From NCBI GenBank assembly GCA_047601445.1, contig JASGJH010000001.1, forward strand, positions 896,001 through 960,000: 64,000 bases of DNA, read 5' to 3'. Of the stretch, positions 1 to 64,000 are shown piece after piece. The notes beneath the pieces are model-generated. The model made no database searches, was not told the DNA's origin, and worked only from the letters and a program-made list of their open reading frames with translations. Every line of letters starts with the position of its first letter. Positions within the stretch are counted from its first letter, which is position 1. The DNA comes from Myxococcales bacterium (GTDB taxonomy: Bacteria > Myxococcota_A > Polyangia > Polyangiales > DASUME01). The translations under genes and the position numbers were made by a program.

Positions 1-1
1 C

Positions 2-2449
2 GAGCACGCGCTGCGCTCCGCGACGTTCATGGGCGAGCGCTTCCACGACGTGCCGGAGTCCATCGCCAACATCCGCGCCATCGTCGAGGCCTGCAGCTTC
101 AGCTACGACGAGATTCGCTATCGTTACCCCGGGGAGGCCCTGCCCAGCGGGGTCAGCGAGAGCGAGTGGCTCAAGCAGCTCACCTACCAGGGGGCCGAGC
201 GCCGCTATCCGGACGGCATCCCCGAGAGCGCACGTGCGCAAATCGAGAGCGAGCTCGGGTTGATCCGGGATCTCGACTACGGCGGCTACTTTCTCACCAT
301 GCACGAGCTCGTGGAGTTCTGCCATCAGCAGGGCATCCTGTGTCAGGGCCGCGGCAGCGCGGCCAACAGCATCGTGTGTTACTGCCTGGGCATCACGGCG
401 GTGGACCCCGTGTTGATGGATCTCCTATTCGAGCGCTTTTTGAGCCGCGAGCGCGCCGAGCCGCCGGACATCGATCTCGACATCGAACACGAGCGTCGCG
501 AGGAAGTGATCCAATGGATGTACCAGAAGTACGGCCGGAAGCGCGCGGCGATGGTGGCGAATTTGATCCGCTATCGCGCGCGATCCGCGGTGCGCGACGT
601 GGGCAAGGCACTGGGCATCCCCAGCACCGAGCTCGACGGAATCGCGCGTCTGCTCGGGCATTACGACGACACCATCGAGGAGGCTACGCTGCGTGAATCC
701 GGGCTCGACCCGAATAGCCAGGCGCTGGCGCAGCTGCTCGCGCTGTGCCGCGAGATCAAGGAGTTCCCGCGTCACTTGTCGATTCACCCAGGAGGCTTTT
801 TGCTCGGACACGAGGCGGTGGACAGCATCGTGCCCATCGAGCCCGCCAGCATGGAGAACCGCACGGTCATCCAATGGGACAAGTACGATATCGAGGCGCT
901 CGGCTTGTTCAAGGTCGACTTGCTCGGATTGGGCGCGCTCACGGCCATCCGTCAGTGCTTCAGTCTGCTCCGCAAGCACAAGGCTCTCGACTACGAGATG
1001 GCGACCATCCCGGCGGAGGACCCCACGACCTACGAGATGATCTCGCGCGGTGACACGGTGGGCGTGTTCCAGATCGAGAGCCGAGCCCAGATGGCCATGC
1101 TGCCGCGGCTTCAGCCGCGCAAGTTCTACGACCTGGTGATCGAGGTCGCCATCGTGCGTCCCGGTCCCATCCAAGGCGATATGGTGCATCCCTATCTGCG
1201 CCGCCGGACGGGCGGCGAACCCGTGCATTATCCCCATCCGAGCCTGGAGCGCGTGCTCAAGAAGACCATGGGCATTCCCATCTTCCAGGAGCAGGTGATG
1301 AAGCTGGCCGTGCTAGCGGCGGACTACACACCGGGCGAGGCCGATCAGCTACGCCGCGACATGGCAGCCTGGAAGAGCTCGGGGCGCATCGAGGTCCATC
1401 ATGATCGCCTGGTGAGTCGCATGGTGGCGCGCGGCATCCCCGAGGAGTTCGCGGAGCGTGTGTTCTCCCAGATTCGAGGCTTCGGTGAGTACGGCTTCCC
1501 CGAGAGCCACGCGGCCTCCTTCGCGCTGCTCGCGTACATCACGTCGTGGCTCAAGTGCCACCATCCGGAGGTCTTTTTGTGTGCCATGTTGAACGCGCAG
1601 CCCATGGGGTTCTACGCGCCAGGCACCTTGATCGAAGACGGTGCGCGCCACACGGTGGTCACCTTGCCCATCGACGTGAACCACAGCGATTGGGACTGCA
1701 CGCTGGAGACCACCGAAGTGCCCGACGAGCGCGGCGGGATCGGTCGGGTGCTCGCGGTGCGCATGGGCTATCGCTACGTGAAGGGGCTCGGGACGCGCGA
1801 GCGGGAGCGGCTCGCGAACATTCCGCGTCCGGTGCGCTCCATCGAGGACTTTGCCCGTAAGAGCCAGCTCGGACTCACGCCCCTGGTGTCGCTCGCCGAG
1901 GCCGGGGCCTTCGACAGCCTGGGCATGACGCGGCGGGAGGCGCTGTGGCGAGTGCGCGCGGCGTGCCCGGGGGCGCGTGACCCGCTGCGGTCGGAGCCAG
2001 GCTCGAATATGCCGGTCCTGCGTGCGCTGAGCGTGCCGGAGCAGGTGTTGTGGGACTACCGCACCGCGAGTCACAGCCCACGCGGGCATCCCATGGCGCC
2101 GTTGCGCGAATGGCTGGCCAAGCGGGGCATCCTGAGCGCGCACGAAGTGCGTGACTTGGGCCAGGGCAAGCGGGTGGACTGCATGGGGCTCGTGATCTGT
2201 CGACAGCGTCCTGGGACCGCCACGGGGGTGGTGTTTTTGACGCTCGAGGACGAATTTGGCTTCGTGAATGTGGTGGTTTGGAGCAACGTGTTCGAGCGCT
2301 ATCAACGCGTGCTCCGCACCGCGAGCTTGTTGGGCGTACGTGGCAGGGTTCAGACCGCCGACGGCGTGACGCACGTGATCGCGGAAGAGCTCTATGTGCC
2401 CGAACTCTCGATTGGGCCTCACCAACACCACTCGCGCGACTTTCACTAG
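2..2449 (+). CDS. dnaE2: Error-prone DNA polymerase III alpha subunit DnaE2 (ImuC), 5' partial
   Basis: GRGSAANS, EPPDIDLD, KVDLLGLG and FGEYGFPESHA Pol III alpha motifs; C-terminal SRDFH typical of DnaE2; frame is open to the window edge. Confidence 0.95.
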   Translation, partial: EHALRSATFMGERFHDVPESIANIRAIVEACSFSYDEIRYRYPGEALPSGVSESEWLKQLTYQGAERRYPDGIPESARAQIESELGLIRDLDYGGYFLTMHELVEFCHQQGILCQGRGSAANSIVCYCLGITAVDPVLMDLLFERFLSRERAEPPDIDLDIEHERREEVIQWMYQKYGRKRAAMVANLIRYRARSAVRDVGKALGIPSTELDGIARLLGHYDDTIEEATLRESGLDPNSQALAQLLALCREIKEFPRHLSIHPGGFLLGHEAVDSIVPIEPASMENRTVIQWDKYDIEALGLFKVDLLGLGALTAIRQCFSLLRKHKALDYEMATIPAEDPTTYEMISRGDTVGVFQIESRAQMAMLPRLQPRKFYDLVIEVAIVRPGPIQGDMVHPYLRRRTGGEPVHYPHPSLERVLKKTMGIPIFQEQVMKLAVLAADYTPGEADQLRRDMAAWKSSGRIEVHHDRLVSRMVARGIPEEFAERVFSQIRGFGEYGFPESHAASFALLAYITSWLKCHHPEVFLCAMLNAQPMGFYAPGTLIEDGARHTVVTLPIDVNHSDWDCTLETTEVPDERGGIGRVLAVRMGYRYVKGLGTRERERLANIPRPVRSIEDFARKSQLGLTPLVSLAEAGAFDSLGMTRREALWRVRAACPGARDPLRSEPGSNMPVLRALSVPEQVLWDYRTASHSPRGHPMAPLREWLAKRGILSAHEVRDLGQGKRVDCMGLVICRQRPGTATGVVFLTLEDEFGFVNVVVWSNVFERYQRVLRTASLLGVRGRVQTADGVTHVIAEELYVPELSIGPHQHHSRDFH

Positions 2450-2634
2450 CGCATCGCGGCGACTACGTTCGCGTTGAGTCGGGGACGTGCCCAGGCGCGT
2501 TACAACGCTCTGGTCTAACCGCTCGTACGTGCATCCAAATGCACGAGCTCGCCAAAAAAACCTGACACGCTCGCGCGTTACGCGGCGACGAAGCTCAAAA
2601 CGCCCCACGAAGTGCGTTGGGGGGAGTGCTGCCC

Positions 2635-3501
2635 ATGAGACCGGCACTGGGCCTGGGGATCGATCCGTCGCATCCGCTGGGACAAAGAGTTTTCGCCTTG
2701 TTGACGCGTGCCCACGTACCGCATGTGTACGAACGGAAATTGGGGCTGCCCTACGCGCGCGTGCTGCTCGTGAATCCGAGTGCATTGCCCGCTATGGATG
2801 CCGATCTCGTTTGCGTTCTCACGCCGTCCGCGAGCAGTGCGCAGCCAAGTTTGCGCGCGCTCGAGCCCAATTCGAGCAACTCGAGCCGCGTCGCGTGGCT
2901 AGCCCACGGTCCCAGCATGGCCAGCTTGAACGCACGGCTGCGCCTCGCGCTCAAGACGGGGCGTTTTCTCTCCTCCGCGAGTGAACTCGCTGCGGCCTAC
3001 GTGTCCGAAGACGACGTGGCGTTGGCCGTGGCAGCAAGCCTGGCCTCCGACGAAATACCAGCAGGTTTCCACGTGATTCACGGATCCGAATCGCTCTCCC
3101 ACCGCCACGTCGTTCGTCTGGCGAGCGAGGTCTGGACGCAACCCATCGCGCTCGAAGACGTCGCGCTCGACGACCTGGAGCGCGGCTTGATCGAACGAGG
3201 CATGAGCGCGGCCGAGGCACGCGCCGCACGCGATGCCGACAGCGCACTGTTGCAAGGGGGCTGGTCCGCGCCCAGCGACACCTTCGCGCGCCTCACCGGC
3301 ATGAACCCGTTGCGATTGCTTCGCTATCTCGAAGAGCAGCATTTGGCCTGGTCGGACCCAGCGCTCGCGGGCGCTGCGCCCGCTTCGACTACGACGACAT
3401 CGTCGATTCCGAGCGCGTCGACCCAGGTGCGCGTCGTACTCCCGCCAGGCTTGGCAGCGCGAGAAGTCGGCGGCGTGGCCTCCCTGCGCGTGAGCGCCTG
3501 A
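2635..3501 (+). CDS. NmrA/atypical SDR-like protein, degenerate
   Basis: C-terminal half (YVSEDDVALAVAASL, HGSESLSHRHVVRLASEV, FARLTGMNP) resembles NmrA-like proteins; no clear GxxGxxG; GGGGAG RBS before ATG 2635. Confidence 0.5.
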   Translation: MRPALGLGIDPSHPLGQRVFALLTRAHVPHVYERKLGLPYARVLLVNPSALPAMDADLVCVLTPSASSAQPSLRALEPNSSNSSRVAWLAHGPSMASLNARLRLALKTGRFLSSASELAAAYVSEDDVALAVAASLASDEIPAGFHVIHGSESLSHRHVVRLASEVWTQPIALEDVALDDLERGLIERGMSAAEARAARDADSALLQGGWSAPSDTFARLTGMNPLRLLRYLEEQHLAWSDPALAGAAPASTTTTSSIPSASTQVRVVLPPGLAAREVGGVASLRVSA

Positions 3502-3502
3502 T

Positions 3503-4756
3503 ATGAGCGCAGGCAAACACACGCTGCTCCGGAGCTTCCTCTGGTTGGGCTCGGCGAGCGCCTTCGCGCGTCTCGTCGACTTGGCCGCCATCGCGGTGGT
3601 GATCGGGGTCGTGAGCCCGAGTCAGGTGGGCGAGGCCGCCCTGGCCTGGACGGTGATCACGCTATGCGAGCCGTTCGCCAGCGCCGGCGTGCAATGGGCC
3701 ATGCTGACGGTGCAGAAGCTCGACCGACGTGGCATCGACAGCGCCTTCTGGATGAGTCTGGCCGGTGGCGTCGCGACGGCCGCGCTGGTAGCGGGGCTGG
3801 CCCCCGTGTTCGCCTGGATTGCGCACGCACCCGAGGTCACTCCGTTGATCGCGGTGGGATCGCTCAAGCTGTTGCCAGTCGCGCTCGCCAGCGTGCCTCA
3901 GCAGCGTTTGGCTCGCGTGCTTCGACACCGCGAGATCGCCAGCGCGAGTGCGGCGGCCACCTTGCTGTCGGCCCTGGTGCGGGTGGTGCTCGCGCTCAAG
4001 GGGGCAGGGGCGTGGTCCTTCGTCATCGCCCACACCTCCTACTCTCTATTCTTGTTGGTGGCCCTCTGGCTGTTCGCTCCCTATCACGTGCAGCTCCGCG
4101 TGGACTGGCGCTGGGTCCGCGAGCTGTGGCGCGCCGGGATGCCCTCGACTCTGAGTCAGGCGCTGGTGCAGTGGGCGCGCAACATCGACTATCTCTTCGT
4201 GGGTGCGTTCCTCGGGGTCGCTCCGCTCGGCCTCTATCGTGTGGCGTTCGATCTCGCGATGGAGCCCGTGGTCGCCACTGGCGAGGTGGTGGCCAGGAGC
4301 GCCACGCCCACCCTGCGAAAGCTCGCGCGCTCCCAGGACCGCCTGCGCTCTGCCTTCGACTACGCCATGAAGCTGAGTCTGGCCCTGGCCCTGCCGCTGG
4401 CCGCCGCTACGTTCCTATTCGCGCCGCGCCTGCTCGAGCTGGCCCGCGACAGTGAGTTCGCGGAGGCCTCCTCGGCCACACGCTGGCTGGTGATCGCGGC
4501 GGTGTTGCGCGTGCTGCTCGGGCTCTATACGCCGTTGGCAGTGGCCATCGGGCGCCCCAAGCTTGCGCTGCGCGCAAGCCTGGAGCTCTTCGCGCTGCTC
4601 ACGGTGGCCCTCCTGTTGTGCGTGTGGAAGCTCGGGAGCACGCTCTCCATCGCCTCTGCCGGCGTAGCCTGGTGCGCGGCGGTGGCCCTCTCGCTCGCCA
4701 TCACCAGGTCGCGCTTCCGCAGCGTGCTCGAGCCGCCGCTATCGACGGCCGGTTGA
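3503..4756 (+). CDS. Oligosaccharide flippase family (Wzx/MOP) membrane protein
   Basis: Many hydrophobic segments; NIDYLFVGAFLG...LGLYRVA pattern typical of polysaccharide exporters; starts 1 nt after the upstream stop. Confidence 0.8.
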   Translation: MSAGKHTLLRSFLWLGSASAFARLVDLAAIAVVIGVVSPSQVGEAALAWTVITLCEPFASAGVQWAMLTVQKLDRRGIDSAFWMSLAGGVATAALVAGLAPVFAWIAHAPEVTPLIAVGSLKLLPVALASVPQQRLARVLRHREIASASAAATLLSALVRVVLALKGAGAWSFVIAHTSYSLFLLVALWLFAPYHVQLRVDWRWVRELWRAGMPSTLSQALVQWARNIDYLFVGAFLGVAPLGLYRVAFDLAMEPVVATGEVVARSATPTLRKLARSQDRLRSAFDYAMKLSLALALPLAAATFLFAPRLLELARDSEFAEASSATRWLVIAAVLRVLLGLYTPLAVAIGRPKLALRASLELFALLTVALLLCVWKLGSTLSIASAGVAWCAAVALSLAITRSRFRSVLEPPLSTAG

Positions 4757-4775
4757 CCTTCGAAGCGCGGCTAAT

Positions 4776-5498
4776 TCAGCCCCACATGGCCTTCAGCGAG
4801 AGCGCGAGCTCGGGGCCCGTGGTCTCGTGCTTGAAGAACACGAAGACTTCCTTCCACGCGTGGACCTTGATGCGCTCCATCCACTCGCGCAGCTGTGCTT
4901 CCTCGTAGAACCCGCGACGCAGGCGCACGTAGCCGTAGTCCGTGGTGGCCTCGAACGGCTGCTCGAGCCCGGGATCATCTTCGTCGGTGGGGTCCATGTC
5001 CGAGAACACCAGCGTGGCGCCATGGTCGCGCAGCGGCCCCAGGGTCTCCTCCAGCGTCTCCGGCGCGAACCACGAGCGATGGCGGAACTCCATCACCGCG
5101 CGCATGCCGGTGGGCAGGCTGCCGAGGAAGCGCTTGAGCTTCTCGCTGTCCTTGCGCAGGTAGGGCGGCAGCTGGAAAAGCACCGGGCCGAGGCGTGGTC
5201 CGAGGAGTTGTGCGGTGTTCCAGAAATAGCCGACGTTGTCTTCGGTGTTCTCGAGCTTGGCGTGGTGCGTGATGCGCTGGGAAGCCTTCAGGACGAAGAC
5301 GAACTCGGGCGGCACCTTGCCGGCCCAGCCTGTGAGGAGATCGGGTTTGGGCATCCTGTAGAACGTGTTGTTGATCTCGACCGTGTCGAATTTCGAGGCG
5401 TAATAGCTCAAAAATGCTGCTTCTTTCGTCCCAGCAGGGTAGAACTTGCCCTTCCATTCGGCATAGCTGAATCCACTTGTTCCCACGTGCAGCAACAT
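4776..5498 (-). CDS. DUF72 (YecE-like) TIM-barrel protein
   Basis: HVGTSGFSY.EWKG.FYP, TVEINNTFY, LFQLPP and EFRHRSW motifs; true start MLLHVG at 5498. Confidence 0.9.
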   Translation of the reverse strand: MLLHVGTSGFSYAEWKGKFYPAGTKEAAFLSYYASKFDTVEINNTFYRMPKPDLLTGWAGKVPPEFVFVLKASQRITHHAKLENTEDNVGYFWNTAQLLGPRLGPVLFQLPPYLRKDSEKLKRFLGSLPTGMRAVMEFRHRSWFAPETLEETLGPLRDHGATLVFSDMDPTDEDDPGLEQPFEATTDYGYVRLRRGFYEEAQLREWMERIKVHAWKEVFVFFKHETTGPELALSLKAMWG

Positions 5499-5784
5499 GC
5501 CCCCGAGTATGGTCTCCAAAGGCTTCGGTGAAAGGCAAAGTGGGGGGTCCAGCCCGAACCTGGCGCCTGGGTCGCCGTCGCGCAGCCACGCGCTGCACCT
5601 CCGGCGAGTGATTTCGATGAAAGCTTTCCCGACAGAGCCGTTTCTAGGTACACATGTCAGAGCGGATCGCTGGAGGGGGGAGGGCGAGGCAGCCCACGGG
5701 TGTGGCCTGTCCCACACCGCACGTTCGCCGGGGCCTAAATATTCCCCCGGCCACCCCGTCCGCACTCACAAGGAGAACCCGATC

Positions 5785-6249
5785 ATGAAGCGTTGGATTT
5801 CTGCGTTGATGGCCGCGTTCATCGCTGCCTGTACCCTGGTCGTCGCCCCGGCGGGCCGGGCCCAGGACGACACGGCTACGGTCACCGTGCAGATCACGGG
5901 CTTCAAGGGCACCGACGGCGTGGCGCTGGTGACGCTCTATGCTGGCGCCGACACCTGGCTCAATATCCCCAAGGCATTGCAGGTCGTGAAGACCAAGATC
6001 ACCGGTCCCAACCTGACCGTGGAGTTCAAGGGCGTGAAGCCTGGCACCTACGCGGTGCAGGTGGTGCACGACGCCAACAAGAACAACGAACTCGACATGC
6101 GCTGGTTGCCCTGGCCCAAGCCCAAGGAAGGCGCGGGCGCCTCGAACGATCCTGATTCCAAGGCGGGTCCGCCCAAGTTCGACCAGGCGAAGTTCACGGT
6201 CGCTGCCCCTAGCACCACGGTCAAGGCCACGGTGAAGTACATCGAGTGA
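5785..6249 (+). CDS. DUF2141 family secreted protein
   Basis: Signal peptide; PGTYAVQVVHDANKNNELD...PKEGAGASND motif; AGGAG RBS at 5771-5775. Confidence 0.8.
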   Translation: MKRWISALMAAFIAACTLVVAPAGRAQDDTATVTVQITGFKGTDGVALVTLYAGADTWLNIPKALQVVKTKITGPNLTVEFKGVKPGTYAVQVVHDANKNNELDMRWLPWPKPKEGAGASNDPDSKAGPPKFDQAKFTVAAPSTTVKATVKYIE

Positions 6250-6272
6250 ACGAGCGGCATGCCGCACCATGT

Positions 6273-6305
6273 CGAAGGGAGCCTGCACACGAGCGGCTCC
6301 CTTCG
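6273..6305. terminator. Hairpin between convergent genes, probable bidirectional terminator
   Basis: Perfect 11-bp inverted repeat CGAAGGGAGCC / GGCTCCCTTCG. Confidence 0.55.
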
Positions 6306-6351
6306 CTGCTTTAAATCGCGGTCTTTGCGCTTTGATTCAGCGCGCGCGAGT

Positions 6352-6879
6352 TCAGAAGGTCCCGCCGAGCGAGATCGCCATCGGCCAGCCGACGCGACCG
6401 AGGAGGGCCACCGAGCGCCAGAGCGAATAGCGTCCGCCGAAACCGACGTTCGGGTACACGCCGTCCCAACCATCGCGCTCGATCTTCGCGGCCAGACCGA
6501 GCTCCGGATAGAACGCGAACTTGGGCGTGACACCGAGGCTCCACTGGACGGCGGCGGTGGGCCACACCTGCAGGGGATCGTCGCCCTCGCTAAAGGACAC
6601 GAACGCAACGTCGACGCCGACGCTGATCGCGAGCTCGTCCTTGCTGTTGTAGGAGAGTCCGTCCTTGATCAGCGGGATGTCGACGCGCGCTCCGAGGCCG
6701 AAGTAGCCGTCCCAGGTAATGGAGGCGTGGCCGTCCAAGCGCACGGGCAGGAGGGGCTCCTCCGAGAGGTCTTCGTACTCGGCTCCCTCGGCTTCGTCGG
6801 CCTGGGCATTGGCAGAGAACAGCGAAGATGCGGCGAGCGTGGCAGCTGCCAGTCGAGCGAACACCGGGACCCCTTTCAT
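6352..6879 (-). CDS. Small outer-membrane beta-barrel-like protein
   Basis: Signal peptide, alternating amphipathic strands, C-terminal ...ISLGGTF. Confidence 0.6.
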   Translation of the reverse strand: MKGVPVFARLAAATLAASSLFSANAQADEAEGAEYEDLSEEPLLPVRLDGHASITWDGYFGLGARVDIPLIKDGLSYNSKDELAISVGVDVAFVSFSEGDDPLQVWPTAAVQWSLGVTPKFAFYPELGLAAKIERDGWDGVYPNVGFGGRYSLWRSVALLGRVGWPMAISLGGTF

Positions 6880-7070
6880 GATGAGCGATCAAGACATGAG
6901 CGGCTCTTCCCAGCAAGGAATAGGATCGCGACACGCGTTGCCGAGACCTACATCGGTGCTCGCCGGCTGGCACAGCGTGACACAGCGCCTTTCCCCGGAA
7001 ATCACTCGGGATTCCCCTGGGCATATGGCTTGCTTTCGGGCAGCCTGTAGTTTCCTCGAAGGAGAGTTCC

Positions 7071-9698
7071 ATGGCGTACCGCGCGACAAACCGCCTGCCG
7101 ACCCTGATTGGGACCGGCCTTCTACTGGGCCTGCTGGGGACCGGCTGCGGCTCATCCACGGCCGATGAGCATGGCGACAACGACGTCGACGCCCTCCGAG
7201 GCTCCAACACCAAGGCGGCCCTGTTGCGGGCCCAGGATTGTGACGACCTGCTGAGCAAGCTGCAGGCGGACGCGATCATCAAGGTCAAGCTGGAGGCGGC
7301 GCGGGCCATCGCGCAGTTTGGTGAGTACGCACGTCATGGTGGTGGCTTCATTGCACCGGGGGAGGCAGTCGACGATGGTCTGAGCGGTTCGCTCCCCGAC
7401 AGTGACCTGGCCTCTCCGCAGAGCCCCTCGGCCGCGCCGCCCTCCGATGTCGGCAGCAATGCGGGCGCGCCCACTCCGAGTGGTGGCGCGGTCGGCGACA
7501 GCGCTGGCGAGGAAGCGAAGGGGCCGGATGGCGCCTCCGAGACCAACAATCAGGTCAAGGGCGTGGACGAGGCCGACTTCGTGAAGGTCGTGCGCATGGG
7601 CGAATCCATGTTCGTGCTCAACGGCAACACGCTGTACAAGCTCGACACGTGGCCCGCGGCCGATACGTCGCTGAGCTCGAGCAAGCTCCTGATCGAGGGC
7701 TCGCCCACCGAGATGTTCGTGACCGATGCGGGCAAGGCCGTCGTGTTCTCCACGGTGTACGGCTACGGGAACGGTGGTGGTGTGGACGGTGGCGTCAAGA
7801 ACCCCGCGACTGAAGCGAGCCCTCCGCCTAGCGTGGGGCTGGCGCAGGCCGACGTGGCGCTCTGCGCGCCGGTGCCTGTCGACGCGCCGGTAGGCGTCGG
7901 CGTGACGGACACTGCTCCCAATGCCACGTCTGCTCCCGACAGCGCGCGCGATGCCGGCGCCGCCAGCGCTGGCTCCGGCGGCGCCACGATGGCCTCTGGC
8001 GCCACCCCGAAGGCCGCTTACTATGGCGGCGGTTGCGGCGGGTACTACTTGCCCGTCACCAAGATCACGGTGGTCGACGTCTCGGGCAGCGACTTCCGGG
8101 CCGAGCGCGAGATCTATTACGAAGGCAACTACCTCTCCTCGCGCCGCTACGGAGATGTGGTGCGCGTGGTGCTGCAGGCCGAGGGCGCCTTCAACTTCAT
8201 CCAGGGCTTTCCCTACTACGACAACCAGGGGAACATGCTCTCGCGCTCGCAGTTCGAGCGCGCGGTCGCCAAGAGCGTGGCGGCGGCCGAGGCGCAGATC
8301 CGCAAGCAGACCCTCAAGGATTGGCTGCCCAGCGTGCAGGAGGCCAAGCTCGGCCAGCTCGAGACCATCGAGCCCACCTGCGAGAACTTCTTCGTACCCG
8401 TGCCCGGCTTGAGCGGCTACGGCCTCACTCACGTGCTCTCGCTCGATCTCACCAAGGGCGGTGACGTCGGCGGTGTGACGGTGATGGGCTCGGCGCAGAC
8501 CGTGTACTCGAACCTCGATACTCTCGTGCTCGCGCAGCCTGACTATCGCTGGGGCCCGGCGGTGGACTTCGGCTTCGTCGACGAGCAGCTGCTCAACGTG
8601 CACAAGTTCAGCATCAAGGGTGCCGACACCATCTACGACGCTTCGGGTTCGGTCTCCGGCGTGCTGCCCCCCAACAACGCACAGTTCGGCATCGACGTGA
8701 AGGGCGACGTGCTGCGGCTGGCTACCACGGGCCGCGTGCGCACCAACCCCGAGGCGGAGCCCGAGAGCCTGGACTTCTGGAACTTCGGCACCACCAACCA
8801 CGTATTCGCGCTCCAGCAAGCAGGTGGGCTGCTCAAGGTGGTGGGCAAGAGCGAAAACCTCGGCCACGAGGGCGAGAGCTTGCAGTCGGCGCGCTTCGTC
8901 GGGGATCGCGCTTATGTGGTGACCTTCCGCCAGACGGATCCGCTAGTCGTGCTGGACCTCAAGAACCCCGCGCAGCTCAGCGTGCTCGGGCAGATCGAGA
9001 TCCCCGGCTTCAGCCAGTACATGCACCCGCTCGATGACAATCACCTGATCACGTTCGGCACCAGCGGTACCTTCGGCTTCCAGCTGCAGCTGTTCGACGT
9101 GACCAACCCAGCGCAGGGCATCCCCGCGCCCAAGGTGCTCGACTACGGCTCGAGCAGCTCCTCGGAGGCGCAGTACAACCACAAGGCGCTCACCTTCTTC
9201 CCCGAGCAGAACCTGGTGGCGCTGCCGCTCTACAGCTACGGTGACGGCTACTCCTCGAACTTCAGCTCCACGCTGCAGCTGCTCAAGGTCGATGCGGTCA
9301 ACGGCTTCACCAAGGTGGGCGAGGTGGATCACAGCGCGCTCTATCAGGAGCAATCGGCGGATTGCGTGAAGTGCTACAACGGCTTCTGCCAGTACGTTTG
9401 CTACAACAACTACTCGCCCGAGGTACGCCGCGGTCACTTCGTGACCGGCGAAGGGTCCACCTTCGTGTACTCCTTCAGCTACGCAGGCGTGATCGTGAAC
9501 GACCTGTCGAACCTGACCGACAACCTGGCGGAGGTCCCGTTCCCCACGCCCGCTTGGGGCAGCGACTCCTGGTACGGCGGTGTCGGGGGTATCAATCCGG
9601 TGCCGCCCACCAACGTCGGTTCGGGTGGCGCGACGGACCCGGGAGCTCCCACCGCGGGCGCGGCCGTCGACGCGGGCGCAGCCCCCAGCAAGATCTGA
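7071..9698 (+). CDS. Secreted beta-propeller domain lipoprotein
   Basis: Lipobox LGTGC; SETNNQVKGVDEADFVK, SARFVGDRAYVVTFRQTDPL and IPGFSQYMHP motifs; GGAG RBS. Confidence 0.85.
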   Translation: MAYRATNRLPTLIGTGLLLGLLGTGCGSSTADEHGDNDVDALRGSNTKAALLRAQDCDDLLSKLQADAIIKVKLEAARAIAQFGEYARHGGGFIAPGEAVDDGLSGSLPDSDLASPQSPSAAPPSDVGSNAGAPTPSGGAVGDSAGEEAKGPDGASETNNQVKGVDEADFVKVVRMGESMFVLNGNTLYKLDTWPAADTSLSSSKLLIEGSPTEMFVTDAGKAVVFSTVYGYGNGGGVDGGVKNPATEASPPPSVGLAQADVALCAPVPVDAPVGVGVTDTAPNATSAPDSARDAGAASAGSGGATMASGATPKAAYYGGGCGGYYLPVTKITVVDVSGSDFRAEREIYYEGNYLSSRRYGDVVRVVLQAEGAFNFIQGFPYYDNQGNMLSRSQFERAVAKSVAAAEAQIRKQTLKDWLPSVQEAKLGQLETIEPTCENFFVPVPGLSGYGLTHVLSLDLTKGGDVGGVTVMGSAQTVYSNLDTLVLAQPDYRWGPAVDFGFVDEQLLNVHKFSIKGADTIYDASGSVSGVLPPNNAQFGIDVKGDVLRLATTGRVRTNPEAEPESLDFWNFGTTNHVFALQQAGGLLKVVGKSENLGHEGESLQSARFVGDRAYVVTFRQTDPLVVLDLKNPAQLSVLGQIEIPGFSQYMHPLDDNHLITFGTSGTFGFQLQLFDVTNPAQGIPAPKVLDYGSSSSSEAQYNHKALTFFPEQNLVALPLYSYGDGYSSNFSSTLQLLKVDAVNGFTKVGEVDHSALYQEQSADCVKCYNGFCQYVCYNNYSPEVRRGHFVTGEGSTFVYSFSYAGVIVNDLSNLTDNLAEVPFPTPAWGSDSWYGGVGGINPVPPTNVGSGGATDPGAPTAGAAVDAGAAPSKI

Positions 9699-9703
9699 GC
9701 AGC

Positions 9704-9780
9704 GGGCGCTCCTAGGCGCCCAAGGCAACCAGCGAGGCCGGCGACCCGAGAGGGAAGCCGGCCTTCGTCTTTGGTTGCCT
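9704..9780 (+). other. Structured intergenic double hairpin (terminator or stabiliser)
   Basis: Small hairpin at 9704-9721, then a 58-nt hairpin at 9723-9780 with a GA/AA internal loop and GAGA tetraloop. Confidence 0.5.
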
Positions 9781-9810
9781 CGGCGCGTGCCCGACGCCAG
9801 GCTCGCGGGC

Positions 9811-10554
9811 GTGTTGCGTCCCCTGTTCTGCGCGGTGGGCTTCCTAACTCGCCTCCCGGTGCCTCATACCGAGCTCGAGGAGCGCGATGTGGCGCGCAGC
9901 GCCGCCTATTTCGCCTGGGTGGGCCTTGCCCTGGGGGCCGCACTGTGGGGGCTGTCGCGCTTGTTCGGGAGCCTCGGAGGGCCGCTGGGTTCCCTCCTGC
10001 TGGTGGCGGCCTGGGCCTGGCTTACGGGCGGTCTGCACCTGGACGGCCTGGCCGATACCGTCGACGGCCTGAGCGGTGGCCGCGGCGACCGGGCGCGTAC
10101 CCTCGAGATCATGCGGGACAGCCGCATCGGGTCGCACGGGGCGGTGGCCCTGGTGTTGGGGCTGGGGATCAAGGCGGCGGCCCTGGTGCGGGCACGCGAG
10201 CTCGGGCTGGACGCCGTGTGGTGCGCGCCGGCGGTGGCACGCTTCGGCTGCACGCTGCTGTTGGCGAGCTTTCCCTATGCGCGCGCGCAGGGGCTCGGCA
10301 GCGCCTTCGCGGGACGGGTCGGGGCGCTCGAGGTGGGGGTCGGGGCGCTCGCGCTGGGGCTTCCCGTGGTGTTGCTGGGGCCGGCCAGCACGGGCTACGC
10401 GCTGGGGGCCTGCGCCGGGTTGGGATGCGCCTTGTTGCTCGCGTTCCGGGTGCGCCAACGGCTGGGGGGGCTCACCGGGGACGTCCATGGTGCCGCCATC
10501 GAGGTGTGCGAGATCGGCATGCTGATTGGGCTCTGTGCCTTCCCCTTGCGCTGA
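9811..10554 (+). CDS. cobS: Adenosylcobinamide-GDP ribazoletransferase (cobalamin synthase)
   Basis: FLTRLPV, TGGLHLDGLADTVDG, LEIMRDSRIG and GGLTGDVHG motifs; GTG start inferred. Confidence 0.93.
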   Translation: MLRPLFCAVGFLTRLPVPHTELEERDVARSAAYFAWVGLALGAALWGLSRLFGSLGGPLGSLLLVAAWAWLTGGLHLDGLADTVDGLSGGRGDRARTLEIMRDSRIGSHGAVALVLGLGIKAAALVRARELGLDAVWCAPAVARFGCTLLLASFPYARAQGLGSAFAGRVGALEVGVGALALGLPVVLLGPASTGYALGACAGLGCALLLAFRVRQRLGGLTGDVHGAAIEVCEIGMLIGLCAFPLR

Positions 10555-10585
10555 GGGAGGCCACGCCGTAGACGCGAGCCCGCCA

Positions 10586-11149
10586 ATGGCCAAGCAGGAG
10601 CTCGTGTTGATTGGAGGCGGCGTGCGCTCGGGCAAGAGCGCCTTCGCCCTTTCGCGTGCGCGGCGCTTCGGCGAGCGCCTGGTGTTCGTGGCCACCGCCG
10701 AGCCACTCGACGACGAGATGCGCGAGCGCGCTCAGCGACATCAGGCCGAGCGCGGCGAGGCATTCCGCACCGTCGAGTGCCCGCGTGCGCTGGTCGCGTG
10801 TCTACGCGAACTCGACAGCGCCCGCTCCGCCGACGGTGTGGTCATCGACTGCCTGACCCTGTGGATCTCGAACTTGATGGTGGACGGCCTGGCGAGCCAG
10901 GAGATCGACGGGCGCGTGGTGGAGCTGGCCGAGTGTCTGCGCGCTGCGAGCTTCGCGAGTGTCATCGTGAGCAATGAAGTGGGGCTCGGTATCGTACCCG
11001 ACAACGCCATGGCCCGTGCCTTCCGAGACATCACGGGGCGCGCTCACCAGACGCTCGCGCACGTGGCGAGCGAGCTCTACTTCGGCGTGATGGGACAGCT
11101 GCTGCGGCTCAAGCCAGCTCCCGTGGAGCTCGTGGGGGCTGGTTTCTGA
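10586..11149 (+). CDS. cobU: Bifunctional adenosylcobinamide kinase / cobinamide-phosphate guanylyltransferase
   Basis: GGVRSGKS, DDEMRER..RHQ.ER, IDCLTLWISN and VSNEVGLGIVP motifs. Confidence 0.95.
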   Translation: MAKQELVLIGGGVRSGKSAFALSRARRFGERLVFVATAEPLDDEMRERAQRHQAERGEAFRTVECPRALVACLRELDSARSADGVVIDCLTLWISNLMVDGLASQEIDGRVVELAECLRAASFASVIVSNEVGLGIVPDNAMARAFRDITGRAHQTLAHVASELYFGVMGQLLRLKPAPVELVGAGF

Positions 11150-12096
11150 TGCTCCTGCCGGGCGCGAGTGCGCTCGCCTTGGGCGTGGCCTTCCTGCTCG
11201 ATGCGAGCGTGGGGGAGCCCTGGACGCCGCTCCACCCTGTGGTCTGGATGGGCCGGATGATCGCGCCGCTCAAGCGCCTTGGGAGGCAGCCGATGCGCGC
11301 GCCGGCGACCGAGTGGATGATCGGCTGCGCCTACGCGCTTGCGGTGGTGGGCAGCTTCGCTGGCGGCAGTTGGCTGCTGCAGTCGTGGTTGAACGCTCGC
11401 CCGTGGCTCGCGCTCTCGTTCGAGGTCTACGTGCTGCTGGGTTGCTTCGCCCTCAAGGGATTGGTGGCGGCCGGGGACGGCGTGCGCCGTGCGCTGAACG
11501 GGGCCGATCTGGCCGCAGCGCGCTACGGGCTCGGTAGCCTGTGCAGCCGCGATGCCTCGGACCTCAGTGAACGCGAGCTCGCCGGGGCCGCTATCGAGTC
11601 GCTCACCGAGAACACCAGCGACAGCCTGGTGGCGCCGCTCTTCTATTACGTGCTCTTTGGCTTGCCCGGGGCGGTCTTGTACCGCGCCGCCAATACGCTG
11701 GATGCCATGGTGGGCTACCACGGTCGCTTCGAGTACCTCGGCAAGTTCGCGGCGCGCCTGGACGACGTGCTGAACCTGGTGCCGGCGCGCCTGACCGCCT
11801 GCGCGTTGGCCCTGGCGGGGCTGCTACTGCGCCTCGACGTGGGGCGTGGGCTGCGGGTGTGGCGACGCGATCGCGCTGCTACCGAGAGTCCCAACGCGGG
11901 GCATCCGATGGCCATGGGGGCCGGGCTGTTGGGGGTTCAGCTCGACAAGCGCGATGCCTACGTGCTCGGAGCGGGCCTGGCGGCGCCCGACGCGGCAGCT
12001 TTGGGGCAGGCTCAACGTCTGATACGTCTCACGGGCTGGATTGTCGCGCTGGCCAGCATCGGGCTGTTGCTCTGGAGAGGGAAGTATGGCGTCTGA
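11149..12096 (+). CDS. cbiB: Adenosylcobinamide-phosphate synthase
   Basis: HPVVWMG, ESLTENTSD, YRAANTLDAMVGY and ESPNAG motifs; TGATG overlap with cobU. Confidence 0.95.
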   Translation: MLLPGASALALGVAFLLDASVGEPWTPLHPVVWMGRMIAPLKRLGRQPMRAPATEWMIGCAYALAVVGSFAGGSWLLQSWLNARPWLALSFEVYVLLGCFALKGLVAAGDGVRRALNGADLAAARYGLGSLCSRDASDLSERELAGAAIESLTENTSDSLVAPLFYYVLFGLPGAVLYRAANTLDAMVGYHGRFEYLGKFAARLDDVLNLVPARLTACALALAGLLLRLDVGRGLRVWRRDRAATESPNAGHPMAMGAGLLGVQLDKRDAYVLGAGLAAPDAAALGQAQRLIRLTGWIVALASIGLLLWRGKYGV

Positions 12097-13144
12097 GCCC
12101 GAAATCGCGGTGCACGGCGGGTTGGATCCCGAAGAGGCGCGTGCGCTCGGAGTGGCGCCGGAGAGCGTGCTCGACCTGAGCGTCAACCTCAACCCCTACG
12201 GTCCCTGCGCGCCCGTGCTCGAGGCGGCCCAGCGAGCGGTGCTCGCGCGTTACCCGGATCCATCAGGGCGGGCGGCATGTCTGGCCTGGGCGCGCAGCCT
12301 CGACGTGGCGCCCAACCGGCTGGCCGTGGGCCCGGGTGCCGCGGATCTCTTGTGGACCCTGGCGCGCGCGCTCGTGCGGGCGGGCGACCGCGTGGTGATC
12401 GCGGAGCCGACGTTCTCGGAGCTGAGGTTGGCCGCAGCGCAGGCCGCTGCACACGTGGAGCGCTTCCTTCCAGGCCCCGACGCCGGACATCGCATCGACC
12501 TCGGGGCACTCGCGCGCGCGGCCCGCGGTGCGCAGCTCGTGTACCTGTGCAGTCCCAACAACCCCACGGGGCAGGGCTTTGCCGTCGACGAGCTCGAAGG
12601 TCTGGCGCGCGCGCTGGGGGCCACCTGGTTGGTCCTCGACCAGTCCTTTCTGTCCCTCAGCGAACGGGCCCGCGATCTTCAGCGTCGCCTGCCCGACAAC
12701 GTGATCTGTGTACGCTCTCTCACCAAGGACTTCGCGTTGCCCGGCCTGCGCCTGGGGCTCTTGATCGGCGCCCCCGAGGTCGTGCAGCGCGTGGAGCAGG
12801 CGCGCCCGTCCTGGGCCACCAGCGCGCCCGCCCTGGCTGCCATCGAGGCCACCGCCGCGGCCCAGGACTTCGTGGCCCAGAGCTATCGCGCCCTGCGCGT
12901 GGAGCGAGATCGCATGGGACAGCTCCTGCGCCAGGCGGGGCTCGAGGTTTCCGCGTCCGAGTCGGTGTTCCAGCTGGTCAGCGTGGGCGCTGCCAAGCCC
13001 TTTCGCGAGCGGCTGTTGCGCCGTGGGGTGTTGGTTCGCGACTGCACGTCATTCGGCTTGCCCGCGCACGTCCGGGTGGCCGTGCGCAGCGCGGAGGACA
13101 CCGAGCGGCTGCGCCGCGCTCTGCAGGAGCTGGGCGCGTTGTAG
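12086..13144 (+). CDS. cobD: Threonine-phosphate decarboxylase-like PLP enzyme (CobD/CobC, HisC family)
   Basis: HGG, DLSVNLNP, CSPNNPTG, SLTKDFALPGLRLG and VRDCTSF motifs; located in the cob cluster. Confidence 0.8.
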   Translation: MASEPEIAVHGGLDPEEARALGVAPESVLDLSVNLNPYGPCAPVLEAAQRAVLARYPDPSGRAACLAWARSLDVAPNRLAVGPGAADLLWTLARALVRAGDRVVIAEPTFSELRLAAAQAAAHVERFLPGPDAGHRIDLGALARAARGAQLVYLCSPNNPTGQGFAVDELEGLARALGATWLVLDQSFLSLSERARDLQRRLPDNVICVRSLTKDFALPGLRLGLLIGAPEVVQRVEQARPSWATSAPALAAIEATAAAQDFVAQSYRALRVERDRMGQLLRQAGLEVSASESVFQLVSVGAAKPFRERLLRRGVLVRDCTSFGLPAHVRVAVRSAEDTERLRRALQELGAL

Positions 13145-13186
13145 GACGCAGCTTGCCGGGTTAGCCACCGCTGATAGACAGCAGCG

Positions 13187-15028
13187 ATGGGTTTTCACAG
13201 TACGCGCGAGAGCGTGGAGGCGTTGGCGAAGGCGGGAGAGCTCGTGCGCATCGACGCCGAGATCGATCCGCACCTGGAGGCAGCTGAGATCCAGCGCCGG
13301 GTGTATCAAGCCGGAGGGCCCGCGATCCTCTTCAACCGCGTGAAGGGCTCGCGCTTCCCCATGGCCTCCAACTTGTTCGGCACGCTCAAGCGCGCCGAGC
13401 TTCTGTTCGCCGATGCGCTCGAGCCCGTGCGGCGCATCGTGGAGCTCAAGGTCGATCCGACCCGCGCTTTCCGCCAGCCCTTGCGCTACCTCGGCGTGCC
13501 CTTCACCGCGCTTCACACCCTGCCGCGCAAGGTCTCCTCGGGGCCCGTGCTGGCGCAAACCTGTCGCGTATCCGAGCTGCCCCAGCTCAAGAGCTGGCCC
13601 GATGACGGCGGCGCCTTCATCACTTTGCCGCAGGTGTACACGGAGGATCCGGATCAACCGAGCTTCATGCGGTCGAACCTGGGCATGTACCGCGTTCAAC
13701 TCGGCGGCAACCAATACGTGCCCGATCGCGAGGTGGGGCTGCATTACCAGATCCACCGTGGCATCGGGGTGCATCATCAGGCCGCTATTCGACGCGGTGA
13801 GAAGCTCCGCGTGAGCATCTTCGTGGGAGGCCCACCGGCCATGACCCTGGCCGCCGTGATGCCCCTGCCAGAGGGCCTCACCGAGCTCGCCTTCGCGGGT
13901 GCGCTGCAGCGACGTCGCGTGCGCATGGCCCACGTGGGCGCCGCGCGCGTGCACGTGGATGCCGACTTCTGCATCGTGGGTACGGTCGACCCGAGCGCGA
14001 CCAAGCCCGAAGGGCCCTTCGGGGATCACTTGGGCTACTACAGTCTCGCTCACGACTTCCCGGTGTTGCAGGTGGAGCAGGTGTATTGCCGCGCCGACGC
14101 CATCTGGCCGTTCACGGTGGTGGGGCGCCCGCCCCAGGAAGACACCGTGTTCGGCGAGTTGATCCACGAGCTCACAGGGCCCGTGATCCCCACCGTGTTG
14201 CCGGGCGTGCGCGCCGTGCATGCAGTCGACGCGAGTGGTGTGCATCCCCTGTTGCTCGCTGTCGGAAGCGAACGCTACGTGCCGTACCGCGCGCGCACGG
14301 AGCCCCAGGAGCTCCTCACGCAGGCCAATGCGATCCTGGGCCAGGGACAGATGTCGTTGGCGAAGGTGCTGATGATCGCCGCGGAGGGCGACACCCGAGG
14401 GCTCGACCTGCACGACATCCCGGGCTTCTTTCGGCACGTGCTCGAACGCGCGGATTTTCGCCGCGATTTGCACTTCCACACGCGCACCACCATCGACACG
14501 CTCGACTACTCGGGCCACGGCTTCAACCAGGGCTCCAAACTGGTACTGGCTGCGGTGGGGACCCCGGTGCGCCGCTTGAGCGAGCAGGTACCCGCCGACC
14601 TCGCGCTGCCGCACGGCTTCGGCGACGCGAAGCTATGCTTGCCCGGCGTGCTCGCGGTGCGTGGTCCGGCCTACGCGGACGGCGACGCGGGCCCCCAGGG
14701 AGCGCTGCGAAGGTTCTGTGGTGCGCTCGAACCTTCGTCGAGCACGCTCGAAGGCATCGCGTGGATCGTGCTGGTGGACGACGCGGACTTCACGGCTCGC
14801 AGCTTGAACAACTTCTTGTGGGTCACCTTCACGCGCATGAACCCGGCGGTGGACATCGACGGCGTGGGGGCCTTCAGCGAACACAAACACTGGGGCTGCC
14901 GCGGGCCGCTGGTCATCGACGCGCGCCGCAAGCTACAGCACGCGCCTCCGCTGATCGAAGATCCCGCCGTGACCAGGCGCGTCGACGAGCTCGCCAAGCG
15001 TGGCGGTCCGCTGCACGGCATCCTCTAG
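13187..15028 (+). CDS. UbiD family prFMN-dependent decarboxylase
   Basis: SWPDDGG.FITLP, NLGMYRVQ, PEGPFGDHLGYY and VVGRPPQED motifs. Confidence 0.9.
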   Translation: MGFHSTRESVEALAKAGELVRIDAEIDPHLEAAEIQRRVYQAGGPAILFNRVKGSRFPMASNLFGTLKRAELLFADALEPVRRIVELKVDPTRAFRQPLRYLGVPFTALHTLPRKVSSGPVLAQTCRVSELPQLKSWPDDGGAFITLPQVYTEDPDQPSFMRSNLGMYRVQLGGNQYVPDREVGLHYQIHRGIGVHHQAAIRRGEKLRVSIFVGGPPAMTLAAVMPLPEGLTELAFAGALQRRRVRMAHVGAARVHVDADFCIVGTVDPSATKPEGPFGDHLGYYSLAHDFPVLQVEQVYCRADAIWPFTVVGRPPQEDTVFGELIHELTGPVIPTVLPGVRAVHAVDASGVHPLLLAVGSERYVPYRARTEPQELLTQANAILGQGQMSLAKVLMIAAEGDTRGLDLHDIPGFFRHVLERADFRRDLHFHTRTTIDTLDYSGHGFNQGSKLVLAAVGTPVRRLSEQVPADLALPHGFGDAKLCLPGVLAVRGPAYADGDAGPQGALRRFCGALEPSSSTLEGIAWIVLVDDADFTARSLNNFLWVTFTRMNPAVDIDGVGAFSEHKHWGCRGPLVIDARRKLQHAPPLIEDPAVTRRVDELAKRGGPLHGIL

Positions 15029-15040
15029 CCGACACGGCGC

Positions 15041-18000
15041 TCACGCTGGATCGTCCGCCCGCTTCTTCTCGGATTTGCGGCCGTTCTTCTTGCGCTTCTC
15101 GGGCTTGGTCTCCATCGGCGCCGCGCTCGCCAACGTGCCGCCGGCCTGGGCCACACTCACCGCGTAGACCGCAGGCTGCACGGGCTGGTAGAGCCGCAGA
15201 TCTTGATCGTAGGCCAAGGTGTCGAGGTCCGTGGGCTGTACGCCCTGGTCGCGCAGCGGCTGCTTCATCGGGCGATAGCCCACGCTCATGGGCACGTCGT
15301 CGCGTACGCGCACGAAGCGCGGGCGGGCGTTGGCATCCAGGCGACGCTCGACCTGGCGTGCGATCGCGAGCGGGTCCAGCAGATAGCCAGGCCGCACCAC
15401 GATGGTGGCCACGGGCATCTCGTGGTTCGACCCGGGCACAGGCAGTCCGTAGACCACCGCGTGCTTGATCTCGGGCAATTCGTAGAGCGTATCTTCCACG
15501 TGCAGGGTCGAGACGGGGCCCTTGTGAGTGCGGATCATGTCCGCGGCGCGATCCACGAACCAGTGGTTACCGCTGGGATCCACGCGCACGACGTCGCCCG
15601 TGATGAACCAGGCGTCGTGGGGCTCGAACGCGTCGCGCATGACGCGCGCCAAGGATTCCTTGGAGTCGAGGTAGCCATCGAAGCTGGCCATGGGGTGCGC
15701 CGAGTCGATGCGGGCGATGAGCATGCCGGGTTGGTCCGCGAAGCAGCGCACGAGCTTGCCCTCGGCGTCGCGCACGAAGCTGTTGGTGTCGAAGTCGTAG
15801 GCCACGAGCGCCACGTCCGCCGTACCTGGCAGCGGGCGACCGAGCGAGCCCACCGGTTGTCCCGACACGTTGGCGAGCACCGCGTTACCCTCGGTGGTGG
15901 CGTAGAACTCGAGCACGCCTGTGTCGAAGCGCTCCACCAGGCGCCGCCAGACGTCGGCTCGCATGCCGGAGCCGGCGAACAGGCGCACCGGGTTGTTGTC
16001 GTCGCTCGTGAGGCTAGGCGCATCGACCAGCGGGCGGCACATCTCGCCCGCGTAGTACACCACGCTGGCTCCGTAGCGGCGCACCTCGGTCCAGAAGGTC
16101 TCCGGCTCGAACCCCTGCGCGAGCGCCAGGCGAGCGCCGCCCACGAGGGCTCCGCCCACCGACACCAGGAGGCCCGCCGCGTGATCGAGCGGCATGCAGC
16201 AGTACACCGTGTCCTTCGGCGTGAGCGTGCTGGCTGCCGCGGCGCCGTAGGCCGCCACGGCCCAGCGACGGTTGGTGATGCGCGCGGCACGCGGACGCTC
16301 GTCCTTGCCGGCCGTGAAGATCACCATGGCCAGATCGCTCGCGCGACCGGGGTTGGGCTCGTACCACTCGGGCAGCTCCACCTGCTCCGGATCGATGGAC
16401 TCCATGTCGAGCACGCCCTCGACGTGCTTGCGACCTTCGCCTTGTGGGCCGCCGCCGCCCAGGCACAGGACCGGTCCCTGGAACGTAAAGCGTCCGCCTT
16501 CGGCGCGCTCCGGATCCGTAATCAAGATCTCGACCTGCCCGAGCTGCAGCGCGTGCTCGAGTGAGACGCGCTTGCCCTCGGGGCTGATCAGCACCGCCAC
16601 CGCGCCCAGACGGCTGATGGCCGTGACCAACGAGAGATAGCTCGGGCGCGCCTGCATCAACACACCGACGCGCGAACCGGGCTTCACGCCGCAGGCGATC
16701 AGGCCTCGCACGATGGCATTCACGCGGCGATCGGAGTCCGCGTAGCTGTGTGCGCGTCCCTTCCAGAGGAAGAACGTCTGCTCGCCCATGCGCTCGGCTT
16801 GCTCGGCCAGGGCGAGGCCTGCGCTGACGCGGCTGTCGGCGTCGATGCGTTCCAGGCGCGCCAGGCGCGGCACTTGGTAGCGCAGGTTGTCGAACATCGC
16901 GCCTAGGGTGCTCGAGATGTCGCCCACACGCCGGCGCACGAAACTAGCCGTGTCCTTGGCGGTGTCGAAGATCAGTCGTGCGTTGTACTCGACGTCCTCG
17001 AAGTTGGCCTCGATCACGTCTTCGAGTGCGTCCGGCTTGACCTCGACCTCGCCCGCCATGCGCATGTTCGTCGGGCGCAGCCCCTTGCCCTCGTGCCAGC
17101 GCATCCAGTCGATGACCGTGGGCCAGGTCTGTTTGAGCGCCATCGACCCCACCACGAGCCCGAAGTGGCCCGTGCGCAGCTTGACCTCGTAGCTCTCTGC
17201 GAGCGGAGCGGCTTCGCGGATCGAGCGCACCGAGGGCGCGCGCGCGAACTCGTCGCGTTCCCCGTAGAAGTACAAGATGGGACAGGTGATGTCGGCCAGT
17301 GTGAGGGTGCGCCCGTCGATCACGAAGCCGCCCTGGCTCATGCGGTTTTGCACCACGAACTGCTCGTAGAAATTGCGCAGCGCCGGCCCGGGCCACGCCA
17401 CGAAGCCCTCGCCGTGCAGGAACTTGCGGCTCGACTCGCCGCGCATCAGCGCCTCGCGGTCGTGCAGGTTGCCGATGAAGCTCAGCATGTGCTTGAGCTC
17501 CTTGCCCGCGCTCAGGATGCGGAAGCCGCGGCTGGAGAAGGTGCCGGGCAGGGCGTCCATGGCCGAGAGCCCGCTGCGTACCAGGCCGCTGAGCGAGTCG
17601 ATGACTCGGCTCGCGACTTCGCCGCCGAGCACGAGGTTCTGGTGCACGTCGACCGGGCTGCCGAAGGTGATCAGGCTCTTGATGCCCTGACTTCGACGGT
17701 AGGCCGCGGTCTGGTAACAGAACATGCCCCCTTGGCTGTAGCCGGCCAGGTGCACGTCGTTGCCCGTGGCGGCGCGCACGTGATCGATGGCGTGGCTCAC
17801 CGCCTGCACGTGGTCGTCGAGCGTGCGCTCGAGCCCGCCCTCCTCTTGCTCGGGGATGCCGAAGTCCACCATCCACACGTCGACACCGGCCTCGGCCAGC
17901 ATGGTCACCGTGCTGATCTCCGGATCGATGTCGTAGACTTCGGCTGTGACCATCAGGGGCGGCACCAGCAGGAGCGGGAGGTCCACCTCGGGGCTGACCT

Positions 18001-18190
18001 TGGGCGCGGTGCTCTTGCGCTCGTAGCGGCGGAGCTTGAAGACACGCTCGTGCCGCGCCACCGTGTAGGGCGCGTGCACCTCGGGTGACAGCCGCCCCAC
18101 GCGCGCCAGCTCGAGAGCGTTCTGCGCGCCCTTGGTGAGGTTTTCCCAGAGCGAACTCAGCCCGCTCTTGCGCTCTCCCTCGTCTCCCAT
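15041..18190 (-). CDS. Fusion of a PhaC-like alpha/beta hydrolase and an FATP/FadD-like AMP-binding domain
   Basis: LLLVPPLM, VDFG, GYSQGG lipase box and GHFGLVVG in the N-terminal half; YYAGEMCR, GSGMRADVW, EFYATTEG and WFITGD in the C-terminal half; start MGDEGERK at 18190. Confidence 0.85.
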   Translation of the reverse strand: MGDEGERKSGLSSLWENLTKGAQNALELARVGRLSPEVHAPYTVARHERVFKLRRYERKSTAPKVSPEVDLPLLLVPPLMVTAEVYDIDPEISTVTMLAEAGVDVWMVDFGIPEQEEGGLERTLDDHVQAVSHAIDHVRAATGNDVHLAGYSQGGMFCYQTAAYRRSQGIKSLITFGSPVDVHQNLVLGGEVASRVIDSLSGLVRSGLSAMDALPGTFSSRGFRILSAGKELKHMLSFIGNLHDREALMRGESSRKFLHGEGFVAWPGPALRNFYEQFVVQNRMSQGGFVIDGRTLTLADITCPILYFYGERDEFARAPSVRSIREAAPLAESYEVKLRTGHFGLVVGSMALKQTWPTVIDWMRWHEGKGLRPTNMRMAGEVEVKPDALEDVIEANFEDVEYNARLIFDTAKDTASFVRRRVGDISSTLGAMFDNLRYQVPRLARLERIDADSRVSAGLALAEQAERMGEQTFFLWKGRAHSYADSDRRVNAIVRGLIACGVKPGSRVGVLMQARPSYLSLVTAISRLGAVAVLISPEGKRVSLEHALQLGQVEILITDPERAEGGRFTFQGPVLCLGGGGPQGEGRKHVEGVLDMESIDPEQVELPEWYEPNPGRASDLAMVIFTAGKDERPRAARITNRRWAVAAYGAAAASTLTPKDTVYCCMPLDHAAGLLVSVGGALVGGARLALAQGFEPETFWTEVRRYGASVVYYAGEMCRPLVDAPSLTSDDNNPVRLFAGSGMRADVWRRLVERFDTGVLEFYATTEGNAVLANVSGQPVGSLGRPLPGTADVALVAYDFDTNSFVRDAEGKLVRCFADQPGMLIARIDSAHPMASFDGYLDSKESLARVMRDAFEPHDAWFITGDVVRVDPSGNHWFVDRAADMIRTHKGPVSTLHVEDTLYELPEIKHAVVYGLPVPGSNHEMPVATIVVRPGYLLDPLAIARQVERRLDANARPRFVRVRDDVPMSVGYRPMKQPLRDQGVQPTDLDTLAYDQDLRLYQPVQPAVYAVSVAQAGGTLASAAPMETKPEKRKKNGRKSEKKRADDPA

Positions 18191-18363
18191 CGTTCCTCGC
18201 CTGCGGGTGCGTGCCCCGCCCTCATGGGTAGTACGAGCGGCCCCTTGCCGCCAGATTTTCTCGGTGGTAACGCGGGCGTCGGAGTGGTCACTCGGGCGTG
18301 GGTCGAGTTCTAAGGGGTCGATGCGCCCTCGGGCGCGCAAGCAGAGAATGGAGAGCGTGCAAG

Positions 18364-19209
18364 GTGGCCCACAAGAGCGCTCGTTGGAACGGACAGGCGA
18401 TTTCGGTTTCGCCCATCGGAATCTTCCGCTCCCCGTTTCGGGAGCGCATGGACGCACCGCGCCAGGCGCGGGTGGCCGCCGAGACCGAGGGGCGCGTGGA
18501 GCTCTTCGAGGGGCAAGGCTACGAGGACGCGCTGTCCGACCTGGATCGGTTCGACCACCTCTGGCTGGTCTTCTGGTTCGACCGCAACGTGGGCTTTCGG
18601 CCCAAGGTGCTGCCCCCACGGAGCGCCGTGAAGCGCGGTGTGTTTGCCACCCGTGCTCCCTATCGCCCCAACCCCATCGGCCTCAGCGCGGTGGAGCTGG
18701 TGGGCATCGAGGGGCTCACGGTTCACGTGCGCGGCGTGGACTTGCTCGACGGCACTCCGGTCCTCGATCTCAAACCTTATGTGCCCTACAGCGACGCCAT
18801 CCCACAGGCCAGTCACGGCTGGCTCGAGCTTCCGACGGGGCAGGGCGAGCGCCCGCGAGATCCACTGCCTGCCTATGCCGTCACGTTCGCTCCGCTGGCC
18901 GAGCAGCAGCTGGCGTTCCTACGAGACGAGCAGGGGCTCGAGTTGGGGCCTCGGGTCGAAGAGGTCTTGAGGCTCGGCCCCACGCCCCACGCCTATCGAC
19001 GCATCCGCCGTGAGCCCGACGGCCCCGAGGGGGCCGGCTACGTGCTCGCGCTCAAGGACTGGCGCGTGCGCTTCAGCGCCCAGGGCGAGCAGATCACGGT
19101 GGTCTCGCTGCACAGCGGGTACCGCCCGAGTCAGCTGTTCTCCGAGCCCGCGCAGGCCCCCGAGGTCCATCGCGCGTTCGTGGCCAAGTGGGCTACGCTG
19201 CTGCCATGA
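18364..19209 (+). CDS. trmO: tRNA N6-methyl-t6A37 methyltransferase TrmO (TsaA)
   Basis: PIG.FRSPF, APRQ, GVFATRAPYRPNPIGLS and GVDLLDGTPVLDLKPY motifs; start uncertain. Confidence 0.9.
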   Translation: MAHKSARWNGQAISVSPIGIFRSPFRERMDAPRQARVAAETEGRVELFEGQGYEDALSDLDRFDHLWLVFWFDRNVGFRPKVLPPRSAVKRGVFATRAPYRPNPIGLSAVELVGIEGLTVHVRGVDLLDGTPVLDLKPYVPYSDAIPQASHGWLELPTGQGERPRDPLPAYAVTFAPLAEQQLAFLRDEQGLELGPRVEEVLRLGPTPHAYRRIRREPDGPEGAGYVLALKDWRVRFSAQGEQITVVSLHSGYRPSQLFSEPAQAPEVHRAFVAKWATLLP

Positions 19210-19811
19210 AGCTCTACCACCACCCGCTCTCCACGTTCTCGCGGCGTATCCGCATGCAGCTCATCGAGAAGGGCGTCTCCATCGACGAAGTGCTGATCGA
19301 TATGACCAAGGCGGAGCACAAGGGACCAGCCTACAAGACCCTCAATCCCTACGGTCGCGTGCCGCTCTTGGTGGACGGAAGCTTCGTACTCTACGAGTCG
19401 AGTGCCATCATGGACTATCTGGAGACGGTCTTCCCCGAGCCTCCGCTGTTGCCGCAGAGCGCCCAGAGTCGCGCGCTGGTGGCCATGCACATCAAGCTGT
19501 GCGACGTGGAGTTCGGCTCCCAGACGCGCAGCGTGATCTTCCCGCGCCGCTTCTTCCCGCGCGAGCGCTGGGACGTGCCCAGCCAGGAGAAGGCCATCGA
19601 CGGTATCGCCAAGCACCTCGGCATTCTGGAGGCGCAGCTGACCGGGAAGTCGTACCTGGTCGATGATCGCTACACGCTGGCGGACCTGGCCTACACGCCC
19701 TTCGTGCAGTTCTTGCCACTGCTGGAGCTCACGGCGCCGCCCAACGTGGCCCGCTGGATCGCCCGCATCGAGGCTCGCCCGAGCGCACAGCAGACCCGTC
19801 CGCCGAAGTAG
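19206..19811 (+). CDS. Glutathione S-transferase family protein
   Basis: LNPYGRVP, LYESSAIMDYL and YLVDDRYTLADL motifs; ATGA overlap with trmO. Confidence 0.92.
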   Translation: MKLYHHPLSTFSRRIRMQLIEKGVSIDEVLIDMTKAEHKGPAYKTLNPYGRVPLLVDGSFVLYESSAIMDYLETVFPEPPLLPQSAQSRALVAMHIKLCDVEFGSQTRSVIFPRRFFPRERWDVPSQEKAIDGIAKHLGILEAQLTGKSYLVDDRYTLADLAYTPFVQFLPLLELTAPPNVARWIARIEARPSAQQTRPPK

Positions 19812-19920
19812 CCCTGCGCGGGCGCGAGCACCGGCCCCCCAGGCCTCAACACACCAACGCGTCGCGTTCGCGTGCTCAGGTCCTGTGAGGGCCGGTGCTC
19901 GGCCGTCGCTCACCCCGGTG

Positions 19921-20511
19921 TCACGGTGACTCCGGGTGCAAACAAAGTCCGAACACGAGGAAGGGCGCGCACACGTAGCCGTCCTCCGCGCGACAATCGC
20001 TGTCGCTCGCACACAGGCGCTGGCACTGCGTCTCCTCGTTGTAGGTCACGCACGCCGCGCCCGCTCCGCACTGCGTCGCGTGCAGTGGATCGCAGTCGCG
20101 CGTGCAGTAGCCGTGCGGCGAGCCGAGATCCCCTTCTGTCAGGCAACGATGACCGGCCCCAAGGTCCGCGCAGTCCTCGTCGCTCGTGCAGCCCGCGCCC
20201 ACGCGTCCCGCGGCGGCCGCCAAGTCTCTCCCCGCATCCTGACCCGTGTCATCCTTCTCGTGCGAGGCTTCGGACGTTGCCACCAGGCTCGCGTCCGAAG
20301 GCACCTGGGCGTCTGCAGAGAACGAGTCGTCGGGCGCTTGGGCGTCGGATGCAGCATCCGTCCGAGCGGGCAGGGCAGGTGAGTTTGCGTCGCTCGCGTC
20401 CTCGCTCGGCGGCGACGCGGGGCGCGCCGAAGCGAGTTCCGAGGTGGGCTCTTCGGCATGTTCGCTGGAACAGCCGACGAGCAGAATCACGAGTGCGAGC
20501 TGCGTTCTCAT
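19921..20511 (-). CDS. Cys-rich lipoprotein
   Basis: Lipobox LVGC, low-complexity D/A/S linker, C-terminal GCTSDEDC...GYCTRDC...CASDSDCR module. Confidence 0.7.
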   Translation of the reverse strand: MRTQLALVILLVGCSSEHAEEPTSELASARPASPPSEDASDANSPALPARTDAASDAQAPDDSFSADAQVPSDASLVATSEASHEKDDTGQDAGRDLAAAAGRVGAGCTSDEDCADLGAGHRCLTEGDLGSPHGYCTRDCDPLHATQCGAGAACVTYNEETQCQRLCASDSDCRAEDGYVCAPFLVFGLCLHPESP

Positions 20512-20740
20512 CGCACTTCATCTAGACACCGACGACATCGCGCTGCACGGACTGGCACGGCTGCGCTTGCGCTTTGTGGGTGAGCCACGTCGCACAATCG
20601 CGAGCGCTGTTTCGAGGCTCACGCGGACGGTGTGATGGACGTCGAGCTCAGGCAATTCTGCCCAGGAAGAGCGCGAAAAAAACGCCTCATCCCAGCTGGG
20701 AATGCATGCCCTCTTGGCGCTGCGCCGGTGCCGCCTGCTG

Positions 20741-22168
20741 TCAGTGAAAGACGCGAATCTGGATGCTCGAGACGTTCTCGCCACCGGCCGCCACGTCGGT
20801 CACCACCACGATGGGATCCCCGGGCAACACGCGGTTGCGCTGACGCAGGCGCTCGAAGGCGGCGCGGATGGTCTTCTCGGGATCGCTCGAGAAGTCCATC
20901 TTGAAGGGCACCACCGAGCGCGTCAGCCAGAGCTTGCGGCGCGTGGTGCTCATGTTGGTAAAGGCGTAGATGATGGCGCGCTGCGGGCGATAGCTCGCGA
21001 CCATCTGGCCCAGCATGCCGCGGCGGGTCATCACCACGATGGCCGGGGCATTCAACGAGTCCGCCAGGCGACAAGCGCTACGTGCGAGCTCGTCACGGAT
21101 GGTCTGGGGCTTCTTGTCCGCGATGACGTTGTAGCCGGGTTCCTTCTCCACACGGCGCGCGATCTTGTCGAGCATTTGCACGCAGCGGTCGGGGAATTTT
21201 CCGGTGGCGGTTTCGCCGCTCAACATGATGGCGTCGGCCTGCTCGTACACGGCGTTGGCCACGTCGGTGACCTCGGCGCGCGTGGGCGTGGGGCTGTCGA
21301 TCATGGATTCGAGCAAGTGGGTGGCCACGATGACGGGCTTACCGGCCAGGGCACACTTGCGGACGATCATGCGCTGAATGCGCGGGAGCTCCTCGATGGG
21401 CACCTCGACGCCGAGGTCGCCGCGCGCCACCATGATGCCGTCGGCCACCTCGAGGATCTGCTCGAAGTTGTCGACGCCTTCCTGGTTCTCGATCTTGGCG
21501 ATGATGCGCGCGTGGCCGCCCTTGGACTGGACGATCTCGCGTGCGTCGAGCACGTCCTGAGGGGAGCGCACGAAGGAGAGCGCGATGAAGTCGAGGTCGT
21601 TGTCGACCGCGAACTCGATGTCCTTCTTGTCCTTCTCCGTGATGGAGGGCAGGTTCACGCGCACGCCGGGCAAGTTGATGTGCTTGCGTGAGCCGAGCGT
21701 GCCGCCATCGAGCACCTTGCAGCGCAGGCGTCCCTCGGTGATGTCGAGCACCTCCAGGTTGATCAAGCCGTTGTCGACAGTGACCTTACTGCCGACCTTC
21801 AGGTCCTTGACCATGTCCTGGTAGTTCACGTGCACGCTCTTCTCTTCCGGGTTCTCGTTGGTGAGCACCGTGAAGGAGAAGATCTCGCCGACCTTGAGAT
21901 CGATGTTCGTCTTGAGCTCGCCCGTGCGGATCTCCGGGCCCATCGTGTCGAGCAAGATGGAGACCGGATGGTTGAGCGAGCGGTTGAGGCTCTGAATGCG
22001 CCGCACGATCATCAGCGCCGACTTGTGCGAGCCGTGCGACATGTTCAGACGCGCGATGTTCATGCCGGACTGCGCCAGCTTCTGAATCATGCGCGAACTA
22101 TCGGTCGCGGGGCCGATCGTGCAGACAATCTTGGTGTGTCGAAAATCCCGTCGTTCCTGCGCCGCCAT
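20741..22168 (-). CDS. pyk: Pyruvate kinase
   Basis: [34 protein letters not shown] and MLSGETA motifs; start may instead be 22186. Confidence 0.97.
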
Positions 22169-22221
22169 AGGGCCGGAGCTTGGCATTGTGTGAACAATTA
22201 TGCCAACTTCGCGGTGTGACA

Positions 22222-23194
22222 ATGGAAGCGGTCAAGACGCAGGCGCCGACCCGTCTCGGTCGCAGGGCGCTGTACGCCGTGTTGCTCGCGATCGTGGTGT
22301 TCGCCGGGCTCGGCCTCGCCAGCGACCTCGGCTCGCTCGGTGAGAGCCTGGCGAGTTTTCACTGGCCTGCGCTCGGCATGGCGCTCGCCCTCGTGCTCGG
22401 GAATTACGTGCTGCGTTTTCTGCGCTGGCAGTACTACCTGGGTGTGCTGGGGGCGCAGGTGCCGGTGCGGCTGAGCGGGCTCGTGTTTCTGTCAGGCTTC
22501 GTGATGAGCGTGACCCCGGGCAAGATGGGAGAGCTGTTCAAGTCGGTGCTCCTCCACGAGTATCGCGGCATCAGCATCGCGCGCACGGCCTCCATCGTGG
22601 TGGCCGAGCGGCTCCTCGATTCTGGTGGCCCTGGTCCTGTTGGTGAGCCTCGGCAGCACGGCCTTCCCCCACGGCCGCGCGGTCGCCTTCGCGGGAGGCA
22701 GCGTGGTGGCGGCCATCGTGCTGGTGTGCGTGGCTCGCCCGGTGGGGCACTTCCTGCTCGATCGGCTAGCGAGCTTCGGGCCCACGGCGCGCATCACACC
22801 CAAGCTGCGCGAGACGTACGACGCACTCAACACCCTGACCCGTCCGCGCGCCTTCGTGGTCGGAGGCGGCCTGGCGGTGCTCGGCTGGGCGCTCGAGTGC
22901 GTCGCGACCTGGGTGTTGGCTGGCGGCTTCGGGATCTCCATGCCGTTCAGCGGAGCTACCTTCGCCTATGCGGCGGGCACGCTGGCAGGAGCGCTCGCGA
23001 TGTTGCCCGGCGGACTCGGCGTGGCGGAAGTGGGGATGTCCGGGCTTTTCCGTGCCGCGTCGCCCGAGCTGTCCTTGGCGGGCGCTTCGGCGATCACGAT
23101 CTTGGTACGCCTCTCGACCCTGTGGTTCGGGGTCGCACTCGGGGGGCTCGCGCTACTCGTGCTGCGGGCAACCGAGCGAAAGCAGGACGATTAG
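22222..23194 (+). pseudogene. Lysylphosphatidylglycerol synthase TM / UPF0104 flippase-like gene with a +1 frameshift near 22621
   Basis: First frame gives RFLRWQY...TPGKMGE...VAERLLD; second frame continues LVALVLL...PGGLGVAE...RLSTLW; removing one T at about 22621 gives a single ORF. Confidence 0.75.
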
Positions 23195-23334
23195 AATTTT
23201 CGCACGGGACTGTCCGACCGTGTTTGGTAGCAAAGTAGGCGGCTGGCGAAGCTGTGCGCATGAGTCGCATCAAAAAACCATGAACAGGCGGGTAGGCGTT
23301 GCGGGCGCTTACGGCGTCCGCCCATGATGACCTG

Positions 23335-24204
23335 GTGCAGCGGTTTACCCCTTACGCCCTTGCGCTCGTGTGTGCCCTGAGTGGCGTCACTGGAGCTAAC
23401 GCAGAAGCGCCCGGGGGCCTCGCTGCTCTCGGCCTTTCCGGGGCAGACGGCACCGTACGCGCTCAGGCGAACGTAAGGTTGGCCGTGGCCGTGGCGCCGG
23501 GGTCGCCGGACTTCGCGGTGCGCATGAGCGAGCCTGTGCGCCAGCAGATGGGCAGCATCCGCACCTGCTTCGGGCAGGCCATGGGGCGCAGCGCAAGCGT
23601 CCAGGGGCGCGCGGTGTTCGAGATCGAGGCGCTGTCGCAGGGACGTTCGCGCACGCGCGTGACCTCGAACCGCACGGGCGATCAAGAGATGGTGGAGTGC
23701 ATGCGCGCCAGCCTCTCGCAAGTCGGCTTCCAGGGCATTCCTCGCGGTGTCCGATCGCTGATCACGCTGGATCTCACCAACCCGTCTGCGCAGAACCAGC
23801 TCACCGCCAAGACTCAGGACGCGGCGCCCAGTCCAGTGAAGGTCTTGCCGGGTGGTCGCGCCGAGAGCGAGGGCGGCACGCAGCAGGGCGAGGTTCAGTT
23901 CCGCATCTCCGGTGCAGCCGAAAACCGCACGGCCATCGAAAACCTGCACAACGACGTGTCGCAGCGTTTCGCGGGTTTGCTCGACTGCCGCCGCAAGAGC
24001 TCGCGCAAGAATCACCCTGCGACCGGCACCATCACGCTCAAGCTATCCATCGAGAACGGTAAGGTCGCCAAGATGCGCTCCAAGGCGGATCGCTCGGTGG
24101 GCTACAAAGCTCCGGGTTGCGTGATGGAGTGGCTCGGTCGCGCCGATTCCAGCCGCCTGCGCCCGGCCGAACTCGAGCTGGCGATCACGTTCGGTAAGGA
24201 CTGA
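23335..24204 (+). CDS. Secreted protein with two AgmX/PglI C-terminal (TonB_C-like) domains
   Basis: Signal peptide; IRTCFGQAM...QGRAVFEI...MVECM and LLDCRRK...GTITLKLSIENG...GCVM repeats; start inferred. Confidence 0.5.
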   Translation: MQRFTPYALALVCALSGVTGANAEAPGGLAALGLSGADGTVRAQANVRLAVAVAPGSPDFAVRMSEPVRQQMGSIRTCFGQAMGRSASVQGRAVFEIEALSQGRSRTRVTSNRTGDQEMVECMRASLSQVGFQGIPRGVRSLITLDLTNPSAQNQLTAKTQDAAPSPVKVLPGGRAESEGGTQQGEVQFRISGAAENRTAIENLHNDVSQRFAGLLDCRRKSSRKNHPATGTITLKLSIENGKVAKMRSKADRSVGYKAPGCVMEWLGRADSSRLRPAELELAITFGKD

Positions 24205-24285
24205 CACCGAGCGAGCGCTGGGAGCAGGGGGGCAGCGCCCAAATCAGCTCGCTGTGTTTCGCGCCGGCTGCTACCTGAGGGCGCG

Positions 24286-25188
24286 ATGACATCTGTTGTT
24301 CCCGGCGGGCGCCGCGGCGATGCGAGCCGTGGTCAGGGCACGCTGTCTCTGCGCTATGAAGACGTCGCCCAAGACGGACGACTCAAGCCGATCGCCATGC
24401 CGCACGGGATGGGCGTGGTGGCCTATCGCAAGCTGTGGAACCCCACGCCCCTCGCGAGCGCGTTGCGTGAGCGCGGCATTCTACCGATCTTGAGCCGACT
24501 CAAGATGGAGAGCCTGGGTGGACCCGTGAGCGTGCTGCAGCCGGTGGAGGTGCAAGCCTGGTACGAGCTCTGCCATCTGCGCGGATCCAACGGCGAGGTG
24601 CAGCGCGTGCTGCTCAACCTGGGCGCCGATCTATACGGCTCGCGCGGTCGCACCCACGATCCGCAGCCGCTCGCTGGCGGTGAGCGCATCCAGGTGGGTC
24701 GTGTGTTCGCCGAACACGTCTTCACGCGTCCATTCGCGGCGCCCGAAGCGCGACGCGTGAGCGGGGCGGATTTCGAGGGACTCGACATCGGAGCCGAGCT
24801 GCCCACGCCCGACGGGCGCGGATCGCTGGCACCGCCAGACGCGAGCCGTGCGCTCGACGCAGACTTCGTGGCCGACCCGGCGGACACCGTATTCGGACTC
24901 GGTCAGACCGACTCCAACCAACACATCAATTCGCTGGCCTATATCCCGCTATTCGAGGCCACGGCGCTGCGGCGCCTCGCCGATCACGGGCGGGCGACGG
25001 AGCAGTTTCAACTGCGGGAGATCGAGCTCACCTACCGCAAGCCGTGCTTCGCTGGAGATCGCATGCGTAGCGCGTCCCGTGTCTTCCAGCGCGACACGAC
25101 GCTGCTCGTGCGAGCCTTGATGGCGCCCCACGGGGCGAGCGTGGAGCGCGCCCACTGCACCTGTGCCCTGACGTTCGAGCCGCGGTGA
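24286..25188 (+). CDS. Acyl-ACP thioesterase-like double hotdog protein
   Basis: LRYEDVAQDGRL and TDSNQHINSLAY motifs; YRKPCFAGD. Confidence 0.7.
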   Translation: MTSVVPGGRRGDASRGQGTLSLRYEDVAQDGRLKPIAMPHGMGVVAYRKLWNPTPLASALRERGILPILSRLKMESLGGPVSVLQPVEVQAWYELCHLRGSNGEVQRVLLNLGADLYGSRGRTHDPQPLAGGERIQVGRVFAEHVFTRPFAAPEARRVSGADFEGLDIGAELPTPDGRGSLAPPDASRALDADFVADPADTVFGLGQTDSNQHINSLAYIPLFEATALRRLADHGRATEQFQLREIELTYRKPCFAGDRMRSASRVFQRDTTLLVRALMAPHGASVERAHCTCALTFEPR

Positions 25189-25191
25189 ACG

Positions 25192-25686
25192 CTACTTGAG
25201 CTTGGTCTTGCTGCCGGCGAGGCGCAGCACGTGGTTGAACTCGCCAGCCTGCACGGGTTGCACACTCAGGCGCATGCCGCGCTTGATCACGAGCATCTCC
25301 TGGCACTTGGGGTCGCTCTTGAGCTGGTCGAGGGTGACGAACTCGGGGAACTTCTCCACGAACTCCACGTCCACGCGATCCCAGCGCGGCGCTTCGGGCT
25401 TGGACTTGTCGTCGTAGTAAGGGCTCTTGGGGTCGAACTGGGTCTCGTCGACGTAGGCCTCGCGGCCGATGCGCATGAGCCCCACCACGCCCGGCGGAAT
25501 CACGCTCGAGTGGTAGAAGAAGGCGAGGTCCCCGAGCTGCATGTTGCGCATGTGATTGCGGGCCTGGTAGTTGCGCACGCCTTCCCAGGTGCCGCGGTCG
25601 GCCTTCTTGAGGTCGTCGATGGAATAGACATCCGGCTCGGATTTCATCAACCAGAACTGCGGGGTGCGCTTGGTGGACTTCGGCAT
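25192..25686 (-). CDS. EVE domain protein
   Basis: FWLMKSEP, WEGVRNYQARN, FFYHSS and RLSVQPV motifs. Confidence 0.93.
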   Translation of the reverse strand: MPKSTKRTPQFWLMKSEPDVYSIDDLKKADRGTWEGVRNYQARNHMRNMQLGDLAFFYHSSVIPPGVVGLMRIGREAYVDETQFDPKSPYYDDKSKPEAPRWDRVDVEFVEKFPEFVTLDQLKSDPKCQEMLVIKRGMRLSVQPVQAGEFNHVLRLAGSKTKLK

Positions 25687-25771
25687 GGGCAACGGCTGTG
25701 CTCTACGGAACTTGTCGGCCCCTGGCAACGCGGCGTTGACTTCTCGCCGCCTGCGCTCTAACCGCTACTCC

Positions 25772-26380
25772 GTGCACGCATCGCGCTGGCTCTGCCTCAC
25801 CACCTTGCTCTGGCTGCTCGCCGGCGGAGTGCAGGCCCAGAGTCAGCCCGCGGTGGGCACCTGCCTCGGCGGCAATTGTCAGGTCGGTTCGCCCGCCTTG
25901 CCCCAGCAGGACGCGCAGCAGGAGGTCAGCCCGCCCCGTGGATTCGCCCGTGGTGCGGCCTGGTTCGGCCTGCTGAGCGGAGCCCTCACGCTGGCCGGTT
26001 CGGTGACGATCGCCAGCGTGCACGACCAAGCCTCCGAGCCCATCACCCGGGGCGTCTGGATGGGCTACACCGCGCTGGCGCTGCCGGTGGTGGCCCTGGG
26101 CAGCTTCACCACCCGCAAGCGCGCGAGGGTCGACGGTCTCAAGCCGCTGCGTGGGCTAGGCTGGACGGCCTACGCCGGGGCGGTCACCAATGGCGCGGCT
26201 CAGTTCTACCTGGTGCTGAACGACTCCAGGCCGAGCGCGGGTTTCACCGTGGGCCTCGGCGTGATCAGCCTGATGGCCTTCCTGCCCCATGCCTTCGATG
26301 CCTTCGTCAGCTACCGCAGTGCGCGCAGCAGGGGGTTCGCGCTGGCGCCCACTTCGAGTGGGTTCGTGGTGCGCTTCTAG
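25772..26380 (+). CDS. Hypothetical exported or membrane protein
   Basis: Signal peptide, several hydrophobic segments, C-terminal GFVVRF; start inferred. Confidence 0.6.
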   Translation: MHASRWLCLTTLLWLLAGGVQAQSQPAVGTCLGGNCQVGSPALPQQDAQQEVSPPRGFARGAAWFGLLSGALTLAGSVTIASVHDQASEPITRGVWMGYTALALPVVALGSFTTRKRARVDGLKPLRGLGWTAYAGAVTNGAAQFYLVLNDSRPSAGFTVGLGVISLMAFLPHAFDAFVSYRSARSRGFALAPTSSGFVVRF

Positions 26381-26393
26381 GGGCTCGCCGCTT

Positions 26394-27149
26394 TCACGCG
26401 GGCGTTGCTGGCGCCGCGGAACCGGCTGGCCGACCCGCGAAGAAGCGCTCGGCTTCGCGCAGCTCCCCGGGGGTTCCCACGTGGATCCAGTCACCTCGGT
26501 GCACCAGACCGCCCATGCGCGCCAGGCTGCCGTCGGGTCGCTCGGCGGCGCGATAGAGCTCGCGCAGCGAGAACGGGGCGACCGTACGGCCTGCGAACAA
26601 CGCGGGAGTGAGGATTTGCAGGCCCGAGAACACGTAGCGAGGGGAAGGGCTTCGCACGAGCTCCCCCTGCTCGTTGAGGTCGAAGTCGCCAGGCCCCCGA
26701 TAGCCGATCGCGCGCTCGCGCGGATGCAGCAGGAGCAGGGCATCGAAGCGGGCCGGGTCGAAGGCCTCGCTCAGGCGGCCGAGCGCCGAGGAGTCGCCTG
26801 CGTGGTCGAGCCAGATCGTGTCGCTGTTGGCGCTGAAGAAGGGCCCCTCACCGAGCAGCGGCAGGGCCTGCATCACACCGCCTCCGGTCTCGAGCAGCAC
26901 TTCCTCCCGTGAAAGCGCGATCGCGCTCGGGCCCCGACGTGCCGCCACGTGGGCCGCGATTTGCTCGCCCAGGTAGTGGCAGTTCACGACGATGCGCTCG
27001 CAGCCGGCCTGTTCGAAGTGTGTCAGCGCGTAGTCGAGCAGTGCCCGGCCGCCGACCTGGACCAAGGGCTTGGGCGTGCTGCGCGTGAGCTCGCCCATCC
27101 GCGTACCGAGGCCGGCCGCGAACACCATGGCACTGCGAAGGACGGCCAT
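26394..27149 (-). CDS. Nucleotidyltransferase, MurU-like
   Basis: AMVFAAGLGTRM.ELT..TPKPLV, LLETGGG, NSD and WIHVGTP motifs. Confidence 0.85.
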   Translation of the reverse strand: MAVLRSAMVFAAGLGTRMGELTRSTPKPLVQVGGRALLDYALTHFEQAGCERIVVNCHYLGEQIAAHVAARRGPSAIALSREEVLLETGGGVMQALPLLGEGPFFSANSDTIWLDHAGDSSALGRLSEAFDPARFDALLLLHPRERAIGYRGPGDFDLNEQGELVRSPSPRYVFSGLQILTPALFAGRTVAPFSLRELYRAAERPDGSLARMGGLVHRGDWIHVGTPGELREAERFFAGRPAGSAAPATPA

Positions 27150-27150
27150 C

Positions 27151-27837
27151 TCAATCCATGAACAGGACTTTGCCGCGCAGTAGCGAGGCCCTCACGGGGC
27201 CGAAAGCACGGCTGTCGTTCGAGCGGGTGCGGTGATCGCCCAGCACGTAGATGTGATCGTCGGGGACGCGCACCGGCGGCAGCGTCTGACCCCACTCGAG
27301 CGAGCGGCTGATGCGCCAGTGGTGGGCGTCGGAGGACTCCGTGTAGGTCTCACAGATGGCGTAGCGGCTACGGAAGCGGCCGGGCGGGCAGGCGTGCGGC
27401 CCATCGTTGGTGAGCAGAGCGCCGTTGCGGTAGATGGCGTCGTTGCGCACTTCGATCACGTCACCGGGCAGGCCGATCACGCGCTTCACGAGATCTTCCG
27501 AAGGGTCCTGTGGGCTTGCCAGGATCACCACGTCGCCCACGTCGGGGAGCGCCCAGCTCACGATGGCGTCGGCGAGCCAGGGCAACGCCAGACCGTAGGC
27601 ACAGCGCGCGACGAAGAGCTTCTCACCCGTGAGCAACGTCGGCTCCATGGAGGGCCCGTCGACTTCGTAGGCCTGGGCGATACCCACGCGCACCGCCACC
27701 GCAAGGCTCAGCGAGACCACCAGGGTCTTGGCCAGGTCCCACAGGCGCTCGACCGTGGTGGGGCCAGCATGCGTGGTGATCGCCGGATCGGGGACCGGCG
27801 TATCGTTTGGCTCGCTGTCGTCGCGCTGTGATTCCAT
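27151..27837 (-). CDS. lepB: Signal peptidase I
   Basis: Single TM, SMEPTL (catalytic Ser), VKRVIGLPGD (Lys), LGDHRTRSNDSR.FG. Confidence 0.92.
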   Translation of the reverse strand: MESQRDDSEPNDTPVPDPAITTHAGPTTVERLWDLAKTLVVSLSLAVAVRVGIAQAYEVDGPSMEPTLLTGEKLFVARCAYGLALPWLADAIVSWALPDVGDVVILASPQDPSEDLVKRVIGLPGDVIEVRNDAIYRNGALLTNDGPHACPPGRFRSRYAICETYTESSDAHHWRISRSLEWGQTLPPVRVPDDHIYVLGDHRTRSNDSRAFGPVRASLLRGKVLFMD

Positions 27838-27947
27838 CGATTTTCCGTTCAGGAGCCCGCGTTTCACCAGGCGAGCTACTCGAGATTTTGTTGCGTGACG
27901 CCGGGCGTGGGTGCTCCGAGCCGGCTCACTCCCGCGACACGCGCGGA

Positions 27948-28124
27948 TTAGCGGCGGCCCTTGAAGCCCATCATGCCTTGAACCACGGATTCACTCTGTT
28001 TGGCGACTTCGTGCTCTTCGCGGGCACGGTCGGCGCAGTCTTCGCAGAGCTTCTTGGCGCGCCCGTCGACCTTGACGCTGACCAACTCGTCGACCTCATC
28101 CCCACAGCTACGACAGACCGGCAT
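27948..28124 (-). CDS. Small zinc-finger-like protein (58 aa)
   Basis: MPVCRSC...KKLCEDC with two CxxC pairs, then a helical tail; GGAG upstream of ATG 28124. Confidence 0.7.
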   Translation of the reverse strand: MPVCRSCGDEVDELVSVKVDGRAKKLCEDCADRAREEHEVAKQSESVVQGMMGFKGRR

Positions 28125-28169
28125 TGGCGCTCCACTTCCCCGGAAACCAATGAGAAGCATGCACGTTTT

Positions 28170-28185
28170 CTGGGCATTTGAACAG
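28170..28185. promoter_or_regulatory. Possible LexA (SOS) box
   Basis: CTGGGCATTTGAACAG fits CTG-N10-CAG and has the same CTGnnCRnnYGnnCAG layout as the site upstream of uvrA. Confidence 0.4.
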
Positions 28186-28271
28186 GCACCGCCGGTGTTC
28201 ATCGGGCATTGCTCCGGGGTGGGAGAAGCGCTGCAAGTGGCCCACTCGAGGGTAGGCTAAGCTGGCACCGC

Positions 28272-29108
28272 GTGACGCTCGCACCTGGTTTCGTCCGGTT
28301 ATCGATACGACCTCTCCCGAGCTGGCTCGACGTGAGCCGGCTGCTTGGGCGTGAGCCCGAGGAACTCGCGCCGCTCGGGGAAGGCGAGTTCTCGGCGACA
28401 CTGGTCCTGCCGAGTTCCGAGGCCGCCCTGATTGCAGCTCGGCTGCGTGCGCTGGGGCTCGACGGCAAGCCTCTGGAAGTGATGGCGAAGCCAGCCCTCG
28501 GGCGCAGCGCGGTGCGAGCGGGTCGGCTGGCCGAGGCGCGTGAGCGCAGGGTCACCACACCAGGCTTCTTGCGTGCGGGCGCGCGCGCCACCGGGGAAGG
28601 GCGCTATTCGCTGACGCCGGAGGCGCTGGCCCTTCGGTTGGGCGAGCTGGCTGCAGGTCGCAGCGTGGTCGAGGCCTGCGTCGGAAGTGGCGGCAACAGC
28701 GTTGGATTCGCGAGGGCGGGCTGCCGGGTGCGGGGCTTCGACGTGGATGCGGAGCGCCTGGCGGAGGCCCGCCACAACACCCAGGTCTATGGGGTGGCCC
28801 AGCGCGTGGAGCTGGTCCAGGCAGATGCCCTCAGCGCCGTGCCCGGCGAGCGGGCCGAGATCCTGTTCGTGGATCCCCCCTGGGGGGGTGAAACCTACGA
28901 TAAGCGCTACTCGGACCGCACGACCTTCCCGCTGCTGGACCAGCTCTTGGCCCAGGATCTCTCCGGCTATCGCGAGGTCTGGATCAAGGTGCCAAACTCG
29001 TTTCGGGTGGCCAGCGTGGACGGGGCGCGGGCCGAGGCCTGGTTCGGCGAGGCGGCCGGGGACCGTCACCGCATCAAGTTCGTGCTGCTGCGACGTGAGC
29101 AGCGCTGA
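28272..29108 (+). CDS. Class I SAM methyltransferase, Tgs1 (RNA cap guanine-N2 methyltransferase)-like
   Basis: EGRYSLTPE, EACVGSGGN, ARHNTQVYGV and LFVDPPWGG motifs, matching the Tgs1 order EGWFSVTPE / DAFCGVGGN / ARNNAEVYG / FLSPPWGG as I recall it; start inferred. Confidence 0.75.
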   Translation: MTLAPGFVRLSIRPLPSWLDVSRLLGREPEELAPLGEGEFSATLVLPSSEAALIAARLRALGLDGKPLEVMAKPALGRSAVRAGRLAEARERRVTTPGFLRAGARATGEGRYSLTPEALALRLGELAAGRSVVEACVGSGGNSVGFARAGCRVRGFDVDAERLAEARHNTQVYGVAQRVELVQADALSAVPGERAEILFVDPPWGGETYDKRYSDRTTFPLLDQLLAQDLSGYREVWIKVPNSFRVASVDGARAEAWFGEAAGDRHRIKFVLLRREQR

Positions 29109-29263
29109 AGCGAAGAGTATTCCGAGAGCATTGCCGACGGTTGCCTGCTCGAGGGTGCAGGGGTAGGCTTCGCCGCCGATTCGTTCGGATAGTCAGAAAA
29201 CACACCCTTTACTGGACCGGCAGGCAGGGGCCGACGGGCCCAGACGGCGTGAGAGGACAAGAA

Positions 29264-29545
29264 GTGGCCAAGAAGAAACGCGGAAGATTCAACGAGGACG
29301 CGTTCGCCGCTGATGGCGAAGACGAGGACGTACGCGACGACCACGTCAAGCTCGATGGCGTGGTCACGCAGGTGTTCGCGGGCGGTCAGTTCGAGGTCAA
29401 CACGGATGCAGGCGCCGTCGTTCGCGCGCGCCTTTGCGGTCGCATGCGCAAGTACCGCATCCGCGTGATCCTTGGCGACAGGGTGACGGTGGCCCTTTCG
29501 CCCTACGACCTTAGCCACGGGATGATCGTCTTCCGCGCCAAGTGA
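29264..29545 (+). CDS. infA: Translation initiation factor IF-1 with N-terminal extension
   Basis: GRMRKYRIRVILGDRVTVALSPYDL.HG.IVFR; GAGAGGA RBS before GTG 29264. Confidence 0.93.
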   Translation: MAKKKRGRFNEDAFAADGEDEDVRDDHVKLDGVVTQVFAGGQFEVNTDAGAVVRARLCGRMRKYRIRVILGDRVTVALSPYDLSHGMIVFRAK

Positions 29546-29757
29546 AGAGGGGCTCGCGCCGGGCGCCCGTCGGTCGTGTGGACCGCGCGCTCGAGGCTGC
29601 GGGAACTCACGATGGCGGCCCTGCGGCTGTCCCACGCGCCACCACAGTGCAAGCGCGCGTAGGTCGATGCAGAAAAAACAACAAGCCGCAATACAAAACG
29701 ACTGCGCAATGTAAGGCATAAGCGCGGTACGATCGCCGTTGAGGCGGACAACGGTCG

Positions 29758-30849
29758 ATGGGTGTTCCGAAGGGCGAGGGTAGGTCGCGGGGCTCGCGGT
29801 CCAAGGCGGACCGGCGGGCCGAAGGCACGCGCCAGGGGTCGAAGTCGGGCACCATCGAGCGCAGTGAGATCGAGGAAGTAGAAGCAGTGGGTTCCAAGGG
29901 GTACGAGGGGCAAGGGCGCAGCAGCACTGCGGTGCTGGAGCGGGTGGTGGAAGCGCCGCCCCTCGAGATGCTCGAGGCCGCTCCGACCCAGCTGCCCGAC
30001 GACTCCGCGAACTCGAACCACCGCGCCGACATGGTGTTGTACGCGCCGCCTCCACTGGCATTGCCCAGCGGCGATTCGCCGGAGGTCTCGCGCGGAAGCC
30101 GCGAGCACACGCAACGCCTGGAGTCCGCCTCCGTGCTCGATGCGCCGGCGTCGATGACGGAGAGCGTGTCGCCGCCTAAGCAGAACTCCTGGGCGCTCAA
30201 GGCCTGGGTGGCGGCGATGCTGAGCATCATCGCTGCGGCCGGTATCGTCGCGCTGCGAGAGCAAGGCGCGCGACCGTCGTCGTCGGAGCCGGCGGCCGAG
30301 CTGAGTCCGAGCGTGCCGGCGGCACCGAATGCGGGGCCATCTCAAGTCGTTTCGCCGGTCGTCGGCACTGCTGGCAGCACGGGGGTTACCGCCGTCGCGC
30401 CCGTGGTTCCGGGCGTGAGCGCGCCCGCGGCCACGCCGCCGGCGCTTCCGGCAACCGCCGAGAGCGAGGCTGAACCCGACCCCGATTCGCCGGAGGGGCG
30501 AGCCAAGGCGCGGCGCGCTGCGCGTCGTGAGGCCGCGGAGCTCGCGGCAGCGGAGGCAGCCGCCGCGGCCGTGGTCGCCGACGCCTCCAAGGTGAGTGCC
30601 ACTTTGGCGACCAGGCCGCCGCCGCCGAGTCCCTCCGAGAAGGCATTCGAAACCACCGAGCCCAAACCTGCGGAGAAGACGCCTGAGAAGACGTCCGCGC
30701 CGCCTGAGGCCGCCGCGGCACCCGCACCAGCACCGGCCCCCGCGGAGGTCGCTGGGCCCGCTCCGGCAGCGCCGCGCGAGCCGAGCGCACCGATGCCGCA
30801 GATCCCGGGCAATCCGTACGGAAGCGACGACGCCACCGGCACGCCCTGA
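29758..30849 (+). CDS. Single-TM low-complexity Pro/Ala-rich protein
   Basis: One TM (WVAAMLSIIAAAGIVAL), long P/A/E-rich tail ending IPGNPY. Confidence 0.6.
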   Translation: MGVPKGEGRSRGSRSKADRRAEGTRQGSKSGTIERSEIEEVEAVGSKGYEGQGRSSTAVLERVVEAPPLEMLEAAPTQLPDDSANSNHRADMVLYAPPPLALPSGDSPEVSRGSREHTQRLESASVLDAPASMTESVSPPKQNSWALKAWVAAMLSIIAAAGIVALREQGARPSSSEPAAELSPSVPAAPNAGPSQVVSPVVGTAGSTGVTAVAPVVPGVSAPAATPPALPATAESEAEPDPDSPEGRAKARRAARREAAELAAAEAAAAAVVADASKVSATLATRPPPPSPSEKAFETTEPKPAEKTPEKTSAPPEAAAAPAPAPAPAEVAGPAPAAPREPSAPMPQIPGNPYGSDDATGTP

Positions 30850-30877
30850 CGCGCCACCTGACCCGGGCCAACAACCC

Positions 30878-31495
30878 TCAGGGCGAGGTGTGGAGCGAGA
30901 GCGTCAGTACCGCGACGCCGTGCTCGTCGAAGTCGGCATACAGCGCGCGCGTGCCCAGGTTGAGCAACTGATCCTCTGGGGTTCCTTCGTCGGCACGTAG
31001 CGGAGGTGTCAGCCTGCCGTGCTCGTCGACCAACACGCCGGTCTCACGGATCACTTCGAGCATCGAAGCCATCGCGGGGTCCGACGCCGACAACGACTTG
31101 CGCGAGGCGACCACCACCAGCTGCGCTTCGCCCGAAGCGCGCGTCAACAGGCCCCGAGGCGCCTGAAAGATCGCCTGTCTCACCGGGCGCCCGGAGTCCG
31201 TGCGCAGCACCTCCCCGGTCTGCCCGTCTGGGGTCACGAAAATCATGCGCACGTAGCAGTCCACCGAGACCTCTACGCTGGCCCACAGCGTATCGGCCCC
31301 GGTGAGCACCTGTCCGGGACACAACGGATTCTTGTCGCCGGTGCGATCCGCCGCCAAATACACGTGCAGCGCGTGTCCGTGGTCGGCCTGGATGACGCCG
31401 CAGCCATCGTCCTTGCGCGGGACGAGCGCCACGCTGCCTGCGCAAGCGCACACGAGCGTCGAGAGCGCGTATACGAGCCGCCACCTGGTCCGCAT
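30878..31495 (-). CDS. Putative lipoprotein, DUF4384-like Ig fold
   Basis: Signal ending LVCAC; L..ADTLWASVEVSVDCYVRMIFVTPDG and EAQLVVVASRKSL patterns. Confidence 0.5.
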   Translation of the reverse strand: MRTRWRLVYALSTLVCACAGSVALVPRKDDGCGVIQADHGHALHVYLAADRTGDKNPLCPGQVLTGADTLWASVEVSVDCYVRMIFVTPDGQTGEVLRTDSGRPVRQAIFQAPRGLLTRASGEAQLVVVASRKSLSASDPAMASMLEVIRETGVLVDEHGRLTPPLRADEGTPEDQLLNLGTRALYADFDEHGVAVLTLSLHTSP

Positions 31496-31569
31496 CCGCC
31501 GCGCATCATAGCGAGTCTCGCCCGTGGCGGATATGGGGCTCTCGGGGTCGCCTTGTCCGCAGTCGCCGC

Positions 31570-33711
31570 TCAGAACTCGGCGCGCACGCCGAGGTTGGGG
31601 ATGGAGATCGGCGTGACTGCCGTGGCGATGCAGCGTCCGAGCAAGCAGTCCGCGTCGAGGTACTCCTTACGCACCAGCATGTTCAGCCACTCGAAGTAAG
31701 CGAGCATGTTGGCAAAGCGACCCGGCCAGCGATATCCGATGCGCATGTCGAGGCGCACGAACCAGGGCAAGCGCTGTGCATAGCTCGGGTTGAGCTGCTC
31801 GATCAGACGTCCGGAGCGCGCCGAGAAGCGTCCCCCGAGCTCGAGGTGACGCCAGATGCGCCATTGCAGCACCGTATTCAACACGTGGCGCACGTCGAAG
31901 TCCGGCTTGAACTTGCCGATCACCTCGGGCCCGCTGTCGGCTTCCGCCCAGCCCAGCGTGTAGCTGATCCAGCCCGTCAGGTCCTTGTCGAGATTGCGCT
32001 TCAAGAAAAACTCCACGCCATAGGCGTTGGCGCTCACGAGCGGCGGGTTCTCGGGGACGATGCCGTCGGTGACTAGCTCCGGCAAAAGCAGGTTGTTGTA
32101 GTGATGGAAGAAGCCCTGGATCTCGAGGCGCAGCCCATACGGCATGTTGAGTGCGCCGCCGAGCTCGCTCTGAATGGAGCTGGTGAGGCCCTGGCTGACG
32201 GCGACCTCGGTCAGACCCGGCAACGGCAGCATGAACACGGCGGGCTGATGGGCGGTGCCGAACGCGCCGTGTACTTCCCACCGCTGCGTCGGCGTGTAGG
32301 TCAGTCGAATGCGCGGGTCGAAGGCCAAATCCACGCGATTGTTGGAGCTCCAGTAGTCGAAGCGTCCGCCGAGATCCAGGCGAGTCTTGTCGCTCATGCG
32401 CATGATGGTCTGCGCGTACACGCCACCCTGATTGCGACCCGGTGAGTCCGCGTAGAGTGGCAAGCTGATCTGGATGTCGCCCTGGGGCGTGGCCAGCGAA
32501 CCGGGCCCGTCGTAGACGTTGCCCGTGGTGGAGTAGAGGTCGCCGCCGATGCGCAGGTTGTGGCGCCCCAGCTTCAAGTCCGTCCAGAAGCGCGGGCCCA
32601 CGCCGGTGGCCTTGACCTCGAGCGCGTCGCCCATCCGCGAGTTGTCGTAGGAGAAGCGCAGCGCCATGCCGAGCTCGCCGCGTGGCACCTGGTGCACGAA
32701 GCGCGTCTCCACGCGCTGGAACATGATCTGCGACGCGCCGGCGCGAGGATCGTTGCTGAGTCCCGGCAGGTTGGCGTTGTCGAAGGAGCCGATCCACACG
32801 AGCTCGAAGGAGTCGCGCGCGTTGAGCGGGACCTTGTAGCGAACCTGTCCGTCGTAATAGCTGAACGACGTGCCCGGGTTCACCACGTGGGCGGCCTGCA
32901 TCAGCGAGAGCGCCAGGTTCGGATACCCGATTTGGCCGCTGACCGTGATGATGCCCTTGCCGACCGGACCTTCGACCCAGCCACGCGCGTCGATCCAGCT
33001 GAGGTCGACCTCAGCGTCGAACACGTGCTTTTGCGGCACGCCGTTGGCGAGCACCAGACCGCCCGCGCGCCGACCATAGCGGGCCGGCGGCACGCCCGCG
33101 TAGAGCGTGACGGGACCCACCGCCCGCGGATGGATCACGGAGCGCACGAACACGCCGTGAAAGAGCAGGGGTAGCGGGATGTTGTCGTAGACGTAGCCGA
33201 TGGCCGCGGGCGGCGCGCCGCGGATGTACACGTAAGGGACGGCGTTGGCGATCGGCGTGGTGCCTGGCAGGGAGTCCAGGATGCGCAGGGGATCCCCGAA
33301 AGCGCCGGGCAAATCGCGTGCGTTCTCGAGGGGGATCTCGTGACTGCCCGGAACTTCGGGTGGGCGTACGCGCGCCTGGGCGCCGTAGGCGGGGGGGGCA
33401 CCTGGCAGGTTGGTGACGGCCGGGAGCGGCGGTGCCGCCTGCGGGGACTTGGTGGCGGGCGAGCTGACGGGAGACGCGGGAGCTGGACTCGGCTCGGGCG
33501 TGGCCACGGGCGCGAGGATTTCGCCTTCCTCGGGATAGATGTACTCGACGTTGGGTGGCTCGTAGTGCAGCAAGCCGTCGTCCTGGGCGCGTGCGCGCGT
33601 GCTCACGGCACAGACCAGGGCGATCCCGAGAAACAAGGCACAGGCGTGCGCGCTCGTCGTCGGGGGACGCGAGACTGCGAGCTCCGTGCGACGCGTGGCG
33701 TGGAAGGTCAC
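31570..33711 (-). CDS. TonB-dependent receptor
   Basis: Plug-like LPGAFGDPLRILDSLPG...YIRG...PARYGR; barrel strands; C-terminal LGVRAEF; GTGA overlap with the upstream gene inferred. Confidence 0.85.
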   Translation of the reverse strand: MTFHATRRTELAVSRPPTTSAHACALFLGIALVCAVSTRARAQDDGLLHYEPPNVEYIYPEEGEILAPVATPEPSPAPASPVSSPATKSPQAAPPLPAVTNLPGAPPAYGAQARVRPPEVPGSHEIPLENARDLPGAFGDPLRILDSLPGTTPIANAVPYVYIRGAPPAAIGYVYDNIPLPLLFHGVFVRSVIHPRAVGPVTLYAGVPPARYGRRAGGLVLANGVPQKHVFDAEVDLSWIDARGWVEGPVGKGIITVSGQIGYPNLALSLMQAAHVVNPGTSFSYYDGQVRYKVPLNARDSFELVWIGSFDNANLPGLSNDPRAGASQIMFQRVETRFVHQVPRGELGMALRFSYDNSRMGDALEVKATGVGPRFWTDLKLGRHNLRIGGDLYSTTGNVYDGPGSLATPQGDIQISLPLYADSPGRNQGGVYAQTIMRMSDKTRLDLGGRFDYWSSNNRVDLAFDPRIRLTYTPTQRWEVHGAFGTAHQPAVFMLPLPGLTEVAVSQGLTSSIQSELGGALNMPYGLRLEIQGFFHHYNNLLLPELVTDGIVPENPPLVSANAYGVEFFLKRNLDKDLTGWISYTLGWAEADSGPEVIGKFKPDFDVRHVLNTVLQWRIWRHLELGGRFSARSGRLIEQLNPSYAQRLPWFVRLDMRIGYRWPGRFANMLAYFEWLNMLVRKEYLDADCLLGRCIATAVTPISIPNLGVRAEF

Positions 33712-35237
33712 AGGGCTGCGAACCAAAGACCGCTGCGTTCGCCGTCCTCGACGCTGTAGACCAGGCCTTCGAGCGGCGTGTACACGGAAGTGTAGGTAGT
33801 GACGTTATTGTCGACGACGGCGCCTAGCTCGCCCGATACCAAGCGCGCGTGCAGCTTGCCCCGCAGCCGCGTGTCCGTATCGCTCACCTGGGTGGCGTCT
33901 TCGATGTACACGATGGCCGCCTCCGACACCTGCGCAAGCAGTTCCACGCTGAAGGCGTTGGTGGGCACTCCGGAGCCCAGGGTCTCGGGCTCGAAGGTCG
34001 TTTGATTGAAGAGCGAGAGCGTACCTCGGCGATCGGCGATGTCGTGGGGGAAGACCCGAATCACCTCGTTGTCGCGCATGTCCAGGAAGGGAATCGGTCG
34101 GCCGACCTTGGCGAGTGTGAAGACAGCCGCTTTGGCCTGCGCGTCCCACAACACGAACGAATCGTCCTCCGTGAAGCCCACGATTTGGTGGCCGTTCACC
34201 ACCTGGACCGTATTGAGTTCGAGCATGGGCTCGACCAGCATGCGTTCGGTCTGGCCTGGTGGCGTCGCGTAGAACTGGTCGGCGTCGGGACCGTGGATGT
34301 ACTCGAACAGGTAGCCGCTCTGCTGGTAGTTCGCGAAGGTGCCTGGCTCGAAGCTCTGGGACTCCCCGGTGGTCAGGTCGATGCGCACCAGCTGTTCGGC
34401 GGCGCAGGGCGAGTAGAGGTCGAGGTTGAGCCCTGAATACACAGGTTCGCAGGCGTCCTGCGCGATGCGCACGGGCTGGAAGTCGGGACCCGCTGCTTCA
34501 TAGAGATCGTTGCCGTCCACATAAGCCACGCGCAGCGTATCGAAGAGCGCCTGCGAGAAGTCGCGTACGTCTTGCCCGCGCGAGAACAGCAGCTCTCCTT
34601 GGAGCGTGCGCTGGGTCAACGTGCTGTTCTCGATCAACCACAGGGTTTGCGGACCGATGGGGGTGGAACCATTGGTCGGACGTCGCACCGCCGACAGGGC
34701 CGACACGCCCTCCGCGATCAAGGTGACCTCCTGGGTCCAAGGGTTCACCATGGTCAGGGTGCCGCGGCCGTTCCCTACCAGCGAAACCTGTTGCCCGCCG
34801 TCGAGCTCCAACATGGTGGTGCTGCGGGCTCGCCCGAAGGGCCCGCGCAGCACGCAGTGCTCATCGGAGTAGTAGAGCGCGCGGTCCTCGGTGTCCTCCT
34901 TCATGATCACCGGGATGAGGAATGCCGGACTCTTGGCTTTCGAGGTCGGGTCGAACAACGTGGCGTCGATTTGCACCGTGTTCGGCGGTAGGTCGCAGAC
35001 CTTCTTGGTGGCGCGTTCGAAGATGGCGCGCGTGGGCGTTCCGACCGGGTCGCGCGTGAGCAATACGAAGCGCTGGGTGGTGAGCTGATCGAGGATGCGG
35101 TCGATCTTGACCGGACCCTTGAGCAAGAGCTGCGGCTGCACCGGCTTCGCTTCCGGATGCCAGGCGCAACTGGCGCTCAAGAGCAGCGCGCTGAGCCCGA
35201 GCGCTAGACTGGTAAAGGACAAGAAAGCCCGGCACAT
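33708..35237 (-). CDS. Hypothetical beta-rich lipoprotein
   Basis: Signal MCRAFLSFTSLALGLSALLLSASC; host-like codon usage from 35237 downward. Confidence 0.7.
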   Translation of the reverse strand: MCRAFLSFTSLALGLSALLLSASCAWHPEAKPVQPQLLLKGPVKIDRILDQLTTQRFVLLTRDPVGTPTRAIFERATKKVCDLPPNTVQIDATLFDPTSKAKSPAFLIPVIMKEDTEDRALYYSDEHCVLRGPFGRARSTTMLELDGGQQVSLVGNGRGTLTMVNPWTQEVTLIAEGVSALSAVRRPTNGSTPIGPQTLWLIENSTLTQRTLQGELLFSRGQDVRDFSQALFDTLRVAYVDGNDLYEAAGPDFQPVRIAQDACEPVYSGLNLDLYSPCAAEQLVRIDLTTGESQSFEPGTFANYQQSGYLFEYIHGPDADQFYATPPGQTERMLVEPMLELNTVQVVNGHQIVGFTEDDSFVLWDAQAKAAVFTLAKVGRPIPFLDMRDNEVIRVFPHDIADRRGTLSLFNQTTFEPETLGSGVPTNAFSVELLAQVSEAAIVYIEDATQVSDTDTRLRGKLHARLVSGELGAVVDNNVTTYTSVYTPLEGLVYSVEDGERSGLWFAAL

Positions 35238-35312
35238 TGGCCAGCACAGGCTTGCACGGCCACCGGATGGAAACAATCCCCGAAGGAACCCGTGGGAGAG
35301 GGCAGCGAAGAA

Positions 35313-36281
35313 ATGTTGCGGCTCACAATCGAGCAACGGCGCGGTTTCGCCGTAGAGGGTGAACACCCGGTCGACGCGTGTCTTTCGGACGGCCATGGCT
35401 TGGTGGTTCAAGTGGGCGAGGACCGTCTCACGACCTTTCGCAGTGCGGCCAAACCGTTCCAACTCGAAACATCGCTGGCGCTCCTGACCCCGGCGCAGCG
35501 CGTCATGCTCACGAGTCGGGACCTCGCGCTGGGTGCGGCCAGTCACCACGGCGAGCCTTTTCACGTGGCCCAGGTGCGCGACCTTTTGTCGCGCCTCGGT
35601 CGCACGCCCGAGCATCTCTACTGCGGCGTCCACGCGCCGAGCGACCAGGCGAGCGCCCGCGCCCTGTTCGCCAGCGGTGCCGAGCCGAGCGTGCTGCACA
35701 ACAACTGCTCCGGGAAGCACTCGTTCATGGCGGCAGCCTGCGCGGCCCACGGGTTTGCACAGGACTATCGCGGGCCGGAGCATCCGCTGCAGCAGCAGGT
35801 GCTGGAGACCCTGCAGGCGCGCACGGATGGGGCCGTGGCCGGCAGCGTGGTGGATGGCTGCGGTATCCCGTGCTTCGTGCTCCCGTTGTCCGCCATGGCG
35901 TTGGCCTGGGCACGCGTCGCACATGCCATGCGCGACGACCCCGAGCCCCATGGGCTGGGCGCCATCGGTAGGGCCATGCTGGAGCATCCGCGGCTCATGA
36001 GCGGCACTCATGCCTTCGACGGCTTCCTGGCCGAGCAGACCGGGGTCGTGGCCAAGGTGGGCGCTCAGGGGCTGCTGTGCGTCGCGCTGCCCAAACAAGG
36101 TCTCGGCCTCGCCCTGCGCGCGCGTTCGGGGAGTGACGCGGTCCGACCTCAGGCGGCACTATCGCTGCTCGAGCGCTTCGTGCCCGAGGCGCTGCCCGCG
36201 GCGGTTCCGAGCGAGTACACCGGGGTGTTCAACTTGGTGGGCCAGCACGTGGGAGACATCGTGGCGCGCTGGCTCGATTGA
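35313..36281 (+). CDS. Asparaginase II family (Rhizobium-type AnsA-like)
   Basis: RSAAKPFQ, ASHHGE, NNCSGKH, DGCGIP and AKVGAQG motifs. Confidence 0.9.
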   Translation: MLRLTIEQRRGFAVEGEHPVDACLSDGHGLVVQVGEDRLTTFRSAAKPFQLETSLALLTPAQRVMLTSRDLALGAASHHGEPFHVAQVRDLLSRLGRTPEHLYCGVHAPSDQASARALFASGAEPSVLHNNCSGKHSFMAAACAAHGFAQDYRGPEHPLQQQVLETLQARTDGAVAGSVVDGCGIPCFVLPLSAMALAWARVAHAMRDDPEPHGLGAIGRAMLEHPRLMSGTHAFDGFLAEQTGVVAKVGAQGLLCVALPKQGLGLALRARSGSDAVRPQAALSLLERFVPEALPAAVPSEYTGVFNLVGQHVGDIVARWLD

Positions 36282-36283
36282 CC

Positions 36284-36344
36284 GCTCAGGCGTTCTATCG
36301 CCTGAGCTATCAGGCGTTCTATCGCCTGATAGCTCAGGCGTTTT
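36284..36344. repeat. Nested palindromic 24-nt-period tandem repeat between convergent genes
   Basis: TCAGGCGTTCTATCGCCTGA at 36286 and 36310, partial copy at 36334; perfect 18-bp stem 36299-36316/36323-36340 followed by TTTT. Confidence 0.85.
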
Positions 36345-36798
36345 GAGGAGGGCTCACCGGCAGGATGGGCGCCCACACGAGGCGGAACAGCAGCTCGTCC
36401 GGGATGCGCACGCCGCGGTCGCTGAAGAACAGCGCGTTGACTTCGAGTCCCTCGTGGCGCTCGCCCACGAACAGGATGCCCTCGCCCTGGGGGTTGTATC
36501 CCAGCTGCACGATGGCGTTCTTGCGCCAGACGCCCGAATCGCCGACGCGCAGGTCGTCGGGCAACGTGTAGAAGCCCTCGGCCGGCAGGCGCTTCAGGGT
36601 GCGCTCCCAGAGCGGATCCGTGAGCGGCGTGGTGGGGTCACCCCAGTACCAACGGTTGTGCACGTTGCGCCCGGGACGCACCACGAACATCCCGCCGTTG
36701 CGGTCCTCGCCCACGTAGACCAGGGCGCCTTCGGGGATTGCGCTTTGAGCGAACGGGTGGGCTTGCGTGGTGCGGTAGAGTCCTGCGGGAATCGTCAT
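36334..36798 (-). CDS. Hypothetical protein
   Basis: 154-aa ORF with host-like codon usage, 25 nt downstream of uvrA. Confidence 0.7.
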   Translation of the reverse strand: MTIPAGLYRTTQAHPFAQSAIPEGALVYVGEDRNGGMFVVRPGRNVHNRWYWGDPTTPLTDPLWERTLKRLPAEGFYTLPDDLRVGDSGVWRKNAIVQLGYNPQGEGILFVGERHEGLEVNALFFSDRGVRIPDELLFRLVWAPILPVSPPQNA

Positions 36799-36823
36799 GT
36801 TGGCCGCAAGATAGCAGGCAGGC

Positions 36824-39727
<2,904 letters not shown>

Positions 39728-39751
39728 GGCCGACGCTCTAGCACCGAAGCC

Positions 39752-39768
39752 CCTGTACGCACGAGCAG
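39752..39768 (-). promoter_or_regulatory. LexA (SOS) box upstream of uvrA
   Basis: Minus strand CTGCTCGTGCGTACAGG, about 25 nt upstream of the uvrA ATG; 15/17 match to the Myxococcus xanthus LexA consensus as I recall it (CTRHAMRYBYGTTCAGS). Confidence 0.6.
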
Positions 39769-39838
39769 TTCTAGGCGAGATCGCGGACAGGATATGTCCG
39801 CGATAGGCGGCGGACCCGTCGGCTTTGACCGAGTGCGG

Positions 39839-40210
39839 CTACTTGTCGCCGCCGGAGGTGTTGCCCTCGTCGTCCTTCTTTTCCTCGCCTTCGCCCAGAT
39901 AGCGCGACACCACGCGCTCGAAGGCGGCCATGCCCTCGGAGTCCAAGGCGCGCAGGCCCAGCTTGGAGTTTTCGGTCTGCTCGTCGCGCCAGACCACCTC
40001 CATTTTGAGAGCGATTTGCCCCTCTTTGGGGTCCTCGAACTTGATCTCCAGGGTGGTGCCGATGGCGGGCGCGCCGCTCTCCGCGACCACGAACATGCCC
40101 GTCTTGCTCATGTTCCGCGCTTGGGCCTCGATGCGCGAGTCCTGGCCCTCCACCCAGACGGATTGCCTGGTATCGACTCGTGGATCGCGGCGCTGATCCC
40201 TTCCGCTCAT
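39839..40210 (-). CDS. Stand-alone PilZ domain protein
   Basis: QRRDPR (RxxxR) and NMSKTG (D/NxSxxG) c-di-GMP motifs; MEVVW. Confidence 0.88.
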   Translation of the reverse strand: MSGRDQRRDPRVDTRQSVWVEGQDSRIEAQARNMSKTGMFVVAESGAPAIGTTLEIKFEDPKEGQIALKMEVVWRDEQTENSKLGLRALDSEGMAAFERVVSRYLGEGEEKKDDEGNTSGGDK

Positions 40211-40605
40211 CTTGTCCCCATCCTGCTTGGAGCAGGTCGAAAGCGCAGCCGCGCCTGCGCGCAGCCTTGTCCCCAAGGTTAGATCGCCCGAACGTCCGCG
40301 GGAAGACTCTGTGCAGCACCGTGCAAGTGCTTGGCCGTATTCGGTTCCCCGTCGGTGTGTGCGCTTCTGCGATCGCAGCGCTGACGCGATCTGGATCGGT
40401 CTGACGGGATTGGGGCGAACGCCCTGGATCGCAGCTTGCAGAAGTTTCGCCGAGTGAATGGGAGCTCCCTCGGAGCGCGAGGGACGAGGCCGTATAGAGG
40501 AGGCTTCCGCTGGAGCTCGGGGCGGCAGTCGGCGTTTCTCCGCGGGAGCGCCGCACATGCAAGCGGCGTTGCGGAACCGGTCTCGGGGACGGGCGGGAGA
40601 GGGGC

Positions 40606-41220
40606 ATGCGCGCTGGCTGGGTCGCTCTGGTTTTCTGCATCACGCTCGGCGTGGCGACGCGGGCTCAGGCAGGAGACTTCTTCGGGTTGCGGAGCGACGA
40701 CGCCCCCTCGCTCTCCGGCGATGGCTATCGAGGATTGTTGGCAGGCTCGCTGGTGGGCCTGAGCGGCGGCTACGTTGCGGCGCGGCGCCATGGCTTCGAC
40801 AGCAGCGACTGGAAGCCCATGGTCTACGGCCTGGGCTTCGGCGCGCTGGGTGGCCTGGCCGTCGGCCTCACGCTCGGAGCCTTCGAGATTCGAGACCCAT
40901 CGCGAAAGATCGCCAATCTGACCTTACGCGAGATGGTTTGCGCCGGTGCGCTGGGCACGTTGACGGGTGCCATCGTAGGTGGGTTGGTCGCGATCGGGAG
41001 CCGTGAGCCCGAGCACATCCTGTTCGGTGCAGCGATCGGCACCCTGGGTGGTGTGGGCACCGGCTTGGTGGTCGGTGTGGTTCAGGGCAGCTTCGCCGCC
41101 AAGAAGGCCGCGCGCCAGAACGAGCACGCGCGCAGGCCGAGCATCGGACCCAGCTGGGCGATGGTGGCGGACGCGCAGCACCGGCGCGTGCTGATGGTGG
41201 GGGCAGAAGGGCGCTTCTAA
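40606..41220 (+). CDS. Hypothetical Gly-rich membrane or exported protein
   Basis: Signal peptide, four GxxxG-rich hydrophobic segments, C-terminal GAEGRF. Confidence 0.65.
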   Translation: MRAGWVALVFCITLGVATRAQAGDFFGLRSDDAPSLSGDGYRGLLAGSLVGLSGGYVAARRHGFDSSDWKPMVYGLGFGALGGLAVGLTLGAFEIRDPSRKIANLTLREMVCAGALGTLTGAIVGGLVAIGSREPEHILFGAAIGTLGGVGTGLVVGVVQGSFAAKKAARQNEHARRPSIGPSWAMVADAQHRRVLMVGAEGRF

Positions 41221-41249
41221 ACGCCATTCAAGTCAGCCGAGCACGCCGC

Positions 41250-41684
41250 TCAAGTCGCGGCGAGATCACTCGTGCAGAACTTGCAGCGCTTGGCCTTGAG
41301 CGGCACCTGCTCGAGGCACATCGGGCACTCGCGGGTGGTAGGCGCGGGAGCCGGTGGCTGGCTGCCCGAAGGGCTCTGGATCTTCTTGATGGCGCGCACC
41401 GCCCAAAACAGCACGAAGGCCACGATCAAGAAGTCCACGATCACCGAGGCCAGATCACCCACCAACAGGCGGACGTCATTGGTGGGGCCTTCGGGCGGAA
41501 GTTCGCGCAGCGTGATGGCCGCCTGTCGCCACTCGCCGCTCGGCAGGATCAGCGAGACCAGAGGCATGATGAGGTCGTTGACTGAAGCGGTGACGATCTT
41601 GCCGAAGACGCCGCCGATGATCACGCCGATGGCGAGATCCACGACGTTGCCCTTGAAAGCGAAGTCCCGAAAGTCTTTCCACAT
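41250..41684 (-). CDS. mscL: Large-conductance mechanosensitive channel with C-terminal zinc ribbon
   Basis: FRDFAFKGNVVDLAIGVIIGG.FGKIV; C-terminal CPMC...CKFC. Confidence 0.95.
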   Translation of the reverse strand: MWKDFRDFAFKGNVVDLAIGVIIGGVFGKIVTASVNDLIMPLVSLILPSGEWRQAAITLRELPPEGPTNDVRLLVGDLASVIVDFLIVAFVLFWAVRAIKKIQSPSGSQPPAPAPTTRECPMCLEQVPLKAKRCKFCTSDLAAT

Positions 41685-41757
41685 GGCTCGGTCTCCCGGC
41701 TGAGCAGGCGTTGGCCGAACCGTACAGCAGAAAGCCGGCAAGGGCCCGTGCGAATGG

Positions 41758-43305
41758 TCAGTCGAGCACGGCGGCGCGCTTCAGGCGGGCCATCGCCACG
41801 CGCGCATTGATGGCGGCGTTGGCGAGGGCCAAGCGGGCTTCGGTGACGCGGAGATCTTCCTGCAAGAGGTCGATCACCACGCCGGCGCCCACTCGGTACA
41901 TCGCGAGGCGCACGCGGTAGGCCTCCTCGGCCGCTTGCAACTGAGCCTGCGACGCTTTGGCGGCGGCGTCGGCTGCCTTGTAGTCCTCGTAGGCCTGCAC
42001 GACCTCGATGCGCACGGCGTCCTCGAGCGACATCACGTCGGCACGAGCGCGCGCGATCTCGGCGCTGGCGCGCTGGCTGCGCTGGTAGCCCGTGAGCGAT
42101 GCGTTGGGCGACCAGGACAGCGTGCCGCCGATCTCATAGCTGCTCCTGAAGTCGGTCTTGTTGAGCGGGATGTAGCGAGGGTTGGGCTGTGCATCGAGGA
42201 CGCTGCCATCGATGGAGATTTGAGGCATCGCGCTGCCGCGCTCGGCCTTCTTTTGGAGCTTGCCAGCGTCGACCAACTCGCGCAGAGCCTTGAGCTCGGG
42301 GCGTTCGGCGAGGCCGCGCCTCACGAGGTCGTCCGACGTGGCCGTGGGCGCGGGCGGCAAGTCCGCGACGGGCTCGCTGATGGTGGTGACGCTCTCGGCG
42401 GGTACACCCATCAGGGTGGCGAGACGGCTGCGGGATGTGGCCACGACTCCGTCCGCGCGCGCCAGCGCCGAGCGGGCGGCTTCGTAACGAGACACTGCGG
42501 TCATCAAGTCCACGGGGGCCGCCGTGCCCGCGTCGACGAACAACTGAATCTGATCGCGCTGCGCCTGGGCTTGCTTGAGCGACTGCTCGAACACCGCGCG
42601 GTTGGCCAGGGCCAGTACGTAGGCGTAGTAGGCTTCACGGGCGTTGAGCTCCACTCCGTCTGCCTGGCCTTCCACCTGGAACTTGCGGGCCTGCACGATG
42701 TTTTTGGACGCCTCGTAGGCGGGCCAGACGCGCAACAGCATGTCGATGACGGGCACCTTCAACGTCGCGCCGAGCGCATAGTTGTTGGCCGGGTACGTGA
42801 AGGCACCGGAGTCCGTGCCCGAGAACAACATCTTGATGCTGTCCGGGGTATCGGGTGGCAGCTGGAACGGGACGTTGTTGATGACGTTGATGCGCTTGTA
42901 CTGAAAGTACCCGTTGAGCTGCGGCATGAAGCCCGACCAGACCACCCGCGAGTCCCAGTACGCTTGGTCCGCGATGGCTTCGGAAACGGCGATCTGCGGG
43001 GCGCGCGCACGCGCCTTGGCGGCGGCTTCGTCGGAGGTGAGTCCCGAGCTCGAGATCACTGCACCGCGAAAATCGAACTCCGTAATCGGGGCATCCTGCG
43101 CGGTTACATCCGCGACTTCCTGGGCCGCAGGTCCGGGTGCTGGGTTGTCCGGTGGGCGATCCGGGGCGGGCAAGTTGACGGGCGGCGTGCCGCGCGGCGG
43201 GCTTTGTTGCGCCCCCGCGGTGCTAGACAACAAGGCCAGGGCCGATGCGACGGTCGCGCTCGCGACGGCGTGCGCGTGATGCTTGAAGGAGAAACTAGGT
43301 TTCAT
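41758..43305 (-). CDS. TolC family outer-membrane efflux protein
   Basis: Signal peptide; two OEP repeats (AYYAYV...DAGTAAPVDL; RPEL...YRVGAGVVIDLL). Confidence 0.88.
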   Translation of the reverse strand: MKPSFSFKHHAHAVASATVASALALLSSTAGAQQSPPRGTPPVNLPAPDRPPDNPAPGPAAQEVADVTAQDAPITEFDFRGAVISSSGLTSDEAAAKARARAPQIAVSEAIADQAYWDSRVVWSGFMPQLNGYFQYKRINVINNVPFQLPPDTPDSIKMLFSGTDSGAFTYPANNYALGATLKVPVIDMLLRVWPAYEASKNIVQARKFQVEGQADGVELNAREAYYAYVLALANRAVFEQSLKQAQAQRDQIQLFVDAGTAAPVDLMTAVSRYEAARSALARADGVVATSRSRLATLMGVPAESVTTISEPVADLPPAPTATSDDLVRRGLAERPELKALRELVDAGKLQKKAERGSAMPQISIDGSVLDAQPNPRYIPLNKTDFRSSYEIGGTLSWSPNASLTGYQRSQRASAEIARARADVMSLEDAVRIEVVQAYEDYKAADAAAKASQAQLQAAEEAYRVRLAMYRVGAGVVIDLLQEDLRVTEARLALANAAINARVAMARLKRAAVLD

Positions 43306-43341
43306 GGGCTCACGTGAAGGGCAGGCAAAGTTGAGCTCGGT

Positions 43342-43390
43342 TGGCCGGGCGGCCAGTGCGGAATTGGAGCTGCATGGGATGGGCGGTCAA
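43342..43390 (-). promoter_or_regulatory. Candidate tolC promoter with palindromic operator
   Basis: TGGCCG-GG-CGGCCA palindrome at 43342-43355; minus-strand TTGACC -35-like hexamer at 43385-43390; the -10 element is weak. Confidence 0.35.
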
Positions 43391-43470
43391 GCCGAATTAG
43401 CACTCCTGAGCGGGTGGGGCGTGTGCATCGTGCACGCAACTCGTCAGCAGCGAACGCCACAGGTGACCCC

Positions 43471-45294
43471 ATGACGATTCCGACGAACCAGGTCGAACCA
43501 GGTTTCGTTGCGGCGTGTGTCCACGCAGCTCTGTGTCCGGGCTGCCCTCTGATCCGTGACAGTTACGGAGAGCAGCTGGCGAAGAAATCGCGCTGGGTGA
43601 AGGACGCGATGGCTGCGTACGCAGATCTCGGTTCGCTCGAGGTGGCCGATACCAGGCCGGCCGAGCGCGCGGAAGGCTACCGCACGCGGGCCAAACTGGT
43701 GGCCAATGCGCGCGGACAGCTGGGACTGTATGCCCGGGGCACCCACGACCTGGTGGACCTACCGGAGTGTCGCGTGCTGCATCCCGTGCTGTCGGGCGTG
43801 GCCGCCGCGCTGCGTGCGTCGATCGCGGGGCAGCCTCTCGAGGGGGTCGACATGTCGCTGGTGGGCGGCCAAGTGATGATCACCCTGATTGCAGCCCACG
43901 ACGCCGAGCGCGGACCCTTGCTGGAGTTGGCCGCCCGGCTGCGCGCACGCGTACCACAGCTAGCCAGTGTCGCCATCAGTCGCCGCAAGCCGGGCGCGGT
44001 GCAGCTTCTGGGCACGCAACATGAAGTCGTGTCAGGGCCGCCAGAGTTACAGGCCAGCAGCCCCGGGGCCCACGTTTATCATTACGCGGCCCATGGAGCG
44101 TTCCAGCAAGTCCACGCCGAGACCGCCACGAGCATCTACGCCCGGGTTCTCGAGCGGGTGCGCGCCGACGCGCAGGCGACGACGCCGCGGGTACTCGAGC
44201 TGTACGCTGGTTCGGGGGCACTGTCGCTGGCCCTGGCGGCGCAAGGAGCGAGCGTCAAGGCGGTAGAGAGCTTCGCACCTGCCTGTGAGCGTCTGACGCG
44301 TGCTGCGCGGGAGCAGGCGCTGGACGTGAGCGTGGTCGCGGGTGATGCCGGAGCGGTCACGCGGGCATTGGCCGAGCAGGCCGAACGCTTCGACCTGGTG
44401 GTGGTCAATCCTCCGCGCCGTGGTTTGGATCTGGACGTGCGCACGGCGTTGGCTGCCCTCGCGCCGCACCATCTCGCCTACGTCTCCTGCAATCCGCTCA
44501 CGCTGGCGCGCGACCTGGCGCAGCTCGCGCGGGCGGGCCTGTCGGCAACGCGACTCGAGCCCTTCGACATGATGCCGCTCACCGACCAGGTCGAGACGTT
44601 CGCCTGGATGTCGAGGGCTCCCGCGCCGCCGCCCCGCGTGCTGTGGGCCGAGGGGGAGCTGTTCGCTGTGGATCAGGCCGCCCACGAGTCGGCCTCGGAG
44701 GCGGGCGTAGGTTCGCTCTGGAGCCGAGTGCGTCGCCTGGCCGGCTATGCCGAGGCGGTGCCGATGTTCGACATCGACCCCAACCTTAGCGGTGTGTGCC
44801 TGTTCGCGACCTCGGCCCGGGCAGCCGAGGCGATCCGTCCGCGTCTGCGCCGAGTGGAGGAGGTCTATTGGGCGCTGGCCAAGGGCGTGGTGCACAAGCG
44901 CGGCAAGATCGAGCGCCCGCTCGCGGGGCGCAAGCGCGCGAACGCGGTGTGCACCCGCTACGAGCGCCTCGAAGTTCGAAGCGGCCATAGCCTGGTGCGA
45001 GCCGAGCGCGAGTGGGTGGGCTCGTCGGGCGAGTGGCACGCGTCGGGACCGCGCTCGGCCCAGGTGCGCGAGCACTTGGCCATGATTGGCCATCCGGTCA
45101 TCGGCGACACCCGGCGCGCTGATAGGGCCACCAGCCGACACTTCGAGATGCGCCACGGTCTCGACCGACCGTTCCTGCATTGCCAGGTTGTGCGGTTCGA
45201 GCTGGACGGGACGTCGTGCGAAGTGGAGTCGCCGCTGCCGCCAGATCTAAGTCAGGTCCTGCGTAGTCTGCAGACTCGCTTGCCGCCTGCGTGA
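43471..45294 (+). CDS. RlmD/TrmA-type RNA m5U methyltransferase fused to a degenerate RluA-type pseudouridine synthase domain
   Basis: CVHAALCPGC..LPEC Fe-S cluster motif, LELYAGSG, NPPRRG and YVSCNP.TLARD; C-terminal part has QVREHLAMIGHPVIGD, RPFLH and SPLPPDL. Confidence 0.82.
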   Translation: MTIPTNQVEPGFVAACVHAALCPGCPLIRDSYGEQLAKKSRWVKDAMAAYADLGSLEVADTRPAERAEGYRTRAKLVANARGQLGLYARGTHDLVDLPECRVLHPVLSGVAAALRASIAGQPLEGVDMSLVGGQVMITLIAAHDAERGPLLELAARLRARVPQLASVAISRRKPGAVQLLGTQHEVVSGPPELQASSPGAHVYHYAAHGAFQQVHAETATSIYARVLERVRADAQATTPRVLELYAGSGALSLALAAQGASVKAVESFAPACERLTRAAREQALDVSVVAGDAGAVTRALAEQAERFDLVVVNPPRRGLDLDVRTALAALAPHHLAYVSCNPLTLARDLAQLARAGLSATRLEPFDMMPLTDQVETFAWMSRAPAPPPRVLWAEGELFAVDQAAHESASEAGVGSLWSRVRRLAGYAEAVPMFDIDPNLSGVCLFATSARAAEAIRPRLRRVEEVYWALAKGVVHKRGKIERPLAGRKRANAVCTRYERLEVRSGHSLVRAEREWVGSSGEWHASGPRSAQVREHLAMIGHPVIGDTRRADRATSRHFEMRHGLDRPFLHCQVVRFELDGTSCEVESPLPPDLSQVLRSLQTRLPPA

Positions 45295-45921
45295 TCAGCG
45301 CGGACGCAGACCATCGATGAAGACCTTGACGGTGGCCCGCAGGTAGCGCTCGTCGCAGGTGTTGTCGGGCAAATCATGGAGGACACTCGCCTGCATGATG
45401 GCACGCTCGCTGAACCAACCGCGTACCAGCGCGAAGAACTGAGCGAGTACGTACTCGGGCTCGACGTCCTTGCGCATGCTGCCCTGTTCCTGCGCGCGCC
45501 GCAGCGTATCCACGCCGGCACAGGAGAGTGCCTGGCTCATGGAGGCGCACTGGGCGTCATTCTCGATGACCATCCAGTTCCACAGCCGCATCACGTCCGG
45601 ATTCGACTGCAAAAAGCGGAAGTACACGACGAAGGAGTCTTCCACCAGCGAGAGATCCGGAGCGCGCTGGCTCAGCATTTCCTGCTGCTGGCGCTGATAG
45701 TCTTCCATCACAACGTCGCGGACTGCGTCCCACAACTCGCGCTTACTGCCGAAGTGATGGTGGATCAGACTTTTGGTGACGCCTGCTTGCTTGGCGACCG
45801 TAGCCATCGATGTGGTCGCGAAACCATGTTCCACGAACAGCGCCTGAGCCGCGCGCAGAATGGCGCTGCGCGTGCGGTCGCCATCGATCTTCGGAGTGTT
45901 GAGCGGGGTGGCATCCAGCAT
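45295..45921 (-). CDS. TetR/AcrR family transcriptional regulator
   Basis: TRSAILRAAQALFVEHGFATTSMATVAKQAGVTKSLIHHHFGSKRELW helix-turn-helix. Confidence 0.95.
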   Translation of the reverse strand: MLDATPLNTPKIDGDRTRSAILRAAQALFVEHGFATTSMATVAKQAGVTKSLIHHHFGSKRELWDAVRDVVMEDYQRQQQEMLSQRAPDLSLVEDSFVVYFRFLQSNPDVMRLWNWMVIENDAQCASMSQALSCAGVDTLRRAQEQGSMRKDVEPEYVLAQFFALVRGWFSERAIMQASVLHDLPDNTCDERYLRATVKVFIDGLRPR

Positions 45922-45926
45922 AGGGA

Positions 45927-45974
45927 AGACCGAACGGTCTGGGCCAAACTAGCTGGTGTGCGCCGGCGCTGCAA
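45927..45974 (-). promoter_or_regulatory. Sigma70-type promoter and operator of tetR
   Basis: Minus strand TTGCAG-N17-TAGTTT (45974-45946), followed by perfect palindrome AGACCG-NN-CGGTCT (45927-45940) just before the ATG. Confidence 0.6.
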
Positions 45975-46013
45975 GTCCGGTTGCTCACAAGTTTGCCGTG
46001 ATTCCAATCGGTT

Positions 46014-46775
46014 TCAGGAAGTACGGCCGCCCTTGAGGGCCTTGGTTTTCTTGCGTGGGAGCGCTTTTTCTTCCGGAGGTGCAGGAAGTTCGGGCAGTGC
46101 GAGCAGGCTGGCTAGCTCCTCCAGCCGATTGAGCTGCACCGTCAGGAAGAAGGGAGACACCTCACGCATACGGTCCAGTGTATTACTGGCGATGCGCAGC
46201 GGATTGTATGGACCGGCATCCTCCGGCACCACGTCGGTGGCTCGCGCCAACGCGAAGGAGGCCACCAGCGCGGCCACGGAGTCTTCGTACACGACGGCGC
46301 GCTGCTTTCGCAGGCTTCGCGGGGGAAGTTGGCTGTTTCGGCCGCGCGGAGGCGGTAGCGAGTCTGGCTTGGGCGCGGGCGAGGCTACCGTCTCGTAGGA
46401 GGTCGCCTGCGGGCGAGACACGGGCTGCACCGCGATTCTTCGGAGCGTGCGTGCGACTCGCACCACATCTCCTCGTTGCAACAAGTTTTGCAGACGCTCA
46501 GCGGTGTCAGGATCGGTCTGCACATGCTCGAGACGCTCGCGCACGCGGGCGGTGTCGCGATCGAAGCGCGCGCTCAGGGAGCTCAGGTGGGACTCCGCGC
46601 GTGCCACCAGGATCGCACCGACCCCACCTCCGAGCTCCTCGGCCCGGGTCAGCAAGGCGCGCACGCAATCGCAGGCGGGCGCGTCGTAGCCTCGGGCTCC
46701 CTTGGCCTCGAGGGCATCCAGGGCGCGCTCGACGTCTTCGCCGTTGGTGGGCGCGGTGGGGACCGGCTCGCTCAG
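46014..46775 (-). CDS. DUF2894-like protein, Zorya type III accessory component; probable CTG start
   Basis: VPEDAGPYNPLRIASNTLDRMREVSPFFL resembles the DUF2894 GPLNS..L..M..LSP.YL motif; AAGGAG lies 6 nt before a CTG that overlaps the zorB TGA; first canonical start is GTG 46664. Confidence 0.72.
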   Translation of the reverse strand: MSEPVPTAPTNGEDVERALDALEAKGARGYDAPACDCVRALLTRAEELGGGVGAILVARAESHLSSLSARFDRDTARVRERLEHVQTDPDTAERLQNLLQRGDVVRVARTLRRIAVQPVSRPQATSYETVASPAPKPDSLPPPRGRNSQLPPRSLRKQRAVVYEDSVAALVASFALARATDVVPEDAGPYNPLRIASNTLDRMREVSPFFLTVQLNRLEELASLLALPELPAPPEEKALPRKKTKALKGGRTS

Positions 46776-47476
46776 GGGGCGCTCCTTACTCCAGGGGTCG
46801 AGGCAGGTGCGGAGGCGGGTTCGCCTTGAGCGGTCTCGGCGTGGCGGAAGGCGAAGGGGCGCGGACGCGGGACGGGAGCCATCTCCACGCGACGGTTGCG
46901 AGCACGGTTCTCGTCGCTGTCGTTGGTGGCCACGGGATGATTCTGGCCAAAGCCCGCCGCGAACAAGGCATCTTCGGGCACGCCGGCCTCGGCCAAGGCG
47001 CGCACCACGGTGAGCGAACGCTGCGCGCTGAGCTCCCAGTTGTCGCGATAGGTGCGCAGCACCCCTCGCATGGGTAGGTCGTCGGTGAAGCCACTGACCA
47101 TCAACGACTCGTCGCGCGTGGCGAGGTAGGCGCCGAGGGGGCCAGCCATTTCGGTGAGCAGGGCGCGTCCGCTGCTGCGTAGCTCAGCCGAATTCAGGTC
47201 GAACAGCACGCTGCCCCGAATCCCGATGCGACCATCCACGAAGGTGATGAGTCCGGCCCGCAGCGGGCCCGCGAGGGCGCTCTCGAGCACGGTAAGGCGC
47301 GCCGTGGCCGCTTCGCGCTCCGAGCGTTCAGCCTGGAGGTCGCTGGCCATGCTGACCTCGAAGCTCACGATCCAGACGAAGAACAGCACGAAGACCCCGA
47401 GCAAGCAGGCCATCAGATCGCCGAAGGCTGCCCACACCGGGAGCGCGCCCGCTTGCTCTTCGTCAGGCGGATACAT
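46772..47476 (-). CDS. zorB: ZorB / MotB-like stator subunit with OmpA-like peptidoglycan-binding domain
   Basis: VWAAFGDLMACL TM with conserved Asp; VLFDLNS, VSGFTDD, NWELSAQRS and RARNRRVE motifs. Confidence 0.82.
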   Translation of the reverse strand: MYPPDEEQAGALPVWAAFGDLMACLLGVFVLFFVWIVSFEVSMASDLQAERSEREAATARLTVLESALAGPLRAGLITFVDGRIGIRGSVLFDLNSAELRSSGRALLTEMAGPLGAYLATRDESLMVSGFTDDLPMRGVLRTYRDNWELSAQRSLTVVRALAEAGVPEDALFAAGFGQNHPVATNDSDENRARNRRVEMAPVPRPRPFAFRHAETAQGEPASAPASTPGVRSAP

Positions 47477-49772
47477 CGTGCTCTCCCTTGGGGGCCGCGG
47501 GCGGGATGCTCGCACCGCGCAGCGTCCTCAGCTGCTCGAACAGCTCGCGCTGGAACTGGAGCTGGCGCGCAAACACCTCCTGCGTGGAGGCCAGCTGATC
47601 TCCCAGGGCGTCGGCGGCCGCGCCGCGACCCGCGCGCTCGACGGCGCCTTCGAGCTCGCCCAGGCTCTCCATCCAGGCTTGGGCCGCCTCGCGCTGGCGC
47701 TCCACGCTCTGGTGGAACAGCCCCGCGACGGCGCCCATTTCGACGCTCGATGCCCGCAGCACGGTGGCCGCTTCCTGCACCAGGGCGGTGGTGGCCTCGA
47801 GGCCCTTGCTGAGCTTCTCGGCGTGGCCCGTGAGCTCGCCGGCCAGTGAGTTCGCGTGTTGGGTCTGCGTGCCCTGCAAGAGGGTCTCGAGTTGCACGAA
47901 GCGGGACGCATGGTCCTCCCCCAGCTGCATCACGCGCAGCGCGTGCTCCTCGCCCTCGCGCACCAGCTGCTCGAGGATCTTTTGGGTGTTTGCCTGGACC
48001 GTGCTGTCGGCGGTCGCCGCGCGCTGAGCTTGTTCCTCGCCCAGCTTCACCAGCGTCGCCAGGGCCTCGCGAGCCGCTTCACGCGCGGAGGTCTCGCCCT
48101 CCACGGCGCGCTGCGCCTGTGCCTCGCCCAGCTTGACCAGGGCCGAAAGCGCCTCGCGGGCTGCCTCGCGCGCAGAGGCTTCGCTCTCCACGGCGCGCTG
48201 GGTCTGCTGTTCGCCGAGCTCCACCAGGGCCGTCAGGGCCTCGCGGGCGCCGTCCTGGGCGCTCTTGCCGAGCGCTTCCATTTGCTGCGTGCTGCGGCTC
48301 AGCAGCTCCTGCACCGTGTGGTCCTGCTTGTCGACGAGCTCCTGCAATCCCTGGGCGCCGCGACGCAGCGTGTCCAGGGAGCGCTCCACGCCCTCTGCCA
48401 GCGCGCGGTCGCGCTCGGCGCGCGTGCTCACGTCGCTTCCGATGCTCTCTACGAGCTGCGCGAGGTCCGCCTGGATGCGGTCCACCAGCTCGCTCCAACG
48501 GCTTGCCAGCGCCTCCTCGCGCTGTTCGCTGCGCTCGGACAAGCGCTCGCCCAGGATCGACAGCGCGTCCAGCTCTCGCTGGCCCTGCAGCGAGCGTTCG
48601 CTGGCCGCGGCATCGAGCTTGCCGGTCAGGTCGCTCAGCAGGCGCCCTGCCTCGCGGCGACGCTCCTGGGCTTCGTGATCGAGCTGGCTGGCCAGGCTCT
48701 GTGCGGCGCCCGCCAGGGTCGCGAGCTGGGCCTGTGCCTGCTCGCGGGTGGTCGCGAGCTCTTCGCGTAGCTGCGTGCGCATGCCGGCGTCGGCATCGCG
48801 ACGGGCGGCGAGGTCGCGATCCAGGGCCTCTCGGGTCGAGGCCATCTGCTTCGTCAGGGCGTCGCCGGTCTGGGCCACCACCTGCTTGAGCATCGGCGTG
48901 ACACTCTCGGAGAGCACACGTCCGGCGTCAGCCGAGCTGCGCGCGAGCTCCGTGCGCATGCGCTCCATCAGCTCCTGGGCAGACTTCTGTTGAGCCTCGA
49001 GCGTGGCCCGGTGCGCACTCTCCCAACGCTCGGCCAGCTGGCCGAGATGCACGCTCGCTTGCTCCAACGAGACCGCGGCCTTCGGCAGGGACTCGCCCTG
49101 TTGCGCCAGCTGCTGGAAGGAATCGAGCTGGCGACGCATGGGCGACAGCTCGCGCAGCGGACCTGTGGCGTAGCTCTGAGCCCGGGCCCAGGCCGCTGCC
49201 TCGGCGCGCCGCACGAAGACGGCTGCCAACCCCAACATCGCCGAAGCGCTTACGCCCGCCGCCGAGCAGCCGAAGCTGCGCGTCAGGCCGCGCATGGGAC
49301 CCGACAGCCCGCTGCGCAGAGCGTTCACGTCCGCGCTCGCCGTGAGCGCCTGGCCCGCCCCGTGGAGCGTCTCGAACAGACCGAGCAAGGTGCCCAGCAA
49401 TCCGAGCATCACCATGAAGCCCACCAAGTACGGCGTCAGGTTCTCGCCCAGCGCGGGCGCCGGCGCGTGCTCGATGCGCGCGCGCAGGAAGGCACGCAGC
49501 GGAGCGCTGGCCTTGTCGAGCACGGACTCGCTGGCCTTGCGGGGAAGGGCGTCCACCTCGCGCCCGAGGGCGAACGCGCGGCGATGGCGCAGCCATAGTT
49601 CCGCGACGCCAGCTCCGAAGCCGACCCCCATGATGCCCACGATCAGCGAAGCCACCGGGTCCTGCGCCAGGTAAACACCGAGCGCGCGCAGGATCACGCC
49701 TGCTCCGACGGCGGCTGGCAGCAGCAACGCCACCTGGCTCAAGCGCTCGCTCATGGGTTGCTTCGTGTTCAT
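47463..49772 (-). CDS. zorA: ZorA-like (DUF802-type) MotA/TolQ-fold membrane protein with long helical cytoplasmic tail
   Basis: N-terminal TMs, LTPYLVGFMVMLGLLGTLLGL and GLTRSFGCSAAGVSASAMLGL; more than 500 aa of coiled-coil-like tail; ATGA overlap and GGAGG RBS. Confidence 0.8.
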   Translation of the reverse strand: MNTKQPMSERLSQVALLLPAAVGAGVILRALGVYLAQDPVASLIVGIMGVGFGAGVAELWLRHRRAFALGREVDALPRKASESVLDKASAPLRAFLRARIEHAPAPALGENLTPYLVGFMVMLGLLGTLLGLFETLHGAGQALTASADVNALRSGLSGPMRGLTRSFGCSAAGVSASAMLGLAAVFVRRAEAAAWARAQSYATGPLRELSPMRRQLDSFQQLAQQGESLPKAAVSLEQASVHLGQLAERWESAHRATLEAQQKSAQELMERMRTELARSSADAGRVLSESVTPMLKQVVAQTGDALTKQMASTREALDRDLAARRDADAGMRTQLREELATTREQAQAQLATLAGAAQSLASQLDHEAQERRREAGRLLSDLTGKLDAAASERSLQGQRELDALSILGERLSERSEQREEALASRWSELVDRIQADLAQLVESIGSDVSTRAERDRALAEGVERSLDTLRRGAQGLQELVDKQDHTVQELLSRSTQQMEALGKSAQDGAREALTALVELGEQQTQRAVESEASAREAAREALSALVKLGEAQAQRAVEGETSAREAAREALATLVKLGEEQAQRAATADSTVQANTQKILEQLVREGEEHALRVMQLGEDHASRFVQLETLLQGTQTQHANSLAGELTGHAEKLSKGLEATTALVQEAATVLRASSVEMGAVAGLFHQSVERQREAAQAWMESLGELEGAVERAGRGAAADALGDQLASTQEVFARQLQFQRELFEQLRTLRGASIPPAAPKGEHDVSA
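47913..48260 (-). repeat. 87-nt (29-aa) intragenic tandem repeat in the ZorA tail
   Basis: AQDGAREALTALVELGEQQTQRAVESEAS / AREAAREALSALVKLGEAQAQRAVEGETS / AREAAREALATLVKLGEEQAQRAATADST plus a degenerate fourth unit. Confidence 0.85.
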
Positions 49773-50701
49773 GTGTCCTCCCCGTGTGTCGCCGCGCGCA
49801 AGAGCCCCTCGAGGCCGCGCCTCATGTGGCCGAACAGCGCCTTGGTCATGCGAATGCAGCGTTCTCGATAGCGTCCGAGCCAGCCGTTTTCCTCGGACCA
49901 CTCCGCCAGCTCGGTCTCCCCGAACTCTGCTGGCAGCTCCATCAAAGCGTGGGTGCAGGCACGCTCGAAGGTGAGCTGCGCCGCGTACTCCATGCGGTCG
50001 AGCAGCTCGCCCATCTTGCCTTGCATGGCGCGCGTGAGCGCGGCGTCGATGCGCTCCAGGCGATCGGCCGTGGGGCCCAGGGCGCGGATGTCATGGGCGA
50101 TCTCCCAGCGCAGCGTGGCGATGTGCGACTGGGCCTGGCGCAGGCTGGTGCCGAGGGCCGATGCGAAGGGCAGGCCGAGCTCGTCGACCAGCGCCTTGAA
50201 CGCCTGGGGGCGTGCGCCGGGTTCCAGGCACGGGCTTGGCCCTGCTGTTCCTTCGCTGCCCGCGCTCGCCATCGTGGCGGCGCTGTCATCGCCCGGCTCG
50301 CCACGAGGCTCCGCGCTGCGCTCCGCCGTCGCCGGGGCCGACACGAACCCGTGCCGACGCAGGGCGTCCAGATACTCGTGGGGCGCGAGCAGCGTGGGGG
50401 CGCGCCGGCCCGACAGTGGCTTGAGGGCCATCGGTTCGAGCGCGTCGAGGCGCGCCCGTACGTCTTCCAGCAGGCGCTCACCGAGCGCCGTGCTCTGGGG
50501 ATGGGGCTCGCCTTGCGGCAGCGGCTCGGCCAGCAGTTCAGCCAGCGCCACGCTACCCGGGAAGTCCATCAACGACGCGAGGACCTCGGCTGGGTTTTGA
50601 GAGACCGGGCGGTCCTCGAGTTCGATGCCGGTCGAGACCGTGGGCGCCTGAATGAGCGCGGTCCCGAAGGAACCCCGCGGAGCGAGCCTATCCTCGTTCA
50701 T
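49769..50701 (-). CDS. DUF3348-like protein, Zorya type III accessory component
   Basis: AEVLASLMDFPGSVALAELL, LRWEIAHDIRALGPTADRLERIDAAL and WLGRYRE...GLEGLLRA resemble DUF3348; first gene of the coupled operon. Confidence 0.68.
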   Translation of the reverse strand: MNEDRLAPRGSFGTALIQAPTVSTGIELEDRPVSQNPAEVLASLMDFPGSVALAELLAEPLPQGEPHPQSTALGERLLEDVRARLDALEPMALKPLSGRRAPTLLAPHEYLDALRRHGFVSAPATAERSAEPRGEPGDDSAATMASAGSEGTAGPSPCLEPGARPQAFKALVDELGLPFASALGTSLRQAQSHIATLRWEIAHDIRALGPTADRLERIDAALTRAMQGKMGELLDRMEYAAQLTFERACTHALMELPAEFGETELAEWSEENGWLGRYRERCIRMTKALFGHMRRGLEGLLRAATHGEDT

Positions 50702-50763
50702 CGTCAGGCCATGCGAGTAACGGCCTGTTTCACGAAGGGCAAGAGGGGTTTTTCCCGCGCAGC

Positions 50764-50784
50764 CGGATTTCTCAATGAAATCCG
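50764..50784. promoter_or_regulatory. Palindromic operator candidate upstream of the Zorya-like operon
   Basis: CGGATTTC-TCAAT-GAAATCCG, a perfect 8-5-8 inverted repeat about 63-83 nt upstream of ATG 50701. Confidence 0.4.
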
Positions 50785-50863
50785 CCCAAGAGACCCCTGA
50801 TTCAGCCCGGAATTGCCCGCCGATCGTCGCCTGAGGCGATCGCTTTTCGGGCCCGAACCGAGC

Positions 50864-52618
50864 TCAGTACGGGTCGTTCTTGAAGTCGTCGGTGAGCACG
50901 GCCGGGCTCCGCCCGGGCTTCGCCTGGCCGCCACGCTGGGCGCCCTCGGCGCGCCGTCGCGGTGCGCTCGGACCGCTCGCCGCGGAGGCCGTCTTGGGCA
51001 GGCTGGCGTCCACCACGAGCTTCTCGCCCTTGATGCTGCGCACGAGCGTGACCTTGTCGAAGCCGTCCTTCTCGAGCGTGAACGTCACCTCACGACCCGG
51101 CTCTGCCAGCTCGCCCCACCACTCGATGTTCGCGGGGGTCTCACCGTAGGCCTTGCCGTCGGCCGTGATCTTCGCGCCCGGCGGCGTGGAGTTGATGGTG
51201 ACGATGGTATGGAACTGCGACGGAGCCTCGGCGGGCACGGGGGCCGCCGGTCTTTGCTCCACAGGCTGCGAGGGTGCCGCCGCGTTGGCCACCGCCAGGT
51301 CTTGCGCAGGAGCCGTCGCGGCTGGCGGGTCGACACTGGTTCCAGGGGTCTGCGTGCTGGCGCCGCGTTCGCTGAAGCGCAGCGCCAGAAAGCCGCCCGC
51401 GATGGCGAGCGCTCCGATGACGGCCACCTTGGGCAACCAGCCTGCTTGTCCCTGCTCGACGGGAGCGGGCGCAGAAGAGGCCCCGGAAGTGGTGGCAGCG
51501 GCCTGGCCCCAGCTCGCCGAGAATCCTTGCGAGGGGGTCATGGTCTGCGCCGGCGCGCCCGGCGGAAACGCCGGCCCAACCCGGTTGACCATGGTCTGCC
51601 CGCTCAGCGTTTGTCCGCTCAGGGTCTGGCCCGAGAGCGTGTGGCCGCTGATGGTGTGGTGCGAGAGCGCGCCCGTGGGCGTGCCCGAGAGTCGGATCTC
51701 CTGCGAGAGCTGGTACTGGCCGCTGAGCATGGGGCCGCCGCCCATGGCCTGCTTGAGCAGCACGATCATCTCGTCCATCGAGGCAGGGCGGTTGTCCGGC
51801 TGTTTAGCCAGGCAGCGCTGCACCAACTCGATCAGGGCGGGTGGCACCCCGGGCTGATCGATGGGCGGCACCATCTCGTGCATGTGCGCCATCAACAGCT
51901 TCACCGTGTTCTCGCGTTCGAAGGGGGCCTTCCCCGTGAGCATCTCGTACATCACGACGCCGAGGGCGTAGATGTCGCTGCGAGGGTCCACGCGTTCGCC
52001 GCGGATTTGCTCCGGCGACATGTATTTGGGCGAGCCCATGAAGAGCCCCGCCTGGGTAAGCTCCTGCTCGGCCTCGCTCTCGACGTGCTTCACCAGGCCG
52101 AAGTCGAGCACCTTCACGAAGTCGTCCTCGTCGCCGTGGCGCGTGAGCAGCACGTTGCCGGGCTTGAGGTCGCGGTGGATCACGTCCAGCCGGTGGGCTT
52201 CTCGCAGCGAGCGCGCGATCTGCAGTGCGATGTGCACCACGCGGGCGGCCGGCAGCGGAGCTTCCTCCCGGATCACGCTGAAGAGGGAACGACCCTCCAC
52301 GAGCTCCATGGCGATGAAGTACACGCCCTCGGCAGTCCGACCGTAGTCGAACACGGTCACCGTGTTCGGGTGCTGGAGCTTCGAGGCCACCGAGGCCTCG
52401 AGAAAGAAGCGCTGCTGGAAGGAGGGATCTTGATCCCCACCGGCCTGCCGCGGGTCCAGCGTCTTGACCGCCACCAAGCGGCCCAGGGGTACCTGCTCGG
52501 CGCGGTACACGCGCCCCATGCCACCACGGGCAATGACCCCAAGAATGCGGAACCGATCGTTGACGACCTTGCCGATCAGTTCGTCAGGCTGATTGTGCTT
52601 CGGGGCGTGGTTGCTCAT
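50864..52618 (-). CDS. Membrane-anchored Hanks-type Ser/Thr protein kinase with PEGA-like domain
   Basis: ARGGMGRVY, VAVK, IHRDLKPGN, KVLDFGL, GSPKYMSPE; TM; INSTPPGAKI...YGETP. Confidence 0.95.
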   Translation of the reverse strand: MSNHAPKHNQPDELIGKVVNDRFRILGVIARGGMGRVYRAEQVPLGRLVAVKTLDPRQAGGDQDPSFQQRFFLEASVASKLQHPNTVTVFDYGRTAEGVYFIAMELVEGRSLFSVIREEAPLPAARVVHIALQIARSLREAHRLDVIHRDLKPGNVLLTRHGDEDDFVKVLDFGLVKHVESEAEQELTQAGLFMGSPKYMSPEQIRGERVDPRSDIYALGVVMYEMLTGKAPFERENTVKLLMAHMHEMVPPIDQPGVPPALIELVQRCLAKQPDNRPASMDEMIVLLKQAMGGGPMLSGQYQLSQEIRLSGTPTGALSHHTISGHTLSGQTLSGQTLSGQTMVNRVGPAFPPGAPAQTMTPSQGFSASWGQAAATTSGASSAPAPVEQGQAGWLPKVAVIGALAIAGGFLALRFSERGASTQTPGTSVDPPAATAPAQDLAVANAAAPSQPVEQRPAAPVPAEAPSQFHTIVTINSTPPGAKITADGKAYGETPANIEWWGELAEPGREVTFTLEKDGFDKVTLVRSIKGEKLVVDASLPKTASAASGPSAPRRRAEGAQRGGQAKPGRSPAVLTDDFKNDPY

Positions 52619-52805
52619 AGGGCAATGACAGACGGCTGGGGATCGCCCCCAGATCCGCCGTAGGACGAATTCTCGCTACCCCTCGCCGGGGGCGCAAGCA
52701 ATTTAGGGGGCTGCACGACAATGGGGGCGTGTACGACGCCACGCACCATAGCGCAGAGTTGGGTACAACACATGAATTGTTGCGTGCCCAAGCGAGGGAA
52801 ATCAC

Positions 52806-55466
52806 TCAAACGTTGCGTCCGGCCGCGCGCAACGCCTTCGAAACCTGCTCGTACAAGTCGCGCGAGAGCTTGCCTGCGTCGAGCATTTGCGTGAGTTCTG
52901 CAACCATCAGCTCGCGCCGCTTGGGCTCGAAGCGCGCGAAGCGAGTGAGCGGCGCGACCATGCGCGCGGCGACCTGCGGATTGAACGGGTCGATCTGTAA
53001 GACGCGTTCGCGTAGGAATCGATAGCCGGCGCCGCTCGGATCGTGGAAGCGGTAGGGGTTGGCGGTCGCGAAACCATCGATCAGGGAGCGCGCCCGATTC
53101 GGATTCTCGAGGGAGAAGGCTGGGTGCGCCAGCAGCTGGGGCAGCTCTTCGTGTAGCAGCGCCGCGCGCTGTGAGGTCGACTGCAAGAAGAACCATTTGT
53201 CGACCACCAGTGCCTCGTGCTGGAAGCGCTGGTAGAAGCGCTCGAGCACGGTACGGCGACCGTCCGTCTCGAGGTGCACCACGCAGCCGAGCGCGGCCAC
53301 CATGTCCGTCATGTTGGTGGCGGCGTCGAACTGAGCCACCGGCAAGCTACCGTCGCGCATCTCGGAGGCTGCGAACAGATAGCGCAGGCACAGGTTGCGC
53401 AGGCTGCGCGCGCCCATCGCGGCGGGAGTGAGGCTGAAGGGGCCACGATCGGCGAGCGCCTGGTAGCGCGCGAGGAAGAGCTCGCGGTGGGCCATGCCGA
53501 GCGTGCGTTCCACGTAGGCGCGGGCATCGTGCACCAGGCCCGGATCCACGCTGTCGAGGCGATCGGCGAGCACGCCCTCGGCCGGTAGGGCCAGAGCCTG
53601 CGCGAGCAGCTGAGGGTCAGCCTGGCTGCTGAGGGCTCTCCCGAAGGCGGCCACGAACGGCTCGTCGAGGCTCGGAGCGCGACCTGCGGCCAGCGCCTCC
53701 AAGACGGCAGCGATGCGTCGGTGGGCCAGGGCCTGGGCCGCATCCCAGCGGCAGAACGCGTCGCTGTCGTGGGCCATGCGCAGCAGCAGATCGTCGTCGC
53801 TGCTCTCGTCTTCGAGCCGGACCGGCGCCGAGAAGCCTCGTAGCAGGGAAGGGGTGGGTTGCGCTGGCACGTCCGTGAACACGACTTCGGTGCTCGCCTC
53901 GCGGAGCTGCACGAGGCGCGTGGTCGCGGGAGCAGCCTGGTCGCCGCGGATCTTGAGGGGCAGGTCCTTGCCGTCGGGTCCGAGCAAGCCCATCACGATG
54001 GGGATCTGCAGGGCGTGCTTGGTGTCCTGGCCGGGCGTCGGCGCATGGCGCTGACTCAGCTCCAAGCGGTATTCCTTGCGCAGCCCATCGTACTGCCCGC
54101 GCGCGCTCACCGTGGGCGTCCCTGCCTGGCTGTACCAGCGACGAAACTGGCTCAGGTCCTCGGCGCTGGCGTCCTCCAGTGCGTTCACGAAGTCGTCGCA
54201 AGTGGCTGCCTGTCCATCGTGTCGCTCGAAGTACAGGTCCGTGCCCTTGCGGAACTTCTCGGGCCCCAGCAGGGTCTTCAGCATGCGCACGACCTCGGCG
54301 CCCTTCTCGTACACGGTCGGCGTGTAGAAGTTGTTGATCTCCACGTAGGAGTCCGGCCGAATCGGGTGCGCAGTGGGACCGGCGTCCTCGGGAAACTGCG
54401 TGGCGAACAGGCGCTGCACGTCCTGGATGCGCTTGAGCGCCCGCGACCCCACGTCGCTCGAGAACTCCTGGTCCCTGAACACGGTGAAGCCTTCTTTCAG
54501 GCTCAGCTGGAACCAATCTCGGCAGGTCACGCGATTGCCGCTCCAGTTGTGGAAGTACTCGTGTGCCACCACGGCTTCTACGTTGGAGAAATCGAGGTCG
54601 GTCGCGGTGTCGGGGCGCGCCAGCACGTACTTCGTGTTGAACACGTTGAGCCCCTTGTTCTCCATGGCGCCCATGTTGAAGTCGCGCACCGCCACGATCA
54701 TGTAGATGTCCAGATCGTACTCGCGCCCGAACACCTCCTCGTCCCACTTCATGGCGCGCTTGAGCGAGGCCATGCAGTGCTCCGTTTGGTCGAGGTGCTC
54801 TTCGGCCACGAAGACCTTGAGCGTGACCACGCGGCCCGAGCGCGTCGTGAAGTGGTCGGTGCGTGCCACCAGGTTGCCCGCCACCAGCGCGAACAAGTAA
54901 CAAGGCTTGGGAAAGGGGTCCTCCCACAGTGCGAAGTGACGTCCACCGGCGAGTTCGCCGGACTCGACCAGGTTGCCGTTGGACAAGAGCTGCGGGTAGC
55001 GCCGCTTGTCGGCCTCGATGCGCGTCGTGTAGCGCGCCATCACGTCCGGACGATCCAGGAACCACGTGATGCGACGAAAACCCTCCGCCTCGCACTGCGT
55101 GCAGAAGTTCCCGCCCGACACGTAGAGACCTTCGAGCGCCTTGTTGCGCACCGGCGACAACTTGCCGGCGATCTCCAACGTGAAGCGCGCAGGAACGCTG
55201 GGAAGCGTCAGGGTCTCGGCGGCCAGCGTGTAGTCCCCCGGCGCGAGGAGCCTGCCGTCGATGGAGACGGAGACGAGCGTCATGTCCTGGCCGTCGAGCA
55301 CCAGCGGGGCATCGGCCGTGGCGCCCGGCGTGCGTACGACCGAACTCTTGGCCCTGACCACCGTGCTCTCTTCGTCGAGCTCGAACACCAGGTCGACGCG
55401 CTCGATGGTGTAAGGAGAGGGGCGGTAATCCTCGCGGTGAATGACGACGGGCGTGCTGTCCTTCAT
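52806..55466 (-). CDS. pepN: Aminopeptidase N
   Basis: TQCEAEGFRRIT, GAMENKGLN, HEYFHNWSGNRVT and NPNRARSL motifs. Confidence 0.97.
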   Translation of the reverse strand: MKDSTPVVIHREDYRPSPYTIERVDLVFELDEESTVVRAKSSVVRTPGATADAPLVLDGQDMTLVSVSIDGRLLAPGDYTLAAETLTLPSVPARFTLEIAGKLSPVRNKALEGLYVSGGNFCTQCEAEGFRRITWFLDRPDVMARYTTRIEADKRRYPQLLSNGNLVESGELAGGRHFALWEDPFPKPCYLFALVAGNLVARTDHFTTRSGRVVTLKVFVAEEHLDQTEHCMASLKRAMKWDEEVFGREYDLDIYMIVAVRDFNMGAMENKGLNVFNTKYVLARPDTATDLDFSNVEAVVAHEYFHNWSGNRVTCRDWFQLSLKEGFTVFRDQEFSSDVGSRALKRIQDVQRLFATQFPEDAGPTAHPIRPDSYVEINNFYTPTVYEKGAEVVRMLKTLLGPEKFRKGTDLYFERHDGQAATCDDFVNALEDASAEDLSQFRRWYSQAGTPTVSARGQYDGLRKEYRLELSQRHAPTPGQDTKHALQIPIVMGLLGPDGKDLPLKIRGDQAAPATTRLVQLREASTEVVFTDVPAQPTPSLLRGFSAPVRLEDESSDDDLLLRMAHDSDAFCRWDAAQALAHRRIAAVLEALAAGRAPSLDEPFVAAFGRALSSQADPQLLAQALALPAEGVLADRLDSVDPGLVHDARAYVERTLGMAHRELFLARYQALADRGPFSLTPAAMGARSLRNLCLRYLFAASEMRDGSLPVAQFDAATNMTDMVAALGCVVHLETDGRRTVLERFYQRFQHEALVVDKWFFLQSTSQRAALLHEELPQLLAHPAFSLENPNRARSLIDGFATANPYRFHDPSGAGYRFLRERVLQIDPFNPQVAARMVAPLTRFARFEPKRRELMVAELTQMLDAGKLSRDLYEQVSKALRAAGRNV

Positions 55467-55519
55467 GTTCCAAGTATCGCGCCGTTCGCGCGCGAACACA
55501 CGGACTTAGCGGTGGTGCC

Positions 55520-56230
55520 TCAAACGATTGGGCGGCGCTTTGGCTCGCCGGGTAGCCGCGGGTAGCGCGCGGGGGTGTGCGCGTGCTTTCGGATGCAGAC
55601 GACGGTCCCCGTACTGGTGCGTCTCGCGGATTCGAAGCGGCCTCCGAGGACGCCGAGCGCGCGCTGCGCCTCCTGCACTTCCTGCTCGGCCTGCTCTCCC
55701 TTGATCGCCAGCTTCACTCCGCCCACGCGGACGAGCGGCAACGAGAGCTCGAGCAACACGGGCAATCTCGACAGGGCGCGCGAGGTGGCTGCGTCGAAGC
55801 GCTCGCGCTCGGGGCCCTGTCCGAAGGTTTCGGCCCGCTCGCTCACCACGCGTAGGTTCGCGAGGCCCAGCGTGGCCGCCGTCTGCTCCAAAAAGCGCGC
55901 CTTCTTGCCGGTGGACTCCACGAGTGTGAACGACAGGGAGGGCAGGGCGAGCGCCAGCGGAATGGCGGGCAGTCCGCCGCCGGAACCGAGATCCACCACG
56001 CGCGCCCCTGCGGGCAAGGCCGACAGATCGCCAAACAAGCTGAGGCTGTCACCGACGTGCTTGACCCAGGCTTCACCGACGCTGGTGATGGCGGTGAGAT
56101 TGAAGGCCTGGTTGGCGGCCAGCAACAGCTCCAGATAGCTCGCCAGGCGCACTCCGAGCGGACCTCCGAGATCCACGCCGAACTTCGCGACTTCCTCGAT
56201 CACCGACGCGGGCACGCTCGCTGCAGACAT
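55520..56230 (-). CDS. rsmG: 16S rRNA m7G527 methyltransferase
   Basis: NLTAIT, KHVGDSL, DLGSGGGLP, ESTGKKARFL, SRA and TPARYPR.PG motifs. Confidence 0.93.
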   Translation of the reverse strand: MSAASVPASVIEEVAKFGVDLGGPLGVRLASYLELLLAANQAFNLTAITSVGEAWVKHVGDSLSLFGDLSALPAGARVVDLGSGGGLPAIPLALALPSLSFTLVESTGKKARFLEQTAATLGLANLRVVSERAETFGQGPERERFDAATSRALSRLPVLLELSLPLVRVGGVKLAIKGEQAEQEVQEAQRALGVLGGRFESARRTSTGTVVCIRKHAHTPARYPRLPGEPKRRPIV

Positions 56231-56270
56231 CTTCTGTCGCCGGCTCTACCACGCGGTCCGTGCGCGCGCC

Positions 56271-56522
56271 TCACGCGGGCTCGGAATCGTCGCTCTCCAA
56301 GGAATCGAGCGTGCTGTCATCGCAGATGGGGCACTTGGGCAGGGCGGTCCCCACGTACTTCAGTCCGCAGTGCTCGCAGCAATGCCAATAGAGCGGCTTG
56401 CCGCAGTGGGCGCAGGGCACCACGCGGCTCTCATCGGTGTCCGCCATCGGCAGCTCGGTGCTCCAGGTGCAGCTCGAGCAGTACAACGTAATGACTTCGC
56501 CCTTGCGACGCTTCACCTGCAA
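56271..56522 (-). CDS. Small Cys-rich zinc-ribbon protein
   Basis: 83 aa with four CxxC motifs (CSSC, CAHC, CEHC, CPIC) and an acidic tail. Confidence 0.7.
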   Translation of the reverse strand: MQVKRRKGEVITLYCSSCTWSTELPMADTDESRVVPCAHCGKPLYWHCCEHCGLKYVGTALPKCPICDDSTLDSLESDDSEPA

Positions 56523-56554
56523 AGCCTACTACCCCAGGTCCGAAAGCGACGGTT

Positions 56555-56680
56555 TCAGCGCGCCCGCTCCGCGCGATCGTCGCGGCTCACCACCCAGGCA
56601 AACGTCACCACGGTGACGCCCCCCAGCGCCATCCATGCCCCCGTCGCAGTTGCGACGCCCCACCAGAAATCTGGGCTCAT
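56555..56680 (-). CDS. Putative 41-aa single-TM small protein (not in ORF track)
   Basis: MSPDFWWGVATATGAWMALGGVTVVTFAWVVSRDDRAERAR; purine-rich GGGGGAAGCGG upstream of the ATG. Confidence 0.5.
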   Translation of the reverse strand: MSPDFWWGVATATGAWMALGGVTVVTFAWVVSRDDRAERAR

Positions 56681-56839
56681 ATTCCGCTTCCCCCCAATGT
56701 GTTCGTTACAATCGGGGCGCGGCAGCGTCAAGATTTGATGCCGCGAATTCGCGCCCGCCGGGGCCCCGCATCAAGTGCGGTTTTTGCGGTCAAAATGCCC
56801 TGCTTGGAATCGCGTGGGAGCGTAACCGGAAGAGACTCG

Positions 56840-58144
56840 ATGGACTGGTCACAACTGCTTTCAGCGAGACGGCTCCGCCGTGTCTCCGCGTCCGGCGAGG
56901 AAGAGGCCGCGCGCGCCCGTACGCGCAGCCCATTCCAGCAGGACGCGGACCTCATCGTGTTCAGCGCGGCATTCCGACGTTTGCAGGACAAGACCCAGGT
57001 GCAGCCCTTGAGCGAGACGGGCCGGGTGCGAACGCGGCTCACGCACAGCATCGAAGTGGCCTCGGTGGGACGCTCACTCGGCTCGTCGGTGGCCAGCGTT
57101 CTGGCAGATCGCAGGGGCCTCAATTGGGAACAAGTGCACGCCATGGCCAGCGCGGTCCACGCGGCATGCCTGGCCCACGATATTGGCAATCCGCCGTTCG
57201 GGCATGGCGGCGAGGACGCGATCCAGGGCTGGTTTCTGGCCCATCCGGCGGTTCTCGCCGGGCTCTCGGAGGCCGAGGCGGCGGGGCTCCTGGCCTTCGA
57301 CGGCAACGCCCAAGGGTTCCGCATTCTCACCGCGCTCGAGAACTACCGCTTCGACGGCGGCCTCCGCCTCACCGAGGCGACGCTCGGCGCCTTCATGAAA
57401 TACCGCGTGGGCCCGCTGGAGCGGGAGCCTGGGAGCAGCACCCTGGCCCTTCGAAAGGCTGGCTTCTTCGAGTCGGAACGCGCCTATGCCGAGGAGCTTG
57501 CCGGGGGCCTGGGGTTGCCCGCAGGCCGCCGCCATCCACTGGTGTATCTCACCGAGGCAGCCGACGACATTTGCTACGCCATCGTGGATCTGGAAGACGG
57601 CTTCGACGCGGGTCTGCTGGAGCACGCCGCGGCGCTGGAGGTGCTCTCCGAGCTGGCCGACTGCCCGCCGCCGAGCCGGCTGGGGAGAGCCGAGCAGCTT
57701 CACAAGCTGCGTGCCCTGGCCATCGGCCGCATGGTGGACGCGGTGAGCGAGGTCTTCCTCGATGTGGAGCCCAATCTGCTCGCGGGGGAGTCCGTGGGGG
57801 AGCTCTGCCTGCTGACCAAGCTCGGGCCGGGGGTGTTGCGTGCCAAGGAGCTCGCCCGGGAACGCATCTTTTCGGCGCCGAGCGTGGTGGAGCGCTTACT
57901 CGGGGGCCAGCGCGTGCTGGCCACTTTGCTCGACAACCTGGTGCCTGTGGCGGAGGCCTTGCGCCAGGTCGGCTTCGAGCGTTCGGCATTGGCGGGCCGG
58001 GCACGCCTTGTGGCGCACCTCTTGGGGGAGCACTACGAGCCGCGTACGTCTTACGAGGCCCTGCTCGGCATCACTGATTTCCTGAGCGGTTTGACCGACC
58101 GAGCAGCCTTGGCCCTCGCACTGCGGATCACAGGCGAGGCCTGA
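56840..58144 (+). CDS. dgt: Deoxyguanosinetriphosphate triphosphohydrolase
   Basis: FRRLQDKTQV, RTRLTHSIEV, LAHDIGNPPFGHGGE, FDGNAQGFR and EAADDICY..DLEDG motifs. Confidence 0.93.
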   Translation: MDWSQLLSARRLRRVSASGEEEAARARTRSPFQQDADLIVFSAAFRRLQDKTQVQPLSETGRVRTRLTHSIEVASVGRSLGSSVASVLADRRGLNWEQVHAMASAVHAACLAHDIGNPPFGHGGEDAIQGWFLAHPAVLAGLSEAEAAGLLAFDGNAQGFRILTALENYRFDGGLRLTEATLGAFMKYRVGPLEREPGSSTLALRKAGFFESERAYAEELAGGLGLPAGRRHPLVYLTEAADDICYAIVDLEDGFDAGLLEHAAALEVLSELADCPPPSRLGRAEQLHKLRALAIGRMVDAVSEVFLDVEPNLLAGESVGELCLLTKLGPGVLRAKELARERIFSAPSVVERLLGGQRVLATLLDNLVPVAEALRQVGFERSALAGRARLVAHLLGEHYEPRTSYEALLGITDFLSGLTDRAALALALRITGEA

Positions 58145-58261
58145 GGCCCACCCGCGTCACCCCAAACGCTCGCTCACTCCTCGTAACGCGCGTTTAGCCC
58201 GTGCCCACTGCGCTCAAAAGCAGTATGAACCCCGGCGGTTTCAGCACCTGGAGCTAGGCGT

Positions 58262-59452
58262 ATGTTCGAGACACTTGAGATGGCCCCGCCCGACCCAATC
58301 CTCGGGCTCACGGATGCGTTCAAGAAGGACGCAAACCCCAACAAGATCAACCTCGGCGTGGGCGTCTTCCAGGACGAGAGCGGCAAGACCCCGACCCTCG
58401 AGTGCGTCAAGAAGGCCGAGGCCAAGCTGCTGGCCCAGGGCGCAGCCAAGACCTACCTGCCCATCGAAGGCAGCGCGGACTACGGCCGGGCCGTGCGCAC
58501 GCTCCTGTTCGGCGCCCAGTCCAGCCTCGTCAGCGACGGTCGCGCCGTCACCGCGCAGGCTCCCGGCGGCACCGGCGCCCTGCGTGTGGCGGGTGATCTG
58601 GCTCGGACCAAGCTCGGCATGAAGCGGGTGTTCGTCAGCGATCCCACCTGGGCCAACCACCAGGCCATCTTCCAGTCCGCGGGCATCGAGCCCCTCAACT
58701 ACGCTTACTACGACGCTGCCACGCGCGGTCTCGCCTTCGATAAGCTGCTCGCGTCGCTGTCCAAGGCCGGCCCCACCGACCTCGTGCTCCTGCACGCTTG
58801 CTGCCACAACCCCACGGGCGTGGACCCCACGCCCGTGCAGTGGCGGGAGATTGCGGCCCTGGCCAAGAAGCAGGGCTTCATGACCCTATTCGACTTCGCC
58901 TATCAGGGCTTCGGCGATGGCGTGGAAGAGGATGCGCTGCCAGTGCGGCTGTTCGCGGAGCAGGGCCTCGAGCTCATGATCTGCAGCTCCTTCTCCAAGA
59001 ACTTCGGCCTCTACAACGAGCGCGTGGGCGCCCTCACGCTGCTGGCCCCGAATAAGGACGCCGGCGACAAGGCCCTGAGCCAGCTCAAGGTCACGGTGCG
59101 CAGCAACTACTCGAACCCGCCGTTCCACGGCGGCGCCGTGGTGACCACGGTGCTGTCCGACCCGGAGCTTTCCGCGCTCTGGCTGCGCGAAGTGAATGGC
59201 ATGCGCGACCGCATCGCGGGCATGCGCCGGCTGTTTGTGGACACGCTCAAGCAGAAGGGCGTGAAGCAGGACTTCAGCTTCATCACGCACCAGAAGGGCA
59301 TGTTCTCCTTCGCCGGCATCAGCCCGGAGCAGGTGGACCGGCTCAAGAATGAGTTCGCCATCTACGCCGTGCGCTCGGGACGTATCAACGTTGCGGGCAT
59401 GAGCGAGTCCACCATGGATTGCCTGTGCTCGGCGGTCGCGGCGGTGCTCTGA
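58262..59452 (+). CDS. aspC: Aspartate / aromatic amino acid aminotransferase
   Basis: APPDPILGL, KINLGVGV, HACCHNPTG, DFAYQGF and SFSKNFGLYNERVG motifs. Confidence 0.93.
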   Translation: MFETLEMAPPDPILGLTDAFKKDANPNKINLGVGVFQDESGKTPTLECVKKAEAKLLAQGAAKTYLPIEGSADYGRAVRTLLFGAQSSLVSDGRAVTAQAPGGTGALRVAGDLARTKLGMKRVFVSDPTWANHQAIFQSAGIEPLNYAYYDAATRGLAFDKLLASLSKAGPTDLVLLHACCHNPTGVDPTPVQWREIAALAKKQGFMTLFDFAYQGFGDGVEEDALPVRLFAEQGLELMICSSFSKNFGLYNERVGALTLLAPNKDAGDKALSQLKVTVRSNYSNPPFHGGAVVTTVLSDPELSALWLREVNGMRDRIAGMRRLFVDTLKQKGVKQDFSFITHQKGMFSFAGISPEQVDRLKNEFAIYAVRSGRINVAGMSESTMDCLCSAVAAVL

Positions 59453-59694
59453 CCGCCGACGTGGACGCGCGGTTCTCAGAACCTGCGGCGCTTCTCGAAC
59501 TGCGGTGCCGTGAGTGAACGGCCCGCGGTGCTCCGAACCCGGAGTGCTTTGTGCCGAGGAATCCCCTCGGCTTGACCAAACCCTGGAGTCCTGTCAAACC
59601 TCTGCCCCCGACGCGCTACCCGCGCGGGAGCTAGTTTTGGGGGCTTCTTCGCCCCGATGCTTCACCTGACCAACGACTACGTAGAGGACGTCCC

Positions 59695-59856
59695 ATGCGC
59701 GACAAGATCCGCCTCATCTCCACCGCCGGCACCGGTTACGAGTACTACACCACCAAGAACAAGCGCACGATGCCGGAGAAGATGAAGATCAAGAAGTACG
59801 ATCCGCGCGCCAAGAAGCACGTGGAGTTCACTGAAGGCAAGATCTCCAAGGGCTGA
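59695..59856 (+). CDS. rpmG: 50S ribosomal protein L33, Cys-free form (not in ORF track)
   Basis: [61 protein letters not shown]. Confidence 0.97.
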
Positions 59857-59887
59857 AGCCCTCTGGATGTTTCGCTTCTTCTCCAGG

Positions 59888-59915
59888 GCCGCGGGGCGCA
59901 TGCTTCGCGGCTTTT
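59888..59915 (+). terminator. Rho-independent terminator of rpmG
   Basis: GCCGCGGGGC-GCAT-GCTTCGCGGC stem-loop followed by TTTT. Confidence 0.7.
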
Positions 59916-59968
59916 GGTGTTTCCGTCCGCGGCGAGAGCCCGCATTCCAGCGCCCTCCAGCGACCAGC

Positions 59969-60601
59969 TCAGGGGACGTTCGCGGCCTGGACGCCCTGGA
60001 CCCATCGGAACGTGAGGTTGATGCGAGCGGCTTGGATGCTCGGCTGCTTGGGGACGCCGTGCTTGTAGACATGCTGCGTCGCGCCGTTCATCACCAGCAG
60101 GCTGCCTGACTCGAGCTCCAGGTCCACCGCGAGCTCGCCGTCGGCGGCGGCTGCGCGCTGCTTGCCGTAGTCGCGATGTCGCAGCACGAAGCGGCGCGTG
60201 GCACCCAGCGAGAGCGATGCCACGAGCGGGTCCGGGCCGAGCTCGGGTTCGCGATCGGCGTGCATGCCCATGCTGTCATGGCCGTCGCGGTACAGGTTGC
60301 AGAGCACGCTGTTGAAGGGCCTATCCACGGCGAGCTCGATCTCACGCCGCAGCGCTGCGAGCGTCGGGGTCCACGGCAGCGGCACGTGGCGCGTGCGCGA
60401 GTACGTGTACACCGCTTCCGGATCGCCGACCCAAGCCACGAGCCGTGGTTGCATCACCTTGCGCCCGTAGAGTTCGATTTCGCGCTGAGCCCAGGGCACC
60501 TCCGTGAGCAGCGCGTCGAACAACGCCTGCGCACGCTCTCTCTCGATCCAGCGCGGATCCAGCTCAAAATGAGCGCCATTCGCGAGCACGAGCCGTTGCA
60601 T
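59969..60601 (-). CDS. AlkB family (ALKBH2/3-like) 2OG-Fe(II) dioxygenase
   Basis: QPRLVAW, FNSVLCNLYRDG.DSMGMHAD.E, SLSLG, KHGVPK and RINLTFR motifs. Confidence 0.92.
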   Translation of the reverse strand: MQRLVLANGAHFELDPRWIERERAQALFDALLTEVPWAQREIELYGRKVMQPRLVAWVGDPEAVYTYSRTRHVPLPWTPTLAALRREIELAVDRPFNSVLCNLYRDGHDSMGMHADREPELGPDPLVASLSLGATRRFVLRHRDYGKQRAAAADGELAVDLELESGSLLVMNGATQHVYKHGVPKQPSIQAARINLTFRWVQGVQAANVP

Positions 60602-60651
60602 CTCGGCGCCAAGGCTTGAACCATCCGCGCGACCGCGCCACGATCGTGGAG

Positions 60652-61374
60652 ATGTATTTGGCTGTTGGTCGTGCATGTTCCGCTAGCTCGCTGATCGCAT
60701 GGGTCGTGATGGGCAGTGCCTGCGCAGGAGATGGTAAGCACGCCCACGAGAGCCCGCACGATAATGACTCGAGTGACGAAGCAGGCATAGGCAGCGATGC
60801 GGGCGAAGAGCCGGCGGAGGTCGATGCCGCGCCGAGCGGCGCCGACGCCGGTGGTGATGTTGAAGACGCCGCCGCCTCTGAAGACGCGGGCGACGAAGAT
60901 GCGGGAGAGGAAGCGCGGCTGTCACCGTGCAGCGTCTGCACGACCTGCGAACATGCGGTGCCGTTGCCGGCCACGGCGAATCACATCGAGGGCAATATCG
61001 ATTACACCGACCCGCCTCCCGCAGGTGGAGATCACAACCCGTGTTGGTTGAACTTTGGCGTCTATGATCAGGAAAGGCCTGATGAACGCTGGGTTCACAA
61101 CCTCGAGCACGGAGGCGTGGTTTTCCTTTACCACTGCCCCAAGGGATGCCCGGCAGAGCTCGCCGAATTGAAGAAACTCACGGTCGGCAAGGAACAGGTG
61201 TTGCTCACACCCTACGCCGCGCTGCCCACCAAGTTCGCTGCTGTTTCTTGGGGCTATCGTTTGCTCACGAACTGCTTCAACACCAAGCAGTTCGCGGGCT
61301 TCTACGCCACCCACGTCGACCACGGACCCGAGTCGATCAAGTACGGACCACCCTCCGCCTACTGTCCTCCGTGA
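60652..61374 (+). CDS. DUF3105 domain protein, probable lipoprotein
   Basis: Y..PPP.GG.H, VHNLEHGGV and HGPE motifs; acidic DAG-rich linker. Confidence 0.8.
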   Translation: MYLAVGRACSASSLIAWVVMGSACAGDGKHAHESPHDNDSSDEAGIGSDAGEEPAEVDAAPSGADAGGDVEDAAASEDAGDEDAGEEARLSPCSVCTTCEHAVPLPATANHIEGNIDYTDPPPAGGDHNPCWLNFGVYDQERPDERWVHNLEHGGVVFLYHCPKGCPAELAELKKLTVGKEQVLLTPYAALPTKFAAVSWGYRLLTNCFNTKQFAGFYATHVDHGPESIKYGPPSAYCPP

Positions 61375-61539
61375 TTCGTGCGCGCTGGACGTCACGGTGA
61401 CAGCAGTTCGAAACGCAAATGTGTGTTCTGCTTACTAGTCGGTGATGTCTCTCAAAAATAGCGCTTTTCGACGCATTCGATGCATTGCGCAAAGCGCGAA
61501 AAAAAGACGATATTGCGCCCAGAGAAATTCCGCGCGCAC

Positions 61540-62040
61540 ATGAGTTCCGACGACATCACGACTTACGACGAGTATTCACGCTTCGTTCGCCACGCCATGG
61601 AACATCTCGAACAGCAGCAGCACCGCATCCGCCGTGCGCTGCGTGATCGCGATCGTCACGTTCTGCGGCGCTGCGGACGAGCCCTTACCTTGCAGATGCG
61701 AGGCTTCCCGATCCTTTCCTCCGCGGTGGTGCTCGCCGGTCGCTACGACCACGAGCGCTCGCTGTGGCGTTGGGGATGGACGGACCGCGAGACCGGCACC
61801 GAACTCGCGCACGCCCTCGAGGACGTGCGCGCCGTCGGCGAATCGCGGGGCTTTCATCAGCTCACCCGCGACAGCTGGACTGCGCGTCGTGACGAGGCCT
61901 GGCAGATGGTCTCCATCGCCACCTTGTTGCTCGACGGTCGCGGCGCGTACACCATCGAAGACGGTTTCGTGCACAGCTACTACGTGCTGCTCGATCCGAT
62001 GACCTTCGAGAGCTCACCGCCCGACAGCGGCGAGTGGTGA
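61540..62040 (+). CDS. Hypothetical protein, DUF6882-like
   Basis: LAGRYD...LWRWGW and VRAVGE..GF..LT patterns. Confidence 0.55.
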   Translation: MSSDDITTYDEYSRFVRHAMEHLEQQQHRIRRALRDRDRHVLRRCGRALTLQMRGFPILSSAVVLAGRYDHERSLWRWGWTDRETGTELAHALEDVRAVGESRGFHQLTRDSWTARRDEAWQMVSIATLLLDGRGAYTIEDGFVHSYYVLLDPMTFESSPPDSGEW

Positions 62041-62044
62041 ACGC

Positions 62045-62830
62045 TCAAGGCAGCGCGAACAAGAGGCCGATCACGGCCGCTTTGCCGGTGCGACTGACCC
62101 ACGGCGCCCAGCGCGAGTCGGGGCGGAAGTAGCGGTAGGTGTCCATCACTGCCGGGACCAGCAGCATCGACGCGTAGTAGGCGGGATGGAAGCCGATCAG
62201 GCGTGCGCTGCTCGAGAGGTCGCCCTGCGGATTCTCGATGCCCGTAAGCGCGGCCGTCGCATAGCCCACCGAGAGCAGCACGTTGAACGCCAGCAAGCCC
62301 TTGCGGAACGGCGCCACGCGATAGCGCAGGTCGGGCGTGCGCGTGAGCAGGATCTCGTCGGTGAGATGCTGCACGTTGTAGCCCGCGGACGTGATCGCGA
62401 ACTTGCCTCGCGGGCCTGACCAGAACTCCGATCCGTCGTGCTTGTAGCAGCGGGCGTCCTCGCAGTAGATGCGCGGCGCGATCGTGAAGAAGGGGATGAA
62501 CCCGAAGCCCAGGATGCCCTGAAACTGCGGCACGTTTCCCTGCACAAGATTGGCGAACACGTGCCCGGCCTCGTGCAAGAAGAAGCCCGAAATCGCGCCG
62601 GCCGCGAACCAGCCGAACGAGCGCCCATCGTGCACGTCGCTCCAGGTGGCGTTGGGGTCGCGCTTGATCCTCAGGTCCACGGGGACTTCGTCGCGCTCGT
62701 GGCGGATGGTCACTTCCTGGGCGCGGGCAGTGAGAGCCGGCAGCGACGACGAAGTGAGGGCGGTGAGCCAGAGCAAAAGGCCAAGCAGACGAGGGGACAC
62801 AGGGCCCCAATGGTAGTGCCCAGCCCCCAT
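62045..62830 (-). CDS. Membrane protein with HExxH motif, M50-like metalloprotease candidate
   Basis: FFLHEAGH next to a hydrophobic segment, ITSAGY and QGDL motifs; start uncertain (62830 or 62881). Confidence 0.55.
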   Translation of the reverse strand: MGAGHYHWGPVSPRLLGLLLWLTALTSSSLPALTARAQEVTIRHERDEVPVDLRIKRDPNATWSDVHDGRSFGWFAAGAISGFFLHEAGHVFANLVQGNVPQFQGILGFGFIPFFTIAPRIYCEDARCYKHDGSEFWSGPRGKFAITSAGYNVQHLTDEILLTRTPDLRYRVAPFRKGLLAFNVLLSVGYATAALTGIENPQGDLSSSARLIGFHPAYYASMLLVPAVMDTYRYFRPDSRWAPWVSRTGKAAVIGLLFALP

Positions 62831-62987
62831 GCGCGTCGAATCCATGTCGGGATCGGACCGAGGATGTTTCGAGTGCGGCATCGGTCCGCGTTTACATTGA
62901 AAATCGAGGCCCTCCCGCTTAAGTCCCATCCATTCCCCGCAGGATGAAGCGCGCTGCAGACGCGGGGGTGGAAAGAGCATCGGCGAG

Positions 62988-63632
62988 ATGGACGAAGCGA
63001 ATGCGCTCTTGGTCCTGGTGGGCAGTCCCCGGCGCAACGGAAACTCGGCGGCGCTGGCCGGCGCTCTCGAGCGGGGCGCACGGGCAGCCGGCCACAGCGT
63101 GACGCTTGCCTTCGTGGACGATTACGTGACGAGCTTCCTGCGCGACTGTCGCAGCTGTCGGCGCGAGGATGGCGCCTGCCGCATCGAGGATGGCTTCGCG
63201 TCCCTGTTTTTCGAGCACTACCTGCCGGCGAAGGCCGTGGTGTTTGCGTCGCCCGTGTACTGGTATGGCCTTTCGGGGCAGCTCAAGACCTTCCTCGATC
63301 GCACGTTCTGCTACTACGCGGCATCCCACCCGCGCTCGGCCGAAGTCGTGGAGCGCATGTCGAACAAGCGCATCGGTCTCTTGCTTTCGTCGGAGGAGAC
63401 CTATCCCGGCGCGAGCCTAGGCATCGTGCATCAAGTCCAGGAGTTCGCGCGCTACACGCGCTCCAAGTTCGCGGGGATCGTGCGCGGGGTTGGCAATCGT
63501 CGAGGCGAGGTCGCGGACGATCCGGGAGCGCCTCTCGAGGCCGCCGAGCGCATGGGGCGCGAGCTATTCGAGCGAACCTACTCCGACTATCACATCGACA
63601 CGCCGCGTCGCGGACGGGTGTGGGGCGATTGA
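62988..63632 (+). CDS. Flavodoxin-like NADPH-dependent FMN reductase / iron-sulfur flavoprotein family
   Basis: VGSPRRNGNS, CRSC....C and FASPVYWYGLSGQLKTFLDR motifs. Confidence 0.88.
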   Translation: MDEANALLVLVGSPRRNGNSAALAGALERGARAAGHSVTLAFVDDYVTSFLRDCRSCRREDGACRIEDGFASLFFEHYLPAKAVVFASPVYWYGLSGQLKTFLDRTFCYYAASHPRSAEVVERMSNKRIGLLLSSEETYPGASLGIVHQVQEFARYTRSKFAGIVRGVGNRRGEVADDPGAPLEAAERMGRELFERTYSDYHIDTPRRGRVWGD

Positions 63633-64000
63633 GGGCCGCTTCGCGGACCTCCGCGACGTGTTGGAGGGGCGCATCGACGATGGACCCGGACTTTCGCGGA
63701 CGACTCACCTGGGGAGATCTCGGCGAAGACGTGACGGCCAATTCGGACACGTCGATCGCCAAACCATGCCTGAGCATGCGGGCGTCAACGCAGGCATCGA
63801 CGGCCGCGACCGTTCCCACGAGTGGCGCAATCCTTACGTCGACAACAAGGTGGACCTGACCATCTGGCGCCAGTTCGATCGCACCCAGCACAATCAGCCT
63901 GCGAGACAGCGTGGCGCACCTTCCGGCGGCGGCGTTTGCAGCTGCGGGGGATGCGGGTGAGCTCCTCGACGCCATCGATGCGCTGGCGGCGGCCGTGGAG

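What the first reader, a model, noticed from the sequence alone, without database searches (positions are those of the whole stretch)
28272..29545. Bacterial Tgs1-like (cap trimethylguanosine synthase) methyltransferase next to IF-1
Seen: EGRYSLTPE, EACVGSGGN, ARHNTQVYGV and FVDPPWGG occur in the same order as in Tgs1, preceded by an extra N-terminal region of about 100 aa. infA follows 155 nt downstream on the same strand. Established: eukaryotic and giant-virus Tgs1 enzymes N2-methylate m7G caps using the S.TP and PPWGG motifs, and bacteria lack m7G caps. Inference: an uncharacterised guanine-N2 methylation of a bacterial RNA 5' end, a non-canonical cap, a free nucleotide or rRNA/tRNA, possibly tied to translation initiation.
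Basis: partly seen in the sequence, partly recalled or inferred. Interest (0 to 1): 0.7.

Follow-up and report, generated by a model that had tools for sequence, protein, structure and literature searches.

The report
Bacterial cousin of RNA cap hypermethylase
This myxobacterium-like microbe carries a true relative of TGS1, the enzyme that over-methylates RNA caps in eukaryotes, joined to an RNA-binding-type domain, so these bacteria probably make an undescribed guanine methylation on their RNA; its position beside the IF-1 gene is only local gene order.

Summary
The 278-aa ORF (28272-29108) is a Tgs1-clade methyltransferase. Pfam Methyltransf_15 scores E 9e-18; human TGS1 is the best solved match by sequence (E 8e-19, next 5e-4) and structure (Z 24.4, next 16.6). 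The genome has a separate RsmD.

The N-terminal ~95 aa fold as an RRM-like domain plus an invariant arginine-rich helix. The guanine pocket is kept (W766, S671, T673, DPPW, Y771, K836 equivalents). R807 is lost, W669 becomes Arg and F804 becomes Lys.

The gene is single-copy in 51 of 301 phylum genomes, fixed in whole families, and patchy in Verrucomicrobia. The infA link is genus-level synteny (3 of 80 loci), broken by inserted genes. The premise 'bacteria lack m7G caps' is too strong: E. coli m7Gp4Gm caps are published.

Best reading (0.45): single N2-methylation of a G or m7G inside tRNA or rRNA. Rivals: m7G-capped 5' ends (0.2) or free m7G nucleotides (0.15). No substrate is shown. Databases auto-label these proteins, but I found no paper on them, and the scan had not noted them. 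A shorter bacterial family with a fully eukaryote-type N-terminal cap-binding segment also exists.

The parts
28272..29108 (+). Gene for a 278-aa Tgs1-clade SAM-dependent methyltransferase ('group A' type)
28290..28490 (+). aa 7-73: beta-alpha-beta-beta-alpha-beta RRM-like domain. No RNP1/RNP2 aromatics; conserved W18, LLG, and AAxLxARLRG with R57/R59
   Evidence: AF2 pLDDT 95.9; VIA top hit TRMT2A RRM Z 7.5, rmsd 2.5, 68 aligned, most of the top 50 are RRMs; Foldseek best E 9e-3; conservation
28503..28550 (+). aa 78-93: arginine-rich helix (R78 80/80, R82 79/80, R90 73/80, R93 80/80); net charge of aa 76-105 median +7. It precedes the part that superposes on TGS1 residue 649 onward
28551..28622 (+). 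aa 94-117: Tgs1-type N-terminal extension. F99 (about F655), E109 (E667), R111 (W669 replaced), S113 (S671), T115, P116
28623..29105 (+). aa 118-278: class I methyltransferase core. E134 (D696), N142, D157, N169, D185, DPPW 201-204, Y209 (Y771), K239 (F804 replaced), P241, N242 (R807 lost), S243, R267, K269 (K836)
29264..29545 (+). infA (IF-1) with an N-terminal extension. A neighbour by genus-level synteny, not shown to be a functional partner
27948..28124 (-). Divergent 58-aa zinc-ribbon-like gene, shared only with the closest relatives
   Evidence: cluster 22: L001, L002, L004

Best explanation
A single-copy, cytoplasmic, SAM-dependent guanine-N2 methyltransferase of the Tgs1 clade that modifies a guanine inside a stable structured RNA (tRNA or rRNA). 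The target is either G or an existing m7G, such as those made by TrmB or RsmG. SHOWN: the fold, the pocket residues, the domain order and the distribution. INFERRED from TGS1 (PMC2709555): the base stacks on W204 and is capped by S113; the D201/P202 carbonyls activate N2; SAM binds through T115, E134, N142, D157 and D185. INFERRED, weaker: the RRM-like domain and arginine helix grip the RNA backbone; Arg at the W669 site, which lies near the ribose 3'-OH in TGS1, could hold a 3' phosphate; Lys at the F804 site limits the enzyme to one methyl group, giving m2G or m2,7G.
For: (1) Pocket: S671, T673, N704, N731, D763, P765, W766, P806 and K836 equivalents are fixed in 39 of 39 group A proteins aligned, and Y771 is aromatic in 39 of 39. 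(2) Extra RRM-like domain, with a tRNA methyltransferase RRM as top fold match, plus about ten conserved arginines. (3) R807 (alpha/beta-phosphate contact) is not among the residues listed for group A; W669 is R in 37 of 39; F804 is K in 39 of 39. (4) Housekeeping-like pattern: one copy in each of 51 of 301 genomes, f22 10/10 and f17 6/6 against f2 0/23, f19 0/23 and f16 0/26. (5) No capping guanylyltransferase or cap N7-methyltransferase found in this 98.7% complete genome, while TrmB and RsmG are present. (6) Probable algal copies nest in group A and carry hydrophobic leaders, which fits an organelle with bacterial-type RNAs. (7) Precedents: the TGS1 pocket is used as the model for tRNA m2G10 enzymes (PMC7641767, passages), and a prokaryotic structural homolog of TGS1 methylates 16S rRNA (PMC11551388, passages).
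Against: (1) Every tested Tgs enzyme described in the passages I read needs prior N7 methylation and works on free m7G nucleotides without RNA (PMC1865056, PMC2588526, PMC4615557). (2) Loss of R807 is weak evidence: the Giardia R186A mutant keeps 73% activity, and group C also mostly lacks it. (3) The RRM-like match is Z 7.5, within the range of a common arrangement, and its sheet face is variable. (4) The K646 equivalent cannot be assigned: one register gives E88, another R90. (5) No consistent link to RNA-modification or ribosome operons. (6) RsmD and an RlmL/TrmN-type gene are both present, so no missing m2G enzyme is being replaced. (7) The algal origin and plastid targeting are inferred, not shown.
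Confidence: 0.45

Rival explanations
1. Bacterial cap hypermethylase. It keeps Tgs chemistry and converts m7G-bearing dinucleoside-polyphosphate caps (m7GpnN-RNA) to m2,7G caps, using the RRM-like domain and arginine helix to hold the RNA body; the mark would tune decapping.
For: E. coli small RNA carries m7Gp4Gm at about 1200 fmol/ug in stationary phase, and its methyltransferases are unknown (PMC7044304, passages). Whole Tgs pocket and N-terminal extension retained, Z 24.4. DPPW as in Giardia Tgs2 and mimivirus Tgs (PMC2709555). R90 may stand in for K646.
Against: None of the papers I read reports such caps in Myxococcota or an m2,7G cap in any bacterium. R807 is lost and W669 changed. No canonical capping genes were found.
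Confidence: 0.2
2. It acts on free or damage-derived m7G nucleotides (m7GMP, m7GDP or m7GTP from RNA turnover, prey RNA or alkylation), marking them for disposal or salvage.
For: Eukaryotic Tgs enzymes accept m7GDP and m7GTP without RNA. The most recurrent neighbour is exonuclease III (xth): in 20 of 80 loci, 16 of them directly upstream, in 8 more f33 loci and about 1 kb away on the opposite strand in 3 f22 loci. A group C relative is fused to a CYTH domain (P0365).
Against: The xth-adjacent loci fall in one 50-row subtree and xth is not near the gene in this genome, so old synteny explains it. An RRM-like domain and long basic helix are not needed for a free nucleotide.
Confidence: 0.15
3. 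The pocket has been re-tuned to another amino group, such as cytidine N4 or adenine N6 in rRNA or tRNA, or a protein or small molecule.
For: The archaeal m4,2C synthase shares the TGS1 fold and methylates C918 of 16S rRNA (PMC11551388). The [DNS]PP[YFW] motif is shared by amino-methyltransferases. HemK/PrmB profiles give weak hits, E about 4e-7.
Against: That enzyme has DPPR; this family has W in 43 of 43 proteins found without motif selection. Those NCBIfam hits are 29 bits against cut-offs of 115-230. TGS1 leads all structure matches by about 8 Z units.
Confidence: 0.12
4. A functional partner of IF-1 in translation initiation.
For: infA is adjacent here and in 2 of 6 same-genus genomes. In family f17 a B2-type homolog has rimP nearby in 5 of 6 genomes, directly downstream in 3. 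thrS follows in 2 loci.
Against: IF-1 is in 3 of 80 loci, tested with an HMM whose control found the divergent second IF-1 at E 9e-6. Among the wider loci L129-L168 it is in only two same-genus ones, separated by opposite-strand genes. The neighbours differ family by family.
Confidence: 0.04
5. A predator's weapon that hypermethylates eukaryotic mRNA caps to block translation in prey.
For: The hosts include predatory lineages (recalled, not tested). The pocket could bind m7G.
Against: No hydrophobic leader in 120 of 120 group A proteins scored. No recurrent secretion or immunity neighbours. Single-copy, family-fixed inheritance.
Confidence: 0.03

Closest known systems
Human TGS1 / eukaryotic trimethylguanosine synthase (PF09445; PDB 3gdh, 3egi)
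   Same: Fold including the N-terminal extension (Z 24.4, rmsd 1.8, 179 aligned, 27% identity); stacking Trp, S-x-T-P, SAM residues, Y771, P806, K836.
   Different: RRM-like domain plus arginine helix in place of the KYW helix; S763 to D, W669 to R, F804 to K, R807 lost, N808 to S; bacterial host in which no capping enzymes were found.
Giardia Tgs2, Trichomonas Tgs and mimivirus Tgs
   Same: DPPW motif (Giardia Tgs2, mimivirus). Equivalents of Giardia's important residues F18, T40, D68, E91, N103, D140, P142, W143, Y148 and P185 appear present (mapping through human numbering is my inference). The single methylation reported for Giardia Tgs2 and Trichomonas Tgs is predicted here.
   Different: Extra N-terminal domain. 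Giant-virus models match less well (best E 3e-10, 17% identity) than human TGS1 (E 4e-13). These sequences were not in my trees.
THUMP-type m2G methyltransferases (Trm11, Trm14/TrmN, RlmL) and RsmD/RsmC
   Same: N2-guanine chemistry through [DNS]PP[YFW]; RNA-binding module plus MTase layout in the THUMP enzymes.
   Different: Z 15-16.6 at most; no THUMP Pfam hit; the genome has its own RsmD and RlmL-type genes.
Archaeal m4,2C synthase TK2045 (COG2521)
   Same: Prokaryotic structural homolog of TGS1 with an extra N-terminal domain, acting on RNA (PMC11551388).
   Different: DPPR motif and cytidine target. Only E 9e-7 to PDB 8vyd, which I take from recall to be that enzyme.
TRMT2A (RRM plus tRNA m5U54 methyltransferase)
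   Same: Its RRM is the top fold match for aa 2-75; RRM-plus-MTase layout.
   Different: Different catalytic family; TRMT2A keeps partial RNP1/RNP2 with an exposed Phe (PMC8759985, passages), and this family has no conserved equivalent.

Membership tests
Tgs1/TGS1 cap guanine-N2 methyltransferases (PF09445) | Profile score above the curated cut-off and best of all families | tested here: met
   64.8 bits vs 22; next families 27.9 and 25.7 bits
Tgs1/TGS1 cap guanine-N2 methyltransferases (PF09445) | Class I core plus N-terminal extension that closes the pocket | tested here: met
   model 94-277 on 3gdh 649-844, Z 24.4, rmsd 1.8, 179 aligned
Tgs1/TGS1 cap guanine-N2 methyltransferases (PF09445) | [S/D]PPW with stacking Trp766; Ser671, Thr673 on the opposite face | tested here: met
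   D201, P203, W204, T115 in 43 of 43 and S113 in 42 of 43 of A1, found without motif selection
Tgs1/TGS1 cap guanine-N2 methyltransferases (PF09445) | Core residues Phe655 and Asn731 | tested here: met
   N169 43/43; F99 43/43, aligned to F655 by BLASTP. MAFFT places it two residues off, so the F655 assignment is likely rather than certain
Tgs1/TGS1 cap guanine-N2 methyltransferases (PF09445) | Cap-phosphate contacts Lys646, Tyr771, Arg807, Lys836 | tested here: inconclusive
   Y771 and K836 kept, R807 lost; K646 register ambiguous; R807 dispensable in Giardia Tgs2
Trimethylating TGS1 (two rounds) | Hydrophobic Phe804 pocket proposed for the second methylation | tested here: not met
   Lys in 39 of 39 group A; F/Y/L in 21 of 21 eukaryotic sequences; role proposed in PMC2709555
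Tgs1/TGS1 cap guanine-N2 methyltransferases (PF09445) | m7G-dependent N2 methyl transfer | not testable with these tools
   needs an enzyme assay
Tgs1/TGS1 cap guanine-N2 methyltransferases (PF09445) | Host makes canonical m7GpppN caps | tested here: not met
   no PF01331 or PF03291 match in the 98.7% complete genome; non-canonical caps not testable
RsmD (16S m2G966) | TIGR00095 / PF03602 above cut-off | tested here: not met
   PF03602 15.5 bits vs 24; the true RsmD is elsewhere in the genome at 124.5 bits
THUMP-type m2G MTases (Trm11/Trm14/RlmL) | THUMP domain before the catalytic domain | tested here: inconclusive
   no THUMP Pfam hit in 66 N-terminal domains and none listed in the fold searches; PF01170 marginal, 25.7 bits vs 22.3, over aa 151-213 only
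m4,2C synthase (COG2521) | DPPR-type motif without the stacking Trp | tested here: not met
   DPPW fixed; that paper notes its fourth Arg is loosely conserved
RRM | beta-alpha-beta-beta-alpha-beta fold | tested here: met
   Z 7.5 is below the level that excludes a common arrangement
RRM | RNP1/RNP2 exposed aromatics | tested here: not met
   positions 9, 11, 13, 41, 43, 45 (taken as the exposed face from the alternation pattern) are variable, aromatic in 20% or less

The most novel reading that the evidence does not exclude
Bacteria have their own cap hypermethylation. This family N2-methylates m7G-bearing dinucleoside-polyphosphate RNA caps, and bacterial Tgs enzymes (this RRM-fused family, its longer cousins and the short group C) are the lineage from which eukaryotic TGS1 came, so cap-N2 methylation would predate the spliceosomal TMG cap.
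Probability: 0.18. Interest if true: 0.88.

Novelty: new variant of a known kind. Interest (0 to 1): 0.62.

Why it matters
The Tgs family was described as apparently exclusive to eukaryotes, with only an uncharacterised related prokaryotic family (PMC2588526, passage), and later giant viruses. Here is a conserved bacterial branch much closer to human TGS1 than any other solved methyltransferase, with a new RRM-like fusion, present in cultured species (Haloferula rosea, Haloferula chungangensis, Enhygromyxa salina, Plesiocystis pacifica). It can therefore be assayed at once. Any outcome is informative: a new bacterial rRNA/tRNA mark (possibly m2,7G), a writer for methylated bacterial caps, or the ancestral activity of TGS1. 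It also gives the origin of the TMG-cap enzyme concrete bacterial candidates.

Tried and rejected
infA linkage as a functional clue: rejected. My first tblastn test missed this genome's own divergent second IF-1, so I redid it with an HMM and a positive control.

Replacement of a missing RsmD or RlmL: rejected, both are present.

First phylum count of 58 of 301 with PF09445: dropped. Five of the weak matches I opened scored only 39-42 bits with the family profile, three showing an RlmD-like DPPR motif, and one gave no hit. I replaced it with 51 of 301 from the family profile.

'K646 and F655 are lost' (my first reading): withdrawn.

'Eukaryotic TGS1 is nested within bacterial Tgs, sister to group C' (95 SH-aLRT, quick tree): not established. 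A tree holding all 49 prokaryote-type rows together scored 1.8 log units higher, p-AU 0.53.

Viral or plasmid carriage: none confirmed in IMG/VR with A1 or A4; one weak hit with A3 did not match the family HMM; no match in phage or plasmid records.

N-terminal domain by sequence: no Pfam family in more than 1 of 66 members; best PDB hit eL20 E 0.19; no Atlas hit. No THUMP domain was listed in the fold searches, which does not exclude it.

Promoter scan: 0 sigma-70 sites, uninformative. Expression: no RNA holder listed.

No complex prediction was run, because I do not claim binding to IF-1. Mouaikel 2003 (PMC169889) is not held; I know it only through PMC2588526.

Full report
OBSERVATION. The ORF runs from GTG 28272 to TGA 29108 on the + strand, 278 aa, and is the best coding frame. 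All four motifs are present in order, and infA starts 155 nt after the stop. The window lies in a 9.5-Mb single-contig genome, 98.7% complete. The closest named relatives are Polyangiales and Myxococcales MAGs.

WHAT IT IS. Pfam ranks Methyltransf_15 first (E 9.4e-18; the RsmD-type Cons_hypoth95 scores E 0.014). No NCBIfam model reaches its cut-off. Among solved proteins human TGS1 scores E 8e-19 and the next, archaeal Trm11, 5e-4; with the family profile the gap is 7e-30 against 4e-10. The AlphaFold model (pLDDT 96.7, 44 sequences) superposes on 3gdh over residues 94-277, N-terminal extension included, at Z 24.4, rmsd 1.8, 179 aligned; the next chains reach Z 16.6. Giant-virus models are more distant. 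This is a genuine Tgs1-clade protein.

POCKET. Human residue roles come from PMC2709555 (passages and sections 13 and 15), K836 from PMC7641767 (passages), and the Giardia mutants from PMC1865056 (passages and section 14). I aligned 39 group A, 18 B1, 36 C and 21 eukaryotic catalytic segments, subsets of what I held, on a primate TGS1. Group A keeps S671, T673, D/E696, N704, D/E719, N731, W766, P806 and K836 in 39 of 39, E667 in 35 and Y771 in 35 (aromatic in 39). It differs at S763 (D, as in Giardia Tgs2; S763D keeps 97% activity), W669 (R in 37), F804 (K in 39), R807 (mostly S, P or A) and N808 (S). F99 is invariant and BLASTP aligns it with F655, though MAFFT does not. The K646 equivalent is ambiguous.

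N-TERMINAL REGION. Folded alone from 66 sequences (pLDDT 95.9), residues 7-73 form a beta-alpha-beta-beta-alpha-beta domain. Most of the top 50 structural matches are RRMs, led by the TRMT2A RRM at Z 7.5; Foldseek agrees at E 9e-3 or weaker. This shows the fold, not the function: the sheet face has no RNP aromatics, and conservation sits on the helices (W18, LLG, R57, R59). A helix with R78, R82, R85, R90 and R93 follows; aa 76-105 carry a median net charge of +7.

DISTRIBUTION. phmmer gave 350 hits among 8000 scored candidates. GTDB gave 147 confirmed stretches, of which the best 80 were kept: Myxococcota including Bradymonadia, Haloferula/Luteolibacter and one Oligoflexales, plus MAGs with other labels that fall inside the same tree. 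In 301 genomes of the own phylum, 51 have exactly one copy: 26 of the window's type and 25 longer types B1/B2 that share the second half of the RRM-like domain. Whole families are positive or negative. In the genus, 6 of 9 other, fragmented, genomes match. It is rare elsewhere: 4 of 201 in the order of G331; with the group C profile, 1 of 116 and 3 of 401. Among 44 full-length group A representatives only four exceed 320 aa, so bacterial fusions were not seen.

NEIGHBOURHOOD. IF-1 occurs in 3 of 80 loci; 78 had at least 600 nt and 66 at least 2 kb downstream. All three are in the query's 7-row clade. Of the 6 same-genus carriers, two have infA adjacent, two have it 1.5 and 2.9 kb away with opposite-strand genes between, and two contigs end first; these may overlap the 80. 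I scanned 134 flanking genes from 69 of the 80 loci (11 dropped where my gene picker missed the target) and 100 more from B-type and other loci. The neighbours are mixed. xth is the commonest (20 of 80, 16 directly upstream, one subtree). rimP lies near five f17 loci and thrS follows two. Each link is lineage-bound. The genome has RsmD, an RlmL/TrmN-type gene, TrmB and RsmG, and no capping guanylyltransferase or cap N7-methyltransferase match.

RELATIVES. The deep search also returned group C: about 205-aa bacterial proteins, named in Patescibacteria, Planctomycetes, Methylocystis and Deltaproteobacteria. Their N-terminal consensus QKYWDRRYxLFSxFDEGI (74 of 117 scored) mirrors the eukaryotic KYWxQRYxLFSxFDxGV. 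A quick rooted tree joins C with eukaryotes, but prokaryote monophyly is not rejected (p-AU 0.53), so the order of events is open. Giardia, viral and archaeal sequences were not included. Four sequences that I read as algal nest inside group A; three of them, and P0177, have signal-like leaders, scoring 1.8-2.7 against a group A 95th percentile of 1.8. I read Myb-like and TruD-like neighbours by eye in L112; Pfam did not confirm them, so the algal reading is an inference.

HOW IT MOST LIKELY WORKS. The chemistry is inferred from TGS1: base stacking on W204, N2 activation by the DPPW carbonyls, one methyl transfer from SAM. The substrate is the open question. I favour a guanine inside tRNA or rRNA (0.45), because of the added RNA-binding-type surface, the altered phosphate and 3'-side residues, and the single-copy inheritance. 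Against this, the Tgs enzymes tested so far need m7G and need no RNA. An m7G cap target is a live rival (0.2), because E. coli RNA carries m7Gp4Gm caps with unknown writers (PMC7044304, passages; PMC11253889, passages and section 16). Free or damaged m7G nucleotides (0.15) and another amino group, as in the archaeal m4,2C synthase (PMC11551388, abstract and passages; 0.12), follow.

NOVELTY. Automatic pipelines already label members 'trimethylguanosine synthase' or 'tgs1', so the homology is visible in databases. Nine literature searches listed no paper on this family, its RRM-like fusion or a bacterial Tgs activity; I saw listings only for papers not named above. The library lacks most subscription papers, including Mouaikel 2003, and I read no supplements; the homolog lists of PMC11551388 could bear on this. 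Other papers seen in passages: PMC4615557, PMC2588526, PMC8759985. Earlier scan notes showed only eukaryotic TGS1 cases. Verdict: new variant of a known kind; interest 0.62.

Noticed in passing
proteins P0268, P0307-P0423; loci L129, L170: Group C: short bacterial Tgs homologs with a full eukaryote-type KYW...LFS.FD.G segment, scattered over Patescibacteria, Planctomycetes, Methylocystis and Deltaproteobacteria. They are the closest bacterial look-alikes of TGS1. P0365 is fused to CYTH; P0246 to a deaminase, a Fic domain and another MTase.
   Followed up: partly
proteins P0126, P0131, P0144, P0177; loci L111-L113: Probable algal copies of the bacterial RRM-fused type with signal-like leaders, suggesting transfer to eukaryotes and organelle targeting.
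   Followed up: partly
proteins of alignment A5; loci L130, L132-L135: B1-type members (460-530 aa) carry about 250 extra N-terminal residues with no PDB match. By eye the start resembles a degenerate kinase N-lobe. In f22 a PP2C-like phosphatase gene lies just upstream and a metallophosphoesterase downstream.
   Followed up: partly
G000:C1:6642060-6642242 and window 29264-29545: Two IF-1 paralogs. The copy in the usual secY-adk-infA-rpmJ position is divergent, while the copy beside the methyltransferase is canonical-like with a basic/acidic N-terminal extension.
   Followed up: partly
L007, L010, L014 and 13 more; L081, L084-L086, L095, L096, L101, L110: xth directly upstream of the gene, often with abutting or overlapping ends, and a 640-aa aconitase-like gene (my reading) next upstream in many of them. 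Unexplained beyond old synteny.
   Followed up: partly
L136, L140, L141, L149, L150: In family f17 the B2-type gene sits between pyrK-pyrD and rimP(-nusA).
   Followed up: partly
window 55637-56146 (-) and 44182-44415 (+): rsmG (16S m7G527 MTase) and an RlmD-like MTase lie 26 and 15 kb downstream in the same window.
   Followed up: no
window 25192-25728 (-) and 18298-19209 (+): By eye, an EVE-domain-like gene and a TsaA/TrmO-like gene upstream; labels recalled, not tested.
   Followed up: no
L127 (G320): The homolog appears split into two frames (matches at 1372-2115 and 1784-2332), a frameshift or sequencing error.
   Followed up: no

Follow-up and report, generated by a model that had tools for sequence, protein, structure and literature searches.

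The window, a stretch of 64,000 nucleotides from a Myxococcales bacterium, contains four minus-strand genes, at 50701-49769 (310 aa), 49772-47463 (769 aa), 47476-46772 (234 aa) and 46775-46014 (253 aa with a CTG start). They are joined by ATGA at 49769-49772, a 14-nt overlap at 47463-47476 and CTGA at 46772-46775, and a purine-rich, RBS-like stretch precedes the start at each of these junctions. The earlier note's observation of four coupled genes is confirmed, both in its coordinates and in all three overlapping stop/start junctions. The order on one strand, zorG-zorA3-zorB3-zorF, is the canonical zorGABF order of Zorya type III (PMC11946911). The names zorG (DUF3348) and zorF (DUF2894) follow PADLOC-DB; the DUF3348 protein, ZorG in that database, bears the name ZorF in the text of Payne 2021 (PMC8565338). 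The features are:

49769..50701, minus strand: zorG (DUF3348), from PADLOC ZorG3, Pfam, Atlas structure, AF2 and complex prediction
47463..49772, minus strand: zorA3, from PADLOC ZorA3 and alignment with Sorangium, other Myxococcota, Azoarcus and Aquabacterium
46772..47476, minus strand: zorB3, from PADLOC ZorB3, PRK09040, Pfam OmpA and identity to Azoarcus/Aquabacterium ZorB3
46014..46775, minus strand: zorF (DUF2894), 253 aa with a probable CTG start, from Pfam, PADLOC ZorF3 and AF2
50702..50863, minus strand: intergenic region upstream of zorG with conserved non-coding motifs, a candidate promoter/operator, from alignment of 5 upstream regions

The conserved motifs upstream of zorG are TTTCATTG, present in 3 of the 5 aligned regions, and CTTGC(C/T)CTTC and TACTCGC, each present in 4 of 5; no match to a sigma-70 promoter consensus or a terminator consensus was found at the operon. 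The GC3 of the four genes (0.75-0.87) is like that of their neighbours (0.79-0.87), GC is flat along the window, and the window holds no tRNA gene. We assign zorF a probable CTG start because AAGGAG lies upstream and homologues align over the N-terminal helix; database copies of the protein begin at residue 19.

The earlier note named the DUF3348/ZorA/ZorB/DUF2894 combination as type III. The four proteins match the PADLOC models ZorG3 (E 8.8e-7), ZorA3 (E 8e-62 over residues 15-754, against only E 8e-4 for ZorA1), ZorB3 (E 5.6e-86, 285 bits) and ZorF3 (E 1.6e-17) in canonical order. Pfam recovers part of that combination: OmpA is matched and DUF2894 scores above cut-off, but ZorG falls below the DUF3348 cut-off (E 1.6e-4, 21.9 bits against 25) and ZorA has no DUF802 match. 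DUF3348 is matched by 36 of 49 aligned ZorG homologues at E<=0.001, and in an Atlas comparison to DUF3348 clusters ZorG scores 0.93 on features and TM 0.55/0.70 on structure (Pseudomonadota cluster). Type III membership is supported on every sequence criterion, and the operon is almost certainly Zorya type III.

The two motor subunits have the architecture that had been read from the sequence: a membrane protein with a tail of more than 500 residues and a MotB-like partner with a transmembrane Asp and an OmpA-like domain. ZorA has four hydrophobic segments (about 14-32, 43-61, 115-133 and 169-187) and 579 residues beyond them, a helical cytoplasmic tail (~580 aa) that ends in a conserved tip of ~140 aa (615-758). 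ZorB carries Asp20 in W-x-x-FGDLM, one TM segment (21-39), a coiled linker and an OmpA-like peptidoglycan-binding domain (PF00691, E 2.9e-16). Asp20 and the ZorA residues Thr128 (in GLLGTLLG) and Ser170 (in FGCSAAG) are conserved across Myxococcota and Betaproteobacteria in our alignment, and are equivalent to D26/T147/S184, which are essential in E. coli ZorAB (bioRxiv 2023.12.18.572097). Sequence searches found no solved relative of ZorA; the best solved relatives of ZorB are MotB/PomB domains.

Flagellar MotAB/PomAB stators share the TM motifs and the OmpA-like domain with the window's ZorAB, and weak Pfam matches (MotA_ExbB, E 0.06; MotB_plug, E 0.21) point the same way. A motility or Ton/Tol-type motor of the MotAB, ExbBD or AglRQS kind with no relation to Zorya is nevertheless very improbable, and largely refuted on sequence evidence. 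The ZorA3 and ZorB3 models score far higher: ZorB reaches 285 bits on ZorB3 and 289 bits on PRK09040 (cut-off 194), against 92 bits on the best flagellar MotB model, and all flagellar models stay below cut-off (PRK08944, 83 vs 259 bits; PRK09038, 92 vs 283; PRK07734, 65 vs 301). ExbBD, TolQR and AglRQS motors are recognized by an ExbD/TolR-type B subunit without an OmpA-like domain; ZorB has that domain, unlike such subunits, and gives no ExbD match in Pfam at E<=1. The long ZorA tail, the DUF3348/DUF2894 accessory genes on either side and the non-flagellar locus also set the operon apart.

Known type III systems, the tested one of Stenotrophomonas nitritireducens DSM 12575 and those annotated in Azoarcus sp. 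KH32C pAZKH and Aquabacterium olei pTB101, have the same four genes in the order DUF3348-ZorA-ZorB-DUF2894 and likewise lack a nuclease gene. Compared with the Azoarcus and Aquabacterium proteins, ZorB is 54-56% identical and the ZorA TM region 29-37%, while the accessory proteins have diverged strongly: ZorF is 25-28% identical over ~100 aa, and ZorG gives no significant BLAST match. The window operon differs from known type III in its ZorA without a DUF802 match, the CTG start of zorF and a ZorG that scores below the Pfam threshold. Types I and II (ZorABCD and ZorABE; PMC11946911, PMC11890865) also have a ZorAB motor with a TM Asp, a Thr/Ser pair, a peptidoglycan-binding domain and a long tail, although E. 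coli ZorA has three TM segments against four here (bioRxiv 2023.12.18.572097). They carry ZorC plus ZorD, or ZorE, as nuclease effector, whereas no match to ZorC, ZorD or ZorE was found among the four operon proteins or the 48 other ORFs of the window. The description of a divergent member with no recognizable nuclease or helicase effector stands: none that belongs to the system was found among those 48 ORFs.

ZorG, previously described simply as helical, is modelled by AF2 as an all-helical four-helix bundle (pLDDT 83). At E<=0.001 Foldseek matched nothing to it in PDB or in the viral libraries, and Pfam showed no GTPase domain. Its weak structural neighbours include 12 dynamin-family stalks among the best 50 matches, but the MxB stalk (Z 9.5, rmsd 5.1, 196 aligned) lies under the tool's helical-bundle noise level of ~13, and a designed bundle outscores it (Z 10.8 against a best dynamin-stalk value of 9.5). 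Across 139 ZorG sequences only a few polar positions are invariant, and no cluster of His/Asp/Glu is conserved; Asp219 is present in 96% and Arg198 in 88%, and Asp46 is also conserved. No fused effector was found among the 150 ZorG representatives listed, of which 5 long ones were scanned; these showed one integrase junction and one other extension.

ZorF carries the GPYN...MREVSP motif picked out earlier and matches DUF2894 (PF11445) at 44.7 bits, above the cut-off of 25. Its AF2 model, also all-helical (pLDDT 80), comprises an N-terminal helical bundle, a disordered linker, conserved C-terminal helices with the GPYN motif, and a tail that has 7 K/R within the last 25 residues and is basic in all aligned homologues. 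There was no Foldseek match at E<=0.001 in PDB, and VIA-align returned generic helical bundles over residues 3-136 at most, so the conserved C-terminal part was barely probed. No enzyme fold was found for either accessory protein, and homology between the two was ruled out (hhalign 1.7%).

Complex prediction gives ZorG and ZorF a score of 0.77, against 0.00 for the best of 3 controls; 116 of 157 solved complexes reach the mark for this score, as do 2 of 215 mismatched pairs, though with our own alignments these figures are only rough. At least 69% of contacts agree between runs, with partner pLDDT at least 63, and because neither protein has a solved relative by sequence at E<=0.1, the score is unlikely to reflect memorized structures. 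The predicted interface covers ZorF residues 179-231, with ZorF 209-221 facing ZorG 215-219 and 292-303; it includes ZorG Asp219, while Arg198 lies outside it. Columns at the interface show higher conservation than the remaining structured columns in ZorG (0.52 vs 0.41, p 0.009) and in close ZorF homologues (0.87 vs 0.66, p 3e-6), but not significantly so in a broad ZorF alignment (0.48 vs 0.44, p 0.09). We predict that ZorG and ZorF form a heterodimer through conserved surfaces.

ZorB3 is present in 8 of 9 congeners and 19/19 Sorangium genomes, single-copy and syntenic amid housekeeping genes. Its gene tree has 10 of 11 well-supported splits in common with rpoB, the synonymous divergence of the operon resembles that of its flanks, zorG has moved elsewhere yet is retained in 5 of 5 genomes checked, and no phage record carrying ZorB3 was found. 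Inheritance looks chromosomal and core-gene-like, and this lineage's copy is most likely passed on vertically among housekeeping genes and not as a mobile cassette. Nodes bearing on the direction of transfer between Myxococcota and Betaproteobacteria have support of 52-55. Across the order, carriage is 60 of 401 genomes (0 of 20 in f7, 31 of 254 in f2). Motor-less operons in two genomes (G002 and G238) retain zorG and zorF with the ZorA tail tip between them, arranged as here, but lack the TM head and ZorB3, whereas the window operon has the full motor; no second or motor-less copy was found in G000.

A myxobacterial host for type III is not new: Table S5 of Payne 2021 (PMC8565338) lists type III in Chondromyces (0.5) and Sandaracinus (1), and with the carriage across the order this host is less surprising than the earlier note's emphasis on beta- and gammaproteobacteria implied. 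That source gives 0 for Sorangium type III, yet we find ZorB3 in all 19 of the Sorangium genomes, so current tools undercount type III. The five supplementary files of Mariano 2025 that were searched contain no myxobacterial names.

We propose, with a probability of about 0.5, that the operon encodes a motor that senses breaches of the envelope and, through its tail tip, deploys a ZorF-ZorG unit that is not a nuclease. By homology with solved type I/II complexes, ZorA5-ZorB2 would form a motor in the inner membrane, powered by ion flow and tethered to peptidoglycan through the ZorB OmpA domain. Envelope breach or deformation, for example by phage injection, would permit ion flow via ZorB Asp20 and ZorA Thr128/Ser170 and so move the ~580-residue ZorA tail. 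The GPYN-containing helices of ZorF are predicted to dock at the end of the ZorG four-helix bundle, and the dimer would gather at the conserved tail tip, since the motor-less relatives keep exactly zorG, tail and zorF. With no nuclease of its own, ZorF-ZorG might serve there as a scaffold, retaining or blocking incoming DNA or the injection site; the basic ZorF tail would be a likely contact for DNA or anionic lipid. In this lineage the system would be a standing, chromosomally fixed defence combined with envelope surveillance. ZorAB is reported to recruit soluble partners in types I/II (PMC11890865), and one type III system, from S. nitritireducens, lowered plaquing in E. coli (PMC8565338). 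That heterologous, induced system is the only functional evidence for type III in the literature searched, which gives no type III mechanism and no activity test of a myxobacterial copy. One genus includes 3 genomes in which zorG is present but neither ZorA nor ZorB3 was detected, a situation outside the account given by this model.

The core-gene-like inheritance puts defence as the main job in question; of the earlier designation "defence operon", the type III assignment holds, while "defence" is assumed for a vertically inherited copy amid housekeeping genes. The operon may instead have an everyday envelope job, such as damage sensing or repair, membrane remodelling or positioning, with phage protection a side effect or secondary. 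We consider this somewhat unlikely. The single-copy synteny, flank-like divergence, agreement with rpoB, retention of relocated zorG and absence of ZorB3 from phage records all favour it, as do, weakly, the dynamin-family stalks, whose likeness to ZorG is under noise. So do values of 91-96% for Burkholderia, Paraburkholderia, Ralstonia, Stenotrophomonas and Xanthomonas in the last column of Fig S6 of Payne 2021, a column whose assignment is uncertain (PMC8565338). Against it, type III is dispensable, being absent from most genomes of the order; other defence systems are frequent in Sorangium too (Septu I 0.75, Shedu 0.75, CBASS I 0.625); and anti-phage activity has been measured for one type III system. 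Core-like inheritance, housekeeping neighbourhood and zorG dispersal fit a non-defence role as well as or better than a defensive one.

Two readings of ZorF and ZorG keep defence central, and we find both decidedly doubtful. Mariano 2025 suggests nuclease recruitment for all Zorya subtypes, and ZorF and ZorG could together make up a DNA-cutting enzyme with a new fold that the tail recruits, in the way that nucleases are recruited in types I and II (PMC11890865); the conserved ZorG Asp219, Arg198 and Asp46 and the basic ZorF tail would suit such an enzyme. Both models are all-helical, however, ZorG lacks a conserved acidic or histidine cluster, and Asp219 sits in the predicted ZorF interface; because Arg198 falls outside that interface, ZorG might still hold a cryptic catalytic site. 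Alternatively, ZorF and ZorG could have a sensory or regulatory role, opening ZorAB as a channel that depolarises the membrane in abortive infection. This is Payne 2021's own proposal, protection was reported there at MOI below 0.1 (PMC8565338), and the operon has no enzymatic effector, but types I/II showed no depolarisation in the assays reported (PMC11890865), and the motor-less relatives keep ZorF, ZorG and tail without any channel.

The locus itself is ordinary for the type III family, whose 6,401 systems come close to the 7,742 of types I and II combined (PMC8565338). What this analysis adds, and what makes the locus valuable, is two points open to testing: the predicted ZorG-ZorF heterodimer, with its specific interface, and the chromosomal, core-gene-like inheritance. 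A broader and rather unlikely reading is that type III is an ancient envelope machine passed down vertically: an ion motor anchored to peptidoglycan, from whose tail tip a ZorF-ZorG heterodimer with a dynamin-stalk-like bundle is deployed to seal or remodel breached membrane, phage protection being one output, with tail tip and ZorF-ZorG a separable module that is motor-less in some lineages.

A defence island around the operon was considered and rejected, the 48 other window ORFs giving generic matches only (methyltransferases, UvrA, dGTPase, 2OG oxygenase, kinase). The adjacent Ser/Thr kinase, which matches PD-T4-6 models, was likewise rejected as a fifth component, because the genome has ~160 paralogues and the kinase beside zorG in L068 is not an orthologue of the window kinase. 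The adjacent kinase is conserved upstream in 3 congeners.

The four overlapping minus-strand genes that the earlier note described, with their three junctions, are present in the sequence:

46014..46775, minus strand, zorF (DUF2894; GPYN...MREVSP)
46772..47476, minus strand, zorB3
47463..49772, minus strand, zorA3
49769..50701, minus strand, zorG (DUF3348)

That observation is real and its reading correct. On sequence evidence the operon is Zorya type III, because all four genes match type III models in PADLOC-DB 2.0 (ZorG3, E 8.8e-7; ZorA3, 8e-62; ZorB3, 5.6e-86; ZorF3, 1.6e-17), Pfam agrees, and gene order is canonical (PMC11946911, available part), as in annotated Azoarcus and Aquabacterium loci. 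Flagellar MotB models score far under their own cut-offs for ZorB, which speaks against grouping the A/B subunits with flagellar MotAB. The Pfam domains that the earlier note expected were recovered for DUF2894, over its cut-off, and OmpA, but DUF3348 fell slightly below cut-off; this assignment is supported by 36 of 49 homologues and by the Atlas. Naming of F and G is inconsistent in print: DUF3348 is ZorF in the available text of Payne 2021 (PMC8565338) and ZorG in PADLOC-DB, whose names we use. The most likely start of gene 4 is the CTG within the CTGA junction, because AAGGAG lies upstream and homologues align across the first helix. The stretch upstream of zorG (50702-50863) is a candidate promoter/operator: congeners (other genomes of the genus) keep non-coding motifs there, among them an inverted repeat around TTTCATTGAGAAA.

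Four hydrophobic segments were seen in ZorA, whose Thr128 and Ser170 fall in motifs kept across Myxococcota and two betaproteobacteria, and ZorB has Asp20; by motif position rather than structural alignment, these are the counterparts of the Thr/Ser filter and the essential Asp in ZorAB of E. coli (bioRxiv 2023.12.18.572097, available part). The ZorA tail measures 579 residues here and ~470-1,100 in intact relatives (leaving out two short values, from one split and one mislabelled overlapping ORF). Its final ~140 residues share 41-48% identity with relatives in Sorangium and family f42, while the middle is variable, which points to a putative binding site at the tip. Two genomes (G002, locus L170; G238, L174), in which we found neither a TM head nor ZorB3, retain an operon in which zorG and zorF stand on either side of a soluble ZorA tail, and the persistence of such motor-less operons suggests that the tail tip and ZorF-ZorG are one module. 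In translation, ZorA ~505-585 (window 47800-48260) shows roughly three imperfect copies of a 28-residue repeat, AREA(A)..ALVKLGE.Q.QRA, and tail length among relatives varies by repeats of this type.

AlphaFold2 models of ZorG (pLDDT 83) and ZorF (pLDDT 80) are all-helical, and fold searches with both gave no clear match. Twelve dynamin-family stalks appear among the 50 weak structural neighbours listed for ZorG, the best of them (Z 9.5, rmsd 5.1, 196 residues) scoring under both a designed bundle and the helical-bundle noise level, making this likeness a lead only. Complex prediction supports a ZorG-ZorF heterodimer, with a score of 0.77 (best of three controls, 0.00), to be read against a mark that 116 of 157 solved complexes and 2 of 215 mismatched pairs reach and that is rough here, as our own alignments were used; at least 69% of contacts agree between runs and partner pLDDT is at least 63. 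In the predicted interface, ZorF 179-231, the GPYN...MREVSP region, packs against ZorG 33-61, 211-243 and 292-307. Conservation is higher at the interface columns in three of the four alignments; in the fourth, the broad ZorF alignment, the difference is not significant. Across 139 ZorG sequences (the query and 138 of 148 new matches kept by length), the best-conserved polar residues are Asp219, inside the predicted interface, and Arg198, outside it. ZorF residues 35-37 (window 46665-46673 region) form a Cys-x-Cys that is invariant in 67 close homologues and absent from Sorangium and proteobacterial ones.

Inheritance of the operon is fixed. ZorB3 occurs in 8 of 9 congeners, in 19/19 Sorangium genomes (single copy in each) and in 10 of 13 f42 genomes; in the one congener without it (90% complete, 1,530 contigs), ZorA and the adjacent TetR gene are missing too, a pattern that an assembly gap would give. 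Housekeeping genes flank the operon. Upstream lie rsmG, pepN and a kinase in the three congener loci that extend far enough (two others were too short), and downstream, in two, lie TetR, methyltransferase and outer-membrane efflux genes; the 17 Sorangium loci fetched have a prolyl oligopeptidase gene on the upstream side and uvrA on the downstream side. At synonymous sites the zor genes have diverged about as much as their flanks, both in Sorangium (dS 0.18-0.36 vs 0.19-0.32; dN/dS 0.09-0.40 vs 0.18-0.41; 40 of 120 pairs from 16 loci) and between the window and locus L027 (zorG, zorA and zorB 0.85-0.90, zorF 1.37; flanks 0.59-1.19), values obtained by simple counting on GC-rich DNA and meant for comparison only. 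Of the 24 splits in a tree of ZorB and the ZorA tip, 13 also occur in the rpoB tree, among them 10 of the 11 that are well supported; the eleventh conflicts (27 carrier genomes, from 30 searched, after leaving out three whose rpoB was missing or partial). With shuffled labels, the shared splits average 0.3 and never exceed 3. Codon GC3 resembles that of the neighbours, GC is flat along the window, and the locus is present once in the 9.5-Mb genome. The host's named relatives are Polyangiales/Myxococcales MAGs and Sorangium, which makes it a myxobacterium of this group. No phage record with ZorB3 was found, and the best 40 of 166 plasmid records with it are 0.37-3.5 Mb, mostly megaplasmids. An orthologous uvrA (window 36824-39727; 70% identical, best match) lies ~6.3 kb downstream of zorF in the window and ~2 kb downstream in 17/17 Sorangium loci (L030-L046), was not seen there in the loci of other families, and is possibly the trace of an ancestral position. 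The window genome's own rpoB (G000:C1:2769852-2773911) matched in two parts that lie in separate open frames, which a sequencing frameshift probably explains.

We propose, at roughly even odds (about 0.5), a model in which the ZorAB motor would sense through PG anchoring, ion flow would move the ZorA tail, and the motor would recruit soluble partners, as inferred from types I and II (available parts of PMC11890865 and bioRxiv 2023.12.18.572097); more speculatively, the ZorF-ZorG dimer would hold or block incoming DNA or its entry site without cutting. A mainly non-defence role in the envelope is a less probable reading, though one that deserves weight. Payne 2021 Fig S6 (PMC8565338; extracted PDF text, columns uncertain) seems to give 91-96% prevalence in five proteobacterial genera. 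Matches in 60 of 401 genomes order-wide and 18 of 401 phylum-wide (including one divergent pair without F/G), together with frequent other defence systems in Sorangium (0.63-0.75; PMC8565338, available part), count against a core role; the distribution is one of old acquisition, long retention and loss by clade.

A cryptic nuclease and abortive infection through the motor as a channel both seem improbable to us, and about equally so. The earlier note's inference that a nuclease effector is absent held, in that no nuclease partner is encoded nearby: against PADLOC, the window's 48 other ORFs gave generic enzyme matches only, and the locus is no defence island. The predicted dimer and the core-like inheritance offer direct ways to test what type III does.

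The definition of type III and its test in a single heterologous system come from PMC8565338 (available part). In line with the earlier note, our literature search, which covered journals outside subscription, found no paper on how type III works, on a complex of ZorF with ZorG or on inheritance like that of core genes; the available parts of PMC12584637, PMC11953036, PMC554113 and bioRxiv 2024.10.26.620412 add nothing further on mechanism. The note's placing of the arrangement mainly in beta/gamma-proteobacteria agrees with descriptions of type III as mainly from Pseudomonadota (bioRxiv 2023.12.18.572097; PMC11890865, available parts) but not with Table S5 of PMC8565338, whose available part gives Chondromyces 0.5, Sandaracinus 1 and Sorangium 0; a myxobacterial host is no surprise. 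The weak match of Sorangium ZorG to the present model (E 3.2e-5) is a likely reason why that genus was missed there.

Operon composition varies among relatives. In five f42 genomes (L074, L077, L078, L079, L080) zorG is missing from the operon yet found elsewhere in the genome (5/5), and in G246 (L180) it lies ~3.6 kb upstream, apart from zorABF. In three genomes of one genus (G151, G286, G326; L171, L172, L173) zorG stands alone at its locus, and our queries for ZorA and ZorB3 found neither in these genomes. Genome G014 carries a divergent pair of ZorA-like and ZorB-like genes (L073:9443-13614), its tail repetitive, with neither zorF nor zorG close by. An actin-family gene (PF00022, E 8e-88; L079:7105-8157) sits between zorA and zorB of the type III operon in G096 and is absent from that position in G440 (L080), of the same genus.
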